Source: Anaeramoeba ignava BMAN (taxonomy: Eukaryota; Protista; Anaeramoebae). Taken from it: a stretch of 64,000 nucleotides of DNA. The stretch spans positions 186,001 through 250,000 of the forward strand of contig JAPDFW010000033.1 of NCBI GenBank assembly GCA_028826165.1. Direction: 5' to 3'. Positions 1 to 64,000 of this stretch are shown here, piece by piece. The position numbers were made by a program, and so were the translations under genes. The notes beneath the pieces were generated by a model that was not told the origin of the DNA, did no database searches, and saw only the letters and a list, made by a program, of their open reading frames with translations. The first letter of the stretch is position 1; every line of letters begins with the position of its first letter.

Positions 1-295
1 TATAAATATAAATATAAATATAAATATAAATATAAATATAAATATAAATATAAATATAAATATAAATATAAATATAAATATAAATATAAATATAAAATAA
101 AATATAAATATGAAATATAAATATAAATATAAATATAAATATAAATATAAATATAAATATAAATATAAATATAAAATATAAATATAAATATAATTATAAA
201 TATAAATATAATTATAAATATAAATATAAATATAAATATAATTATAAATATAAATATAAATATAAATATATATATAAATATAAATATAAATATAT
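1..295. repeat. (TATAAA)n hexamer microsatellite, probably intronic in the aminotransferase-like gene
   Basis: Near-perfect TATAAA array ending shortly before the AAAAG acceptor at 324-325. Confidence 0.9.
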
Positions 296-325
296 TTATT
301 TATTAATTTTTTTTGACAAAAAAAG

Positions 326-3300
326 ACATTTTCAGTCAAAGATCTCTTTCATAAATCAGGACATCCACGAAAAATTAATTTATCAATTGGGGCTGTTGTT
401 GATGAACATGAAAAACCAATTGTTCTTCAAGTTGTGAGAGAAGTAAATTATATTACAAAACTCCAAAATAGAATTCAAAAATAAAATTCAAAAATAATTC
501 AAAAATAAAATTCAAAAATAAAATTCAAAAACAAAATTCAAAAATAAAATTCAAAAATCAAAATTTAGGTTGAAAGAGATATTTCTGGAAGAAAAGATAT
601 TAGCAAATCATATCTTTCAATTGATGGTTCATTAGCATTTTATAAAGAAGCAGAACAATTAATATTAAAAACAGATAATGAAGCAATTAAAGAAGGAAAA
701 GTATGTACAGTACAAACATTAAGTGGAACATCTGCTTTAAGAGTTACTGCTGAATTTATTCATTCAGAATTTCCTGATAAAAGCATTTATATGTCTGAAC
801 AAATTTGGAGTTTGTTTTAATCAATATATTTTTTATTCAATATTTTTTATTCAATATTTTTTAATCAATATTTTTTATTCAATATGTTTTATTCAATATT
901 TTTTAATCAATATTTTTTATTCAATATTTTTTATTCAATATTTTTTATTCAATATTTTTTATTCAATATTTTTTAATCAAAATGTTTTATTCAAAATTTT
1001 TTAATCAATATTTTTTAATCAATATTTTTTATTCAAAATTTTTTATTCAAAATATTTTATTCAATATTTTTTAATCAAAATTTTTTAATCAATATTTTTT
1101 AATCAAAATGTTTTATTCAATATTTTTTAATCAAAATGTTTTATTCAATATTTTTTAATCAATATTTTTTAATCAATATTTTTTATTTAATATTTTTTAA
1201 TCTATATTTTTTATTCAATATTTTTTAATCAATATTTTTTAATCAATATTTTTTATTCAAAATGTTTTATTCAAAATGTTTTAATCAAAATGTTTTATTC
1301 AAAATGTTTTATTCAATATTTTTTATTCAAAATGTTTTATTCAAAATTTTTTATTCAATATTTTTTAATCAAAATTTTTTCTTTAATTTGAAATTATATA
1401 AAAAAATAGCAAATTGCGTTCATATTTTTGAACATTCAGGTGTTCCTATCAAATATTTTAGATATCTCAAAGATCCTATTACACTTGATTTCCCTGCAAT
1501 GTGTGAAGATCTTGAAGTAAAAATATAGAAACTTAGAAAAAATTTAATAATAAAAATTTAAATTTGAAATTTATTTAAAATTAATAGAAAGTAGAAGAAG
1601 GTTCATTTGTTCTTCTTCAAACACCATCGCATAATCCAACAGGACTTAATTTATCAAATGAACAATGGGTCCATTTAGCTGATTTATTTATTGTATAAAT
1701 TAATTCAATTAAAAATTATTCATTTAAATTATTCAATTAAATTATTTCAAATAAATTATTCAATTAAATTATTCATTTAAAAATTATTCATTTAAAAATT
1801 ATTCATTTAAAAATTATTCAATTAAAAATTATTTCAATTAAAAATTGTTTCAATATAAATTATTCATTTAAAAATTATTTCAATTAAAAATTATTTAAAT
1901 TAAAAATTATTTCAAATAAATTATTTCAAATAAATTATTTCAATTAAATTATTTCAATTAAAAATTATTTCAAATAAAATTAATTCAAATAAAAAATTAT
2001 TTCAAATAAATTTATTCAAATAAATTATTCAATTAAAAATTATTTCAATTAAAAATTACAGAAAAAAAAATTGATTCCTGTTTTTGATTGTAAACTTCTT
2101 GGTGTTGTTTCGGGTGATCTTGATTTAGATGCTTTTGCACCACGACATTTTGTTGAAAAAGGAATTAATTCATTTATAATTCAATCTTTTTCTGAAAATA
2201 TGACACTTTATGCAGAAAGAATTGGAGCTTTATCTGTTATTGCAAGTACAAAAACAGAAGCACAAAATATTCGTACTCATTTAAAAGCTATTATTAGAGC
2301 AATGTATTCAAATCCACCTTCTCATGGTGCATTATTAGTTTCTACTATTTTGAGAAATGATTATCTAACAAGAAGATGGTGAGTTAATTCAAATTAAAAT
2401 TTATTCAAATTAAAATTAATTCAAATTAAAATTAATTTAAATTAAAATTTATTCAAATTAAAATTTATTCAAATTAAAATTAATTCAAATTAAAATTAAT
2501 TTAAAATTAAAATTAATTCAAATTAAAATTTATTCAAATTAAAATTTATTCAAATTAAAATTTATTCAAATTAAAATTTATTCAAATTAAAATTTATTCA
2601 AATTAAAATTTATTCAAATTAAAATTTATTCAAATTAAAATTAATTCAAATTAAAATTAATTCAAATTAAAATTAATTCAAATTAAAATTAATTCAAATT
2701 AAAATTAATTCAAATTAAAATTAATTCAAATTAAAATTTATTCAAATTAAAAATTTATTCAAATTAAAATTTATTCAAATTAAAATTTATTCAAATTAAA
2801 ATTAATTCAAATTAAAATTAATTCAAATTAAAATTAATTCAAATTAAAAATTAATTTCAAATTAAAATTAATTCAAATTAATTCAAATTAAAATTAATTC
2901 AAATTAAAATTAATTCAAATTAAAATTTATTCAAATTAAAATTAATTCAAATTAAAATTAATTCAATTAAATTACTCAAATTAAAATTTATTTAAATTAA
3001 AAATTAATTAAAATTAAAAATAATTCAAAAAATGGCCGAAAGAACACAAAAAATGAGAGAATTACTTTATAAAGACTTAATAAAATCTAAAACACCAGGA
3101 GATTGGGAACCACTCAAAGTTCAAAAAGGATTATTTTCTTATTTATCATTAAAAAAAGAACAAATCAAAGAATTAAGAGAAAAATATGGATTATTTTTAA
3201 GTGATGATGGACGTATTTGCATGTCTGCTATTAATAACTCAAATGTTAACTATATAGTTTATGCTTTAGGATGTGTTATTACTGGTGAAAAAAATCATAA

Positions 3301-3388
3301 TGGAATGAATGAAGAAGAATTGATGAAAAAACCTGATGTTAATAAAGAGGATGAAGATGAAGATGATGAAAATTCAAATTTAAATTAA
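326..3388 (+). CDS. Aspartate aminotransferase-like protein (class I PLP fold), 5' end outside the window, multi-exon; probable pseudoenzyme
   Basis: Exons at about 326-442, 569-809, 1410-1517, 1588-1692, 2062-2378 and ~3030-3388 translate to KINLSIGA, QTLSGTSALR, HNPTG, SGDLDLDAFAPRHFV, LYAERIG, IRAMYSNPPSHGA, QKGLFSY and DGRIC, all AspAT motifs. The SFSKN lysine reads SFSEN. Confidence 0.85.
2385..3025. repeat. Intronic 16-nt tandem repeat (AAATTAAAATT[A/T]ATTC)n
   Basis: Dozens of tandem copies directly after the GTGAGT donor at 2379. Confidence 0.9.
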
Positions 3389-3819
3389 TCTAAATTAAAT
3401 TTCTTTTCTTTTCTTTTCTTTTCAACATTTTTCTCACAACAAGACAATTTTTCTTTTTCTTTTTCTTTTTCTTTTTCTTTTTCTTTTTCTTTTTCTTTTT
3501 GTTTTCCTTTTTCTTTTTCTTTTTTTGTTTTCCTTTTTCTTTTTCTTTTTTTGTTTTCCAAAAAAAACATTCATCTCTTTTGCTTTTTTTTGGATCAAAA
3601 GATCTTCTTTTGCTTTTTGGTTTTTTTATTTCAATTAAAATCAGTTTTTTTTTTTTAAAATAATAATAGAACAATTTTCAAACAAAAAACAAAGAAAAAA
3701 ATAATAATAATAAAAAAAATAATAATAATAATAAAATGAAGATTGTTTCTTTAAAAAAAATAATCAATTTGTTTTGAAAAGTAAAGAAAAAGAAAAATAA
3801 AATTTCAAATTAAAAATTT

Positions 3820-6800
3820 TCAATGAAATAATTTTAAATGATTCTCCATTTCAATAAAAGAAATTGTACTAAAATTGCATTGATTATATTTGCAAAATAA
3901 ACGATTTTGATTTATATGATTTTGAGAGAAATTTTGAGGATGAGGATTAGAATGGAAATGAGATTGTTGATCATTTTGATTTATAAAATAATTTTGACTT
4001 GTTTCAAAAAAAGTTTGAAAATGATTTGAATTTTTTGAAGGAATTGGTTCAAACAAAGAAAATTGAGAAGATTCCAAAAGTTTCATTACATATTCACTTT
4101 TAATTGGTGATCTAGAACAATGAGAACAATGAGTATTTCTACATTTTCTAAAACAAAGGAAATTTTCTTTCATTTCGACATGTTGAAAAAAGAACAAAAA
4201 TTCTTGTTTAATTTTAAGTAATATTTGGTTATTTTCAATTTGATTAGGTTGAGATGATAAGAATAAATTAATAATATCAGTATCTGTTTGATTTTCATTT
4301 TGATTTTGATTTTCATTTTCATTTTCATTTTGATTTTGATTTAAATTTTGATTTTCATTTTCATTTTCATTTAAATTTTGATTTTCATTTTAAATTTTGA
4401 TTAAAATTTTCATTTTGATTTTCATTTAAATTTGGATTAAAATTTCCATTTATATTTCCATTTAAATTTGAATTAATATTTCCATTTAAATTTGAATTAC
4501 ATTTTTCTTCATATTTCTTTTTGGTTTTGTTTCGACTCTGCATTTTTTGTTCGAGTCGTTTTGAATCGCAACATGAAACTTTAAATATCCCAAATTTTAT
4601 ATTATTCCATCTTTCCTTAATAATTGACAAAGCATTTTTAAACACAATCTCATTTTTGCGTTGAAGTTGCAAATGAGAAATCAATTGTTTTGAAGGAGGA
4701 ATTGTTTCATTTGGCAAACAAGCAGAAAGCATGACATCATCCAGTCGAGAAAACAGTTGCTTCTCAACTTTCTCACGCATATTAATTTGCGATTCATTCA
4801 TATCTGGATTACCAAAATTTTGGATTATATCTTTGACTTCACTTTCATTTGAAAATCCATTTGAATTTTTTAAATTGCTTTCATTTGAAAATGTATTTGA
4901 ATTTTTTAAATTGCTTTCATTTGAAAATGTATTTGAATTTTTTAAATTACTTTCATTTGAAAATCCATTTAAATTTTTTAAATTGCTTTCATTTAAAAAT
5001 CCATTTGAATTTTTTAAATTGCTTTCATTTGAAAATGTATTTGAATTTTTAAATTCACTTTCATTTGGAAATGTATTTGAATTTTTTAAATCACTTGGTT
5101 TTATAGAAAATTTAGAAGAATAACACGCAATAAAAAGAGCATCTAAATCAAGATCTCGCCAAACACGACCAAATCTAAGTAGTGCAGAAAGTGATCGCGG
5201 ATCTGTATCAGGATCACCAGTTTCAACAATCAAACTTACAATTGGCGAAAGTGATTGACTGATGATGTTGAAAAGATCCGTGAACAAAAAATCTGGATTC
5301 GGGACATTTTCAAAAATCCCACGTACAAGAATATCCACATTAGCTTTTTGTGCTCCTGAATAGTGAACCCGACCGATACTGTCGGAAAATAGTTTGATGT
5401 TTTCAGGATCTTCATTTTCGTCAAATTTCCACTCGATAAATCCAGATGATATCACAGAATATCCGGGAACTATTATTGCTTTTCTTTCCTTTTTATCCAT
5501 AAATAATTTTCTTCTAATCCAGCATTCTGATGCCCAGTATTTTTCTGGTTCATCAAGAAAGGAGACAAAGTTTTTTTGATTTTGGGATTTGTTGAATGAT
5601 AACCCATTTATTTCTGGTAATTTTGATGTGAATAAGTTGTGGAGATCCATCATTGGAAGCCATCCGAATGAGAGTAAAAGTGCACTTGAGCGAAATCGAC
5701 TTGTGAATTCAATGATGTTTTGTATTCTTGTGTGTGAAATGTAATTTTCAGAATAATTTCTAGAATTCGATCCAAATGGATCATCAACGAATTCGTGTGC
5801 TATATGGTTTTTTAATATTTGTTTGTTTTCTTTTTTTTTCTTGCGAGTTTTTTGGATATCATTTAAATTTTCATTTTCTATATTTTCTATATTTTCTATA
5901 TTTTCTATATTTTCTATATTTTCTATTGTTTCCAAATATTGGAAATGATGACAGACATTATTTGGCGAAAGAAATAAGTTTGCTAAATCAGCATTAAGTT
6001 CCCACCATTTGAGAATTTTGAGCTGAGTTTCTTTGCGGATAAATTCGAGAATTTCCTTCTCCACTTTACTGAATTGAGAAAGAAAAGCCTCGTGAATAAT
6101 TTGGTTTATCATTTGGGTTTTTTTTTGTGGGGAATTTATGTTGTTTGATTGGGATGATACTATTGAATGGAAATTTGGGAAATACCAATTTGTTTCAAAC
6201 ATTTGAGAATTGTTTGGATTGCTTCTTTTTGATTTTGAATTTGGTTTGAAAACTGATGGATTCATTTCGAAATTGTTCTGCATTTGAAGTTGATATATTT
6301 TCAGAAAATCATTTTTCACATGATCAGCTGATTCTATTAAACGCGAGAAAATGCTGCGCAAAAATTGCGTTTTGTGGATATTGATAAACATTGTACAGCA
6401 TGCCATATGGACAACAAGTATTGGACATAAAGAGAGGATTTGTAATTCAAAAAAGGGATATAAATCCGGTGTAATTTTGTATTTCTGCAGAAATTCATTT
6501 GGATCACGAAATTTGCTTCGCTTCATTTCGCGCACAAAATCTTTCAACTTCGAAAGATTCAATGGAAACGTTTCCATCCCACAATTGATAGCGCGAATTA
6601 GAGTTTCCTCTGTTTTGTCCCAAAAACTAAAAGTAAGACATGCAAATGTGATGTTTTCCGTTTCTGTGTCAAGCATAAACGGCGAATCAAATTGGTTTTC
6701 ACAACAATGAGTATGCTGATTTTTTGCTGAGTAAAATTGATTTACAGAATCAGAAAGTGTTGAATTAGTATTGCAGTAACAATCCTCAATTTCGGGAAGA

Positions 6801-7975
6801 AGATCATCAAGTAAAATGGGTTTTTCCAAAATTTTCTCGTTTGGATTGTCGTGAACGGAGTGATGGGAATCAATTTCATTGACTAAGGGATTGGGTGGGA
6901 ACGGTTCATATCCCGTGCTATCTGTGTTTGTAAAATTTGCAGGATTGATTTTCGTATTCAAATTGGAATATTCCGTTTTTTTTTGTTCCTGTTTTTCAAA
7001 TTCCCCTCCATTTATATTCTGTTTTATCAATGTTTCTTGAATGCGAGTATCGTTTTCGGGAAAATTAATGTTCAATTCCGCTAGTGATTTTCTTGGAATA
7101 TTCTCCTTTTGTTTTAGATAATTTAAATTATTTAAATGATTTCTTTGCTCTTTTTCTTTCCGCTTTTTTCGTGAATTATCAACTCGAGAATTACTAAAAA
7201 CATCAATATTTGCAGATTTTGCACCTTGTTTTCGTGAGTTCTTCACTTGATGCTTTGGATCCGTTGGCGGATTGTTTCTTTTGCGATAAACTCTTTTTCT
7301 CAGTCTTTTTTTAGCTGTCAATAAAATTGCATTTGAATTTTTAAAAATTTTGTTTAATTTTCGTTCGGAAAGTTTGACATTTGATAAATTTTGAGAATCG
7401 GATAAATTATGTGATAAAGAACTGGCAATTTCAATCAAAGCGTTTTTGATTTCGGGTTCGTTCGCATCAACTGCATCAAGACTTTGCGATAAAATGGTCT
7501 TTTTCTGAGGAGCTCTGCGCAGTCCTTCTTCATATTCTCTGCGCAAATTACTATAATCATTCCAATTTTTTGCAAGTAATTCAAGATGATGGCTGAGTTT
7601 CTTGTTTGTAATCATTTCTGGTGTAATTTGTTGATTTGGTGTGAAATATTCAAATAATTCCTGGAAATTTTCTTCTTTCGATTTCTTTTGTCCGTTGGAT
7701 TCGATTTTTTTTGATTTATTTTCTGTTTTTACAACAGAAATTTCTTTTTCTTCTTCTATTTTAGCTTTATTTATCATTTTCTCCATTTCTTCTTTTGTGT
7801 ATTTCTCTACAAATTCTTGATTGTTTTTAACTTTTTTCCATTTCTTTTGTGCTTTATTGAAAATTTCTTCTTTTGTACCTTTTTTATGATTTTTTGAAAA
7901 ATAACTGTTTATAAAAATTTCATATTGATTTCTTGGATTTTGATAAATTGATTTTGGAGTTTTTTTCTTTTGCAT
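3820..7975 (-). CDS. ~1385-aa intronless protein resembling a degenerate Zator-type DDE transposase, with a C-terminal C2H2 zinc finger; one 1-nt frameshift near 4390
   Basis: Removing one T from the 4388-4391 run joins ORF 4385-7975 to ORF 3820-4197 with no stop (…NENQTDTDIINLFLSSQPNQIENNQILLKIKQEFLFFFQHVEMK…). Motifs PGYSVISSGF, DSIGRVH, LIVETGDPDTDPR, FGRVWRDLDLDAL, LPNETIPP, FRKCRNTHCSHC and terminal CKYNQC-x12-HLKLFH. Family call from motif recall. Confidence 0.6.
4838..5090 (-). repeat. Coding 36-nt tandem repeat (~7 copies of LKNSNxFSNESN)
   Basis: Visible directly in the DNA and in the ORF translation. Confidence 0.9.
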
Positions 7976-8123
7976 AAGAAAGTGAAAAAAAAAAAAAAAA
8001 ATTTTATATTTATAAAAGAAAAAAAATGAAAAATCAAAATTAAAAAAAATAAAAAAAATTAAAAAAATAAAAAAATTACTAATTATTTTTTTTTCATTTT
8101 TTTTTTCAATTAATAAAAAAAAA
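7976..8123. promoter_or_regulatory. ~150-bp divergent promoter with TCA(T/C)T initiator-like motifs on both strands
   Basis: Head-to-head ATGs at 7975(-) and 8124(+); TTTTCATTTT near 8091 on + and AAAAATGAAAAA near 8022 (TCATTT on -). Confidence 0.55.
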
Positions 8124-10957
8124 ATGAGTAATAAAGAAATTTACGTTAATTTTGAAGAATTAGAAGATGGAGAAATTCCTCCATTTTTAATTAAAAAAAT
8201 TGAAAAAGATAATTTAAATTCAAAACAAGAAGATAATTTTAATTTAAAACAAGAAAAAATTTTAATTTAAAACAGGAAAAAAAAGAAACTAGACAAAAAA
8301 ATACTCATAGAGAAAGCTTAAAACACTCAAATCATAATAGAAATCATGATCACAAACACTTACATAAAGAAAAAATTTCACCTAATCATTCTAAATCTTT
8401 TCCAAGAAGAGATAAATCAAAATCACAAAGAAAAAATGAAAATAAACATGAAAATAAAAAACATGAAGAAACAATGAAAATAAAAAACATAAACATGAAA
8501 ACAATGAAAAATATGAAGATAAAAAACATAAACATGAAAAATATGAAAATAAAAAGCATAAACATGAAAACCGTGAAAAAAATGAAAATAAAAAACATAA
8601 ACATGAAAACCATGAAAAAACTCATTCTTCTTCAAGAAACTCTAATAAATTATCACAAAAAAATACAAGAAAAAGTTCCCATAAAAATCATACCGATGAT
8701 AAACATATTGAAACCGTTGAAGATAAACTTCTCAAAATCATGTCTTTAGAAAATGAGGATGAAATCATTGAAAAAGAAAGAAATGAACGGAAAAAAAGAC
8801 TTCGAAAATTAAAAGAAGTATTAAATAAAAAAGAAGAAAACATAGAAAATCGTATACATAATAATAATTATAATGGTAATATTGTTTATACGAATAATAC
8901 AGATAATGACATTGATAGGAGTAACGAAAAGAAGGAGATCCAATTAAAGCAAAGATATGGGTATGAAAATAAGGATGAAAACGTTAATGCCAATCAAAGT
9001 CAAAATTACAATGAAAAACAAAAACATAACCAAAATTTAAATCAAAGTCAAAATTTAAATCAAAATCAAAATCAAAATTTAAATTTAAATTTAAATTTAA
9101 ATCAAAGTCAAAATTTAAATCAAAATCAAAATTTAAATTTAAATCAAAATTTAAATCAAAATCAAAATCAAAATCAAAATATTAATATTGATATTAATGT
9201 CAATCAGAGTAATAGTAACGATTCAAATGGTTTTTTGACAGATACAATTAATTCCGAAAAAAAAGATCAAAACAATCAAACAGAAATTAAAACAGAACCA
9301 ATTCTAGATATTTTTTCTGCTCCTTATAAAAAAGATAGACAAAAAAGGAAAATAAAAGTTGATATTTTCAAAGAATCTCAAAATATGTTAAATGATCCAA
9401 TAAAACGTTTACGTAGTAAAAATGAATATAATCCAAGTCTTTCTGCAAATTGGGATGATGCAGATGGATGTTATTGTAAGTTTTTTAAAATTCATTCATA
9501 AAATTAAAATTAATTTATAAATTTAAAATTAAAATTTATTTATAAAATTAAAAATAAAAATAATATTAAAATTAAAATTAATATTCATTTATAAAATTAA
9601 AATTAAAATTAAAATTAAAATTAAAATTAAAATCAAAATTAAAATTAAAATTCATTTATAAAATTAAAATTAAAATTAAAATTAAAATTAAAATTAAAAT
9701 TAAAATCAAAATTAAAATTAAAATTCATTTATAAAATTAAAATTAAAATTAAAATTAAAATTAAAATTAAAATTAAAATTAAAAATTAAAACCAAATTTA
9801 AAATTCATTTATAAAATTAAAATTAAATTTAAAATTAAAACCAAATTTAAAATTCATTTTAAAATTAAAATTAAAATTAAAATTAAAATTAAAATTAAAA
9901 TTCATTTATAAAATTCATTTATAAAATTAAAAATAAAATTCTTTAATAAATAGTACCTCAAATCAACGAAATTATCGATACTCGTTATCGAATTATCGCA
10001 ATCCAAGGAAGTGGAGTGTATTCAACAGTAGTTCGAGCGGAAAAATTAGAAGAAACACATCAAGAAGTAGCGATCAAAATACTACGAAACAAAGAAATGA
10101 TGCGACGAGCAGGATTAAAAGAAGCAGAAATACTTCAAAAACTCAAAGAAAAAGATCCAAAAAGAAAATGTCACTTTGTAGAATTATATGAACATTTTGA
10201 ATATCGAAATCACTTATGCTTAGTATTTGAGATGTTATCAATGAACTTGCGGGAATTACTTCGCAAATACGGCCGAAACACTGGGATCTGTTTAGACGCA
10301 GTGCAATATTATTCAAAGCAACTATTCATATCATTAAAGCATCTCAAGAACTGCAAAATTATTCACACTGACATTAAACCAGAAAACGTACTTGTTGACA
10401 AGTCCAAAAAAACGTTAAAATTAGCCGATTTTGGAACTGCTCGACATGCTGACGAAAATGAGATCACAGAATATCTTGCAAGCATGTTTTACCGCGCGCC
10501 CGAAGTTATAATTGGGCTCCCTTATTCATACGGTATTGATATGTGGGCTCTCGGTTGCACTCTTGCTGAACTTTATACTGGTTCAGTTGTTTTTCCTGGT
10601 AGATCTAATAATGATATGCTTAGATTGCATATGGAAACTAAAGGTCCTTTTGCTAAAAAAGTCTTGAAAAAAGCCCTTTTTGTTCCTAAGCATTTTACTC
10701 AGGATTTCCTTTTTCTTCATCAATCTTTGGATCCTATTACTAATACTCTTCTTACTAAACCTGTTGTTGTAGAACAAAATCCTCAAAGGAGTCTTTATTC
10801 TTTGTTGAAAATTGACCAAATTCCAAAATCTGATAAAGTTATGAGAAATAAACTTTTGCAGTTTAAGGATCTTTTGGAAAAGATTTTTATTTTGGATCCT
10901 TCAAAAAGAATTACAATAGAACAAGCGATTGCTCATCCTTTTTTGACTCAGAATTAA
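8124..10957 (+). CDS. PRPF4B: Serine/threonine kinase PRP4 (CMGC group), 2 exons (8124-9475, 9954-10957); two homopolymer frameshifts in exon 1
   Basis: NWDDADGCY|LPQINEIIDTRY…GSGVYSTVVRA…NHLCLVFEMLSMNLRELLRKYGRNTGI…DFG…FYRAPE matches PRP4K; Lys/His-rich N-terminus; GT-AG intron 9476-9953. Confidence 0.92.
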
Positions 10958-11326
10958 AATTATTATTAAAATTAAAATTAAAATTATTATTAAGATTATT
11001 TATAAAATTAAAATTATTATTAAAATCATAATTAATATTAAAATTAAAATTAAAATTATTATTAAAATTAAAATCAAAATTATAATTAAAATTAAAATTA
11101 AAATTAAAATTAAAATTAAAATTATTAAGATTATAATTAAAATTAAAATTAAAATTAAAATTAAAATTAAAATCATTATTAAAATTAAAATTCAAATTCA
11201 TTTATAAAATTATTATTAAGATTATTGATTAATGGATCCAATTTTTTTTCTTTTTTTTTTAAATTTAAAAAAATAAAAAAAAATTTTTTTCTTTTCTTTT
11301 TTTCATTTTTTTCATTTTTTTTTAAA

Positions 11327-14004
11327 ATGATTTCTTCTTCGTTTTTCATTCTTTTCCTTATTCTTGTTTCTCATTTTGTTTTTTCTGAAACAGATTCTGA
11401 TGAAATTTCTTCGGTAATTACTTTAACAAAAGAAAATTTTGATGAGTTAGTTTTACAAAGTGAAGATAGATGGTTTATTAAATTTTATGCAGAATGGTGT
11501 GGTCATTGTAAAGCGGTAAATTATTAAAATTAAAATTAAAATTAAAATTAAAATTAAAATTAAAATTAAAATTAAAATTAAAATTAAAATTAAAATTAAA
11601 ATTAAAATTAAAATTAAAATTAAAATTTAAAATTAAAATTAAAATTAAAATTAAAATCAAATTTAAAATCAAAATTAAAATTAAAATTAAAATTAAAATT
11701 AAAAATTTAAAATTAAAATTAAAATTAAAATTAAATTTAAATTTAAAATTAAAATTAAATTTAAAATTAAAATTAAAATTAAAATTAAAATTTAAATTTA
11801 AAATTAAAATTAAACTAAATTCATATTAAAATTAAAATTAAAATTAAAATTAAAATTAAAATTAAAATTAAAATTATAATTAAAATTAATATTAAAATTA
11901 AAATTAAAATTAAAATTAAAATTAAAATTAAAATTAAAATTAAAATTAAAATTAAAATTAAAATTAAAATTAAAATTAAAATTAAATTAAAATTAAAATT
12001 AAAATTAAAATTAAAATTAAAATTTAAAATTAATATTAAAATTAAAATTAAAATTAAAATTAAAATTAAAATTAAAATTAAAATTAAAATTAAAATTAAA
12101 ATTAAAATTAAAATTAAAATTAAAATTAAAATTAAAATTAAAATTAAAATTAAAATTAAAATTAAAATTAAAATTAAAATTAAAATTAAAATTATTTATA
12201 AATTAAAATTAAAATTTAAATTAAAATTAAAATTAAAATTAAAATTCATTTATAATATTAAAATTAAAATTAAAAATTAAATTTAAAATTAAAATTAAAA
12301 TTAAAATTAAAATTAAATTTATTAAGATTAAAATTAAAATTAAAATTAAAATTAAAATTAAAATTAAAATTTATAAAATTAAAATTAAAATTAAAATTAA
12401 AATTAAAATTAAAATTAAAAATTAAAATTAAAATTAAAATTAAAATTTAAAATTAAAATTAAAATTAAAATTAAAATTAAAATTAAAATTAAAATTAAAA
12501 TTAAAATTAAAATTAAAATTAAAATTAAAATTAAAATTAAAATTAAAATTAAAATTAAAATTAAAATTAAAATTAAAATCAAAATTCATTTATAAAATTA
12601 ATATTAAGATTAAAATTAAAATTATAATTAAAATTCAAATTCAAATTCATTTATAAAATTAATATTAAAATTCATTTATTAAAATTTAAATCAAAATCAA
12701 AATTAAAATTAAAATTAAAATATGAAATTAAAATTAAAATTAAAATCAAAATTAAAATTAAAATTCAAATTCATTTTAAAATTAATATTAAAATTAAAAT
12801 CAAAATTCATTTATAAAATTAAAATTAGCTTAAACCAATATTCGAATCCGTTGCTGCACAATTAGGTGATGAAATCAAATTTGGAGAAGTAAACTGTGAA
12901 AAACAATCTAAAATTTGCAACACATACAACGTTCAAGGATATCCAACATTAAAGTTTTTTATTGAAGATCAAATTTTTGAATATCATTCACATCGAACAG
13001 AGGAAAACTTAATCAGTTTCTGTGAAAAATTTTCAGGACCAGCAGTTATTTCTATTAAAGATTTCAATTCATTAAACGAAAAATTAACAGAAGAAAAAAC
13101 TAATTTTGTTCTTTTAACTTCTTCTTCAAAAAATGAAGCCAATCGTGAAATTGATCTTTTTTCAAAAATTGCAACTCGAAATCTTATTTATTCAGATTTT
13201 TATATTCTTGAATCAGAAAATCCATTGGATCCAGATCTTTATTCAAAATTTGCTCAAAAAAAGAAACTCAAATCAAAACTTGAAAAAATTAATCAATTCC
13301 CAGTTGTAATTGCATTTATTGATTCGAAAAAAATAATTACTTTTCAATTCGAATCAAATGATTATGAAAGTGCTGATGATTTTTTCAAATTTGTTCAAGA
13401 AAACACTCTTCCACTTCTACCTCAACTCAGTGCAGATTCATTTGCTTTAATTGATAGTGCTCAAAAAACTGTTGGTTTGGCAATTGTTGATCCTTCAGAC
13501 GATAAAACTGAAGACTACTTGAAAATGATTAAGAAAGTTGCTTTCAAAAGAAGATCTGAATTTGCTTTTTGTTGGATTGACGGAATTCAATGGGAATCTT
13601 TTCTCAATCATTTCCAAATCAAAGTTGAAGAATTACCAATGTTTTTTGTTATGGAATTTCGAAAGGAAATTTATTTTAAAGATCCCAATTTAATTTCTTC
13701 TGTTGAAAATATTAACGACTTTTTGGATTCAATTTTAGATGGTTCTATTAAACCTCAAGGCAGAGGTTCTAGTTTTATTTCTCGTATTTTGGGAACTAAT
13801 AATCCTAATACAATTTTGAAAATTGTCTTTTTTGGTGCAGTTGGAATTATTCTTTATTTCTATTTTGTCTCAAAAAAGGAAAAACGAAATCAAGTAGATG
13901 ATAAAAAAGAAGATGATAAAAAAGAAGACAATAAAAAAGAAGACAATAAAAAAGAAGACAATAAAAAAGATGATAAAAAAGAAGAAGACAAAAAAGAAAA
14001 ATAA
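11327..14004 (+). CDS. Transmembrane protein disulfide isomerase (TMX3-like): signal peptide, WCGHC thioredoxin domain, b/b'-like domains, TM helix, KKxx tail; exons 11327-11515 and 12829-14004
   Basis: FYAEWCGHCKA|LKPIFES…VQGYPTLKFF; hydrophobic N-terminus; TM segment ILKIVFFGAVGIILYFYFV; ends KKEK*. Confidence 0.88.
11520..12826. repeat. Intronic (AAAATT)n microsatellite, ~1.3 kb
   Basis: Direct sequence; fills the single PDI intron. Confidence 0.95.
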
Positions 14005-14268
14005 ATTCCATTTTCAATTTAGAATTTAAAATCAAAATTAAAATCAAAATTAAAATTAAAATAAAATTAAAATTAAAATTAAAATTAAAATTCAAAATTA
14101 AAATTAAAATTAAAATTAAAATTAAAATTTAAAATTTAAATTTAAATTAAAAGCAAAATTAAAAGCAAAATAAAGCAAAATAAAGCAAAATAAAGCAAAA
14201 ATTTAAAATTTTCATTTTTCATTTTCATTTTTATTTTTATTATTTTAAAAACAAACATTTAAAAACAA

Positions 14269-17200
14269 ATGCAACCTCAATTTTCAAATCCAACTTCTCG
14301 TATTGAAATTAATTTTACAGGACAGTTTGTTATTTATGAATTTTTTTTTTGTTTTTTAATTTCAATCTAATTTTAATTTTAATTTTAATTTTAATTTAAA
14401 ATTGTTTTATTTTATTAAGTAATTTAATCAAATTAGATGTTATGTCACAATCAGATCCTTTTCTTGTTCTTTATTATCAAGATCCTATTCAAAAGAATTG
14501 GACAGAAATTGGAAGAACAGAATTTATTAAGTATATAAAAAAAATTAATTAAAAAAAAATTTGAAACAAAAATTTTAATTTAAAAATTTTAATTTAGAAA
14601 TGAACCAAATCCTAAATGGGCTAAAAAATTTTTAGTTGATTATTTTTTTGAAGCAATGCAAAAGTTTCAAGTTAAAGTTTACGATATGGATAATGAGAAA
14701 AAATCATTAGAACAACAAGATTTTATTGGACAAGTAAAAAAATCAAAATTAAAATTTAAATTTAAATTCATTTATAAAATTAAAATCAAAATTTAAATTT
14801 AAATTCATTTATAAAATTAAAATCAAAATTGAAATTGAAATTAAAATTAAAATTAAAATTATAATTAAAATTAAAATTAAAATTAAAATCAAAATTAAAA
14901 TTTAAATTAAAATCAAAATTAAAATTATAATTAAAATTAAAATTAAAATTAAAATTAAAATTAAAATTCATTTATAAAATTAAAATTAAAATTAAAATTA
15001 AAATTAAAATTAAAATTAAAATTAAAATTAAAACTAAAATTAAAATTAAAATTAAAATCAAAATTAAAATTATAATTAAAATTAAAATTAAAATTAAAAT
15101 TAAAATTAAAATTTAAAATTTAAAATTGAAATTATAATCAAAAATTTAAAATTATAATCAAAATTAAAATTAAAATTTAAATCAAAATCAAAATTTAAAT
15201 TTAAATTCATTTATAAAATTAAAATTAAAATTTAAAATTAAAATTATAATCAAAATCAAAATTAAAATTTAAATTAAAATCAAAATTAAAATCAAAATTA
15301 AAATTAAAATTAAAATTAAAATTATAATTAAAATTAAAATTAAAATCAAAATTAAAATTAAAATTTAAATTTAAATTGATTTTTTAGTGTGAATTTACAC
15401 TTGGTGAATTAATGGGTTGTTCTCGTCAATCTCTTACAAAAGAATTATTTTATCCAAAAAATCCTAAAAGAAAAAATGGACAATTAAAAATATTTGGAGA
15501 AGAAGTAATTTAAATTTTTAATTGAAAATTTTTTTAATTGAAATTTTAATTGAAATTTTTTTCAATAATTATAAAAAAGGTTGAAGGATTAAATCTTTTG
15601 ATTAAAATGACTTGGACTGGGTATTTTTAATTTAATTTTAATTTTAATTCAATTTTAATTTAATTTAATTTAATTTTAATTTCAATTTTAATTTTTAATT
15701 TAATTTAATTTGTTCTTTTTCAGAGTAAAACTTGATAAAAAGGTAAATTTAAAATTAATTTTAAAATTTAAATTTAATGATTAATAAGCAATTAAATGCA
15801 AAAACTTATTTTTTCCTTTTTTATTAAAATTTCATATTAGGATTTCTTTGGAAAATCAGTAAATTTTTTTTCTTCTTTTATTCATTGATTTATTTAATAA
15901 TTATTTTAACTATAAATTATATCCATTTTGATTTAAAAGGATCCTTATATAGTTTTTTATCGATCAAGAATTGAAAATGATGAATATAATTTGGTTTATA
16001 AAACAGAAATTATTAAAAAAACACTTTATCCAAAATGGAAACCTTTTCAATTAACAGCTCAAAGTCTTTGTAATGGTGATTTATCAAGAAAAATCAAAGT
16101 GGAATGTTGGGATTGGAATCGACGTGGTTCTCATGATTTAATCGGAATAACCTATGTATTAAAATAAAAATTCATTTATAAAATTAAAATTATAATTAAA
16201 ATTAAATTAAAAATAAAATCAAAATCAAAATTAAAATTAAAATTAAAATCAAAATTAAAATTAAAATTAAAGTTAAAATTATAATTAATAGTAAAATTAT
16301 AATTATAATTAATATTATAATTAAAATCGGATAAAAATTAATATTAAAATTAAAATTAAAATTAAAATTATAATTAAAATTAAAAAATAAAATTAAAATT
16401 CATTTATAAAATTAAAATTAAAATTAAAATTAAAATTAAAATTAAAATTAAAATTTAAAATCAAAATTAAAATTAAAATTAAAATCAATATTAATATTAA
16501 TATTTAAATTAAAATTATAATTAAAATTAAAATTAAAATTAAAATCAATATTAATATTAATATTTAAATTAAAATTATAATTAAAATTAAAATTAAAATT
16601 AAAATTAAAATTAAAATTAAATATTAAAATTATTAAATATTAAAATTAATATTAATATTAAAATTTAAATTAATATTAAAATTTAAATTAAAATTAAAAT
16701 TAAAATTAAAATTAAAATTTAAAATCAAAATTAAAATTAAAATTAAAATCAAAATTCATTTATAAAATTAATATTAAAATCGGATAAAAATTAATATTAA
16801 AATTAAAATTAAAATTATTAAAATTAAAATTAAAATTCATTTATAAAATTAATATTAAAATCGGATAAAAATAGTTCACATTAGATGAGTTAATCACACA
16901 AAAAAAAACGAGTTTTGAACTAATCGAACCGAAAATCAAAGCGAAAAAAAAGAACTACAAAAACAGCGGAGTATTAAAGCTAGTACACTTTGAGCCAATA
17001 CAAGAATACACATTTTTAGATTATCTTTTTGGGGGAGTAGACATCAATTTAGTGATAGCAATTGATTTCACAGCATCAAATGGGAAACCAACATTTCCTG
17101 ATTCATTACATTATATGAATCCATATTCATTGAATCAATATCAACAGGCAATAGTGTCAGTTGGGTCTATATTGGCTCAGTATGATAGCGATAAAATGAT

Positions 17201-19590
17201 CCCTGTTTTTGGATTTGGTGCAAAAATTCCTGTCGGTTATACAACTACTGTGTCTCATTGCTTCCCTCTTAATGGCAATATTCAACAACCTCATGTTTTT
17301 GGTGTTGAAGGCGTTCTTCAGGCTTATACTAACTCCCTTTCTTATGTTCAACTTTATGGTCCAACTAATTTCGCTCCAATTATTGATGCTACTGCTGCTA
17401 TCGCAAGACAACAAGATTCTACTAGTCCAAGTACATTATTTCCTTTCTTAATTTTAATTTTAATTTTAATTTTAATATTAATTATAATTTTTTATCCGAT
17501 TTTAATATTAATTATAATTTTAATTTTAATTTTAATTTTAATTTTAATTTTAATTTTTAATTATAATTATAATTTTTTATTAATTTTAATTTTAATTTTA
17601 ATTTTAATTTTAATTTTAATTTTAATTTTAATTTTAATTTTAATTTTAATTTTAATTTTAATTTTAATTTTAATTTTAATTTTAATTTTAATTTTAATTT
17701 TAATTTTAATTTTAATTTTAATTTTAATTTTAATTTTAATTTTAATTTTAATTTTAATTTTAATTTTAATTTTAATTTTAATTTTAATTTTAATTTTAAT
17801 TTTAATTTTAATTTTAATTTTAAATTTAAATTTTTATAATTTAATTTTAATTTTAATTTTAATTTTAATTTTAATATTAATTTTAATTTTTAATTTTAAT
17901 TTTAATTTTAATTTTAATTTTTAATTTTAATTTTAATTTTTAATTTTTAATTTTAATTTTAATTTTAATTTTAATTTTAATTTTAATTTTAATTTTAATT
18001 TTAATTTTAATTTTAATTTTTAATTTTGATTTTAATTTTAATTTTAATTTTAATTTTAATTTTAATTTTAATTTTAATTTTAATTTTAATTTTAATTTTA
18101 ATTTTAATTTTAATTTTAATTTTAATTTTAATTTTAATTTTAATTTTAATTTTGATTTTAATTTTAATTTTAATTTTAATATTAATTAGATTATTATGTT
18201 CTTTTGATTATTACTGATGGTGAAATTACTGATATGGAACAGACAACACGTGCTATTGTTCAAGCAACTTCTCTTCCATTATCAATTGTTATTGTTGGTG
18301 TTGGTTCTGCTGATTTTACAAAAATGGATGTTTTAGATGCTGATGATGAACCTCTTGTTTGGCAAGGAAAGAAAATGGAAAGAGATATTGTTCAATTTGT
18401 TCCTTTCCGTGATTTTGTAAATCAAGATCCAGCATTTCTTGCCAAAGCAACATTAGAAGAAGTAATTTTATTTGATTTATTTTCAATATTTAACTAATTT
18501 CAAATTGATTTATTTTTGAATATTTATTTCATGTTATTTAATAATTTCATGTTAATTGATTATTTTTAAATATTTATTTTTGAATATTTTTGAATATTAA
18601 ATTATTTATTTCATGTTAATTGATTTATTTTTGAATATTTATTTATTTCATGTTAATTGATTATTTTTTGAATATTTATTTTAATGCTAATTGATTTATT
18701 TTTTGAATATTTATTTATTTTAATGTTAATTATTTATTTTTTGAATATTTAATAATTTCATGTTAATTGATTTATTTTTGAATATTTATTTTAATGCTAA
18801 TTGATTTATTTTTGAATATTTATTTATTTTAATGTTAATTGATTATTTTTGGATATTTATTTTTGAATATTTTTGGATATTTATTTCATGTTAATTGATT
18901 TATTTTTGAATAATTATTTTAATGCTAATTGATTTATTTTTGAATATTTATTTATTTTAATGTTAATTGAATATTTTTGAATATTTATTTCATGTTATTT
19001 GATTATTTTTGGATATTTAATTATTTTAATGTTAATTGATTTATTTTTTGAATATTAAATTATTTCATGTTAATTATTTATTTTTGAATATTTATTTCAT
19101 GTTAATTGATTTATTTTTGAATATTTAATAATTTCATGTTAATTATTTATTTTTGAATATTTATTTTAATGTTAATTGATTTATTTTTTGAATATTTATT
19201 TCATTTTAATTGATTTATTTTTGGATATTTATTTTAATGTTAATTGATTTATTTTTGAATATTTATTTTTGAATATTTTTGAATATTAAATTATTAATTT
19301 CATGTTAATTGATTTATTTTTGAATATTTATTTTTGAATATTTTTGGATATTTATTTTAATGTTAATTGATTTATTTTTTGAATATTAAATTATTTATTT
19401 TTAGATTCCAGGTCAATTAACTTCATATTATAAGAGTAAAAATATTGAACCAAATCCAGAAGTTGCGAAACAAAGAATGATTCAACAACAACAAGCAATG
19501 CAACAACAAGCAATGCAACAACAACAAGCAATGCAACAAACACAACCAATGCAACAACAACAACCAATGCAACAAACACAAAAGATTTAA
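14269..19590 (+). CDS. CPNE: Copine (C2A-C2B-vWA), multi-exon, Gln-rich C-terminal tail
   Basis: [31 protein letters not shown]|DFFGKS|[74 protein letters not shown]|IPGQLTSYY. Confidence 0.95.
17440..18185. repeat. Intronic (TTTTAA)n array, opposite orientation to most arrays in + strand genes
   Basis: Direct sequence between copine vWA exons. Confidence 0.9.
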
Positions 19591-19828
19591 TTTGAATGAT
19601 TTTCTTTCAGATTTTCTTTCAAATTTTCTTTCAATTTTTCTTTCAAATTTTCTTTCAATTTATTTTCCTTTTTCTTCCAAATTTTTCCTTTTTGAATTTC
19701 TTGCAATTTTCCTTTCAATTTCTCAAATTTTTTTTATTCAAAAAAAAAAGAAATTCAAAAAAAAATTTTTTTTCATTTTTTCATTTTTTCATTTTTTTAA
19801 ATTTTAATAAAAAAAAGAAAAGAAAAAA

Positions 19829-21782
19829 ATGAAAAAAATGGAAAAAATGATTGATAGAACAAAAGAAGAAGCAAAGAAAAAACTAAAAGAAATGGGTTAT
19901 TATTACACAAAAGAAAAGAAATTAAGACAAATAAAAAATGATGAAAAATTTGAATTTGTAAATCAAAAACATTATGAAGAACTTGGTGATTTAATTGTTG
20001 AATACATTTATGAACAATTAGTTGTTGAATATAAAATGAAAGAAATATGGCTTCCATTAGAAGAAGACTTGAAATTTTCAGAGAACTATAAAGAAAACAT
20101 TGAAGAATCTGAACTTAAAAAAATTAGAACAAATATATTTATATCAAAAGAATTTGAAAAAAAAGAAAAATTAATGCTTTTAATTTGTGGAAGTGGAGCC
20201 GTTAGAGCAGGTCAATGGGCAAGATCACTTTGTATTAATATTGATTTAAATACTGGAGGAGTATTTCCATTTCTTGAAGAAGCTGAAAAACAAAATTGTG
20301 GAGTTATTATATTTAATCCTAATTTAAATTCTGTTCTTGTTCCTCTTAAAACAAGATCAGCTTATGCACAAATTCCTATGAATTCATCACCAGAAAAGCA
20401 TGTTCAATATGTTTGGGATAATTTTGTAATGAAAAGCAAAGCTAAAGAAACATTTATTGTTGCACATTCATATGGAGGAGTTTCAACAATATCATTAATG
20501 ATTAATAAAAACAAATATTTTTAATAAAGTTTCTAAGATAGCATTTACTGATTCTGTTCATTGGTTTCCAATTAGAGGAATTCCTAAAAATGAATTGAAA
20601 GAATATTCAAATTTTCTAAAAACACATGCAATTAATTGGGTTACATCTACTAAAAAAATTGATGAAATATTAGATTTTCGAAATGGAGTTCAATGTGTTT
20701 CATCTGGACATACAAAACATGAATGGACAACACCTTCAGCTCAAAAATCAATTTGGAGATTTTTCTTTACAGAAGATTTTAAATTTGAATTTGAATCTAA
20801 AAAATCAATATTTGAAGATTCTGAAAATAATGAAAATGTTTCAATTCAGAATGAGATTATTCCAAATACAAATAAAAATCAATATATTTCAAATTCAAGA
20901 AAAAATCAATATATTTCAAATCCAATTCAAAATCAATATATTCCAAATCCAATTAAAAATCAATATATTTCAAATACAAATAAAAATCAATATATTCCAA
21001 ATACAAATAAAAATCAATATATTCCAAATACAATTCAAAATCAAAATATTTCAAATCCAATTAAAAATCAATACATTTCAAATACAAATAAAAATCAATA
21101 TATTTCAAATTCAAATAAAAATCAATATATTTCAAATACAAAAAATCAAAATATTTCAAATTCAAATCAAAATCAATACATTTCAAATCCAATTCAAGAT
21201 CAATACATTTCAAATCCAATTAAAAATCAATATATTTCAAATACAAATCAATATCAATATATTTCAAATCCAATTAAAAATCAATATATTTCAAATCCAA
21301 ATAAAAATCAATATATTCCAAATATAAATAAAAATCAAAATATTTCAAATACAAATAAAAATCAAAATATTCCAAATACAAATCAAAATAAATACATTTC
21401 AAATCCAATTCAAAATCAATATACTTCAAATTCAATTCAAAATCAATATATTCCAAATACAAATAAAAATCAAAATATTTCAAATACAATTCAAAATCAA
21501 TATACTTCAAATTCAATTCAAAATCAATATATTTCAAATTCAAGAAAAAAACAAATAAGAAAAGTTAACTTATTAAAGGATGATTTGATTGAAATCTCTG
21601 AATTGAAAAGAAAAATTAAAATTTTTCATTTAAAATCGAAAAAAAATAGATTAAGAAAAATTCATAAATTTAGATCATTTTCAAAAATGAAAAGTTTAAG
21701 AAAAGTAAAATTGAAAAGAAATTTTGGTTTGAAATTTGAAGTTGAATCAATTAATTCTCCAAAAGAATCATTTCAAAAATAA
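19829..21782 (+). CDS. FAM172A: FAM172A/Arb2-domain alpha/beta-hydrolase-fold protein, copy 1, with a 10-aa repeat tail (ISNxxxNQY); frameshift near 20520
   Basis: QKHYEELG, KLMLLICGSGAVRAGQWARSLCIN, IVAHSYGG, IAFTDSVH, NWVTS, SSGHTKHEWT. Its T-run is 2 nt shorter than the matching run in copy 2. Confidence 0.85.
20855..21545 (+). repeat. Coding 30-nt tandem repeat (~23 copies; I[S/P]NxxxNQ[Y/N])
   Basis: Visible in the ORF 20595-21782 translation. Confidence 0.9.
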
Positions 21783-21916
21783 ATTTTAAAGCAATTTTCC
21801 TTTCAATTTCTCAAATTTTTTTTATTCAAAAAAAAAAGAAATTCAAAAAAAAATTTTTTTTCATTTTTTTCATTTTTCATTTTTTTAAATTTTAATAAAA
21901 AAAGGAAAAGAAAAAA

Positions 21917-24759
21917 ATGAAAAAAATGGAAAAAATGATTGATAGAACAAAAGAAGAAGCAAAGAAAAAACTAAAAGAAATGGGTTATTATTACACAAAA
22001 GAAAAGAAATTAAGACAAATAAAAAATGATGAAAAATTTGAATTTGTAAATCAAAAACATTATGAAGAACTTGGTGATTTAATTGTTGAATATATTTATG
22101 AACAATTAGTTGTTGAATATAAAATGGAAGAAATATGGCTTCCATTAGAAAAAGACTTAAAATTTTCAGAGAATTATAAAGAAAATATTGAAGAATCTGA
22201 ACTTGAAAAAATTAGAACAAATATATTTATATCAAAAGAATTTGAAAAAAAAGAAAAATTAATGCTTTTAATTTGTGGAAGTGGAGCCGTTAGAGCAGGT
22301 CAATGGGCAAGATCACTTTGTATTAATATTGATTTAAATACTGGAGGAGTATTTCCATTTCTTGAAGAAGCTGAAAAACAAAATTGTGGAGTTATTATAT
22401 TTAATCCTAATTTAACTTCTGTTCTTATTACTACTAAAAAAAAATCATTTTGGAAAAAACAAAAACGGCTCATGCACAAATTCCTATGAATTCATCACCA
22501 GAACAACATGTTCAATATGTTTGGGATAATTTTGTAATGAAAAGCAAAGCTAAAGAAACATTTATTGTCGCACATTCATATGGAGGAGTTTCAACAATAT
22601 CATTAATGATTAATAAAAACAAAGATTTTTTTAATAAAGTTTCTAAGATAGCATTTACTGATTCTGTTCATTGGTTTCCAGTTAGAGGAATTCCTAAAAA
22701 TGAATTGAAAGAATATTCAAATTTTCTAAAAACACATGCAATTAATTGGGTTACATCTACTAAAAAAATTGATGAAATATTAAAATTTCGAGATGGAGTT
22801 CAATGTGTTTCATCTGGACATACAAAACATGAATGGACAACACCATCAGCTCAAAAATCAATTTGGAGATTTTTCTTTACAGAAGATTTTAAATTTGAAT
22901 TTGAATCTAAAAAATCAATATTTGAAGATTCTGAAAATAATGAAAATGTTTCACCAAAAGAAGAATTAAAAGAAGAATTAAAAAAAGAACCAAAAGATGA
23001 AGTAAAAAAAGAATCAAAAAATGAAGTAAAAAAAGAAATCAAAAAATGAAGTAAAAAATGAAGTAAAAGATGAATTAAAAGAAGAATTAAAAAAAGAATT
23101 AAAAAAAGAATTAAAAGAAGAATTAAAAAAAGAATTAAAAGAGGAATTAAAAGAGGAATTAAAAAAAGAACCAAAAGATGAAACAAAAGAAGAACCAAAA
23201 GATGAAGTAAAAGAAGAAGTAAAAGAAGAACCAAAAGATGAAACAAAAAAAGAAACAAAAGAAGAATCAAAAGATGAAACAAAAAAAGAAACAAAAGAAG
23301 AACCAAAAGATGAAGTAAAAGAAGAAGTAAAAGATGAATCAAAAGATGAAACAAAAGAAGAACCAAAAGATGAAACAAAAGAAGTAAAAGATGAAGTAAA
23401 AGAAGAAGTAAAAGATGAACCAAAAGATGAAACAAAAAGAACCAAAAAGATGAAAAGATGAAAAAAAAGAAACAAAAAGAAGAAGTAAAAGATGAAGTAA
23501 AAGAAGAAGAAAAAGAAGAACCAAAAGATGAAACAAAAGATGAAGTAAAAGAAGAACCAAAAGATGAATCAAAAGATGAATCAAAAGATGAATCAAAAGA
23601 TGAAACAAAAAAAGAACCAAAAGAGGCACAAAAAGAAACAAAAGAAGAAAAAAAAAAATAAAAAGATGAAACAAAAGATGAAAAAAAGAAAAAGAAAAGA
23701 ATAAAAAGATGAATCAAAAAATGAAACAAAAGAAGAACCAAAAGATGAAACAAAAAAAGAAACAAAAGATGAAGTAAAAGAAGTAAAAGAAGAATTAAAA
23801 GATGAAAAAAAAATGAAAAAAAAAAAGTAAAAAGAAAAAAGAAAAAAAAAAAGATGAAAAAAAAAGATGAAACAAAAAGATGAAAAAAGAAGAAGTAAAA
23901 AATGAAATCAAAAGAAAAAAAAAGAAGAAAAAAAAAAAGATGAAACAAAAAGAACCAAAAAAGAACCAAAAGATGAAACAAAAAAAAACCAAAAGATGAA
24001 AAAAAGATAAAGAAAAAAGAAGAAAAAAAAGAAAAGTAAAAATAAAATCAAAAGATGAATCAAAAGAAAAAAACAAAAGATGAAACAAAAAAGAATACAA
24101 AACAAAAAGAAACAAAAATGAAACAAAAAAAAAAAAAAAATGAAAAACAAAAGATGAAAACAAAAGATGAAGCAAAAAGAAAAAAAAAAAAGATGAAACA
24201 AAAGATGAAAAAGATGAAAAAAAAGAGATGAAACAAAAGAAAAAACAAAAAGATGAAAAAAAAGAAAGATAAAACAGAAAAGAAAAAAGATGAAGTAAAA
24301 GATGAATAAAAGATGAATCAAAAGATGAAATCAAAAAAGATGAAATAAAAAAAGAACCAAAACCAAAAGAAAAAAAAAAGATGAAAAAAAAGAAAAAAAA
24401 AATGAATAAAAAAAAAGAATAAAAAAAAAGAAAAAACAAAAGATGAAACAAAAGATGAAACAAAAGATGAAGTAAAAGATGAATCAAAAGATGAAACAAA
24501 AGATGAAACAAAAGATGAAACAAAAGATGAAACAAAAGATGAAGTAAAAAATGAAACAAAAGATGAAACAAAAGATGAAACAAAAGATGAAACAAAAGAT
24601 GAATCAAAAGATGAAACAAAAAATGAATCAAAAGATGAAGTAAAAGATGAAACAAAAAAAGAAACAAAAAAAGAACCAAAAGATGAAGTAAAAGAAGAAG
24701 TAAAAGATGAATCAAAAGATGAAACAAAAGATGAAACAAAAGATTTAAAAGAAAATTAA
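21917..24759 (+). CDS. FAM172A: FAM172A/Arb2-domain protein, copy 2, with a long K/E/D-rich 4-aa repeat tail (KDET/KEEx); several frameshifts
   Basis: Near-identical to copy 1 up to ENNENVS; tail of AAAGATGAAACA-type 12-mers ends DLKEN* at 24757-24759. Confidence 0.8.
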
Positions 24760-25003
24760 AACAAGATTTAAAAGAAAATTAAAACAAGATTTAAAAGAAA
24801 ATTAAAACAAGATTTTAAAAGAAAATTCTTTTACTTTTTTTTTCCATCTTTTTCTCAATTTAATTTCTTTTTTTTTTAAACAATTAAAAAACTAATTAAA
24901 AAACTAATTAAAAAAAAAGATTGATTAAATTAAATTAAATTAAATTCAAATTCAAATCCGAATCCAAATCAAATTTTATTTAATTAAAAAGTGGAATGAA
25001 AAA

Positions 25004-28000
25004 TTATTGGAAAAAGTGAATAAAAAAAGTAAGAATAAGAGCTAAAAATATGATAAATATACTGAAATAAAGAGAAATAGTTGTATTTTTCCTTCTTTCC
25101 ATAAGAACTTTCATTTGTTGAGAAATAACTTCAAGTTGAGAGTTCATTTTGCTGTTAAATTTTTCTAATTTTCTTATATTAGCTTCTGTTTTATTTTGAG
25201 GTTTTATTTTTGAAACTTTTAAAAATGAAGTATGATAAGCATGTTCAATTTGATTTTGTTGAGAATTTGGTTCAATTATCATTTTTTCATTTCTTTCAAA
25301 TATTTTTCTTTGATTAAATAATTTTTGTGTAATTTCCTTCATAAGTCTTTCATGATAAGTTGCCAAAATTTCCGAAATATTTGGTTGATTTGCGGTTTCT
25401 TTTGAGTTGAATTTTTCAATAATTTGAGGTATTGTTTTAATTGTTTCATTCATTTCTTCTAATTTTGGACCGATTATCATTTGCTTTGATATTGTGTTTT
25501 CCATATTTATTGATAATTCATCAATTTTTTTCAGTACTTCTTGATTGCTTTCTTCGCTTTGTTGCAAATCAGAAACTTTATCCTTATAAAGCGATAATTT
25601 TTCATTTTTATTAGATTGTTTATCTTCATTAAGTTTATTTTCATTAATTTTTTCTTTTTCATTAAATTGTTCATTTTGATTTTTTTTGGATTGATTTTGT
25701 TTCAATGGTTTTTTATTAAATTGTTTATTTTCATTAAGTTCATTTTCATTAAGTTTATTCTCATTAAGTTCATTTTTATTAATTTGTTCATTTTCATTAA
25801 TTTGTTCTTTTTTATTAATTTGTTTATTTTGATTAAGTTTATTTTCATTAATTTGTTCTTTTTTATTAAATTGTTTAATTTGATTTTTTTTGGATTGATT
25901 TTGTTTCAATGGTTTTTTATTAAATTGTTCTTTTTGATTAATTTCATTTTCATTAATTTGTTCATTTTGATTTTTTTTGAATTGATTTTGTTTCAATGAT
26001 TTTTTATTAAATTGTTCATTTTGATTAAGTTCATTTTCATTAAGTTTATTCTCATTAAGTTCATTTTTATTAATTTGTTCATTTTCATTAATTTGTTCTT
26101 TTTCATTAATTTGTTCTTTTTTATTAATTTGTTTATTTTGATTAAGTTTATTTTCATTAATTTTGTTTCAATTTTTTTTTATTAAATTGTTCTTTTTCAT
26201 TAATTTCATTTTCATTAAGTTTATTTTCATTAATTTGTTCTTTTTTATTAATTTGTTCATTTTGATTTTTTTTGGATTGATTTTGTTTCAATGGTTTTTT
26301 ATTAAATTGTTCTTTTTCATTAATTTCATTTTGATTAATTTGTTCATTTTGATTAATTTGTTCTTTTTGATTAATTTGTTCTTTTTGATTAATTTGTTCT
26401 TTTTGATTAATTTGTTCATTTTGATTTTTTTTGGATTGATTTTGTTTCAATGGTTTTTTATTAAATTGTTCTTTTTCATTAAGTTCATTTTCATTAAGTT
26501 TATTTTTATTAATTTGTTCATTTTCATTAATTTGTTCATTTTGATTAATTTGTTCATTTTCATTAAGTTCATTTTGATTTTTTTTGGATTGATTTTGTTT
26601 CAATGGTTTTTTATTAAATTGTTTATTTTCATTAAGTTCATTTTTATTAAATTGTTCATTTTTATTAATTTGTTCATTTTTATTAATTTGTTCATTTTTA
26701 TTAATTTGTTCTTTTTTATTAATTTGTTCTTTTTTATTAATTTGTTCATTTTGATTTTTTTTGGATTGATTTTGTTTCAATGGTTTTTTATTAAATTGTT
26801 TATTTTGATTAAGTTCATTTTTATTAAATTGTTCATTTTCATTAATTTGTTCATTTCCATTAATTTGTTCTTTTTTATTAAATTGTTTAATTTGATTTTT
26901 TTTGGATTGATTTTGTTTCAATGGTTTTTTATTAAATTGTTTATTTTCATTAAGTTCATTTTTATTAAATTGTTCATTTTGATTAAGTTCATTTTTATTA
27001 AATTGTTCATTTTCGATTAATTTGTTTATTTTGATTAATTTGTTCATTTTTATTAATTTGTTCATTTTGGTTACTTTGGTCATTGGTTGGTTGATTCAAT
27101 CGTTTTGTAGATTTTATCAATTTTTCATATAATTGATCCATTCTTTGTGAAATTATTGTATCAATAATTTTTTCATTCAAATTATTTAAATAACTATCAG
27201 AATTTTGAGGTACCGATTTGAGAACATCTTTACTATATTGAGAATTTTCATCAATTTTTAAATTTGCACTGGGAGATAACAATTTAATGTTTTGAGAAAT
27301 CAAAGAATGAAGTTGTTCTAATTGCTCTTTTTGTTTTTGATGAAATTCCTCAAATTCCTGTTTTTGTTGTGTTAAGTGTTTATTTTTTTCTTCAGAATTT
27401 TGTTTTTGGTTTTTAATTTCTTTCAATTTTTCAATTTCTTCTTCACTTTTTTTTTGTTTTTCAGTTTCTTGATTTAATTTTTCTTCTTTTAATGTTAATT
27501 TTTGTTTTTCAATTTCCTGTTTTTGTTTTTCAATTTCTTGATTTAATTTTTCTTCTTTTAATTGTATTTTTTGTTGTTCAATTTCTAATTTTTGTTCAAT
27601 TTCTTTATTTTTTTGTTCAATTTCTTGATTTAATTTTTCTTCTTTTAATGTTAATTTTTGTTGTTCAATTTCTAATTTTTGTTCAATTTCTTTATTTTTT
27701 TGTTCAAATTGTTGTTTTTGTTTTTCTAATTCATGTTGAAATTGTTCATCTTTTAATTTTAATTTTTGTTGTTCAATTTGTAATTGTTCTTGTAAATTTT
27801 TGATTTTTTGTTCAAATTCTTGTTTTTGTTTATCAATAGGTAAATTTTTATCATCTTTTAATTCTATTTTTTGTTTTTCAATTTCCTGATTTAATTTTTC
27901 TTCTTTTAATTGTAATTTTTGTTTTTCAATTTCTAATTTTTGTTCAATTTCCTTATTTTTTTGTTCAATTTCTTGTTTTTGTTTTTCAATTTCTTGATTT

Positions 28001-29515
28001 AATTTTTCTTCTTTTAATGTTAATTTTTGTTGTTCAATTTCTAATTTTTGTTCAATTTCCTTATTTTTTTGTTCAATTTCTTTATTTTGTTGTTCAAATT
28101 GTTGTTTTTGTTTTTCTAATTCATGTTGAAATTGTTCATCTTTTAATTTTAATTTTTGTTGTTCAATTTGTAATTGTTCTTGTAAATTTTTAATTTTTTG
28201 TTCAAATTCTTGTTTTTGTTTATCAATAGGTAAATTTTTATCATCTTTTAATTCTATTTTTTGTTTTTCAATTTCCTGATTTAATTTTTCTTCTTTTAAT
28301 TGTAATTTTTGTTGTTCAATTTCTAATTTTTGTTGAATTTCCTTATTTTTTTGTTCAATTTCTTGTTTTTGTTTTTCAATTTCTTGATTTAATTTTTCTT
28401 CTTTTAATTGTAATTTTTGTTGTTCAATTTCTAATTTTTGTTCAATTTCCTTATTTTTTTGTTCAAATTGTATTTTTTGTTTTTCAATTTCTTGATTTAA
28501 TTTTTCTTCTTTTAATTGTAATTTTTTGTTGTTCAATTTCTAATTTTTGTTGAATTTCCTTATTTTTTTGTTCAAATTGTTCTTTTTGTTTTTCAGAATC
28601 TTCTTTTAATTGTTTTTCTTGTTGTTCAGTTTCTATTTTTTGCAAATCGTTATCAATTTTTTCTTTTTCTTTTTCTTTTTCTTTGAGATTATTTTTTTGT
28701 AGCTCTTGAATCATTTGAGATAAAGATTCAAGTTGATTTTTAACAAATAAAGTAAAAGGTTGTTTTTTCGGTAAAAATAAACTTTTGCTTATTATTTTTT
28801 TAGGTTGATTTTTGTTTTTAGCTTGATTTTCAATTTGGCTTTCAATTTGTTTTTGATTTAAATTTAAATTTTGATTTTGATTTAAATTTTCATTTTGATT
28901 TTCATTTAAATTTTGATTTAAATTTTGATTTAAATTTTCATTTAGGTTCTCAATTAAATTTTCATTTTGATTTTCATTTTGATTTTCATTTTGATTTTCA
29001 TTTTGATTTTCATTTTGATTTTCATTTTGATTTTCATTTTGATTTTCAAATTGATTTTCATTTAAATTTTCATTTTGATTTTCAAATTGATTTTCATCTT
29101 CAAATAAATCATTTCCATCTAAATCCAAATCTTGATCTGATTTTTTTGAGAGTTTTCGAATAGTTTTTTGTAACGAATCAAATTTAGCAAAAACGGTTTT
29201 TTGGAAATGATCAGGATTTTGAGGTTTTTGGATATCTTGTTGAGGAATTGGAGACTGTAATTGTTGAGTTTGGAATTTTTGAAGTTGAGCTTGAATTGTA
29301 TTTTGTAAATTTTGGTTCATTTGAGTGAGAATTGTCACTAAAAATTCTTTTTTTGATGGTGAACTTGGATCTTTTTGAACATCAATTGAATTCTTTCTTG
29401 TAATTGATGAACTTCGAGAAGACCTTGCTAGATGTGGATTTTGATTCGTTTTTTCTACATTTACACTTTTTTGTCTTTTTGGTGTTTGTTCTTTTTCAAG
29501 TTTTCTTGTAATCAT
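25004..29515 (-). CDS. ~1500-aa repeat-rich coiled-coil protein with a C-terminal transmembrane anchor (golgin-like); split into four ORFs by frameshifts
   Basis: ORFs 28484-29515, 27007-28536, 26157-27083 and 25004-25996 continue the same repeat types across their junctions; C-terminus TTISLYFSIFIIFLALILTFFIHFFQ*. Confidence 0.7.
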
Positions 29516-30108
29516 TAAATAAAAAATGAAATGAAAAATGAAAAAAATGAAAAAAATTTTTTTTTAATTTTTTTTTTTTGAACTTTAATTTTATTTTGAA
29601 TTTTAATTTTGAATTTTAATTTGAATCCCCTTTTTTTGTTTTAATTTAATTTTTAATTTTAATTTTAATTTTGAATTTGATCTTAATTTAATTTTTATTT
29701 TTGGATTTTAATTTTGGATTTTAATTTTAATTTTAATTTTAATTTTGATTTTAATTTTAATTTTGAATTTCAATTTTAATTTTAATTTTAATTTTATAAA
29801 TGAATTTTAATTTAATTTTGATTTTAATTTTGATTTTAATTTTAATTTGAATTTTAATTTTAATTTTGATTTGAATTTTAATTTTAATTTTAATTTTAAT
29901 TTTAATTTTAATTTTAATTTTAATTTTTGGATTTTAATTTTATAAATGAATTTTAATTTTGAATTTTAATTTCAATTTCAATTTTAATTTTAATTTTAAT
30001 TTTTAATTTTGGATTTTAATTTAATTTTTATTTTTGGATTTTAATTTTAATTTTAATTTTAATTTTTGGATTTTAATTTTATAAATGAATTTTAATTTAA
30101 TTTTGATT

Positions 30109-33100
30109 TTAAATTTGTTTTAAAAAGAAATATTCCCAAAATTGCTCAAAAGAAATATGAAATGGAATATTTGATTGTTGTGGTTGAAGATGAACAATAA
30201 AAATAAAATAATAATCCAAATCATTTGATATTAAATCTTGAGAAAGTGAGTTATCAAGTAAACTATCAAGTGAATATTTAAATCTGTAAAAGATATCTTC
30301 AGGTAATTTTTCACTTACAGTGAAATTAAATATAAAAAATTTTCTGTTTTTGTTTTTGCTTTTGTTTTTGCTTTTGTTTTTGCTTTTGTTTTTGCTTTTG
30401 TTTTTGCTTTTGCTTTTGATAATTTTCGAATCAGGAATTTCAAGAGATTCCCTAATTTTCTTTTTAAAATCTGAGATATTCATTTCTCCAATATTTAATT
30501 GAAAAAATTCATATTGTTTATTAATTAAATTCACCATTTCTGAAAAAGTAAGAATTATTGATCTACGAATTTTTTGATCCATTAAAAATCGTAATAAATT
30601 TCCAATGTGTGAAAAGTTTGCCTCTTTATATTCTTTATAAAAATCTTTCAATTGTTCCTCTTCGCTTAATTCTTTCTCATCAATATTACAAATTCTCATC
30701 CATCTTTTTCTTCCATATTCCTTAATAAATTTCTCTTTTTTATCATCTTCATTATTATTATCATTATTACTATTATTATTAGTAAGATTTATAAATTCGT
30801 GTTGAAGTTTTAATGCAAGAGATGGCATCAAATCTTGATGGAAAGTTGGAAATAATTGACTTTCATCTATACTGAAAATCTTACAAAGTTCTTGAATCGT
30901 TGCTTCTTCTTCTGCTAAAAATTTTCTAATAAACTTTTTTTCGACAAATTCTTTTGGATTAAAATAATATTTCTCAAATCGACTCAAAATTGCAGGTGAT
31001 TCTCTTTCATAAGCTCTTTGCATTTCTGAAATCGCAATTATTCTAAATTTAGGATGAACAACCAAATCTGAAACAACATGCTCGAAAGAAATTTTAGCAT
31101 AAAGAACTTTGTTTTCCTCTTGATAATTTTGATTCAAAAGATCATATAAAGGTTCATAAAGGTTTTCACTTTTGCACAACATGATGATATTTCCTTTGGA
31201 AATCATTTCCTCAATTTTGTGTAATTTTTTGATAATTTTGTTTGGTGAATTATCCGATTCTAATGATGAACCAATAAACATTTTGAAATCTACTTGGTAC
31301 TTTTTCATTTTCTGAATTTCATCACTAAGACATCTCAAATTGCAAATTTTTGTTAAAATCATCATATGCCGAGAAAAATATGGAATATCATTCTCATCTG
31401 TAAATCCATGTCTTTTAAATAGAAATCCGTTAATATTTTGAGAAATGATTTTTTTTGTTTTGTATGTTTTGAATTCTATTATTTTCCGATCTATAGTTAG
31501 ATTTTGTAATAAAGCAGGTTTTGAATTAAAATTCCTTAAAAGTGAAATTGCTATTAAATCCAGGCTTTGTGTACTCACTCCATGATTTATGATACAATAT
31601 CCAATCATCTTGACGAAATAATAAAAATCTCTTAATCCAAAATAAGATCTTTTTTTTTGAGAATTGTTTTGTTGATTTTTTTGTTCTTTTTCTTGGTTAT
31701 CGATTATTGCTTTATAAATTTTGGTCAATTTATTTCCAAAATTACTAGGAATTTCACTATTCAAAGTATATAAAATCGAAGTTGCAGTCATTTTTAGGTC
31801 TGTGATTAAATCTCTTCTAATCAAAATGCCTCTATTTGTATTACTTGGATCCAAAGTCCAATTTGAAATGGCAACAACTGAGGCTTCTTTCAATTCTTTA
31901 AGTTTTTCTTGAATCTCTCCTTTTTTTTCAATAATATTTGATAATTGCTTTTCTAAATGCTCTAATTTTGAATGAAGAACTTTTAAAGGTAAATCAGGAC
32001 TCAATTCTGCAAGTGCAACTTCATCAAGAATAACAACCCCTAAATCTTCATTATTTGTTTTACTTTTTGCAATTTCAAAAACTTCTTCAATTCCTCTTGT
32101 TGATGTTATTGCTGAGCATTGAAGAAAAGAAGGTCTAATTGTTTGAAGATGAAGATCCATTGCCAATTTGTTTTTGTTTAATGGAGGTTTGAAAGCATCA
32201 AAGATTAATTCAACAGAAAGTGATTTTGATGTTCCTTTTTATTTTTATTTTTATTATTATTATTATTATTTTTATTATTATTATTATTTTTATTATTTTT
32301 TTTGTATTTACCTGGTTTTCCAATTATAAAAAGTGGAATTTGTGCGAAAATACAAACAAAAAGTAGTAAACAATTTTCTTTTAATGGAGTATTAATTGCA
32401 ATCATCCTCTTTTTGAATTGTGTTTTGTTTTCCAAAATATCAATAAAATGATCTTCCACTTTTTCAATTATCTCTTTACTGGCTTTTATTTTTTCATTAT
32501 CAAAAATTGAAGTGTAATATTTTTTTCTGGTTAAATTAGTTTGATGTTTTGTTTGATGTTTTGTTTGAGTAAGTCTACTTGCATAACAAATAAAAAGTGA
32601 TAAATGCAATGCTCTTTCCATGAATATTTCTCTTATTAATTCTTGGCCTTGGTATTTCAATAGAAATTGTCCTGCTTCTGATTCAGAAAGCCATCTAAAT
32701 ACTCGAAGAGTTCTTGAAACATCTCGAAGTGAAACTGAAGAAGCTAAATTTTTATTTTCATTTTTCCTCATAAAATTCTGGGATTTGGAAATATATTCTT
32801 CAAGTTGTTCGCGCTTGTTTTTAAAATGTGTGAGTTTATTTTCATCATTGTTAAATATTGCTGCAAATGTATTCTCAACCATTTTGTTAATATATTTTCT
32901 TTCTTCATTTTCGTTAAGTGATCCAAACTCAATACTAATCTGTTTCAATGAATTGGGGATTTCATGAACCCGATAAACAGCGTTTCGGATTTCTTCATAT
33001 TCTTTTCTTTTTTCTTGAAAATCATCAATCAAATCAAAATCATCCATATTTGAAATTTCTGAATCGGTTTCTCTTCGTTTTCGATATGGATTAATTGAAC

Positions 33101-36100
33101 CAATTAATTGGATATTTGCAGGAATTATTTTGTTATCGAATGTTCTATCTTTGAACATATATTTGAATAACTGGATATATGCTTTAGAAGCTGTGTTTAA
33201 TTCATCAAAAAAAAGAATAAATTTGTTATTGATGTCTGCTTTTGCTTTTTGAATTAATTCCTCTATTTCCTTAATTTTTATTCCTCCATGAATAGTTATC
33301 ATTTCAAATTTGTGATTTAAGATGTCCTCAAATAAATATTTGACTAACGCTGTTTTTCCACATCCAGTCTCTCCAACCAAAATCAAAGGAAGTCCAACAA
33401 ACATTCTAAATTGGATAAAAAGCATTTTGGAAATGTTATCAAGAGTTAAAACATATTTGGTTTTTTTTGCATTATGATTTCCAATTAACTCTTGCGGAAT
33501 TTGTTTTGGATTTAGAAATGAAAATAACCTGAAAATGTCATCAAATTGATGAATTTCAGTAAAGTTTTTGGATAAATTCCCATATACTTTTTTTGCAGAG
33601 TCAATAGAATCACTACTAACCCTTTTGGGCATATTTTCTTTAAATTTAATATTTAAAGAACATTGTTCAAATTTATCAAAAATTGGGTAATTTTTAGATA
33701 TAAAGGGCATCATTGTATATTTTGCAACTGAAATAACCCAAGAATTTAGAAATTTTTCACACTTTTGATAAGTTTTCTTTTTGTCATGGTGATATTTATC
33801 AGCGAAAATATCCCAATTAATAATCGGATTAATAAATGCTTTTAAAGATTTCCAAAAATGAGAAAATAATTCAAAGGTGAATGGAATTTGGGAGTTGTTA
33901 TCACTATCTAATTCCTTTAGAATTTTTTTAAATATTGTTTTTGAAATTTGGACAAATTCTTTAATTGGTGGATCTGGTCTAATTTGATTTAATTTTTGAT
34001 TTAATTTTTTGGAATCTTTTAGATTTTTAAGCAATGATCTTTTGTCAAGCTCTATCAAAAAATTAGCAACTTTTTTCAGATCATTATCTGATTTTTTATA
34101 AATTTGATGTAAGTCTTCAGAAATTTTATAATAATGAAAAGAAAAGTCGTTTTTTGAAGAAGAACATTCATAAAGATTAAATACTTTTAATGGATAAAAA
34201 AACTCCCATAAGTTTTCTCTGTTTGGAATTTCAAATAAAAGTTTTGTATTCTTAGGCAAATTCCAACAAAAATGATTCCATCTTTCAAATTTTCTATTTT
34301 CAATAGATCCCCACATGGCAAGTTGCCAAAGAGCATAAGTAATTTCAATGGAGCATTCATTTGGAAATTCGATATGAATAAATCTTTCAGTTTTATCATT
34401 TGTAGATTTGGCATCAATATTGTTTAATTCTGAGACTAATTCTGGAGCATCTCCTATTTTAAGCTGAATGAGATGGTATTTTTTTGATTCTTCCTTTTTT
34501 CCATGACAAAATTTTCTGATCTGATAGGTTTTTCCGTCTCCTGGATATAAAGAATAAAAAGCATGAATTTGTTTATAAAAAGGTGATTTTTTCATGATGG
34601 CGCTTATATCTTTTTCATATTGTTGGAAATTGAGCTTTATAATTTTGTCGTTGAAATGAGTATCTAAAAACTGGACTTCTGATTTTTCTGGAACAAAATT
34701 AATTATTGGAACTTTATACTCATTTTCTTGAGTTAATTTTTTAATGTAAATTAGTTCTTGGCATTCTCGTGATAAAAGATTTGGGTTGATAATTGCAAAA
34801 AATGATTTGGTTTGATTCTTTGCCTTTATTCCAAGATATTCAAGATTGTAATGATAATGAACGAAAAAGAAAGCTTCAATATCTTTCTTTGTTGTGTTTG
34901 GGGTGCAAAATAGAATTTGTTCTCTCAAAGGAAAAGAACCCGAAAATAAATAAAAGGCTAATGCAGTATATGAAAGAACAAGAGATTCATTTGGAACTCT
35001 AACCATATATATTTTTTTGCCTGTTTGTTTTAAATCTTTTATGAATTCTGTTCGGAGATTAAATTCTCCACTTAATAAATTTCTTTCAATTTTGATAAAA
35101 GCTTTTTGTATGGATTCCCAATTAAAACTTGGTTTTATTTCCTTAAAGACAGCTTCCGAAGTAGGAATCCATTCAGATAAACTTTTTTCAGATAAAGTCT
35201 TTGATAATTTTTTTACTTGATCACTTCTCTTATATCCAAAAATCAATCTTAAAGCTAATTCAGTGTGCCTTCTTTTATCTTCATCTTTTTGTTTATGATC
35301 GTTTATTAGAGAGCCGAAAAAGAAAAGATATTGAGTTTCAGAGAAAAGACCTGATAGTAATTGTTTTGAAATTTCTTGAGAATTTTTTATCCAATCATCC
35401 AGTATTTGAAACAACTCCTTTTCAAATTGTGCTAATTCAGCTTGATAATCAATAGTATCCGGTTTAATTTCAATGGGTTTTCCAATTTGTTTAATAAATT
35501 TAAAATATCTTATAGGAATAAATTTAATGATTTTTTGATAAATTGAATCAATTAAAATATAAAGGTGTTTAAACTCCTCAAAACGTGCTTGAAATAAGAT
35601 ATTTGAGTTTTCGTTAATTTGTGTTAATAATTGGTTTGCGTTCTCGTTTTTTGGGTTTTGGTTATTTTGATCTAGTGAAACTTTCCACATATTCCTGAAA
35701 TCATAATATTTTTTAATTTCCTGAGTATCATTTATTTCACATTTAAAAATCGGTTCTTTTAAATCAAAAGTCAATTTGCATCCTTTTTCAAAAATTTTCT
35801 TGATCACAAAAATAAGATATTGTGAAACATTTTGGTTAAGTATTTCCTTAATTCCAGGTAATTTTTCATGAAGATATTTGAAATCAATTCCTTGAGGAAG
35901 TTTGGTTTTTTGGAGTTTTGATTTAATATCCTGGATAGTTTCTAATTTATTATTTGGATCATTTATATTTTTTATAAAATCGAATAAATCGTTTAAATGT
36001 TTAATTATTTTTTTTTCTTCGAAGTGATTTCGCAATATGATAAGTTCTTCTTCAAAATTCCGTTTTGCCTTTTCAATAATCCATGATAATAATGAATTTT

Positions 36101-38435
36101 CATGATCTGTTGGTATTAATTCATTAATAAAATTAAGAACTTCTTCTTTTAAACCAGTTTGTTTTGAAATGGTTTCAAAATTGTCACTAATTTTGTGCAT
36201 TCTTTTATTTTTTAATTTTTCAGTCTCTTTTTTCATTTTTTCGAATTCTTCAGCTTCTTTTTTTTGTTGGTCTTCTGTAAGAAGAAATTCGCAAAATAAT
36301 AAAAAGGAATTATTAATGATGATTTGTTTTCTAAACTTGAAAAATTCCTTAATCTGCTTCATAGACTTTTCGCTAATGTTATCAAAATTTTTAAGGTTAT
36401 CAATGAATTCTTTTTCATGTTGCAATGGAATTTCTTGATCAATTTTATTAATTCTAATTGCATCACTTGAAATGCTTTCTTGCCATTTAAGCCAGTTTTC
36501 TTTTATTTGTTTGCAAATATATTCAAATTTTATTTGGGTATTATTTTTATCACTGATTGTGTTTTGGAGTATTTCTTTGTAAAAATGATTATCATATTTT
36601 TGAATGTGATATGGGATCTCATTATTTTTAATCTCTTTAATAAATTGTTCAAATTCCTCGATTTTTATCGTTTTTTGATTAAATTTATGGAGATTTGTGA
36701 AATTTTGGGTTTGACCATATTTAAATTCATAAAAAAAATTTTGGGAATTAGCAGGAAGTTGTTTTCTGAAATCTCCGAAAATTTTGCTAAATTGGGCAAT
36801 TTTTGTATTGTTAGATAATAAAGAAATGAACTTAGACAAACTATCTTTGTTGTGTAAATAAAATTCAACTTCTTTTAGGGTAACGTTTTCTTTTGATTGA
36901 ATTATAAAATAAAATTGGTTTATTCCTTGATAATATTCATTTAATTTTTGGATAAATTCTTTTTCAAATTTCGATAATTGTCCTTGAGAATTTGTTTCAT
37001 TTGGATATTTTTTTTTAAATTTAATAAACAAAAGTAATGATTTATACCATTTTTCATGTCCAGGAATAATATCCTTTTGCGTAATAATATATTCCCATTG
37101 TTTAGGTTTAACAAGTTCATTTTTTAGATTTGTATTGTATTTTGTCAAAAAGGAAATTTGAATTTTGGAAGCTAAATTTAAATTTCCTGATTCTAGAAAT
37201 TGATCGAAAAAGTTTTGTGTTTTGAGCATTTTTTGATATAATATTCCTGTTTGTTCTTGTGAATAATTTATAAATTCAAGAGTTTGATTTTGCCTTTCAT
37301 ACTCTTTATAAGCTTTAGAATTAAAAATTTGAAGTAAGTTATCCAATTTTTTTTTATTATTTTTTTCAGTAAAAGAGGGTTGATATTGAAGATTTTGAAT
37401 AGCTAATTGAGAAATTTTATTTTGATTTTGATTTTGATTATTTCGATTTTTGAAACAAGGAAATCCAATCCAAAATTCAAACCAATTTTCTAATGTTGGA
37501 AAAGTAATTTTTTTCAATAATTCTTGGAAGCCTTTCATTTGGAAAAGTTGAGATTCTGAATTCTCGAAAAAAGAATGGATAAAATTCCAATTTGCTTTTT
37601 TTGAATTCATTTTGAGCTTGAAAAGAAAATTAGCAATTGTTTGAGGAATATCTTTTCTTGTTTCTAAAAATGAAACGATACAAATCTTTAAATCATCTTG
37701 ATTAATTTCTTTTGGACGCTTGAAATAATAGACAGATTTATTGTTTGTGAAATCAAGAGAAAAAGTATCAAAAAGAGGAAGAAATCGAATTTTGATTTGA
37801 CTATTTGTTTGTGAAATTTTTTGAAGTAAAGGATAAATTTTTTTATAAGGATTCTTATTATTGGAACGTTTATGAGCAAAATGTATTATTTTATTGATTT
37901 CAATGAAGGTTTCTTTTGTGCATTGAGATAATAATTGTGTAAAAATGTTTTCATGAAAAGGGGAACTTAAAAGAAAAAGAAATCGGGAAATAATTTGAGG
38001 ATCTAAAGTTTGGAATTGATAATTTTGATTTTGATTTTGATCTTGATCGTTTTCTAAATGAATTTTTTGTATTGCTTCATCTAAAAATGCAGAAAAGATT
38101 TGTAAAAATGTATCAAAATCTTTTTTATTTGTTTCCTTCTTGTATTTTTCTTGATTGGATTTAGAAATATAATTATTTATTGCATTGAACATTAAATAAG
38201 TATTTAAGTTTTCACAATCAAAATGGAATAAAATCTGTTTTTTAGTCATTTCAACTTTTATATTTTGAGAATTATTTATTGAATAAGAAAAGGAATTTTC
38301 AGATTGAAAATAGAAAAAATGAATTCCATGTAAAGGAAACTTTGAATGATAAGATTTGTTGTCAATTTTAAGAATAGGATCAATAGAAGAAAGATCTTTT
38401 GAGATATAAATTAAAATAAAATCTTTTATTTCCAT
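30109..38435 (-). CDS. RNF213: RNF213/mysterin-like multi-AAA+ ATPase, ~2749 aa, exons 38435-32312 and 32234-30109; no C-terminal E3 module
   Basis: YPGDGKT; LILVGETGCGKT…IHGG…LFFDELNT…INPYR…VYRVHEIP…FGSL…SVSLRDV; LKEN…IPLFIIGKPG|TSKSLS…QCS…VVILDEVALAELSPDLPLKVLH…ISNWTLDPSNTNR…FGLRDFYYFVK…LRNF…LYDLLNQ…PAILSRFEK. The 77-nt GT-AG intron 32235-32311 restores the Walker A motif. Confidence 0.88.
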
Positions 38436-38603
38436 TTTTTAAAAAAAGAAAAAAAATGAAAATTTAAAGATCCACTTTTTTATTTAAATTTTTTTTTTAA
38501 AATGAAAAGGGGAAAAAAAATAAAAAAATAAAAGAAGAAAAAATAAAAAAAGATAAAAAAAAAGATTAGTTTTTCTTAAAGAATGTTTCTTAAAGAATGT
38601 TTC

Positions 38604-38939
38604 TTAAAGAATGTTGCATGCTTTCTTTTGTGAAGGTTGAGAAACAACTTGATAATTTTGGTTAAATGAATTTTTTGTTGGAATTGCATCAGGTTCATTT
38701 GGATTAGCGTTATCTCCCCCTCTTGTAAGAACCAAATGAATTGTTGTTTTTTCTTGAATGCGATAATCTTGAAAAGTTTGATCATCTTGTAATGTGTTTC
38801 CTGCTAAAATGAATTTTTGTTGTGAAAATGGTATTCCTTGTGATTGTTCAAGTTCTTTTTTTAAATTTAAGATTGTATCTTGTGGTGAAACATCAAATGC
38901 AAATTGTTTTCCTGTTAATGTTTTAACAAAAATTTTCAT
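38604..38939 (-). CDS. Ubiquitin-like protein (75-aa Ub fold ending TRGG) with a 36-aa extension ending in CaaX (KKACNIL)
   Basis: MKIFVKTLTGK…GIP..QQ..I.AG..L.D…DY.IQ…HLVLTRGG aligns to ubiquitin with one gap near the C-terminus; intronless. Confidence 0.92.
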   Translation of the reverse strand: MKIFVKTLTGKQFAFDVSPQDTILNLKKELEQSQGIPFSQQKFILAGNTLQDDQTFQDYRIQEKTTIHLVLTRGGDNANPNEPDAIPTKNSFNQNYQVVSQPSQKKACNIL

Positions 38940-39374
38940 ATTTTAATAAAATAAAAAAATGAAAACAACAAAAATGAAAAAAAAATTTAATTTTTGTTCC
39001 CTTTTTTTGATTAGATTTTTAATTTTAAATTTAATTTAATTTTAAATTTAATTTTTGATTTAATTTTTGATTAAAATAATTTAATTTAAATAATTTAATT
39101 TAAATAATTTAATTTAAATATTTTGATTTAAATAATTTGATTTAAATAATTTAATTTAAATAATTTAATTTAAATATTTTGATTTAAATATTTTAATTTA
39201 AATATTTTGATTTAAATAATTTTAATTTAAATAATTTGATTTAAATATTTTGATTTAAATTTTTTGATTAAAATGTGGAAAATGAACGAAAAATTTTTTA
39301 AAATTTTTTCATTTTTTTTTTCGATTTTTTTTATTTATACCTTTTTCAGAAAATAAATTACAAAAACAATTAAA

Positions 39375-42300
39375 ATGAGCAAAAAAAACACACAAGAACT
39401 TTTCAACATTCTTTCACAATTTATCTCTACAACAAATCCAAATACTCAAGTAGTAAATGCAACAGGAACATCTAATTCAAATGAAGAAAGTAAAAGAAAA
39501 TTTTTCTTTCTCTATTAATTCTATTTACAAAAATAAATATAACTCCGTTTTCTTTTGTTATTTTTTTTAGATACATTTCAACTTGAAAATTTAACACAAA
39601 ATTTAACTTCATCTTTACAAAAAAAGTCTAATCAAAATCAAGAAACAAGTATAATAAATTAAAATCAAAATCAAAATCAAAATCAAATATTAAAATTAAA
39701 ATCAAAATCTAAATCAAAATCAAATATTAAAATTAAAATTAAAATTAAAATTAAAATTAAAATCAAAATTAAAATCAAAATCAAAAAATTAAAATCAAAA
39801 TCAAAATCAAAATCAAAATTAAAATCAAATCCAAAATCAAAATCAAAAATCAAAATTAAAATTAAAATTAAAATCAAAATCAAATATTAAAATCAAAATC
39901 AAAATCAAAATCAAAATCAAAATCAAAATTAAAATTAAAATTAAAATTAAATATTAAAATCAAAATTAAAATCAAAATTAAAATCAAAATTAAAATTAAA
40001 ATTAAATATTAAAATCAAAATCAAAATCAAAATTAAAATTAAAATCAAAATCAAAATCAAAATCAAAATTAAAATCAAAATTAAAATTAAAATTAAATAT
40101 TAAAATCAAAATCAAAATCAAATATTAAAATCAAAATCAAAATCAAAATCAAAATCAAAATCAAAATTAAAATTAAAATTAAAATCAAAATCAAAATCAA
40201 AATCAAAATAAATCAAAATCAAAATAAATCAAAATCAAAATTAAAATCAAAATCAAGAAACAAGTATAATAAATTAAAATAAAAATCAAAATTAAAATAA
40301 AAATCAAAATTAAAATTAAAATTAAAATCAAAATTAAAATTAAAATCAAAATCAAAATCAAAATCAAAATTAAAATCAAAATTAAAATTAAAATTATAAT
40401 TAAAATTAAAATTAAAATCAAAATCAAAATTAAAATTAAAATCAAAATTAAAATCAAAATCAAAATCAAAATTAAAATTAAAATTAAAATCAAAATCAAA
40501 ATCAAAATTTAGAAAAAGATACATGTCAAACACTTATCCAAAAATTAAATCATTTTTCACAAGATTCTAATTACTACAATAAAATTTTTAAAGATTTAAT
40601 AAATTTAAACTTAAAGAATGAATGTAAATTATATACAAAAAAAAAAGAAGGATAAAATCAAAATTCATTTTATTTATTTATTCAAAATTAAAATTTAAAA
40701 AACAAAGCAAACCAAAAAGAAATAAAAAAAATAAATGGTACTCAAATGATTATATCTAAAATGAATCAATTCATAAATGATAAAACTCTTCAAAATTCAG
40801 GAATTGAAATTTTGGAAAATCTTTCATTTGATAATCCAGGTAAAAAAAAAAGAATTTTTACTTCAGAAAATCAAAACAAATTGATTTAATTTCCTTTCTT
40901 TAAATAAATTTGAAAGAGAATCAACTTGAAATTGCAGAAGCTCAAGGAATTCAAACAATCAGTGAATCAATGAAAACATTCTTATTTGATATGAATATTC
41001 AATATTTGGGATGTCGAGCTTTAGAAAATATTTCTTCAAATCAAAGTAAATTTGCAACAATATAATATAAAAATAATTCCTTTTTTTTGTAATTCATTTA
41101 TAAATAATTAAGATAACTGTATTCAAATGAGAAAACAAAATGGAATTGATCGGATTCTTCAAACAATGAGAAATTTTTACAGTTCTCAAGATATTCAAGA
41201 AATTTCTTGTAGAATTTTAGGAAATGTTTGTTTTGATGAAAGTAAATATTTAAAATTCAAAAAATACTTAAAAAAGAGAAGTATAAAAAAAAAATCTTTT
41301 TAGATAATAAAATCGAAGTTAATAAACAAGAAGGAATCCAAAAAATTATCCAAGCAATGATTAATTATGAATATAATGAGAATATCCAAGAAAACTCATG
41401 TAGAGCTTTAAGAATTTTAGCTTATCATAATCCTTGTAGATAAATTCAATTATTATTTTTTCAATTCCTTTTATTGATTTTTCTTTTTCTTTTTTCAAAT
41501 CAAAAAGCAAACCAAGAAACCATCCGTTCAATAAAAGGGATTCAATTAATTATCAAAGCTATGAAACATTTTACAGGAAATGCGCACCTTCAATATTTTG
41601 GATGTGGAGCTTTGGGAAATATTGCAGAAGATGATTGTATTTTATATTAAAACAAATAATTCAAAAAAATAATATTATTAATTATCATAATAGCAAATCA
41701 ATTTACACATTTAGAGGAAATTGAAACAATTATTCACTTGTTAAAAAGATTACCAGATCATCAAGAAATTCTATTTCAAGGAATTGGAGCTATAGGAATT
41801 ATGGCTTCTAAAAGCTCAAGTAAATTAAAATCAAAATCAAAATCAAAATCAAAATAAAAATAAAATTAAAATCAAAATCAAAATCAAAATCAAAATCAAA
41901 ATCAAAATTTAAATCAAAATCTAAATCAAAATCAAAATTTAAAATTTAAATTAAAATCAAAATCAAAATCAAAATAAAAATCAAAATCAAAATCAAAATC
42001 AAAATCAAAATCAAAATCAAAATAAAAATCAAAATAAAAATCAAAATTAAAATTAAAATTAAAATCAAAATTTAAAATCAAAATTAAAATCAAAATCAAA
42101 ATTAAAATCAAAATCAAAATCAAAATTAAAATCAAAATTAAAATTAAAATTTAAATTTAAAAAAATCAAAATCAAAATCTAAAAAAATCAAAATCAAAAT
42201 CAAAATAAAAATCAAAATCAAAATCAAAATCAAAATCAAAATCAAAATCAATTTAAAAATCAAAATTAAAATCAAAATCAAAATTAAAATAAAAATCAAA

Positions 42301-45300
42301 ATTAAAATCAAAATTAAAAATTCAAATTAAAATAAAAATTGTAGTAAATCAAAATAAAATTAAAGAATTAAACGGAATTGAAATGATTATTAATACATTA
42401 AATAAATTTCCTTATAATATGGATGTAACAATGAATTGTTGTGGAGCTTTAGGTTTTCTTTCAGTAAAAAACAAAGGTAATTTTAACTTTTTCTTTAAAA
42501 TCCAAAATATTTAAATCCAAATTTTTAAATAGAAAATCAAAATAAAATTCGATGGTTAAAAGGAATTGAAGAAATTATTAAAGTTTCATTCAAATTTTCA
42601 AATAACTCACAATTTCAATCAATTTCTATTAATGCTTTATCCTATATTGCAAAGAAAAATGAAGGTAAATATCAAAATAATTAAGATTTGGGAATTTATT
42701 TATTCATTCCAAATAAAAATCAAAAGAAAATCAAAATAAGATTCGATATTCAAGAGGATTTGAGTTAGTTGTAAAAGCTATGAAAATGTATAAAGATATT
42801 CCAGAAGTGCAAGAGAATTCATCCAAATTTTTAAGCAAATTTCTTCAGAATAATTATGGTAAAAATAATAAAAATAATAAAAATAAGAAGAAGAATTATC
42901 ATAGATATTAAATTCAAAAATATCAAGAAAATCAAATTTCTACTCAAATCAAAGAAGTAATCCAATGTGTTATTGAAGCAATGAAAAATTTCCCTAATAA
43001 CCAACAAATTCAACTTTATGGATGTGCTACTTTGATGTACTGTGGAATAAATAATGGTAAATTTCAAACAAAAACAAAAACAAAAACAAAAAATTATCTT
43101 TAATTAACTAACTTTGATTTTTTTTTCATTCCAAAAAAAAAAAAAGAAAATGAAAAAATTATTACGAAATCAAAAGGAATTAAAACAGTTATTTTCTCCT
43201 TGAACAATTTCCCAAATGATCCTAAACTTCAATATTATGGATGTAGAATTTTTTTTAATCATGTTTATAATAATGGTAAGCTAAAATTAAAATTCAAATA
43301 CAAAATCAAACATGAAATGATTTGTTTTATTAAAATTTTAAATTAGAAGGATTAATTTCTGGAAATAAAACAGAACAAATTGAAACAATTATTAAAACAA
43401 TGGCTAGATTTCCAAATTATGAGAAGCTTCAACTCCAATGTTGCTCTATTTTATTGAATTTTTCTATTGATATTTGTAATAATCCAAAAATATAAAATTA
43501 AAATCCAAAAATTTTATAAAAAAAAAACATTTAGCAATTCAAAGAAAAATAGGAAATTTAGAAGGAATTGAATTAATTATTAAATCAATGAACAATTTCC
43601 CAAATAACCAACATATTCAAGAAAATGGAAATGGAGCTTTATTGAATATTTCTTTTAATAATGAAGGTAAAAACAATAAAACTATTTGGAAAATCAAAAC
43701 AATAGATTTAGGAAATAAATTTTTTTAGAAAATCAAAGAAAAATAGGAAATTTAGAAGGAATTGAAACAATTATTAAATCAATGAACAATTTCCCAAATA
43801 ACCAGCATATTCAAGAAAATGGAAATGGAGCTTTATTGAATATTTCTTTTAATAATGAAGGTAAAAACAATAAAACTATTTGGACAATCAAAACAATAGA
43901 TTTAGGAAATTAATAATCAAAATTTATATAATAATTTAAAAGAAAATCAAAAAGAAATTGGAAAATTGAAAGGAATTGAAACAATTATTAAATCAATGAA
44001 TAGTTTCCCAAATAATCAAGAAATTCAATATCAAGGATGTGGAGCCTTATTGAATATTGCTTTTAATAATGAAGGTAAAAATAATAAAACTATTTGGAAA
44101 ATCAAAACAATAGATTTAGGAAATTAATAATCAAAATTTATATAATAATTTAAAAGAAAATCAAAAAGAAATTGGAAAATTGAAAGGAATTGAAACAATT
44201 ATTAAATCAATGAACAATTTCCCAAATAACCAACATATTCAAGAAAATGGAAATGGAGCCTTACTGAATATTGCTTTTAATAATGAAGGTAAAAACAATA
44301 AAACTATTTGGAAAATCAAAACAATAGATTTAGGAAATTAATAATCAAAATTTATATAATAATTTAAAAGAAAATCAAAAAGAAATTGGAGAATTGAAAG
44401 GAATTGAAGCAATTATTAAATCAATGAATAGTTTCCCAAATAATAAAGAAATTCAATCCCAAGGATGTGGAGCCTTATGGAGTATTTCTTCTATCAATAT
44501 TGGTAAAAAAAATAAATTCAAAATCAAAATCAAAAAAAATATGAATTAATTTCTTAATTTAAAAATTACAAAATTGAAAAGAAAATCAAGAAGAAATTTT
44601 GAGATTAAAAGGAGTTGAAACGATTATTAAATTAATGGATAATTTTCCAGATAATCAAGAAATACAAGAAAATGGATTTGGTATTTTAGCAACTATTTCT
44701 TATGAAAACAAAGGTAATTTTATTTGAAATTTAATTTTTAAACAAAATTCAAAAATCAAAAAATTCAAATAAACAATCCAAAATTCAGAATTTTTTGGAG
44801 ATCAAGAAATTGAAAAAGCGATCATCAAAACAATGGAAAAATTTTCAATCAATCAGACTATTTTATATAAAGGATGTGAATTTTTAAGAAATATTTCATT
44901 CAATAATAGTAAAAATTAAAATTAAAATTAAAATTAAAATTAAAATTAAAATTTAAAAAATCAAAATCAGAGAAACAAAATGAAATTAGGAATTCTAAAG
45001 GAATTGAAACAATCATTAAAATAATGAATGATTTTTCTGAGAATAAAGAAATTCAAAAGAAAGCATTTACTGCTTTATTGAATATTTCATTTCAGAATAA
45101 ACGTATTTATAATTAAAAATTAAAATTAAAATTATATTTAAAAATTAAAATTAAAACAAACAAAACAAAAGAAAATAAAAAAGAGATATTTGAATTGAAA
45201 GGAATTGAAACAGTTATTAATACAATGATTAAATTTGAAAATGATGAGAAAATTCAAGTAAAGGGATGTGAATTATTAACAATTCTCTCATTTAATGAAC

Positions 45301-48300
45301 AAGGTAAATATTCAGAATGAAAAAATCAAAAATCAAATTTAAATCCAAATTTAAAATTTAAAAAAAAAAAAGATATTCAGAAAGAAATTAAAAATATGAA
45401 AGGATTCGAAATTATTATCAAAATAATGAACAATTTCCCAGCAAATGAAGATATTATAGAAAGAGCGTGTGGGTTATTAAGGAATATTTCTTTAAATTTA
45501 TTAAGATTTAAAGGTAAATTTGAATTATTTTTAAAATTTATCCAAAAATTAAGTTTTTGTTTTTTTTGAAAAAGAAAGTGAAAAAGAAGATAATCTTGGT
45601 ATTCTAAAAATGAAAGAAATTGGAATAGTTATTAAAGCAATGAATATTTTTTTGGATAATCCAATTATTCAAGAAAATGGATGTGCAATTTTAAGTGTTA
45701 TTGCAGATAATGATGGTAAAACTATTAAAAAAAAAAAGTCTAAAAATAGAAAATCAAAAAAATAAATTATGGTATTTAAATTAAAAATCAAAGAGTATCG
45801 AAAAGAAATATGTGAATTGAAAGGAATTGGAAGAATTATTGAAACAATGAATAAATTTTTAGATAAAATGGAAATTCAATATCAAGGATGTTTATGTTTA
45901 TCCAATATTGGATTCAATAGCAAAGGTAATCAAAATCAAAATCAAAATCAAAATCAAAATCAAAATCAAAATCAAAATTAAATTTAAATCAAAATTCAAA
46001 TAGAAAATCAAAGAAAAATTGGAAAAATGAAAGGAATTGAAGCAATTTTGACAGCAATGAATAATTTTTCAGATCGAATAGAAATACAATTTCAAGGTTT
46101 TAGAGCTTTAGCAAATCTTGCATTTAACAAAAGTAAACAAAATCAAATTCAAATTCAAATTCAAAATCAAAATCAAAATCAAAATCAAAATTAAAATCAA
46201 AATCAAAATCAAAATTAAAATCAAAAATCAAAAATCAAAAATCAAAATTAAAATCAAAATCAAATTCAAATTCAAATTCAAAATCAAAATCAAAAGGAAA
46301 TCAAAGAAAAATTAGAGAAATGAAAGGAATTGAAACAATTTTCAAAGCAATGAATAATTTTTCAGAAAATGAACAAATTCAAGAAAAAGGAATTAAAGCT
46401 TTAATGAACATTGCATATGAAGAAGGTAAATAAAGATTTAGAGATTATCAAATAAAAACATTTCCTTTTTTTAAAAAAAAAATAAATAAAAATAAAACAG
46501 AAAATGGAAATAAAATAACTGAAATGAATGGAATAGAAATAATAATTCAAACAATGGAGAATTTTTCAAATAATGAAAAAATTCAAGAAAATGGATTAGG
46601 ATTAATGCTTAATATTTTATCATTTAATAATGAAGGTGTGTTATTTTTCTTTAAAAAAAAAAAATCCAAAAACAAATTAAAAGAAAGATTAATTTATAAA
46701 AAAAAAGAAAAGCAAAAGCATTTTGATGAAAGTTATGGAATTGATATTATTCTGAAACTAATGCGAAAATTTATAAATAATGAAGAATTTCAAGAAACTG
46801 GATGTGCAATTTTTATGAATATCTTATTTGATATTAATGGTAAAAATTCAAAATCAAAATCAAAATCAAAATTCAAAATCAAAATCAAAATCAAAATTTA
46901 AAATCAAAATCAAAATCAAAATCAAAAATCAAAAATCAAAAATCAAATTCAAAATCAAAATTCAAAATCAAAATCAAATTCAAAATCAAAATTCAAAATC
47001 AAAATCAAAATCAAAATCAAAATTCAAAATCAAAATCAAAATCAAAATCAAAATCAAAATCAAAATCAAAATCAAAATCAAAATCAAAATCAAAATCAAA
47101 ATCAAAATCAAAATCAAAATCAAAATTCAAAATCAAAATCAAATTCAAAATCAAAATCAAAATCAAAATTCAAAATCAAAATTCAAAATCAAAATCAAAA
47201 TCAAAATCAAAATCAAAATAAAAATAAAAATCAAAATCAAATTCAAAATCAAAAGAAAGTAAAGAAGCAAAAGGAGTTGAAACAATAATTTTAGCAATGA
47301 ATAGATTTCCAGAAAATAAAGAAATTCAAGAAAATGGATGTGGAGCATTGTGGAATATTGCATTTAATGAAAGTAAAAAACAAAAAACAAACAACAAAAA
47401 ATTTAAAAAGTGGAACTGAATTTTTTCTTTAAAAAAATGATAGAAAATAATGAAAAAATATCTGAAATGAATGGAATTTCAACAATTATTCAAACAATGA
47501 ATGAATTTGAAAATAATCCAAATATTCAATATCAAGGATTAAGAGCTTTATGGAATATTTCTGTTAATGATAGTAAAATCAAAATCAAATTAAAATCAAA
47601 ATCAAAATCAAAATCAAAATCAAAATTAAATTCAAAATCAAAATTAAATTCAAAATCAAAATTAAATTTAAAATAAAAATCAAATAGAAAATAAAACTAT
47701 AATTGCAGAATTGGATGGAACTAAAAAAATTATTCGAACAATGAGAAGATTTCCAAAAGATGAAATTATTCAAGTAACTGGATCTGGAGTATTAAGAAAT
47801 ATTATTGTTGAAAAAAGTAAATTAAAATATTAAATAAGATTTCCCTTTTATTAAATGAAAAATTATTAATCAAAAATAAATAGAAAATCAAGAGAAAATT
47901 GAAAAAATCAAAGGAATTCAAACAATTATTAATTTAATGAAAAACTTTCCAATAAATGAAAAAATTCAAGAAAATGGATGTGGGATATTATGCAATATTT
48001 TAGTTAATAAAAGTAAGAAATATCAATTTATTTTCTGTTTTTTTTATAAAATGGAAAGAGTTTTTAAAATCCAAAATTTTTTAATTTAGCAAATCAAAAA
48101 ACAATAAGAGAATTGAAAGGAATTCAAATAATTACTCAAGGAATGAAAGAGTTTCCAAAAAATCAAGTAATTCAAGAAAGTGGATGTAGATCTTTATGGA
48201 TTATGTCTTTTAGTACAAGTATTTAATAAAATTAAAATCAAAATCAAAATCAAAATCAAAATAATAATTTCCAAAAAAAAAAACCAAAAGAAAATAAAGA

Positions 48301-49969
48301 AGAAATTCAAAAATTGAATAGAGTTGAAATCATTATTAAAGCAATGGATAATTTTTCATCAAATGAGAAAATTCAAGAATATGGATGTGGAATTTTATGG
48401 AATATTTTATTTGAAATTTATCAAACTCAAAATGAAAATGAAAATGAAAATGAAAATGAAAATCAAACTCAAAATAAAATTGAAAATGAAAATCAAACTC
48501 AAAATCAAACTGAAACTCAAACTCAAAATGAAAATCAAAATGAAAATCAAAATGAAAATCAAAATCAAAATCAAAATCAAAATGAAACTCAAAATCAAAC
48601 TCAAACTCCAAATCAAAATCAAAATGAAAATCAAAATCAAAATCAAAATCAAAATCAAAATGAAAATGAAAATAAAAATCAAACTCAAACTCAAACTCAA
48701 ACTCAAACTCAAACTCAAAATCAAAATCAAAATCAAAAACTCAAACTCAAACTCAAACTCAAAATCAAACTCAAACTCAAAATCAAACTCAAAATCAAAA
48801 TCAAACTCAAACTCAAAATCAAAATAAAACTGAAAATCAAAATCAAAATCAAAATCAAAATCAAAATCAAAATCAAAATCAAAATCAAAATCAAACTCAA
48901 ACTCAAACTCAAACTCAAAATCAAACTCAAAATCAAACTCAAAATCAAACTCAAAATCAAAATCAAACTGAAAATGAAAATGAAAATGAAAATCAAACTG
49001 AAACTCAAACTCCAAATCAAACTCAAACTCAAACTCAAACTCAAACTCAAACTCAAACTCAAACTCAAACTCAAACTCCAAATAAAATTGAAAATGAAAA
49101 TGAAAATGAAAATGAAACTATTAAAATTAAAGGAATTCAAATAATTATTAATGCAATGAATAATTTTTCTTCAAATGTGAATATCCAAAGTAGTGGATGT
49201 GGGATTTTATGGAATAATTCATTTGATGAAGGTAAATAATCAAAAATCAAAAATCAAAAATCAAAAATCAAAAATCAAAATTAAATTCAAATCCAAAAAA
49301 ATAAAGTAAGTATCAAATTAATTGTTGAAATGAAAGCAATCGAAATAATTATTCAAGCAATGAAAACATTTGAGAGTCACCAAAATATTCAAAAGAAAGG
49401 ATGTGGAAGTTTATGGAATATTGGAGTTAATAATTATGGTAAATTAAATTTTGAATTTTTTAAAAATTATCAACAAAATTTATTATTAAAAACAAATTCC
49501 AAAAACAAATTCCAAAAACAAAACAAAAAAACAAAACAAAAAAACAAAAGAATATCAAACAAAAATTCGAGAATTAAAAGGAATTGAAATTGTTGTTCAA
49601 ATAATGAAAAAATTTCCTGAAAATGAAGAAATTCAATATTTTGGATGTGGAACTTTATGGGTTCTTTCTTTTAATAATGAAGGTATTATCCAAAAATTAA
49701 AATCAAATTCAAAATCAAAATCAAAATCAAAATTAAAATCAAAATCAAAATCAAAATCAAAATTAAAATCAAAATCAAAATCAAAATTAAAATTAAAATA
49801 AAAATGAAAATCAAAATTAAATTTAAAAATAAAATCAAAATAAATAGAGAACAAAAATCTAATCAAAAATTTAGGAGCATTTGAATTAATAAAAAATTTA
49901 GAAACAAACTTTCCAAATTATCAAGAACTTCACAAATTAGCAAATAATTCTTTAAAAATTTTAAAATGA
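39375..49969 (+). CDS. Large armadillo-repeat protein (Aardvark/LRRK2-N-terminal type), ~40 exons with ~36 single-repeat exons
   Basis: Recurrent 129-135-nt exons encoding ENQxxIxxLKGIExIIxxMxxFPxNxxIQxxGCGALxNIxxNN bounded by phase-1 GT-AG introns (e.g. 43535-43666, 43729-43860, 43943-44074). ATG at 39375, TGA at 49967-49969. Confidence 0.85.
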
Positions 49970-50103
49970 ATCTTTGAAATGAATTTTATTTACTTTTTTC
50001 TTCATTTTTTTTTTTATTATTCATTTTTTTTTTAAAGAATTCTAAATAAAAATTTCAAATTATTTTTTTTTCATTTTTTTCATTTTTTCTCATTTTTTTT
50101 TAA

Positions 50104-52734
50104 ATGGATTTATCAAACGATCAAATTGCTGAATTTAAAGAAGCTTTTAATCTTTTTGACAAAGATGGAGATGTAAGAATTCAAATATAAACTATAAATA
50201 AAAAATAATTAAATTGAAAATTTTTTTTTATAAAATTTGCTTTAAAAATTGAAATTGAAATTGAAATTTGACATTGAAATTGATTTGTTTTTTTATTTAC
50301 AGGGAAAAATTACTTCAAAAGAAGTTGGTGTTGTTATGCGAAGTCTTGGAGTTAATCCAACAGAAGCAGAATTACAAGATATTGTAAATAATTATTATAT
50401 TTATTGTCAAAGTCACAATAAAATAAAAAGATTTCAATTTGTTTATTATTTTCTTTTGTGAATAATTATTTAATTATTTATTTAATAAATAGGTTAATGA
50501 CATTGATGCAAATATGAATGGTTTTATTGAATTTCAAAGTTTTGTTAATTTAATTAAGAAAAAAATGCAAGATGAAGATAAACCAGAAGATATTATTGCT
50601 GCTTTTAAAGTTTTTGATCGTGTAAGTTTTATTTTTCTTTATTTAATTTATTTAATTTATTTATTTAGATGTAATGAAATTTATTTATAAATTTATTTGA
50701 AAATTGATTTATAAATTTAATTGGAAATTGATTTATAATTTTATTTATAATTTTATTTATAATTTTATTTATAAATTTATTTAGAAATTTTATTTATAAA
50801 TTTATTTATAATTTTATTTGGAAATTTATTTATAATTTTATTTGGAAAATTAATTATAAATTGATTTATAATTTTATTTTGAAATTTAATTATAATTTTA
50901 TTTAGAAATTTATTTAGAATTTTATTTAGAAATTTAATTATAATTTGATTTTATAATTTTTATTTAGAAATTTAATTATAATTTTATTTATAATTTTATT
51001 TATAAATTGATTTAGAAATTATTCAGAAATTATTTATAATTTTAATTTTGAAATTTATTTAGAAATTTAATTTGAAATTTATTTTGAAATTTATTTTGAA
51101 ATTTATTTATAAATTTGAAATTTATTTTTGAAATTTATTTATAAATTTATTTATAAATTTATTTTGAAATTTATTTATAATTTTATTTGGAAATTGATTT
51201 ATAAATTTAATTGGAAATTGATTTATAATTTTATTTATAAATTTATTTATAAATTTATTTTGAAATTTATTTATAAATTGATTTGGAAATTTAATTATAA
51301 TTTTATTTATAATTTGATTTAGAAATTAATTTATAAATTTAATTTTGAAATTTATTTAGAAATTTAATTTGAAATTTATTTAGAAATTAATTATAATTTT
51401 ATTTATAAATTTATTTATAAATTTATTTTGAAATTTATTTATAATTTTATTTATAATTTTATTTATAATTTTATTTATAATTTTATTTATAATTTTATTT
51501 ATAAATTTATTTATAATTTTATTTGGAAAATTAATTATAAATTGATTTATAATTTTATTTTGAAATTTAATTATAATTTTATTTAGAAATTTATTTATAA
51601 TTTTATTTAGAAATTTAATTATAATTTGATTTATTTATAATTTAATTTATAATTTTATTTTATAATTTTATTTAAAATTTTATTTATAAATTTAATTTGA
51701 AATTATTTTGAAATTTATTTAGAAATTTATTTATAATTTTATTTATAATTTTATTTATAAATTTATTTATAATTTATTTATAAATTTATTTTGAAATTTA
51801 ATTATAATTTTATTTATAATTTTATTTTGAAATTTATTTAGAATTTATTTAGAAATTATTTTGAAATTTATTTGAAATTTATTTTGAAATTTATTTAGAA
51901 ATTTATTTATAATTTTATTTATAATTTTTATTTATAATTTATTTATAATTTTATTTATAATTTATTTATAATTTTATTTATAAATTTTAATTTGAAATTT
52001 TATTTTGAAATTTATTTAGAAATTTTATTTAAATTTATTTATAATTTTATTTAGAAATTTATTTAGAAATTTATTTAGAAATTTTATTTAGAAATTTAAT
52101 TATAATTTTATTTAGAAATTTATTTATAATTTTATTTAGAAATTTATTTAGAAATTTATTTAGAAATTTTATTTAGAAATTGATTTATAATTTTATTTAT
52201 AATTTTATTTGAAATTTATTTTGAAATTTATTTTTGAAATTTAATTTGAAATTTATTTTGAAATTGATTTAAATTAATTTAAATTTAATTTGAAATTTAA
52301 TTAAATTTATTTGAAATTTAAATTTATTTAGAAATTTATTTAGAAATTTATTTAGAAATTTATTTAGAAATTTATTTATAATTTTATTCAGAAATTATTT
52401 ATAAATTTATTTAGAAATTTATTTAGAAATTTAATTTGAAATTTATTTAGAAATTTATTTTGAAATTTAATTTGAAATTGATTTATAAATTTTATTCAGA
52501 ATTTATTTATAATTTTATTTAGAAATTGATTTAGAAATTAATTATAATTTTATTTATAAATATTTGTAGGATGGACATGGATATATTGCAACACATGAAT
52601 TATATCACATTTTAACAACAATTGGAGAACCATTAACAAAAGAAGAAGCAGATCAATTAGAACAAGAAGCCGACAAAGAAAAAAGTGGAAGAGTTAATTA
52701 CGCTGAATTTGTTAATCTCATGCTTGCAAAATAA
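50104..52734 (+). CDS. Calmodulin-like EF-hand protein, 4 exons
   Basis: [23 protein letters not shown]|[27 protein letters not shown]|[17 protein letters not shown]…AFKVFDR|[11 protein letters not shown]…[10 protein letters not shown]…[20 protein letters not shown]. Confidence 0.92.
50670..52560. repeat. Intronic degenerate 12-nt repeat (AAATTTATTTAG / ATAATTTTATTT), ~1.9 kb
   Basis: Direct sequence in the third intron of the calmodulin-like gene. Confidence 0.9.
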
Positions 52735-53025
52735 CTTTTTCTTTTCTTTCTTTTTTTTTCTTTCTTTTCTTTTCTTTTCAAAAAAAAATCCCCAAAAAAA
52801 TTAATTTCATTCAAAGATTTGTTTTTTTTTTCTTTTCTTTATCAATTTCAAATTCATTTTTCCGTTCAATTTGGCTTTTTCTTTTTTTCTTTTTTCTTTT
52901 TTTCTTTTCCAAATAAAAAATTTTTAAAAAAAAATTTTTTTTCATTTTTTTTCATTTTTTTTGTTTTTTTTACAAAAAGAAAAAAGAAAATTAATAACAA
53001 TAACAATAATAAAAAATTACACAAA

Positions 53026-56002
53026 ATGAAATTCTCTCGCTTTCTTTTGGTTATTCTTTTATTAACTCCAATATTTACAGATTGTCAATATAAAGATTAT
53101 AATTTTAACTCACTTGATCAAAAGTAAATTTGAAAACAAATATTTTTAAAAGCAAACAATTTCAAAAAAAACAAAAATTACGAATCAAAAAGCCCAACTT
53201 AATATTTTAATAATTTAATAATTTAATATTTTAATAATTAAATAATTTAATAATTTAATAATTTAATAATTAAATAATTTAATAATTAAATATTTTAATA
53301 TTTTAATAATTTAATAATTTATTAATTAAATAATTTAACAATTTAATATTTTAATAATTTAATAATTTAATAATTTAATAATTTAATAATTAAATAATTT
53401 AATAATTTAATAATTTAATAGTTTAATAATTTAATATTTTAATAATTTAATATTTAAATAATTTAATAATTTAATATTTTAATAATTTAATAATTTAATA
53501 ATTTAATAATTTTAATAATTTAATAATTTAATAATTTAATAATTTAATAATTTAATAATTTAATAATTAATAATTTAATAATTTAATAATTTAATAATTT
53601 AATAATTTAATAATTTAATAATTTAATAATTTAAAATAATTTAATAATTTAAATAATTTAATAATTTAATAATTTAATAATTTTAATAATTTAATAATTT
53701 AATAATTTAATAATTTAATAATTTAATAATTTAATAATTTAATAATTTAATAATTTAATAATTTAATAATTTAATAATTTAATAATTTAATAATTTAATA
53801 ATTTAATATTTTAATAATTTAATAATTTAATAATTTAATAATTTAATAATTTAATAATTTAATAATTTAATAATTTAATAATTTAATAATTTAATAATTT
53901 AATATTTTAATAATTTAATAATTTAATAATTTAATAATTAAATAATTTAATAATTTAATAATTTAATAATTTAATAATTTAATAATTTAATAATTTAATA
54001 ATTTAATAATTTAATATTTTAATAATTTAACAATTTAATAATTTAATAATTTAACAATTTTAATATTTTAATAATTTAATAATTTAATAATTTAATAATT
54101 AAATAATTTAATAATTTAATAATTTAATAGTTTAATAGAATTTAATAATTTAAAATAATTTAATAATTTAATAATTTAATAATTTAATAATTTAATAATT
54201 TAATATTTTTAATAATTAAATAATTTAATAATTTAATAATTTAATAATTTAATATTTTAATAATTTAATAATAATTAAATAATTTAATAATTTAATAATT
54301 TAATAATTAAATAAATTTAATAATTTAATAATTTAAATAATTTAATACTTTTAATAATTTAATAATTTAATAATTTAATAATTTTTAATAATTTAATAAT
54401 TTAATAATTTAATAATTTAATAATTTAATATTTTAATAATTTAATAATTTAATAATTTAATAATTTAATAATTTAATATTTTAATATTTTAATACTTTAA
54501 TATTTTAATAATTTAATAATTTAATAATTTAATACTTTAATATTTTAATAATTTAATAATTTATTAATTTATTAATTTAATAATTTAATATTTTAATATT
54601 TTAATATTTTAATATTTTAATATTTTAATAATTTAATATTTTAATAATTAAATAATTTAATAATTAAATAATTTAATAATTTAATAATTAAATAATTTAA
54701 TATTTTAATAATTAAATAATTTAATAATTTAATAATTTAATAATTTAATATTTTAATAAGTTTGTGGCATATCCAAACACCAAGTCAAGGAGATGGTTAT
54801 GTTTATGATTATTTTTTCCGACTTTGCAGTCCATTAATTGATGCTGATTTTGAAAACAGTGAAGATTGCAAATGTTGTCTTTTCGAAGTTTGGTCTTATA
54901 CCAATCCAATGGGAATTCAAGTTGATCAATACCCAAATCACACTGACTATTTCTGTAGAACTGTAATTTTTCTTGAACAAAATTTTTCCATTCCAAAAAT
55001 TTCTTTGAACTTATTTTTTTTTAAATTATTAGATGGGTGTCCAAAATCCTCCTGTTTGGGGAGAATCTAATGGTCTTCCTTATGTCATTTATTCTGGTGG
55101 TTATTATGATAGAAGAATGAAAGTAATTTTTCAATTATATTTTTCAATTTTATAATTTTATAATTTTATAATTTTTAATTTTAATTTTTTTAGATTCAAT
55201 TTGTTTGTGATGAAAATGCAAATGGATATGTTAAAAGTAATTATAAAAATAAATTTAAAATCAATTTAAAATCAATTTTAAATCAAAATCAAAATGAAAA
55301 TCAAAATTAAAATTTAAATCAAAATGAAAATGAAAATTAAAATCAAAATTCAAAATCAAAATTAAAATCAAAATCAAAATCAAAATCAAAATCAAAATCA
55401 AAATTCAAAATCAAAATTCAAAATCAAAATCAAAATCAAAATCTAAATCAAAATCAAAATCAAAATCAAAATCAAAATTTAAAATGAAATTAAAATCAAA
55501 ATTTAAAAATTTGTATAATTTTTTAGGTGTTAGTGAATCAAAAGATACATCAACTATTTATACACTCCAATTAGCTACAAATATAGTTTGCGAGGAAAGT
55601 TCTAAAAAATTATCAGGAGGATGGGTTTTTATTATTATGTAAAAATTCATTTATAAAATTTAAATTAAAATCAAAATTAAAATTAAAATTAAAATTAAAA
55701 TCAAAATTAAAATTAAAATTAAAATTAAAATCAAAATTAAAATTAAAATTAAAATCAAAATCAAAATTAAAATTAAAATTATTTCTTTTTTCCTTTTTTT
55801 TAATTTCTTTAGAATAACTGCTGGAACAGTTTTATATTGTGGAATTGGAATACCTTATAAGAAATTTGCAAAACATGAAACTGGAAAAAATATTTTACCA
55901 AATTCAGGATTTTGGAGTTCTCTTCCAGGTCTTATTAGTGATGGATTTAAATACGTTTTTAGTGGATGCAAAAAGAAAAATGCAACTTATGAAACAATTT
56001 AA
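53026..56002 (+). CDS. Cation-dependent mannose-6-phosphate receptor / ATG27-like type I membrane protein, 6 exons
   Basis: Signal peptide; YDYFFRLC; YSGG…RRMK|IQFVCD; VSES…YTLQLATNIVC; LSGGWVFIII…YCGIG; ILPNSGFWSSLPGLISDGFKYV; C-terminal YETI* (YxxPhi). Confidence 0.8.
53200..54755. repeat. Intronic 9-nt repeat (AATAATTTA)n, ~1.55 kb
   Basis: Direct sequence in intron 1 of the M6PR-like gene. Confidence 0.95.
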
Positions 56003-56438
56003 AATGGATTTCATTCAATTTTCAAAATTCATTCAATTTTAATTTCAACATTTTTTTTAGAACAAAAATTTGATCCACTTTTTTTTTTCTTCTTAATTTC
56101 TTTTTCTTTGATTCTTTCTTTTTTTTTTTTTTCAATTTACAACCAAAATCTTTATTGAAGGGTTGAAATGAAACTTTTTTTTAAAAACAAAAAACAAAAA
56201 ACAAAAAACAAAATTATGACTAATTTTTTATTTTTAATTAATAATTATTTTATTTTATTATTAATTTAACGAAACAAACAATTTTTAAGTTAAAAATTTT
56301 TTTTTTCTTTCTTTTTTTTTTTTCCTTTTTTTTTTTTCTTTTAATTGGCATCTTTATTATTTTCTTTAAATTTTGATAATTATTTTGTTTTATTCCTTTT
56401 TCATTTAAATTGGTTTAAATTTAATTAATTTAATTTTA

Positions 56439-59400
56439 ATGGAAATAGAAAAAAATCTTAACAATAATAATAACAATAACAATAATAATAACAATAATCA
56501 AATTGAAATGGAAAATCAAAATCAAATTGAAATGGAAAATCAAATTGAAATGGAAAATCAAAATCAAATTCAAAATCAAATTGAAATGGAAAATCAAAAT
56601 GAAAATCAAAATCAAAATGAAAATCAAAATCAAATTGAAATGGAAAATCAAAATCAAATTGAAATTGAAAATCAAAATGAAAATCAAAATGAAAATCAAA
56701 ATGAAATGGAAAATCAAATTCAAAATCAAATTGAAATGGAAAATCAAAATGAAAATCAAAATGAAAATCAAAATGAAAATACAAATGAAATTCGGATTGA
56801 AAATCAAAATGAAATTGAAATTGAAGATGGAAAAGAAAATAATCAAAAAAATCAAAATCAAAATCAAAATCAAAAAATGCAAACCGAAGCAGAAGAGCAA
56901 TCAATAATTGATACTTTAGAAGAATTTGATTTTGATAATTACATTTCAAAATATTCAGGCAATTCAAAAATTCAAAGACTTTTAATATTATATAAAAAAT
57001 CTCGAAAATATAAAGAAATTGGTAAACAAAAGAAATATATTCATTGTTTTCTTTAATTTATTATCAAACTTATTGATTTGAAATCAAAATAAATCATCTT
57101 GTTTTTTGAAAAAAAAAGCACTAAAAATGGCTTTAGAAGAAGTAAAAGCTTCAAAACATATTACTCAATATATTACAATCTTTAATGAATTTAAACTTAA
57201 ATATCAAGAAACAGATAATGTTTGGATTCAAAATGTTGAAGAAGAATATGCAAAAAAGCAAGAAGAACTTGAAAATGCATTAAAAAATGCAAGATTAAGA
57301 AATGTTCAAGGTGAATTTCAAATTCAAATTCAAATTCAAATTCAAATTAAAATCAAAATTCCAAATCAAAATCAAAATTAAAATTCAAATTCAAATCAAA
57401 ATCAAAATTCAAATTAAAATTTAAATCAAAATTAAAATTCAAATCAAAATTAAATCAAAATTAAAATCAAAATCAAAATTAAAATCAAAATTCAAATTAA
57501 AATTCAAAATTAAAATTCAAATCAAATTCAAATTCAAAATCAAATTCAAATTCAAATTCAAAATCAAAATCAAATTCAAATTCAAATTCAAATTCAAAAT
57601 TCAAAATTAAAATTAAAATTCAAATTCAAAATCAAAATCAAAATCAAAATTAAAATTCAAATTCAAATCAAAATCAAAATTCAAATTAAAATTCAAATCA
57701 AAATTCAAATTCAAATTAAAATTCAAAATCAAAATCAAAATCAAAATCAAAATCAAAATCAAAATTAAAATTAAATTCAAATTAAAATTCAAAATAATTA
57801 AAATCAAATCAAAATTCAAATTCAAATTCAAATTCAAATTCAAATTCAAATTCAAAATCAAATTAAAATAAAATTAAAATTAAATTCAAATTCAAAATTA
57901 AAATTCAAAATAAAATTAAAATCAAAATTCAAAATCAAAATTAAAATCAAAATCAAAATTAAAATCAAAATTCAAATTAAAATTCAAAATTAAAATTCAA
58001 ATCAAATTCAAAATTAAAATCAAAATCAAAATTAAAATCAAATTCAAATTCAAAATTAAATTCAAAATTCAAATTAAATTAAAATTAAAATCAAAATTAA
58101 AATTAAAATCAAATTCAAATTCAAATTCAAATTAAAATCAAAATTCAAAATAAAAATTAAAATAAAAAAGATCATATTGGTTTGTGCTTAGTTGATTTGG
58201 GAGATTTTTCTTGTAAAAAAGGAGATTTTTCTACAGCTTATAAATATTATTTACGTTCAAATACAATGATCACTAATCGTACACAAAAACTTGAAAGATT
58301 ATTAAAGTTAATAGAAGTTTCAATTATATTAAAAAACTTTGGAATAACTCTTAAATATGGAGAAGAAGCAGAAAGATTTGTTGATTCATCAGGTAATTAA
58401 ATCAAAATTAAAATTAAAATTAAAATCAAAATCAAAATCAAAATCAAAATCAAAATTAAAATCAAAATTAAAATTAAAATTAAAATTAAAAATTAAAATC
58501 AAAATTAAAATTAAAATTAAAATTAAAATTAAAATTAAAATCAAAATCAAAATCAAAATCAAAATTAAAATCAAAATTAAAATTAAAATCAAAATAAAAA
58601 TCAAAATCAAAATTAAAATCAAAATTAAAATTAAAATTAAAATTAAAATTAAAATTAAAATTAAAATCAAAATCAAAATCAAAATCAAAATCAAAATCAA
58701 AATCAAAATCAAAATCAAAATCAAAATCAAAATCAAAATCAAAATCAAAATCAAATAAAATCAAAATTAAATTCAAAATCAAAATCAAAATCAAAATTAA
58801 AATTCAAAATTAAAATTAAAATCAAATTAAATCAAAATTAAAATTAAAATAAAAATTAAAATTAAAATCAAAATCAAAATTAAAATTAAAATTAAAATTA
58901 AAATTAAAATTAAAATCGGATAAAAAATTAAATTTAAAATCAAATTAAATCAAATTAAATCAAAATCAAAAGATAAAATTTCACTTGCGAAAATTAAAGC
59001 AGCAATTGGAATATCATATATTCATCAAGAATCCTATACAAAAGCTGCACAAAGTTTTTTATCTATTCCTGAAGGACTTCAAGAAGAATTCCGAGAGATA
59101 ATTACAGGATATGATATAGGATTATATGGAATTTTATTTGGATTAGCAACTAAAAATCGATATGGAATATTAAATGGGATTTTAAATAACTCTTCTTTTG
59201 GATGGTATTTAGAAAATATTCCAGAAGCTCATAATTTAGCCTCAGATTTTTATAACGCTTCTTATTCTTCTTTTACAATGAGACTATCTCAATTTCATGC
59301 TTTGTCTTCAATTGATATCCATTTATCAAATTGTTACTCGAAATTGTTTAAGTTAATTCGTTCAAAAGCTATTCAACAATATTTTTTCCCGTTTTCTTCT

Positions 59401-59885
59401 ATTAGTTTATCTTTAATGGCAAATGATTTCTTATCAGATATTGGTTCTTTTGAAAAAGAAATTTCTGAATTAATTTTTGATGGTTCTCTTTCTGCTAAAA
59501 TTGATGCTTTTAATATGGTTTGCATTAATATAAATTTTAATATTAATTTTTATATTAATTTTAATTTTAATTTTTATTTTAATTTTAATATTAATTTTAA
59601 TTTTAAATTTAATTTTAATTTTAATTATAATTATAATATTAAATTTAATTTTAATTTTAATTTTAATTATTATATAAAAAGGTACTTCATAAAAGACAAG
59701 TTGATATAAGAAGTGAATCTTATGAAAAATCTTTTGAATTTGGAGAAAATTATTACAGAAAAACAAAAATGTTACTTTTATTTGCTAATTTAAAAAAATC
59801 AAATTTAAAAGTGAAAAAAATAAAAAAGAGAAAAGATCAAAATTATCCAAGTTTAGATGATTTCAAAAGAAACAGAAAAGATTAA
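56439..59885 (+). CDS. CSN1: COP9 signalosome subunit 1 (PCI domain), 5 exons, long N-terminal N/Q/E repeat
   Basis: FDFDNYISKYSGNSKIQRL, ALKMALEEVK, DNVWI…ELENALKNA, DLGDF…GDFSTAYKYYLRS, DIGLYG…GLAT, DIHLS…LFKLIRSKAIQQYFFPFSSISLSLMANDF…LSAKID; stop at 59883-59885. Confidence 0.8.
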
Positions 59886-60128
59886 GTTAATTCCCAGTTT
59901 TTTATATGGATAATAATATATTAATATTAATAATATAATTTTATTCAACAAAAGAATTTTTTTTTCCTTTTTTTTTTTTTAAATAAAAAATATCAAAATT
60001 CAAATTTGATTTTAATTTTAATTTTAATTTAATTTTAATTTTAATTTTGATTTTATTTTAATTTTATTTTGATTTTCATTTTTAATTCTTGTTTAAAAAA
60101 ATCCAAAAATTATCAAATTATAAAATTA

Positions 60129-60851
60129 TTAATAATCAACTTTTCTAGTTGGAAGTAAAGGTTTTTTCAAATATTCTCTGATTTCACAAATAAGATTGTA
60201 AATCAAAAAAACCAAATTTCCAGGATTTGATTGAGCAACAATAGTTAAAAATTGCATTTTTTTACTTTTTGAATCATCAAATTTAATTGGAGAATTAACA
60301 AATCTTCTTCGAAGACCTTTTGCTTCTGATCTTGAAAGTTGAGGCGTTGAAACTTCAACAGATTCATTTTTATCAAGATCCAAATCTTGATTTCTTGAAG
60401 GAATCACTGGTTCATTTGGATTCAAAGTAATTAATAAAAGAAACGGAACAATCCAAATGCAAATTGTAAAAAAAGCAAAAATGAACCAAAAGAAATTTTC
60501 ATTGTTTAAAAAGTAAAAGAACCAAATGATGTGATTTATGATAACCATCACAATGCTTGTTGTAAAGTTCCATGATTTGAAGCTAAAAAATGGAAATTTG
60601 GAAAGGAATGAATATGTCACTAAGTGTGATATTATTGTGAATCCTGTACTTAAAATGGGAAATTTATCAAATATTCCTAATCCTAATAAAAATCCTATTG
60701 ATATGTAATGTGATATTTTCACCCATAAACTGAATTTTGATGGTTCTTCATCTGCTATTTCTGCTAAATAATATGTTGCTGTTCCAATACCAAGTGCAAA
60801 AAAAAGAAATAATATAAGCATTCCAATTAAACCAATAAGAAAAAGAATCAT
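60129..60851 (-). CDS. TEX261: TEX261/Svp26-family ER-Golgi cargo adaptor (multi-pass membrane protein)
   Basis: GTATYYLAEIADE, FDKFP, SHLVTYSFLSKFPF, NHIIWF, FFTICIWIVPFLLLITL..NE.VIP match the Svp26/TEX261 pattern. Confidence 0.8.
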   Translation of the reverse strand: MILFLIGLIGMLILFLFFALGIGTATYYLAEIADEEPSKFSLWVKISHYISIGFLLGLGIFDKFPILSTGFTIISHLVTYSFLSKFPFFSFKSWNFTTSIVMVIINHIIWFFYFLNNENFFWFIFAFFTICIWIVPFLLLITLNPNEPVIPSRNQDLDLDKNESVEVSTPQLSRSEAKGLRRRFVNSPIKFDDSKSKKMQFLTIVAQSNPGNLVFLIYNLICEIREYLKKPLLPTRKVDY

Positions 60852-61762
60852 TTTAAAAAATTGAAAAAATTGAAAAAAATGAAAAATTGAAAAATGAAAA
60901 ATGAAAAAATTTAATTTAATATTTATTTTAATATTTATTTAATATTTAATTTTAATATTTAATATTTAATTTAATACTTAATATTTATTTTAATATTTAT
61001 TTTAATATTTAATTTATTATTTATTTAATATTTAATTTAATATTTATTTAATATTTAATTTAATATTTAATTTAATATTTATTTTAATATTTTAATATTT
61101 AATTCAATATTTATTTTAATATTTAATATTTATTTCAATATTTAATTTAATATTTATTTTAATATTTAATTTAATATTAAATTTAATATTTATTTAAATA
61201 TTTATTTTTAATATTTATTTTTTAATTCAATATTTAATTTAATATTTTAATATTTAATTTAATATTTATTTTTAATTTTTAATTTTTTTTTTTTTAATAT
61301 TTAATTTTAATATTTATTTGAAAATATTTAAATTTAATATTTAATTTAATTTTAATTTTAGCAATATTTTATTTTGGGATTACTTTTATTTTTTTTAACA
61401 ATTTATTTTTAATTTTTAATATTTATTTTGAAATTTAATATTTAATTTTATTTATTTAATTTATTTATTTAATTTCGTTATTTTTTTAATATTTATTTTT
61501 AATATTCAATATTTAATATTTAATTTTCGTATTTAATATTCAATATTTAATATTTAAAATTTAATTTATGATTTAATATTTAATTTAATATTTAATTTAA
61601 TTTTGGAAATTCTTTATTAAAAATTTAAATTTTATTTTAATATTTAATATTTAAAATTTATTTAATATTTAATATTTAATTTAATATTTATTTTAATATT
61701 TAAATTATTTATTTTCATTTTTCATTTTTCATTTTTCATTTTTTTTATTTGAAAATAATTAA

Positions 61763-63313
61763 ATGCAAGTGATACAATTAGGCTTTAATTTAGCAAGAAA
61801 ATATTTTGGGATTACTTTTATATTTTTTGCAACAATACTTATAGGATTTGTTTATTATACATATTTTGCAACAATTTTACCAGAAACTGCACCAAATAAT
61901 CCAATTCTTTTGATAATTTCAATTTTATTTGCACTTTGGATTATGTGGGCAATTGGCGTTACTTTTTTTAAGTCTTGTTATGTTGGTCCTGGTCATCCCC
62001 CTTCTGGTCTTATTTCTCGTGAAGAACTCCAAGAACTTCGTGAAAATCCAAATTATGATTCTCAATTTAGATATTGCAAAAAATGTAATCTTTGGAAATT
62101 CTTTATTAAAAAATCCAAATTCTATATTCTTTTTTAAAAATTCACTATTTGAAAAAAATTCAGTTCAAAATCAATTCAAAATCAATTCAAAATTCAAATT
62201 CATTTCAAAATTAAAATTAAAATTTAAATTAAAATTTAAATTAAAATTAAAATTAAAATTTAAAATTCATTTATAAAATTAAAATTAAAATTAAAATTAA
62301 AATTAAAATTAAAATTAAAATTAAAATTAAAATTAATATTAAAATTAAAATTTAAAATTAAAATTAAAATTAAAATTAAAATTAAAATTAAAATTAAAAT
62401 TCAAATTAAAATTAAAATTAAAATAAAAATTAAAATTAAAATCAAAATTAAAATTTAAATTATAATTAATATTCAAATTAAAATTCATTTTAAAATTCAT
62501 TTTAAAATTCATTTTGAAATTAAAAAATTGGAAAAAAAATAGGTCATTATGCTAAACCAGAAAGAACACATCATGATGCTATAACAAACACTTGCATTTT
62601 AAAAATGGATCATTATTGGTAAAAAAAAAAATTTAGAAACAAAAAACAGAATAAAAAATTGAAAACAAAAAAAAATCAAATAAAAATTAAAAGCCCATGG
62701 ATTAACAATTGTGTTGGATATTACAATCATAAATTCTTCCTTCAATTCCTTTTTTACTTATGCGTTGGATGTTTATATGCATGTATTTTAACTTATCCTG
62801 CATATCATGCTGAGTCTGGTTATTCAGCAACTTCATCATCAAATGAAACTTTAGAATTTATATTTATTTTATGTGTTACAATCTTTATTGCAGTTGGATT
62901 CCTTGTTTCTTGGCATTTTTACTTAGTTTTCACTAATCAAACATCAATTGAATTTTATGAGAATAGATATTATAAGAAAGTTGCTCAAGAAAGAGGAGAA
63001 GTATTTATTTTATTTTATTTTATTTTATTTATCAAAAAATTTTTCCCTAATTCCACTTTTTTTTTTTTTATTTTTATTCTTATTTTTATTCTTTTTATTT
63101 TTATTCTTTTTATTTTTATTTTTAATTTTATTTTTAATTTAGGTTTATTATAATGTTTATGATCTTGGTTATAAAAAAAATTTCGAACAGTTTTTTGGAA
63201 CTGAAGGTCATCATTGGATTAGTTTCTTATGGAATTTTGATATACCTAAAGGAGATGGAGTTCACTTTCCAAAAATTGATAATTATTTCAAAAATCAAAT
63301 TAATTTGGTATAA
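61763..63313 (+). CDS. DHHC-family protein S-acyltransferase (DHYC variant), 4 exons
   Basis: PGHPP…RYCKKC|HYAKPERTHHDAITNTCILKMDHYC|PWINNCVGYYNHKFF…NQTSIE…|NVYDLGYKKNF…GDGVHF; stop at 63311-63313. Confidence 0.92.
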
Positions 63314-63419
63314 AAAAAAAATAATAGAATCAAAAAACAAAATCAAAAAACAATTAAAACAATAAAAATTAAAAATAAAAATCTCTTTCTTTATAAAAAT
63401 TTTATTTGGTTTTTTTTTT

Positions 63420-64000
63420 TTATAAAATTAAACATTTCTTTTTTTGAATTGAATCAACATCTCTTTTTTTAAGAATTTGAGAAACACAAGCTAAAATTGC
63501 TTCATGAACAAAATTACCAGTTTTTGCACTTTTTTTTTTTAAATTTAAATTGAAAAAATAATTTTAAATAAAAATCGGAAAAAAATTTTTTTTAAAAGAA
63601 ATGAAAAAAACCTTGTTTCAAAAAATGAAACTTTCCATTCTTCTGCTTTTGATTTTCCAGAATCATTTTCAACTTGACGATCAGGTAAATCTGATTTATT
63701 TCCAATTAAAACAATTGGAATTTCTTGACATTTTTTATCTTGAAATTTTTCTATTCTATTAAAAATTTCATCAACAGTTTCAAAAGAAGGAGAATCAACA
63801 AGAGAATAAATCACTAAGAAACCATCTCCTTGAGCTAAATGGCTGTCTTGAAGAGTACGAAATTGCTCTTAATATTATCAAAAAAAAAAGTGATTATTTT
63901 TTTTGGATAAATTTGGGAAAAATTTTTTTTGCTTTTTTTTTTTGCTTTTTTTTTTGAATAATATTATTATTATTTACCTTGACCAGAAGTATCAATAATA
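63420..64000 (-). CDS. Ras-family small GTPase, 3' part only (5' end beyond the window)
   Basis: IIDTSGQ|EQFRTLQD…GDGFLVIYSL…IPIVLIGNKSDL…FFETS|AKTG…KKKCLIL* (CaaX). Confidence 0.9.

What the first reader, a model, noticed from the sequence alone, without database searches (positions are those of the whole stretch)
38604..38939. Ubiquitin-like protein with both a di-glycine and a C-terminal CaaX box
Seen: the Ub fold keeps L8/I44/V70 and K6/K11/K27 but has K48N, K63E, K29E and K33S; the tail is LTRGG, one residue shorter than LRLRGG; a 36-aa linker then ends KKACNIL*. Established: CaaL directs geranylgeranylation, and known membrane-anchored ubiquitin-fold proteins (MUB/UBL3) have the CaaX in place of the di-glycine. 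Inference: a membrane-tethered pro-modifier released by a DUB-like protease, a K48/K63 chain terminator, or a membrane decoy that recruits Ub-binding proteins.
Basis: partly seen in the sequence, partly recalled or inferred. Interest (0 to 1): 0.8.

Follow-up and report, generated by a model that had tools for sequence, protein, structure and literature searches.

The report
Lipid-anchored ubiquitin copy in an amoeba
The anaerobic amoeba Anaeramoeba ignava encodes a close copy of ubiquitin with a floppy tail ending in a lipid-attachment signal. It is one of at least six such genes in this genome and is probably a membrane-tethered ubiquitin look-alike that arose separately from the known MUB/UBL3 family.

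Summary
Window 38604-38939 (-) is an intact 111-aa ORF in Anaeramoeba ignava and is in NCBI nr with exactly this length.

- **Domain:** residues 1-75 are a ubiquitin-family domain (Pfam PF00240, E 1e-24). They are about 50% identical to ubiquitin, and the model superposes on ubiquitin at 0.7-0.8 Å.
- **Residues:** L8, I44, H68, V70, K6, K11 and K27 are kept. K29E, K33S, K48N and K63E are confirmed. The tail reads LTRGG, with R72 replaced by T and L73 missing.
- **Tail:** a disordered 32-aa hydrophilic linker follows, then KKA-CNIL and the stop.

The genome holds five more ubiquitin-domain + linker + CaaX genes, two on contig C122 and three on C75. One C122-type gene appears as a complete transcript ORF. 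The cysteine is invariant in all six, but only the window gene has Gly-Gly and the I44 patch.

The conserved feature is therefore the lipid anchor, not a cleavage site. All CaaX-processing enzyme families are encoded.

None of the six matches the MUB/UBL3 Pfam family, and the window gene has no room for the MUB lap-bar loop. They work like MUBs but are not members.

No relative was found outside A. ignava, although the searches were insensitive. Another first-reader note of this scan (s1-695256) had already flagged the C75 members on other DNA of this genome.

Prenylation, cleavage and expression of this gene remain untested.

The parts
38604..38939 (-). Complete single-exon CDS including the TAA stop, 111 aa: ubiquitin-like protein with a CaaX end
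   Evidence: ORF list and sequence. The identical 111-aa protein is in NCBI nr and UniRef. There is no GTA donor inside the ORF.
38715..38939 (-). Ubiquitin-family domain, residues 1-75, ending T-R-G-G
   Evidence: Pfam PF00240, E 1.1e-24. About 50% identical to ubiquitin. AlphaFold2 pLDDT is above 90 over residues 1-72. Superposes on ubiquitin with Z 16 and rmsd 0.7-0.8 Å over 73-74 residues.
38715..38720 (-). Gly74-Gly75, now internal (ubiquitin G75-G76 equivalent)
   Evidence: Alignment to ubiquitin. Absent from all five CaaX paralogues.
38619..38714 (-). Disordered hydrophilic linker, residues 76-107, ending in Lys-Lys-Ala
   Evidence: pLDDT below 50 for residues 75-105. Coding-like GC of 31.5% against 6-14% in the flanks. 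Paralogues have linkers of different sequence and length.
38607..38618 (-). CaaX box Cys108-Asn-Ile-Leu, predicted geranylgeranylation site
   Evidence: Read from the sequence. Cys is invariant and Ile110 conserved in six paralogues. The GGT1 preference for Leu at +3 and for lysines at -1 to -7 is from PMC1175975.
38572..38615 (.). Perfect 14-nt tandem repeat, 3.1 copies, overlapping the last codons, the stop and the start of the 3' UTR
   Evidence: Tandem Repeats Finder: period 14, 100% matches, score 88.

Best explanation
The gene encodes a permanently membrane-anchored ubiquitin look-alike.

**Proposed mechanism (inferred)**
1. GGTase-I geranylgeranylates Cys108.
2. An Rce1-type protease removes the last three residues, Asn-Ile-Leu.
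3. ICMT methylates the new C-terminus.
4. The two lysines just upstream add electrostatic membrane affinity.
5. The 32-residue disordered linker then holds a near-native ubiquitin domain on the cytosolic face of a membrane.

That domain keeps ubiquitin's L8/I44/H68/V70 recognition patch. It could therefore act as a fixed, non-removable 'ubiquitin' mark that recruits ubiquitin-binding proteins or E2 enzymes. This is the job that MUB/UBL3 proteins do in plants and animals.

It lacks K48, K63, K29 and K33, so the common chain types could not be built on it.

The gene is the least-diverged member of a small Anaeramoeba ignava family of at least six genes. The family arose from ubiquitin genes themselves, independently of MUB/UBL3. 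On this reading the internal Arg-Gly-Gly is a leftover of ubiquitin ancestry and not a processing site.

**Shown:** the ORF, the fold, the residues, the family, the invariant cysteine and the presence of the enzyme families.
**Inferred:** lipidation, membrane location, binding partners and the absence of cleavage.
For: - The ORF and its residues are confirmed.
- It is a ubiquitin-family domain with a confident ubiquitin fold and a disordered tail.
- Five paralogues have the same ubiquitin domain + low-complexity linker + basic or Cys-rich stretch + C-x-I-[LF] architecture. Two are on C122 (45% identical, ending RKA-CNIL and KMK-CIIL). Three are on C75, among the polyubiquitin genes (ending CIIF, CRIF and CIIL).
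- The Cys is an invariant alignment column, while Gly-Gly occurs only in the window gene.
- The two C122 copies are identical over all 225 nt of the ubiquitin domain but diverge over the last 45 nt or so. Both still end in basic residues followed by a CaaL box.
- The window gene and C122a share a 22-nt 3' end with one mismatch.
- A C122-type mRNA with a complete ORF ending in CIIL is in the EukProt A. ignava transcriptome.
- The tail DNA has coding-like GC.
- The background rate of CaaX-like ends is 6 of 993.
- The genome encodes the CaaX machinery: PPTA alpha repeats at 4 loci, prenyltransferase beta at 3 loci, Rce1-like at 5 and ICMT at 3.
- The sequence upstream of the Cys fits the GGT1 motif rules (PMC1175975).
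Against: - There is no direct evidence of prenylation, membrane binding or even transcription of this particular gene.
- This member alone retains R-G-G and the intact I44 patch, so it may work differently from its paralogues, including by cleavage.
- Asn at the a1 position is not the classical aliphatic residue.
- No orthologue was found in any other species, so conservation over time is untested.
- The domain tree does not resolve whether the six genes share one origin.
Confidence: 0.55

Rival explanations
1. It is a dual-fate pro-modifier. The protein is first geranylgeranylated and parked on a membrane. A deubiquitinase-like protease then cuts after Gly75 and releases a 75-aa ubiquitin-like modifier. 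An E1/E2 cascade conjugates it locally, and because K48 and K63 are missing it caps chains.
For: - R-G-G is present at the position equivalent to ubiquitin's C-terminus and is followed by Asp, not Pro.
- Ubiquitin is naturally made as C-terminally extended precursors, and this genome has the usual Ub-L40 and Ub-S27a fusions.
- The genome has many other divergent ubiquitin-like ORFs that end in GG plus one to a few residues.
- The window gene is the only CaaX member with an intact ubiquitin-like surface.
Against: - Gly-Gly is not conserved in any of the five CaaX paralogues.
- R72 is Thr, L73 is missing, R42 is Lys and R54 is Gln. By established knowledge recalled from memory, R72 and L73 are key contacts for Uba1 and for USP/UCH deubiquitinases.
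- No dedicated E1 or protease is linked to the gene.
Confidence: 0.15
2. It is a cytosolic ubiquitin-like protein whose C-terminal CNIL is not used, so the tail is just a disordered extension. Alternatively it is a young, drifting duplicate with little or no function.
For: - The genome carries at least 95 ubiquitin-like matches, including clusters with in-frame stops, so duplicates arise and decay often.
- No orthologue was seen elsewhere.
- There is no transcript evidence for this copy.
- A perfect 14-nt triplication overlaps the stop codon, which shows recent slippage at the 3' end.
Against: - The ORF is intact.
- The tail keeps coding-like GC in a genome whose non-coding DNA is 6-14% GC.
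- The Cys is invariant in six paralogues, against a background of 6 in 993.
- The C122 copies keep a CaaL box despite a diverged 3' end.
Confidence: 0.2
3. The gene model is wrong. The ubiquitin-like ORF would be a 5' exon of the AAA+ ATPase gene that starts 168 bp downstream on the same strand and in the same frame, and the CaaX tail would be intron or read-through sequence.
For: - The two ORFs are on the same strand, only 168 bp apart, and their start codons are 504 nt (a multiple of three) apart.
- Other large proteins in this genome contain internal ubiquitin-like domains.
Against: - Three stop codons and AT-rich junk separate the two ORFs.
- The ORF contains no GTA-type donor like the intron visible at about 39492-39571.
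- NCBI annotates exactly this 111-aa product.
- The paralogous C122 transcript ends at its CaaX box.
- The tail has coding-like composition.
Confidence: 0.05

Closest known systems
MUB / UBL3 (membrane-anchored ubiquitin-fold proteins; Pfam PF13881 Rad60-SLD_2)
   Same: - A small protein of about 110-130 aa.
- A beta-grasp ubiquitin fold, an unstructured C-terminal stretch and a CaaX box.
- X is Leu in human UBL3 (CVIL) and in one Arabidopsis MUB (CTIL), which are taken to be geranylgeranylated (PMC10511055; PMC4996978).
- The likely role is the same: displaying a ubiquitin-like surface on membranes.
   Different: - There is no PF13881 match for the window protein or any of its five paralogues.
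- It is about 50% identical to ubiquitin itself.
- There is no insertion where the MUB-specific lap-bar loop sits (gapless alignment to ubiquitin).
- It retains an internal Arg-Gly-Gly, whereas MUBs have no Gly-Gly.
- The window gene has no extra cysteine next to the CaaX. The C75 paralogues do have CC-x-CC.
- The only PF13881-like matches in the genome look like other UBL-domain proteins, not MUBs.
Ubiquitin precursors with C-terminal extensions (Ub-eL40, Ub-eS31, and the last repeat of polyubiquitin)
   Same: A ubiquitin domain followed directly after Gly-Gly by extra residues. The same genome has canonical examples.
   Different: - Here the extension is a disordered linker ending in a lipidation signal, not a ribosomal protein or a single capping residue.
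- The tail before Gly-Gly is shortened and lacks R72 and L73.
- K48 and K63 are missing.
Polybasic CaaX membrane anchors of Ras/Rho GTPases (hypervariable regions)
   Same: - A flexible hydrophilic linker, lysines just upstream, and CaaL.
- Paralogues differ in their 'second signal'. The window, C122 and C75a genes use a polybasic stretch; C75b and C75c use Cys clusters that could be palmitoylated.
   Different: The cargo is a ubiquitin domain, not a GTPase.

Membership tests
MUB/UBL3 (PF13881) | Sequence match to the family profile PF13881 (Rad60-SLD_2) | tested here: not met
   PF13881 is absent from the Pfam hits of the window protein at E up to 1 and from its five CaaX paralogues at E up to 0.1. 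PF00240 is the top hit for all six.
MUB/UBL3 (PF13881) | Beta-grasp ubiquitin fold | tested here: met
   AlphaFold2 pLDDT is above 90 for residues 1-72. Z 16 and rmsd 0.7-0.8 Å against ubiquitin.
MUB/UBL3 (PF13881) | C-terminal CaaX box | tested here: met
   Ends C-N-I-L then stop.
MUB/UBL3 (PF13881) | No Gly-Gly motif (PMC4996978) | tested here: not met
   R73-G74-G75 is present at the ubiquitin-equivalent position.
MUB/UBL3 (PF13881) | MUB-specific lap-bar loop (alpha2-beta5 insertion) used to block E1 access to the E2 | tested here: not met
   The alignment to ubiquitin is gapless over residues 1-72, so there is no insertion. The loop is described in PMC4996978.
MUB/UBL3 (PF13881) | Prenylation-dependent membrane localisation and binding of Ube2D-type E2s | not testable with these tools
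   Needs cell biology and biochemistry.
Ubiquitin family, conjugatable type (PF00240 with a processed Gly-Gly end) | PF00240 domain | tested here: met
   E 1.1e-24, 86.4 bits against a cut-off of 25.4.
Ubiquitin family, conjugatable type (PF00240 with a processed Gly-Gly end) | Gly-Gly at the end of the fold, exposable by a protease | tested here: inconclusive
   Gly-Gly is present and followed by Asp. It is not conserved in the paralogues, and cleavage was not tested.
Ubiquitin family, conjugatable type (PF00240 with a processed Gly-Gly end) | Ubiquitin tail L71-R72-L73-R74 and R42 as read by Uba1 and deubiquitinases | tested here: not met
   The tail is L-T-R-G-G, with R72T and L73 absent, and R42K. 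The functional role of these residues is from established knowledge and was not tested here.
GGTase-I CaaX substrates | Cys at -4, aliphatic a2, Leu at X | tested here: met
   C-N-I-L. The rule is from PMC1175975.
GGTase-I CaaX substrates | Flexible hydrophilic linker of about 11 residues upstream, often with lysines at -1 to -7 | tested here: met
   The upstream residues are Q-V-V-S-Q-P-S-Q-K-K-A. pLDDT is below 50 for residues 75-105. The rule is from PMC1175975.
GGTase-I CaaX substrates | The organism encodes the prenyltransferase, Rce1 and ICMT | tested here: met
   PPTA at 4 loci, Prenyltrans beta at 3 loci, Rce1-like at 5 and ICMT at 3. I did not determine which beta subunit is the GGTase-I one.
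GGTase-I CaaX substrates | Actual lipid attachment | not testable with these tools
   Needs metabolic labelling or mass spectrometry.

The most novel reading that the evidence does not exclude
This would be a lipid-anchored, near-native ubiquitin that also remains cleavable after Gly-Gly. It would act as a switchable membrane 'ubiquitin coat': ubiquitin receptors read it while it is tethered, and it can be released or conjugated on demand. It might work together with the adjacent RNF213-like AAA+ ATPase in surveillance of phagosome or symbiosome membranes in this symbiont-bearing amoeba. No prenylated ubiquitin precursor of this kind turned up in the papers I searched.
Probability: 0.1. Interest if true: 0.8.

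Novelty: new variant of a known kind. Interest (0 to 1): 0.5.

Why it matters
MUB/UBL3 were the only ubiquitin-fold proteins with a prenyl anchor in the papers I could search.

Here a deep-branching metamonad appears to have re-invented the same solution from ubiquitin itself, at least six times over within one family. The members carry Ras-like alternative membrane signals. One member, the window gene, still looks like ubiquitin on its binding surface and at its Gly-Gly.

This offers a natural experiment on three points:
- what a fixed, non-removable ubiquitin on a membrane does;
- how ubiquitin-like modifiers lose conjugation and gain anchoring;
- why A. ignava attaches CaaX signals to so many ubiquitin-system proteins. 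Other notes of this scan list BTB, Rab-BTB and C2/PPxY families with CaaX ends.

The whole case is still in silico.

Tried and rejected
1. **Big HMMER search.** The top 150 hits were all multi-domain polyubiquitins, whose summed scores outrank any single-domain orthologue. The search says nothing about orthologues.
2. **Word-based searches.** I queried with the window protein, an alignment of the six paralogues and the C122 ubiquitin domain. The only relatives with a CaaX end were from A. ignava itself. The window-protein search missed even the 45%-identical C122 paralogues, although those exact sequences are not in the collection, so the miss is not a clean measure of sensitivity. The blank is in any case weak evidence.
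3. **Reads.** Six runs were found, including one marine oligo-dT RNA run holding 4% of the words.
4. **Exact-pattern scan of metagenome contigs.** I searched for the 22-nt 3' end shared by the window gene and C122a. The four hits come from unrelated contigs of about 32% GC with no ubiquitin domain, so they are chance matches.
5. **ESM Atlas.** It returned only generic ubiquitin clusters, all scoring below 0.9.
6. **Fusion with the downstream AAA+ gene.** Rejected: three stops lie between the ORFs and there is no donor site.
7. **Conserved linkage to an AAA+ gene.** The C122 paralogues sit next to an actin-like gene instead.
8. **Domain phylogeny.** With 76 columns it is unresolved. One origin of the CaaX tail is neither shown nor excluded.
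9. **Bacterial promoter and terminator scan.** Irrelevant for a eukaryote and no better than the shuffles.
10. **CaaX-like ends among the polyubiquitin-like hits.** Three of these proteins end in CaaX-like tetrapeptides, one of them a lamprey isoform. I treated these as sporadic.
11. **A true MUB in this genome.** The PF13881 matches are marginal (about 24 bits). The best one looks like the first exon of another UBL-domain protein.

Full report
**What is there**

Window 38604-38939 on the minus strand is an uninterrupted ORF from ATG to TAA that encodes 111 residues. The window is contig C24:186001-250000 of a 42.8-Mb, 147-contig genome, and the window itself averages about 18% GC.

A paralogue outside the window is NCBI KAJ5073463.1 of Anaeramoeba ignava. 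This identifies the organism as a free-living anaerobic metamonad with bacterial symbionts. The exact 111-aa product is itself in NCBI nr and UniRef, so an independent annotation called the same gene.

**The ubiquitin domain**

- Residues 3-72 match Pfam PF00240 at E 1.1e-24. PF13881, the MUB/UBL3 family, is not among the hits even at E up to 1.
- Against solved structures the best single-domain matches are ubiquitin itself, at about E 1e-20. The alignment has no gaps over residues 1-72 and one missing residue at ubiquitin L73.
K6, L8, K11, K27, I44, H68 and V70 are kept, and K29E, K33S, K48N and K63E are present.
- It adds R42K, R54Q and R72T.
- An AlphaFold2 model has pLDDT above 90 for residues 1-72 and below 50 for residues 75-105.
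- The folded part superposes on ubiquitin with Z 16 and rmsd 0.7-0.8 Å over 73-74 residues at about 50% identity.
- The genome has its own canonical ubiquitin, Ub-eL40, Ub-eS31 and a NEDD8-like gene. The window gene is none of these.

**The tail**

After T-R-G-G come 32 hydrophilic residues rich in N, P, Q, S and D. Then come K-K-A and C-N-I-L before the stop.

The tail is coding, not read-through junk:
- Its DNA has 31.5% GC against 28% for the ubiquitin domain. The 168 bp downstream has 13.7% and the 251 bp upstream has 6%.
- The other two frames are full of stops.

The CaaX box has Ile at a2 and Leu at X. The upstream stretch is flexible, hydrophilic and lysine-bearing. The PrePS study describes exactly this for GGTase-I substrates (PMC1175975).

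**The decisive context: a family**

Searching the whole genome with the protein gave 95 ubiquitin-like matches. I fetched about 60 of the places and read each open frame to its stop. Five more genes have the same architecture:

| Gene | Location | Length | Junction after the fold | C-terminal end |
|---|---|---|---|---|
| C122a | L047:2444-2896:- | 151 aa | T-S-G-E | R-K-A-C-N-I-L |
| C122b | L047:1757-2209:- | 151 aa | T-S-G-E | K-M-K-C-I-I-L |
| C75a | L061:7609-8004:- | 132 aa | no glycines | polybasic, C-I-I-F |
| C75b | L061:5096-5491:- | 132 aa | no glycines | C-C-S-C-C-R-I-F |
| C75c | L061:5730-6047:- | 106 aa as read from the open frame (no ATG at its start) | no glycines | C-C-G-C-C-I-I-L |

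- The two C122 genes are adjacent and 45% identical to the window protein. Their linker is a T-Y-Q repeat.
- The three C75 genes sit between polyubiquitin arrays and are 18-24% identical to the window protein.
- All five hit PF00240 and none hits PF13881.
- In the six-way alignment the CaaX cysteine and the a2 isoleucine are invariant columns, although the linkers cannot be aligned.
- Among 993 other open frames of at least 45 aa in the same loci, only 6 end in a CaaX-like tetrapeptide.

A complete ORF of the C122b type, 128 aa and ending K-M-K-C-I-I-L, is in the EukProt A. ignava transcriptome. At least one family member is therefore transcribed with its CaaX end intact.

The two C122 genes are identical over all 225 nt of the ubiquitin domain but diverge sharply over the last 45 nt or so. 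Both still end in basic residues followed by a CaaL box. The window gene and C122a share a 22-nt 3' end with one mismatch.

**What is not conserved**

- Gly-Gly occurs only in the window gene.
- The I44 patch is also intact only there. The C122 pair has L8S, I44T and H68N (read).

The feature under common selection is therefore the lipid anchor. The window gene is the member closest to ubiquitin: its terminal branch is 0.21, against 0.92 for C122 and a stem of 1.38 for the C75 trio. The tree is otherwise unresolved, and a single origin of the CaaX tail is neither shown nor excluded.

**Machinery**

The genome encodes all the CaaX-processing enzyme families:
- prenyltransferase alpha repeats at four loci;
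- beta subunits at three loci;
- Rce1-like proteases at five loci;
- ICMT at three loci.

I did not assign which beta subunit belongs to GGTase-I.

**Most likely mechanism (confidence about 0.55)**

1. Cys108 is geranylgeranylated.
2. The last three residues are removed and the new end is methylated.
3. The lysines add membrane affinity.
4. The long disordered linker displays a ubiquitin-like domain on the cytosolic face of a membrane.

With its ubiquitin recognition patch intact and K48 and K63 gone, the domain would be a fixed, non-extendable ubiquitin mark. It could recruit ubiquitin-binding proteins or E2s. This is analogous to how MUBs tether Ube2D-type E2s to the plasma membrane (PMC4996978) and how UBL3 acts from membranes (PMC10511055). 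All of these steps are inferred.

**Rival readings**

- A cleavable pro-modifier is not excluded (about 0.15). The non-conservation of Gly-Gly and the loss of R72 and L73 count against it. The role of those two residues is established knowledge recalled from memory.
- A non-functional or unused tail (about 0.2) is opposed by the composition and conservation arguments above.
- A fusion with the downstream AAA+ gene (about 0.05) is opposed by three intervening stops and the lack of a donor site.

**Comparison with known families**

The protein works like a MUB/UBL3, but it fails that family's membership tests:
- it has no PF13881 match;
- it has no lap-bar loop insertion;
- it has a Gly-Gly.

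By descent it is a ubiquitin-family (PF00240) protein. The papers I could search describe only MUB/UBL3 as CaaX-bearing ubiquitin-fold proteins. The A. ignava genome paper does not mention ubiquitin, CaaX or prenylation. I therefore rate it a new variant of a known kind, namely membrane-anchored ubiquitin-fold proteins.

**Relation to earlier notes of this scan**

- A first-reader note on other DNA of this genome (s1-695256) had already flagged the C75 CaaX ubiquitin-like genes. I found them independently before reading it (then).
- Other notes list CaaX-ended BTB, Rab-BTB and C2/PPxY families in this genome. This suggests that lipid-anchoring of ubiquitin-system parts is a theme of the organism. 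I did not test those notes.
The neighbour shows only AAA-type Pfam hits, and the C122 paralogues lie beside an actin-like gene.

**Limits**

I sent nothing from those places to any search tool afterwards.
- The one large HMMER search was swamped by polyubiquitins.
- The word-based searches are insensitive below about 50-60% identity.
- As a result, the expression of this gene, the existence of orthologues in other Anaeramoeba species and the wider neighbourhoods of the paralogues all remain open.

Noticed in passing
window 38572-38615: A perfect 14-nt tandem repeat (3.1 copies, 100% matches) overlaps the last codons and the stop of the gene. The first two copies form the start of the 3' UTR. 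This is a recent slippage event at the CaaX-encoding end.
   Followed up: partly
window 38436-38603 and 32205-38435 (-): A 2076-aa ORF with only AAA-type Pfam hits (AAA_5, AAA, DUF815) starts 168 bp downstream of the ubiquitin-like gene. It is on the same strand and in the same frame, but three stops lie between the two ORFs.
   Followed up: partly
window about 39010-39270 (I did not search 39194-39229): A long AT-only satellite of short 'taatttaaat'-like units lies upstream of the gene. This stretch has about 6% GC.
   Followed up: no
L036, L038, L039, L040 (G000 C147:8-16 kb; C65:15-54 kb): There is a second, divergent kind of polyubiquitin array with 77-aa units. Each unit begins N-F-Q-I-F-V-K and ends R-L-R-G-G-N. 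It is distinct from the canonical polyubiquitin arrays on C75.
   Followed up: no
L002, L006, L031 (G000 C56:493-506 kb): A tandem cluster of genes joins a ubiquitin domain ending T-L-R-R-G-D, without Gly-Gly, to a Cys-rich region of about 150 aa that has no Pfam match beyond ubiquitin.
   Followed up: partly
L035, L041, L049, L058 (G000 C70:330 kb, C24:281 kb, C59:400 kb, C74:39 kb): Four ORFs of 1365-1480 aa each carry five or six ubiquitin-like domains followed by about 750 aa of other sequence. One lies about 30 kb beyond this window on the same contig.
   Followed up: no
L042 (G000 C84:300.5-307.5 kb): A cluster of about 73-76-aa ubiquitin-like ORFs ends in L-V-L-A-L or L-F-L-R without Gly-Gly. 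Several neighbouring matches are interrupted by stops, so this looks like a decaying array.
   Followed up: no
L047:1757-2896 (G000 C122:165.7-166.9 kb): The two C122 CaaX ubiquitin-like genes are identical over the whole ubiquitin domain at the DNA level. They differ in T-Y-Q repeat number and in the last 45 nt or so, giving two different CaaX ends (CNIL and CIIL). Their exact protein sequences are not in the public protein collection, and the transcriptome form has fewer repeats (128 aa).
   Followed up: partly
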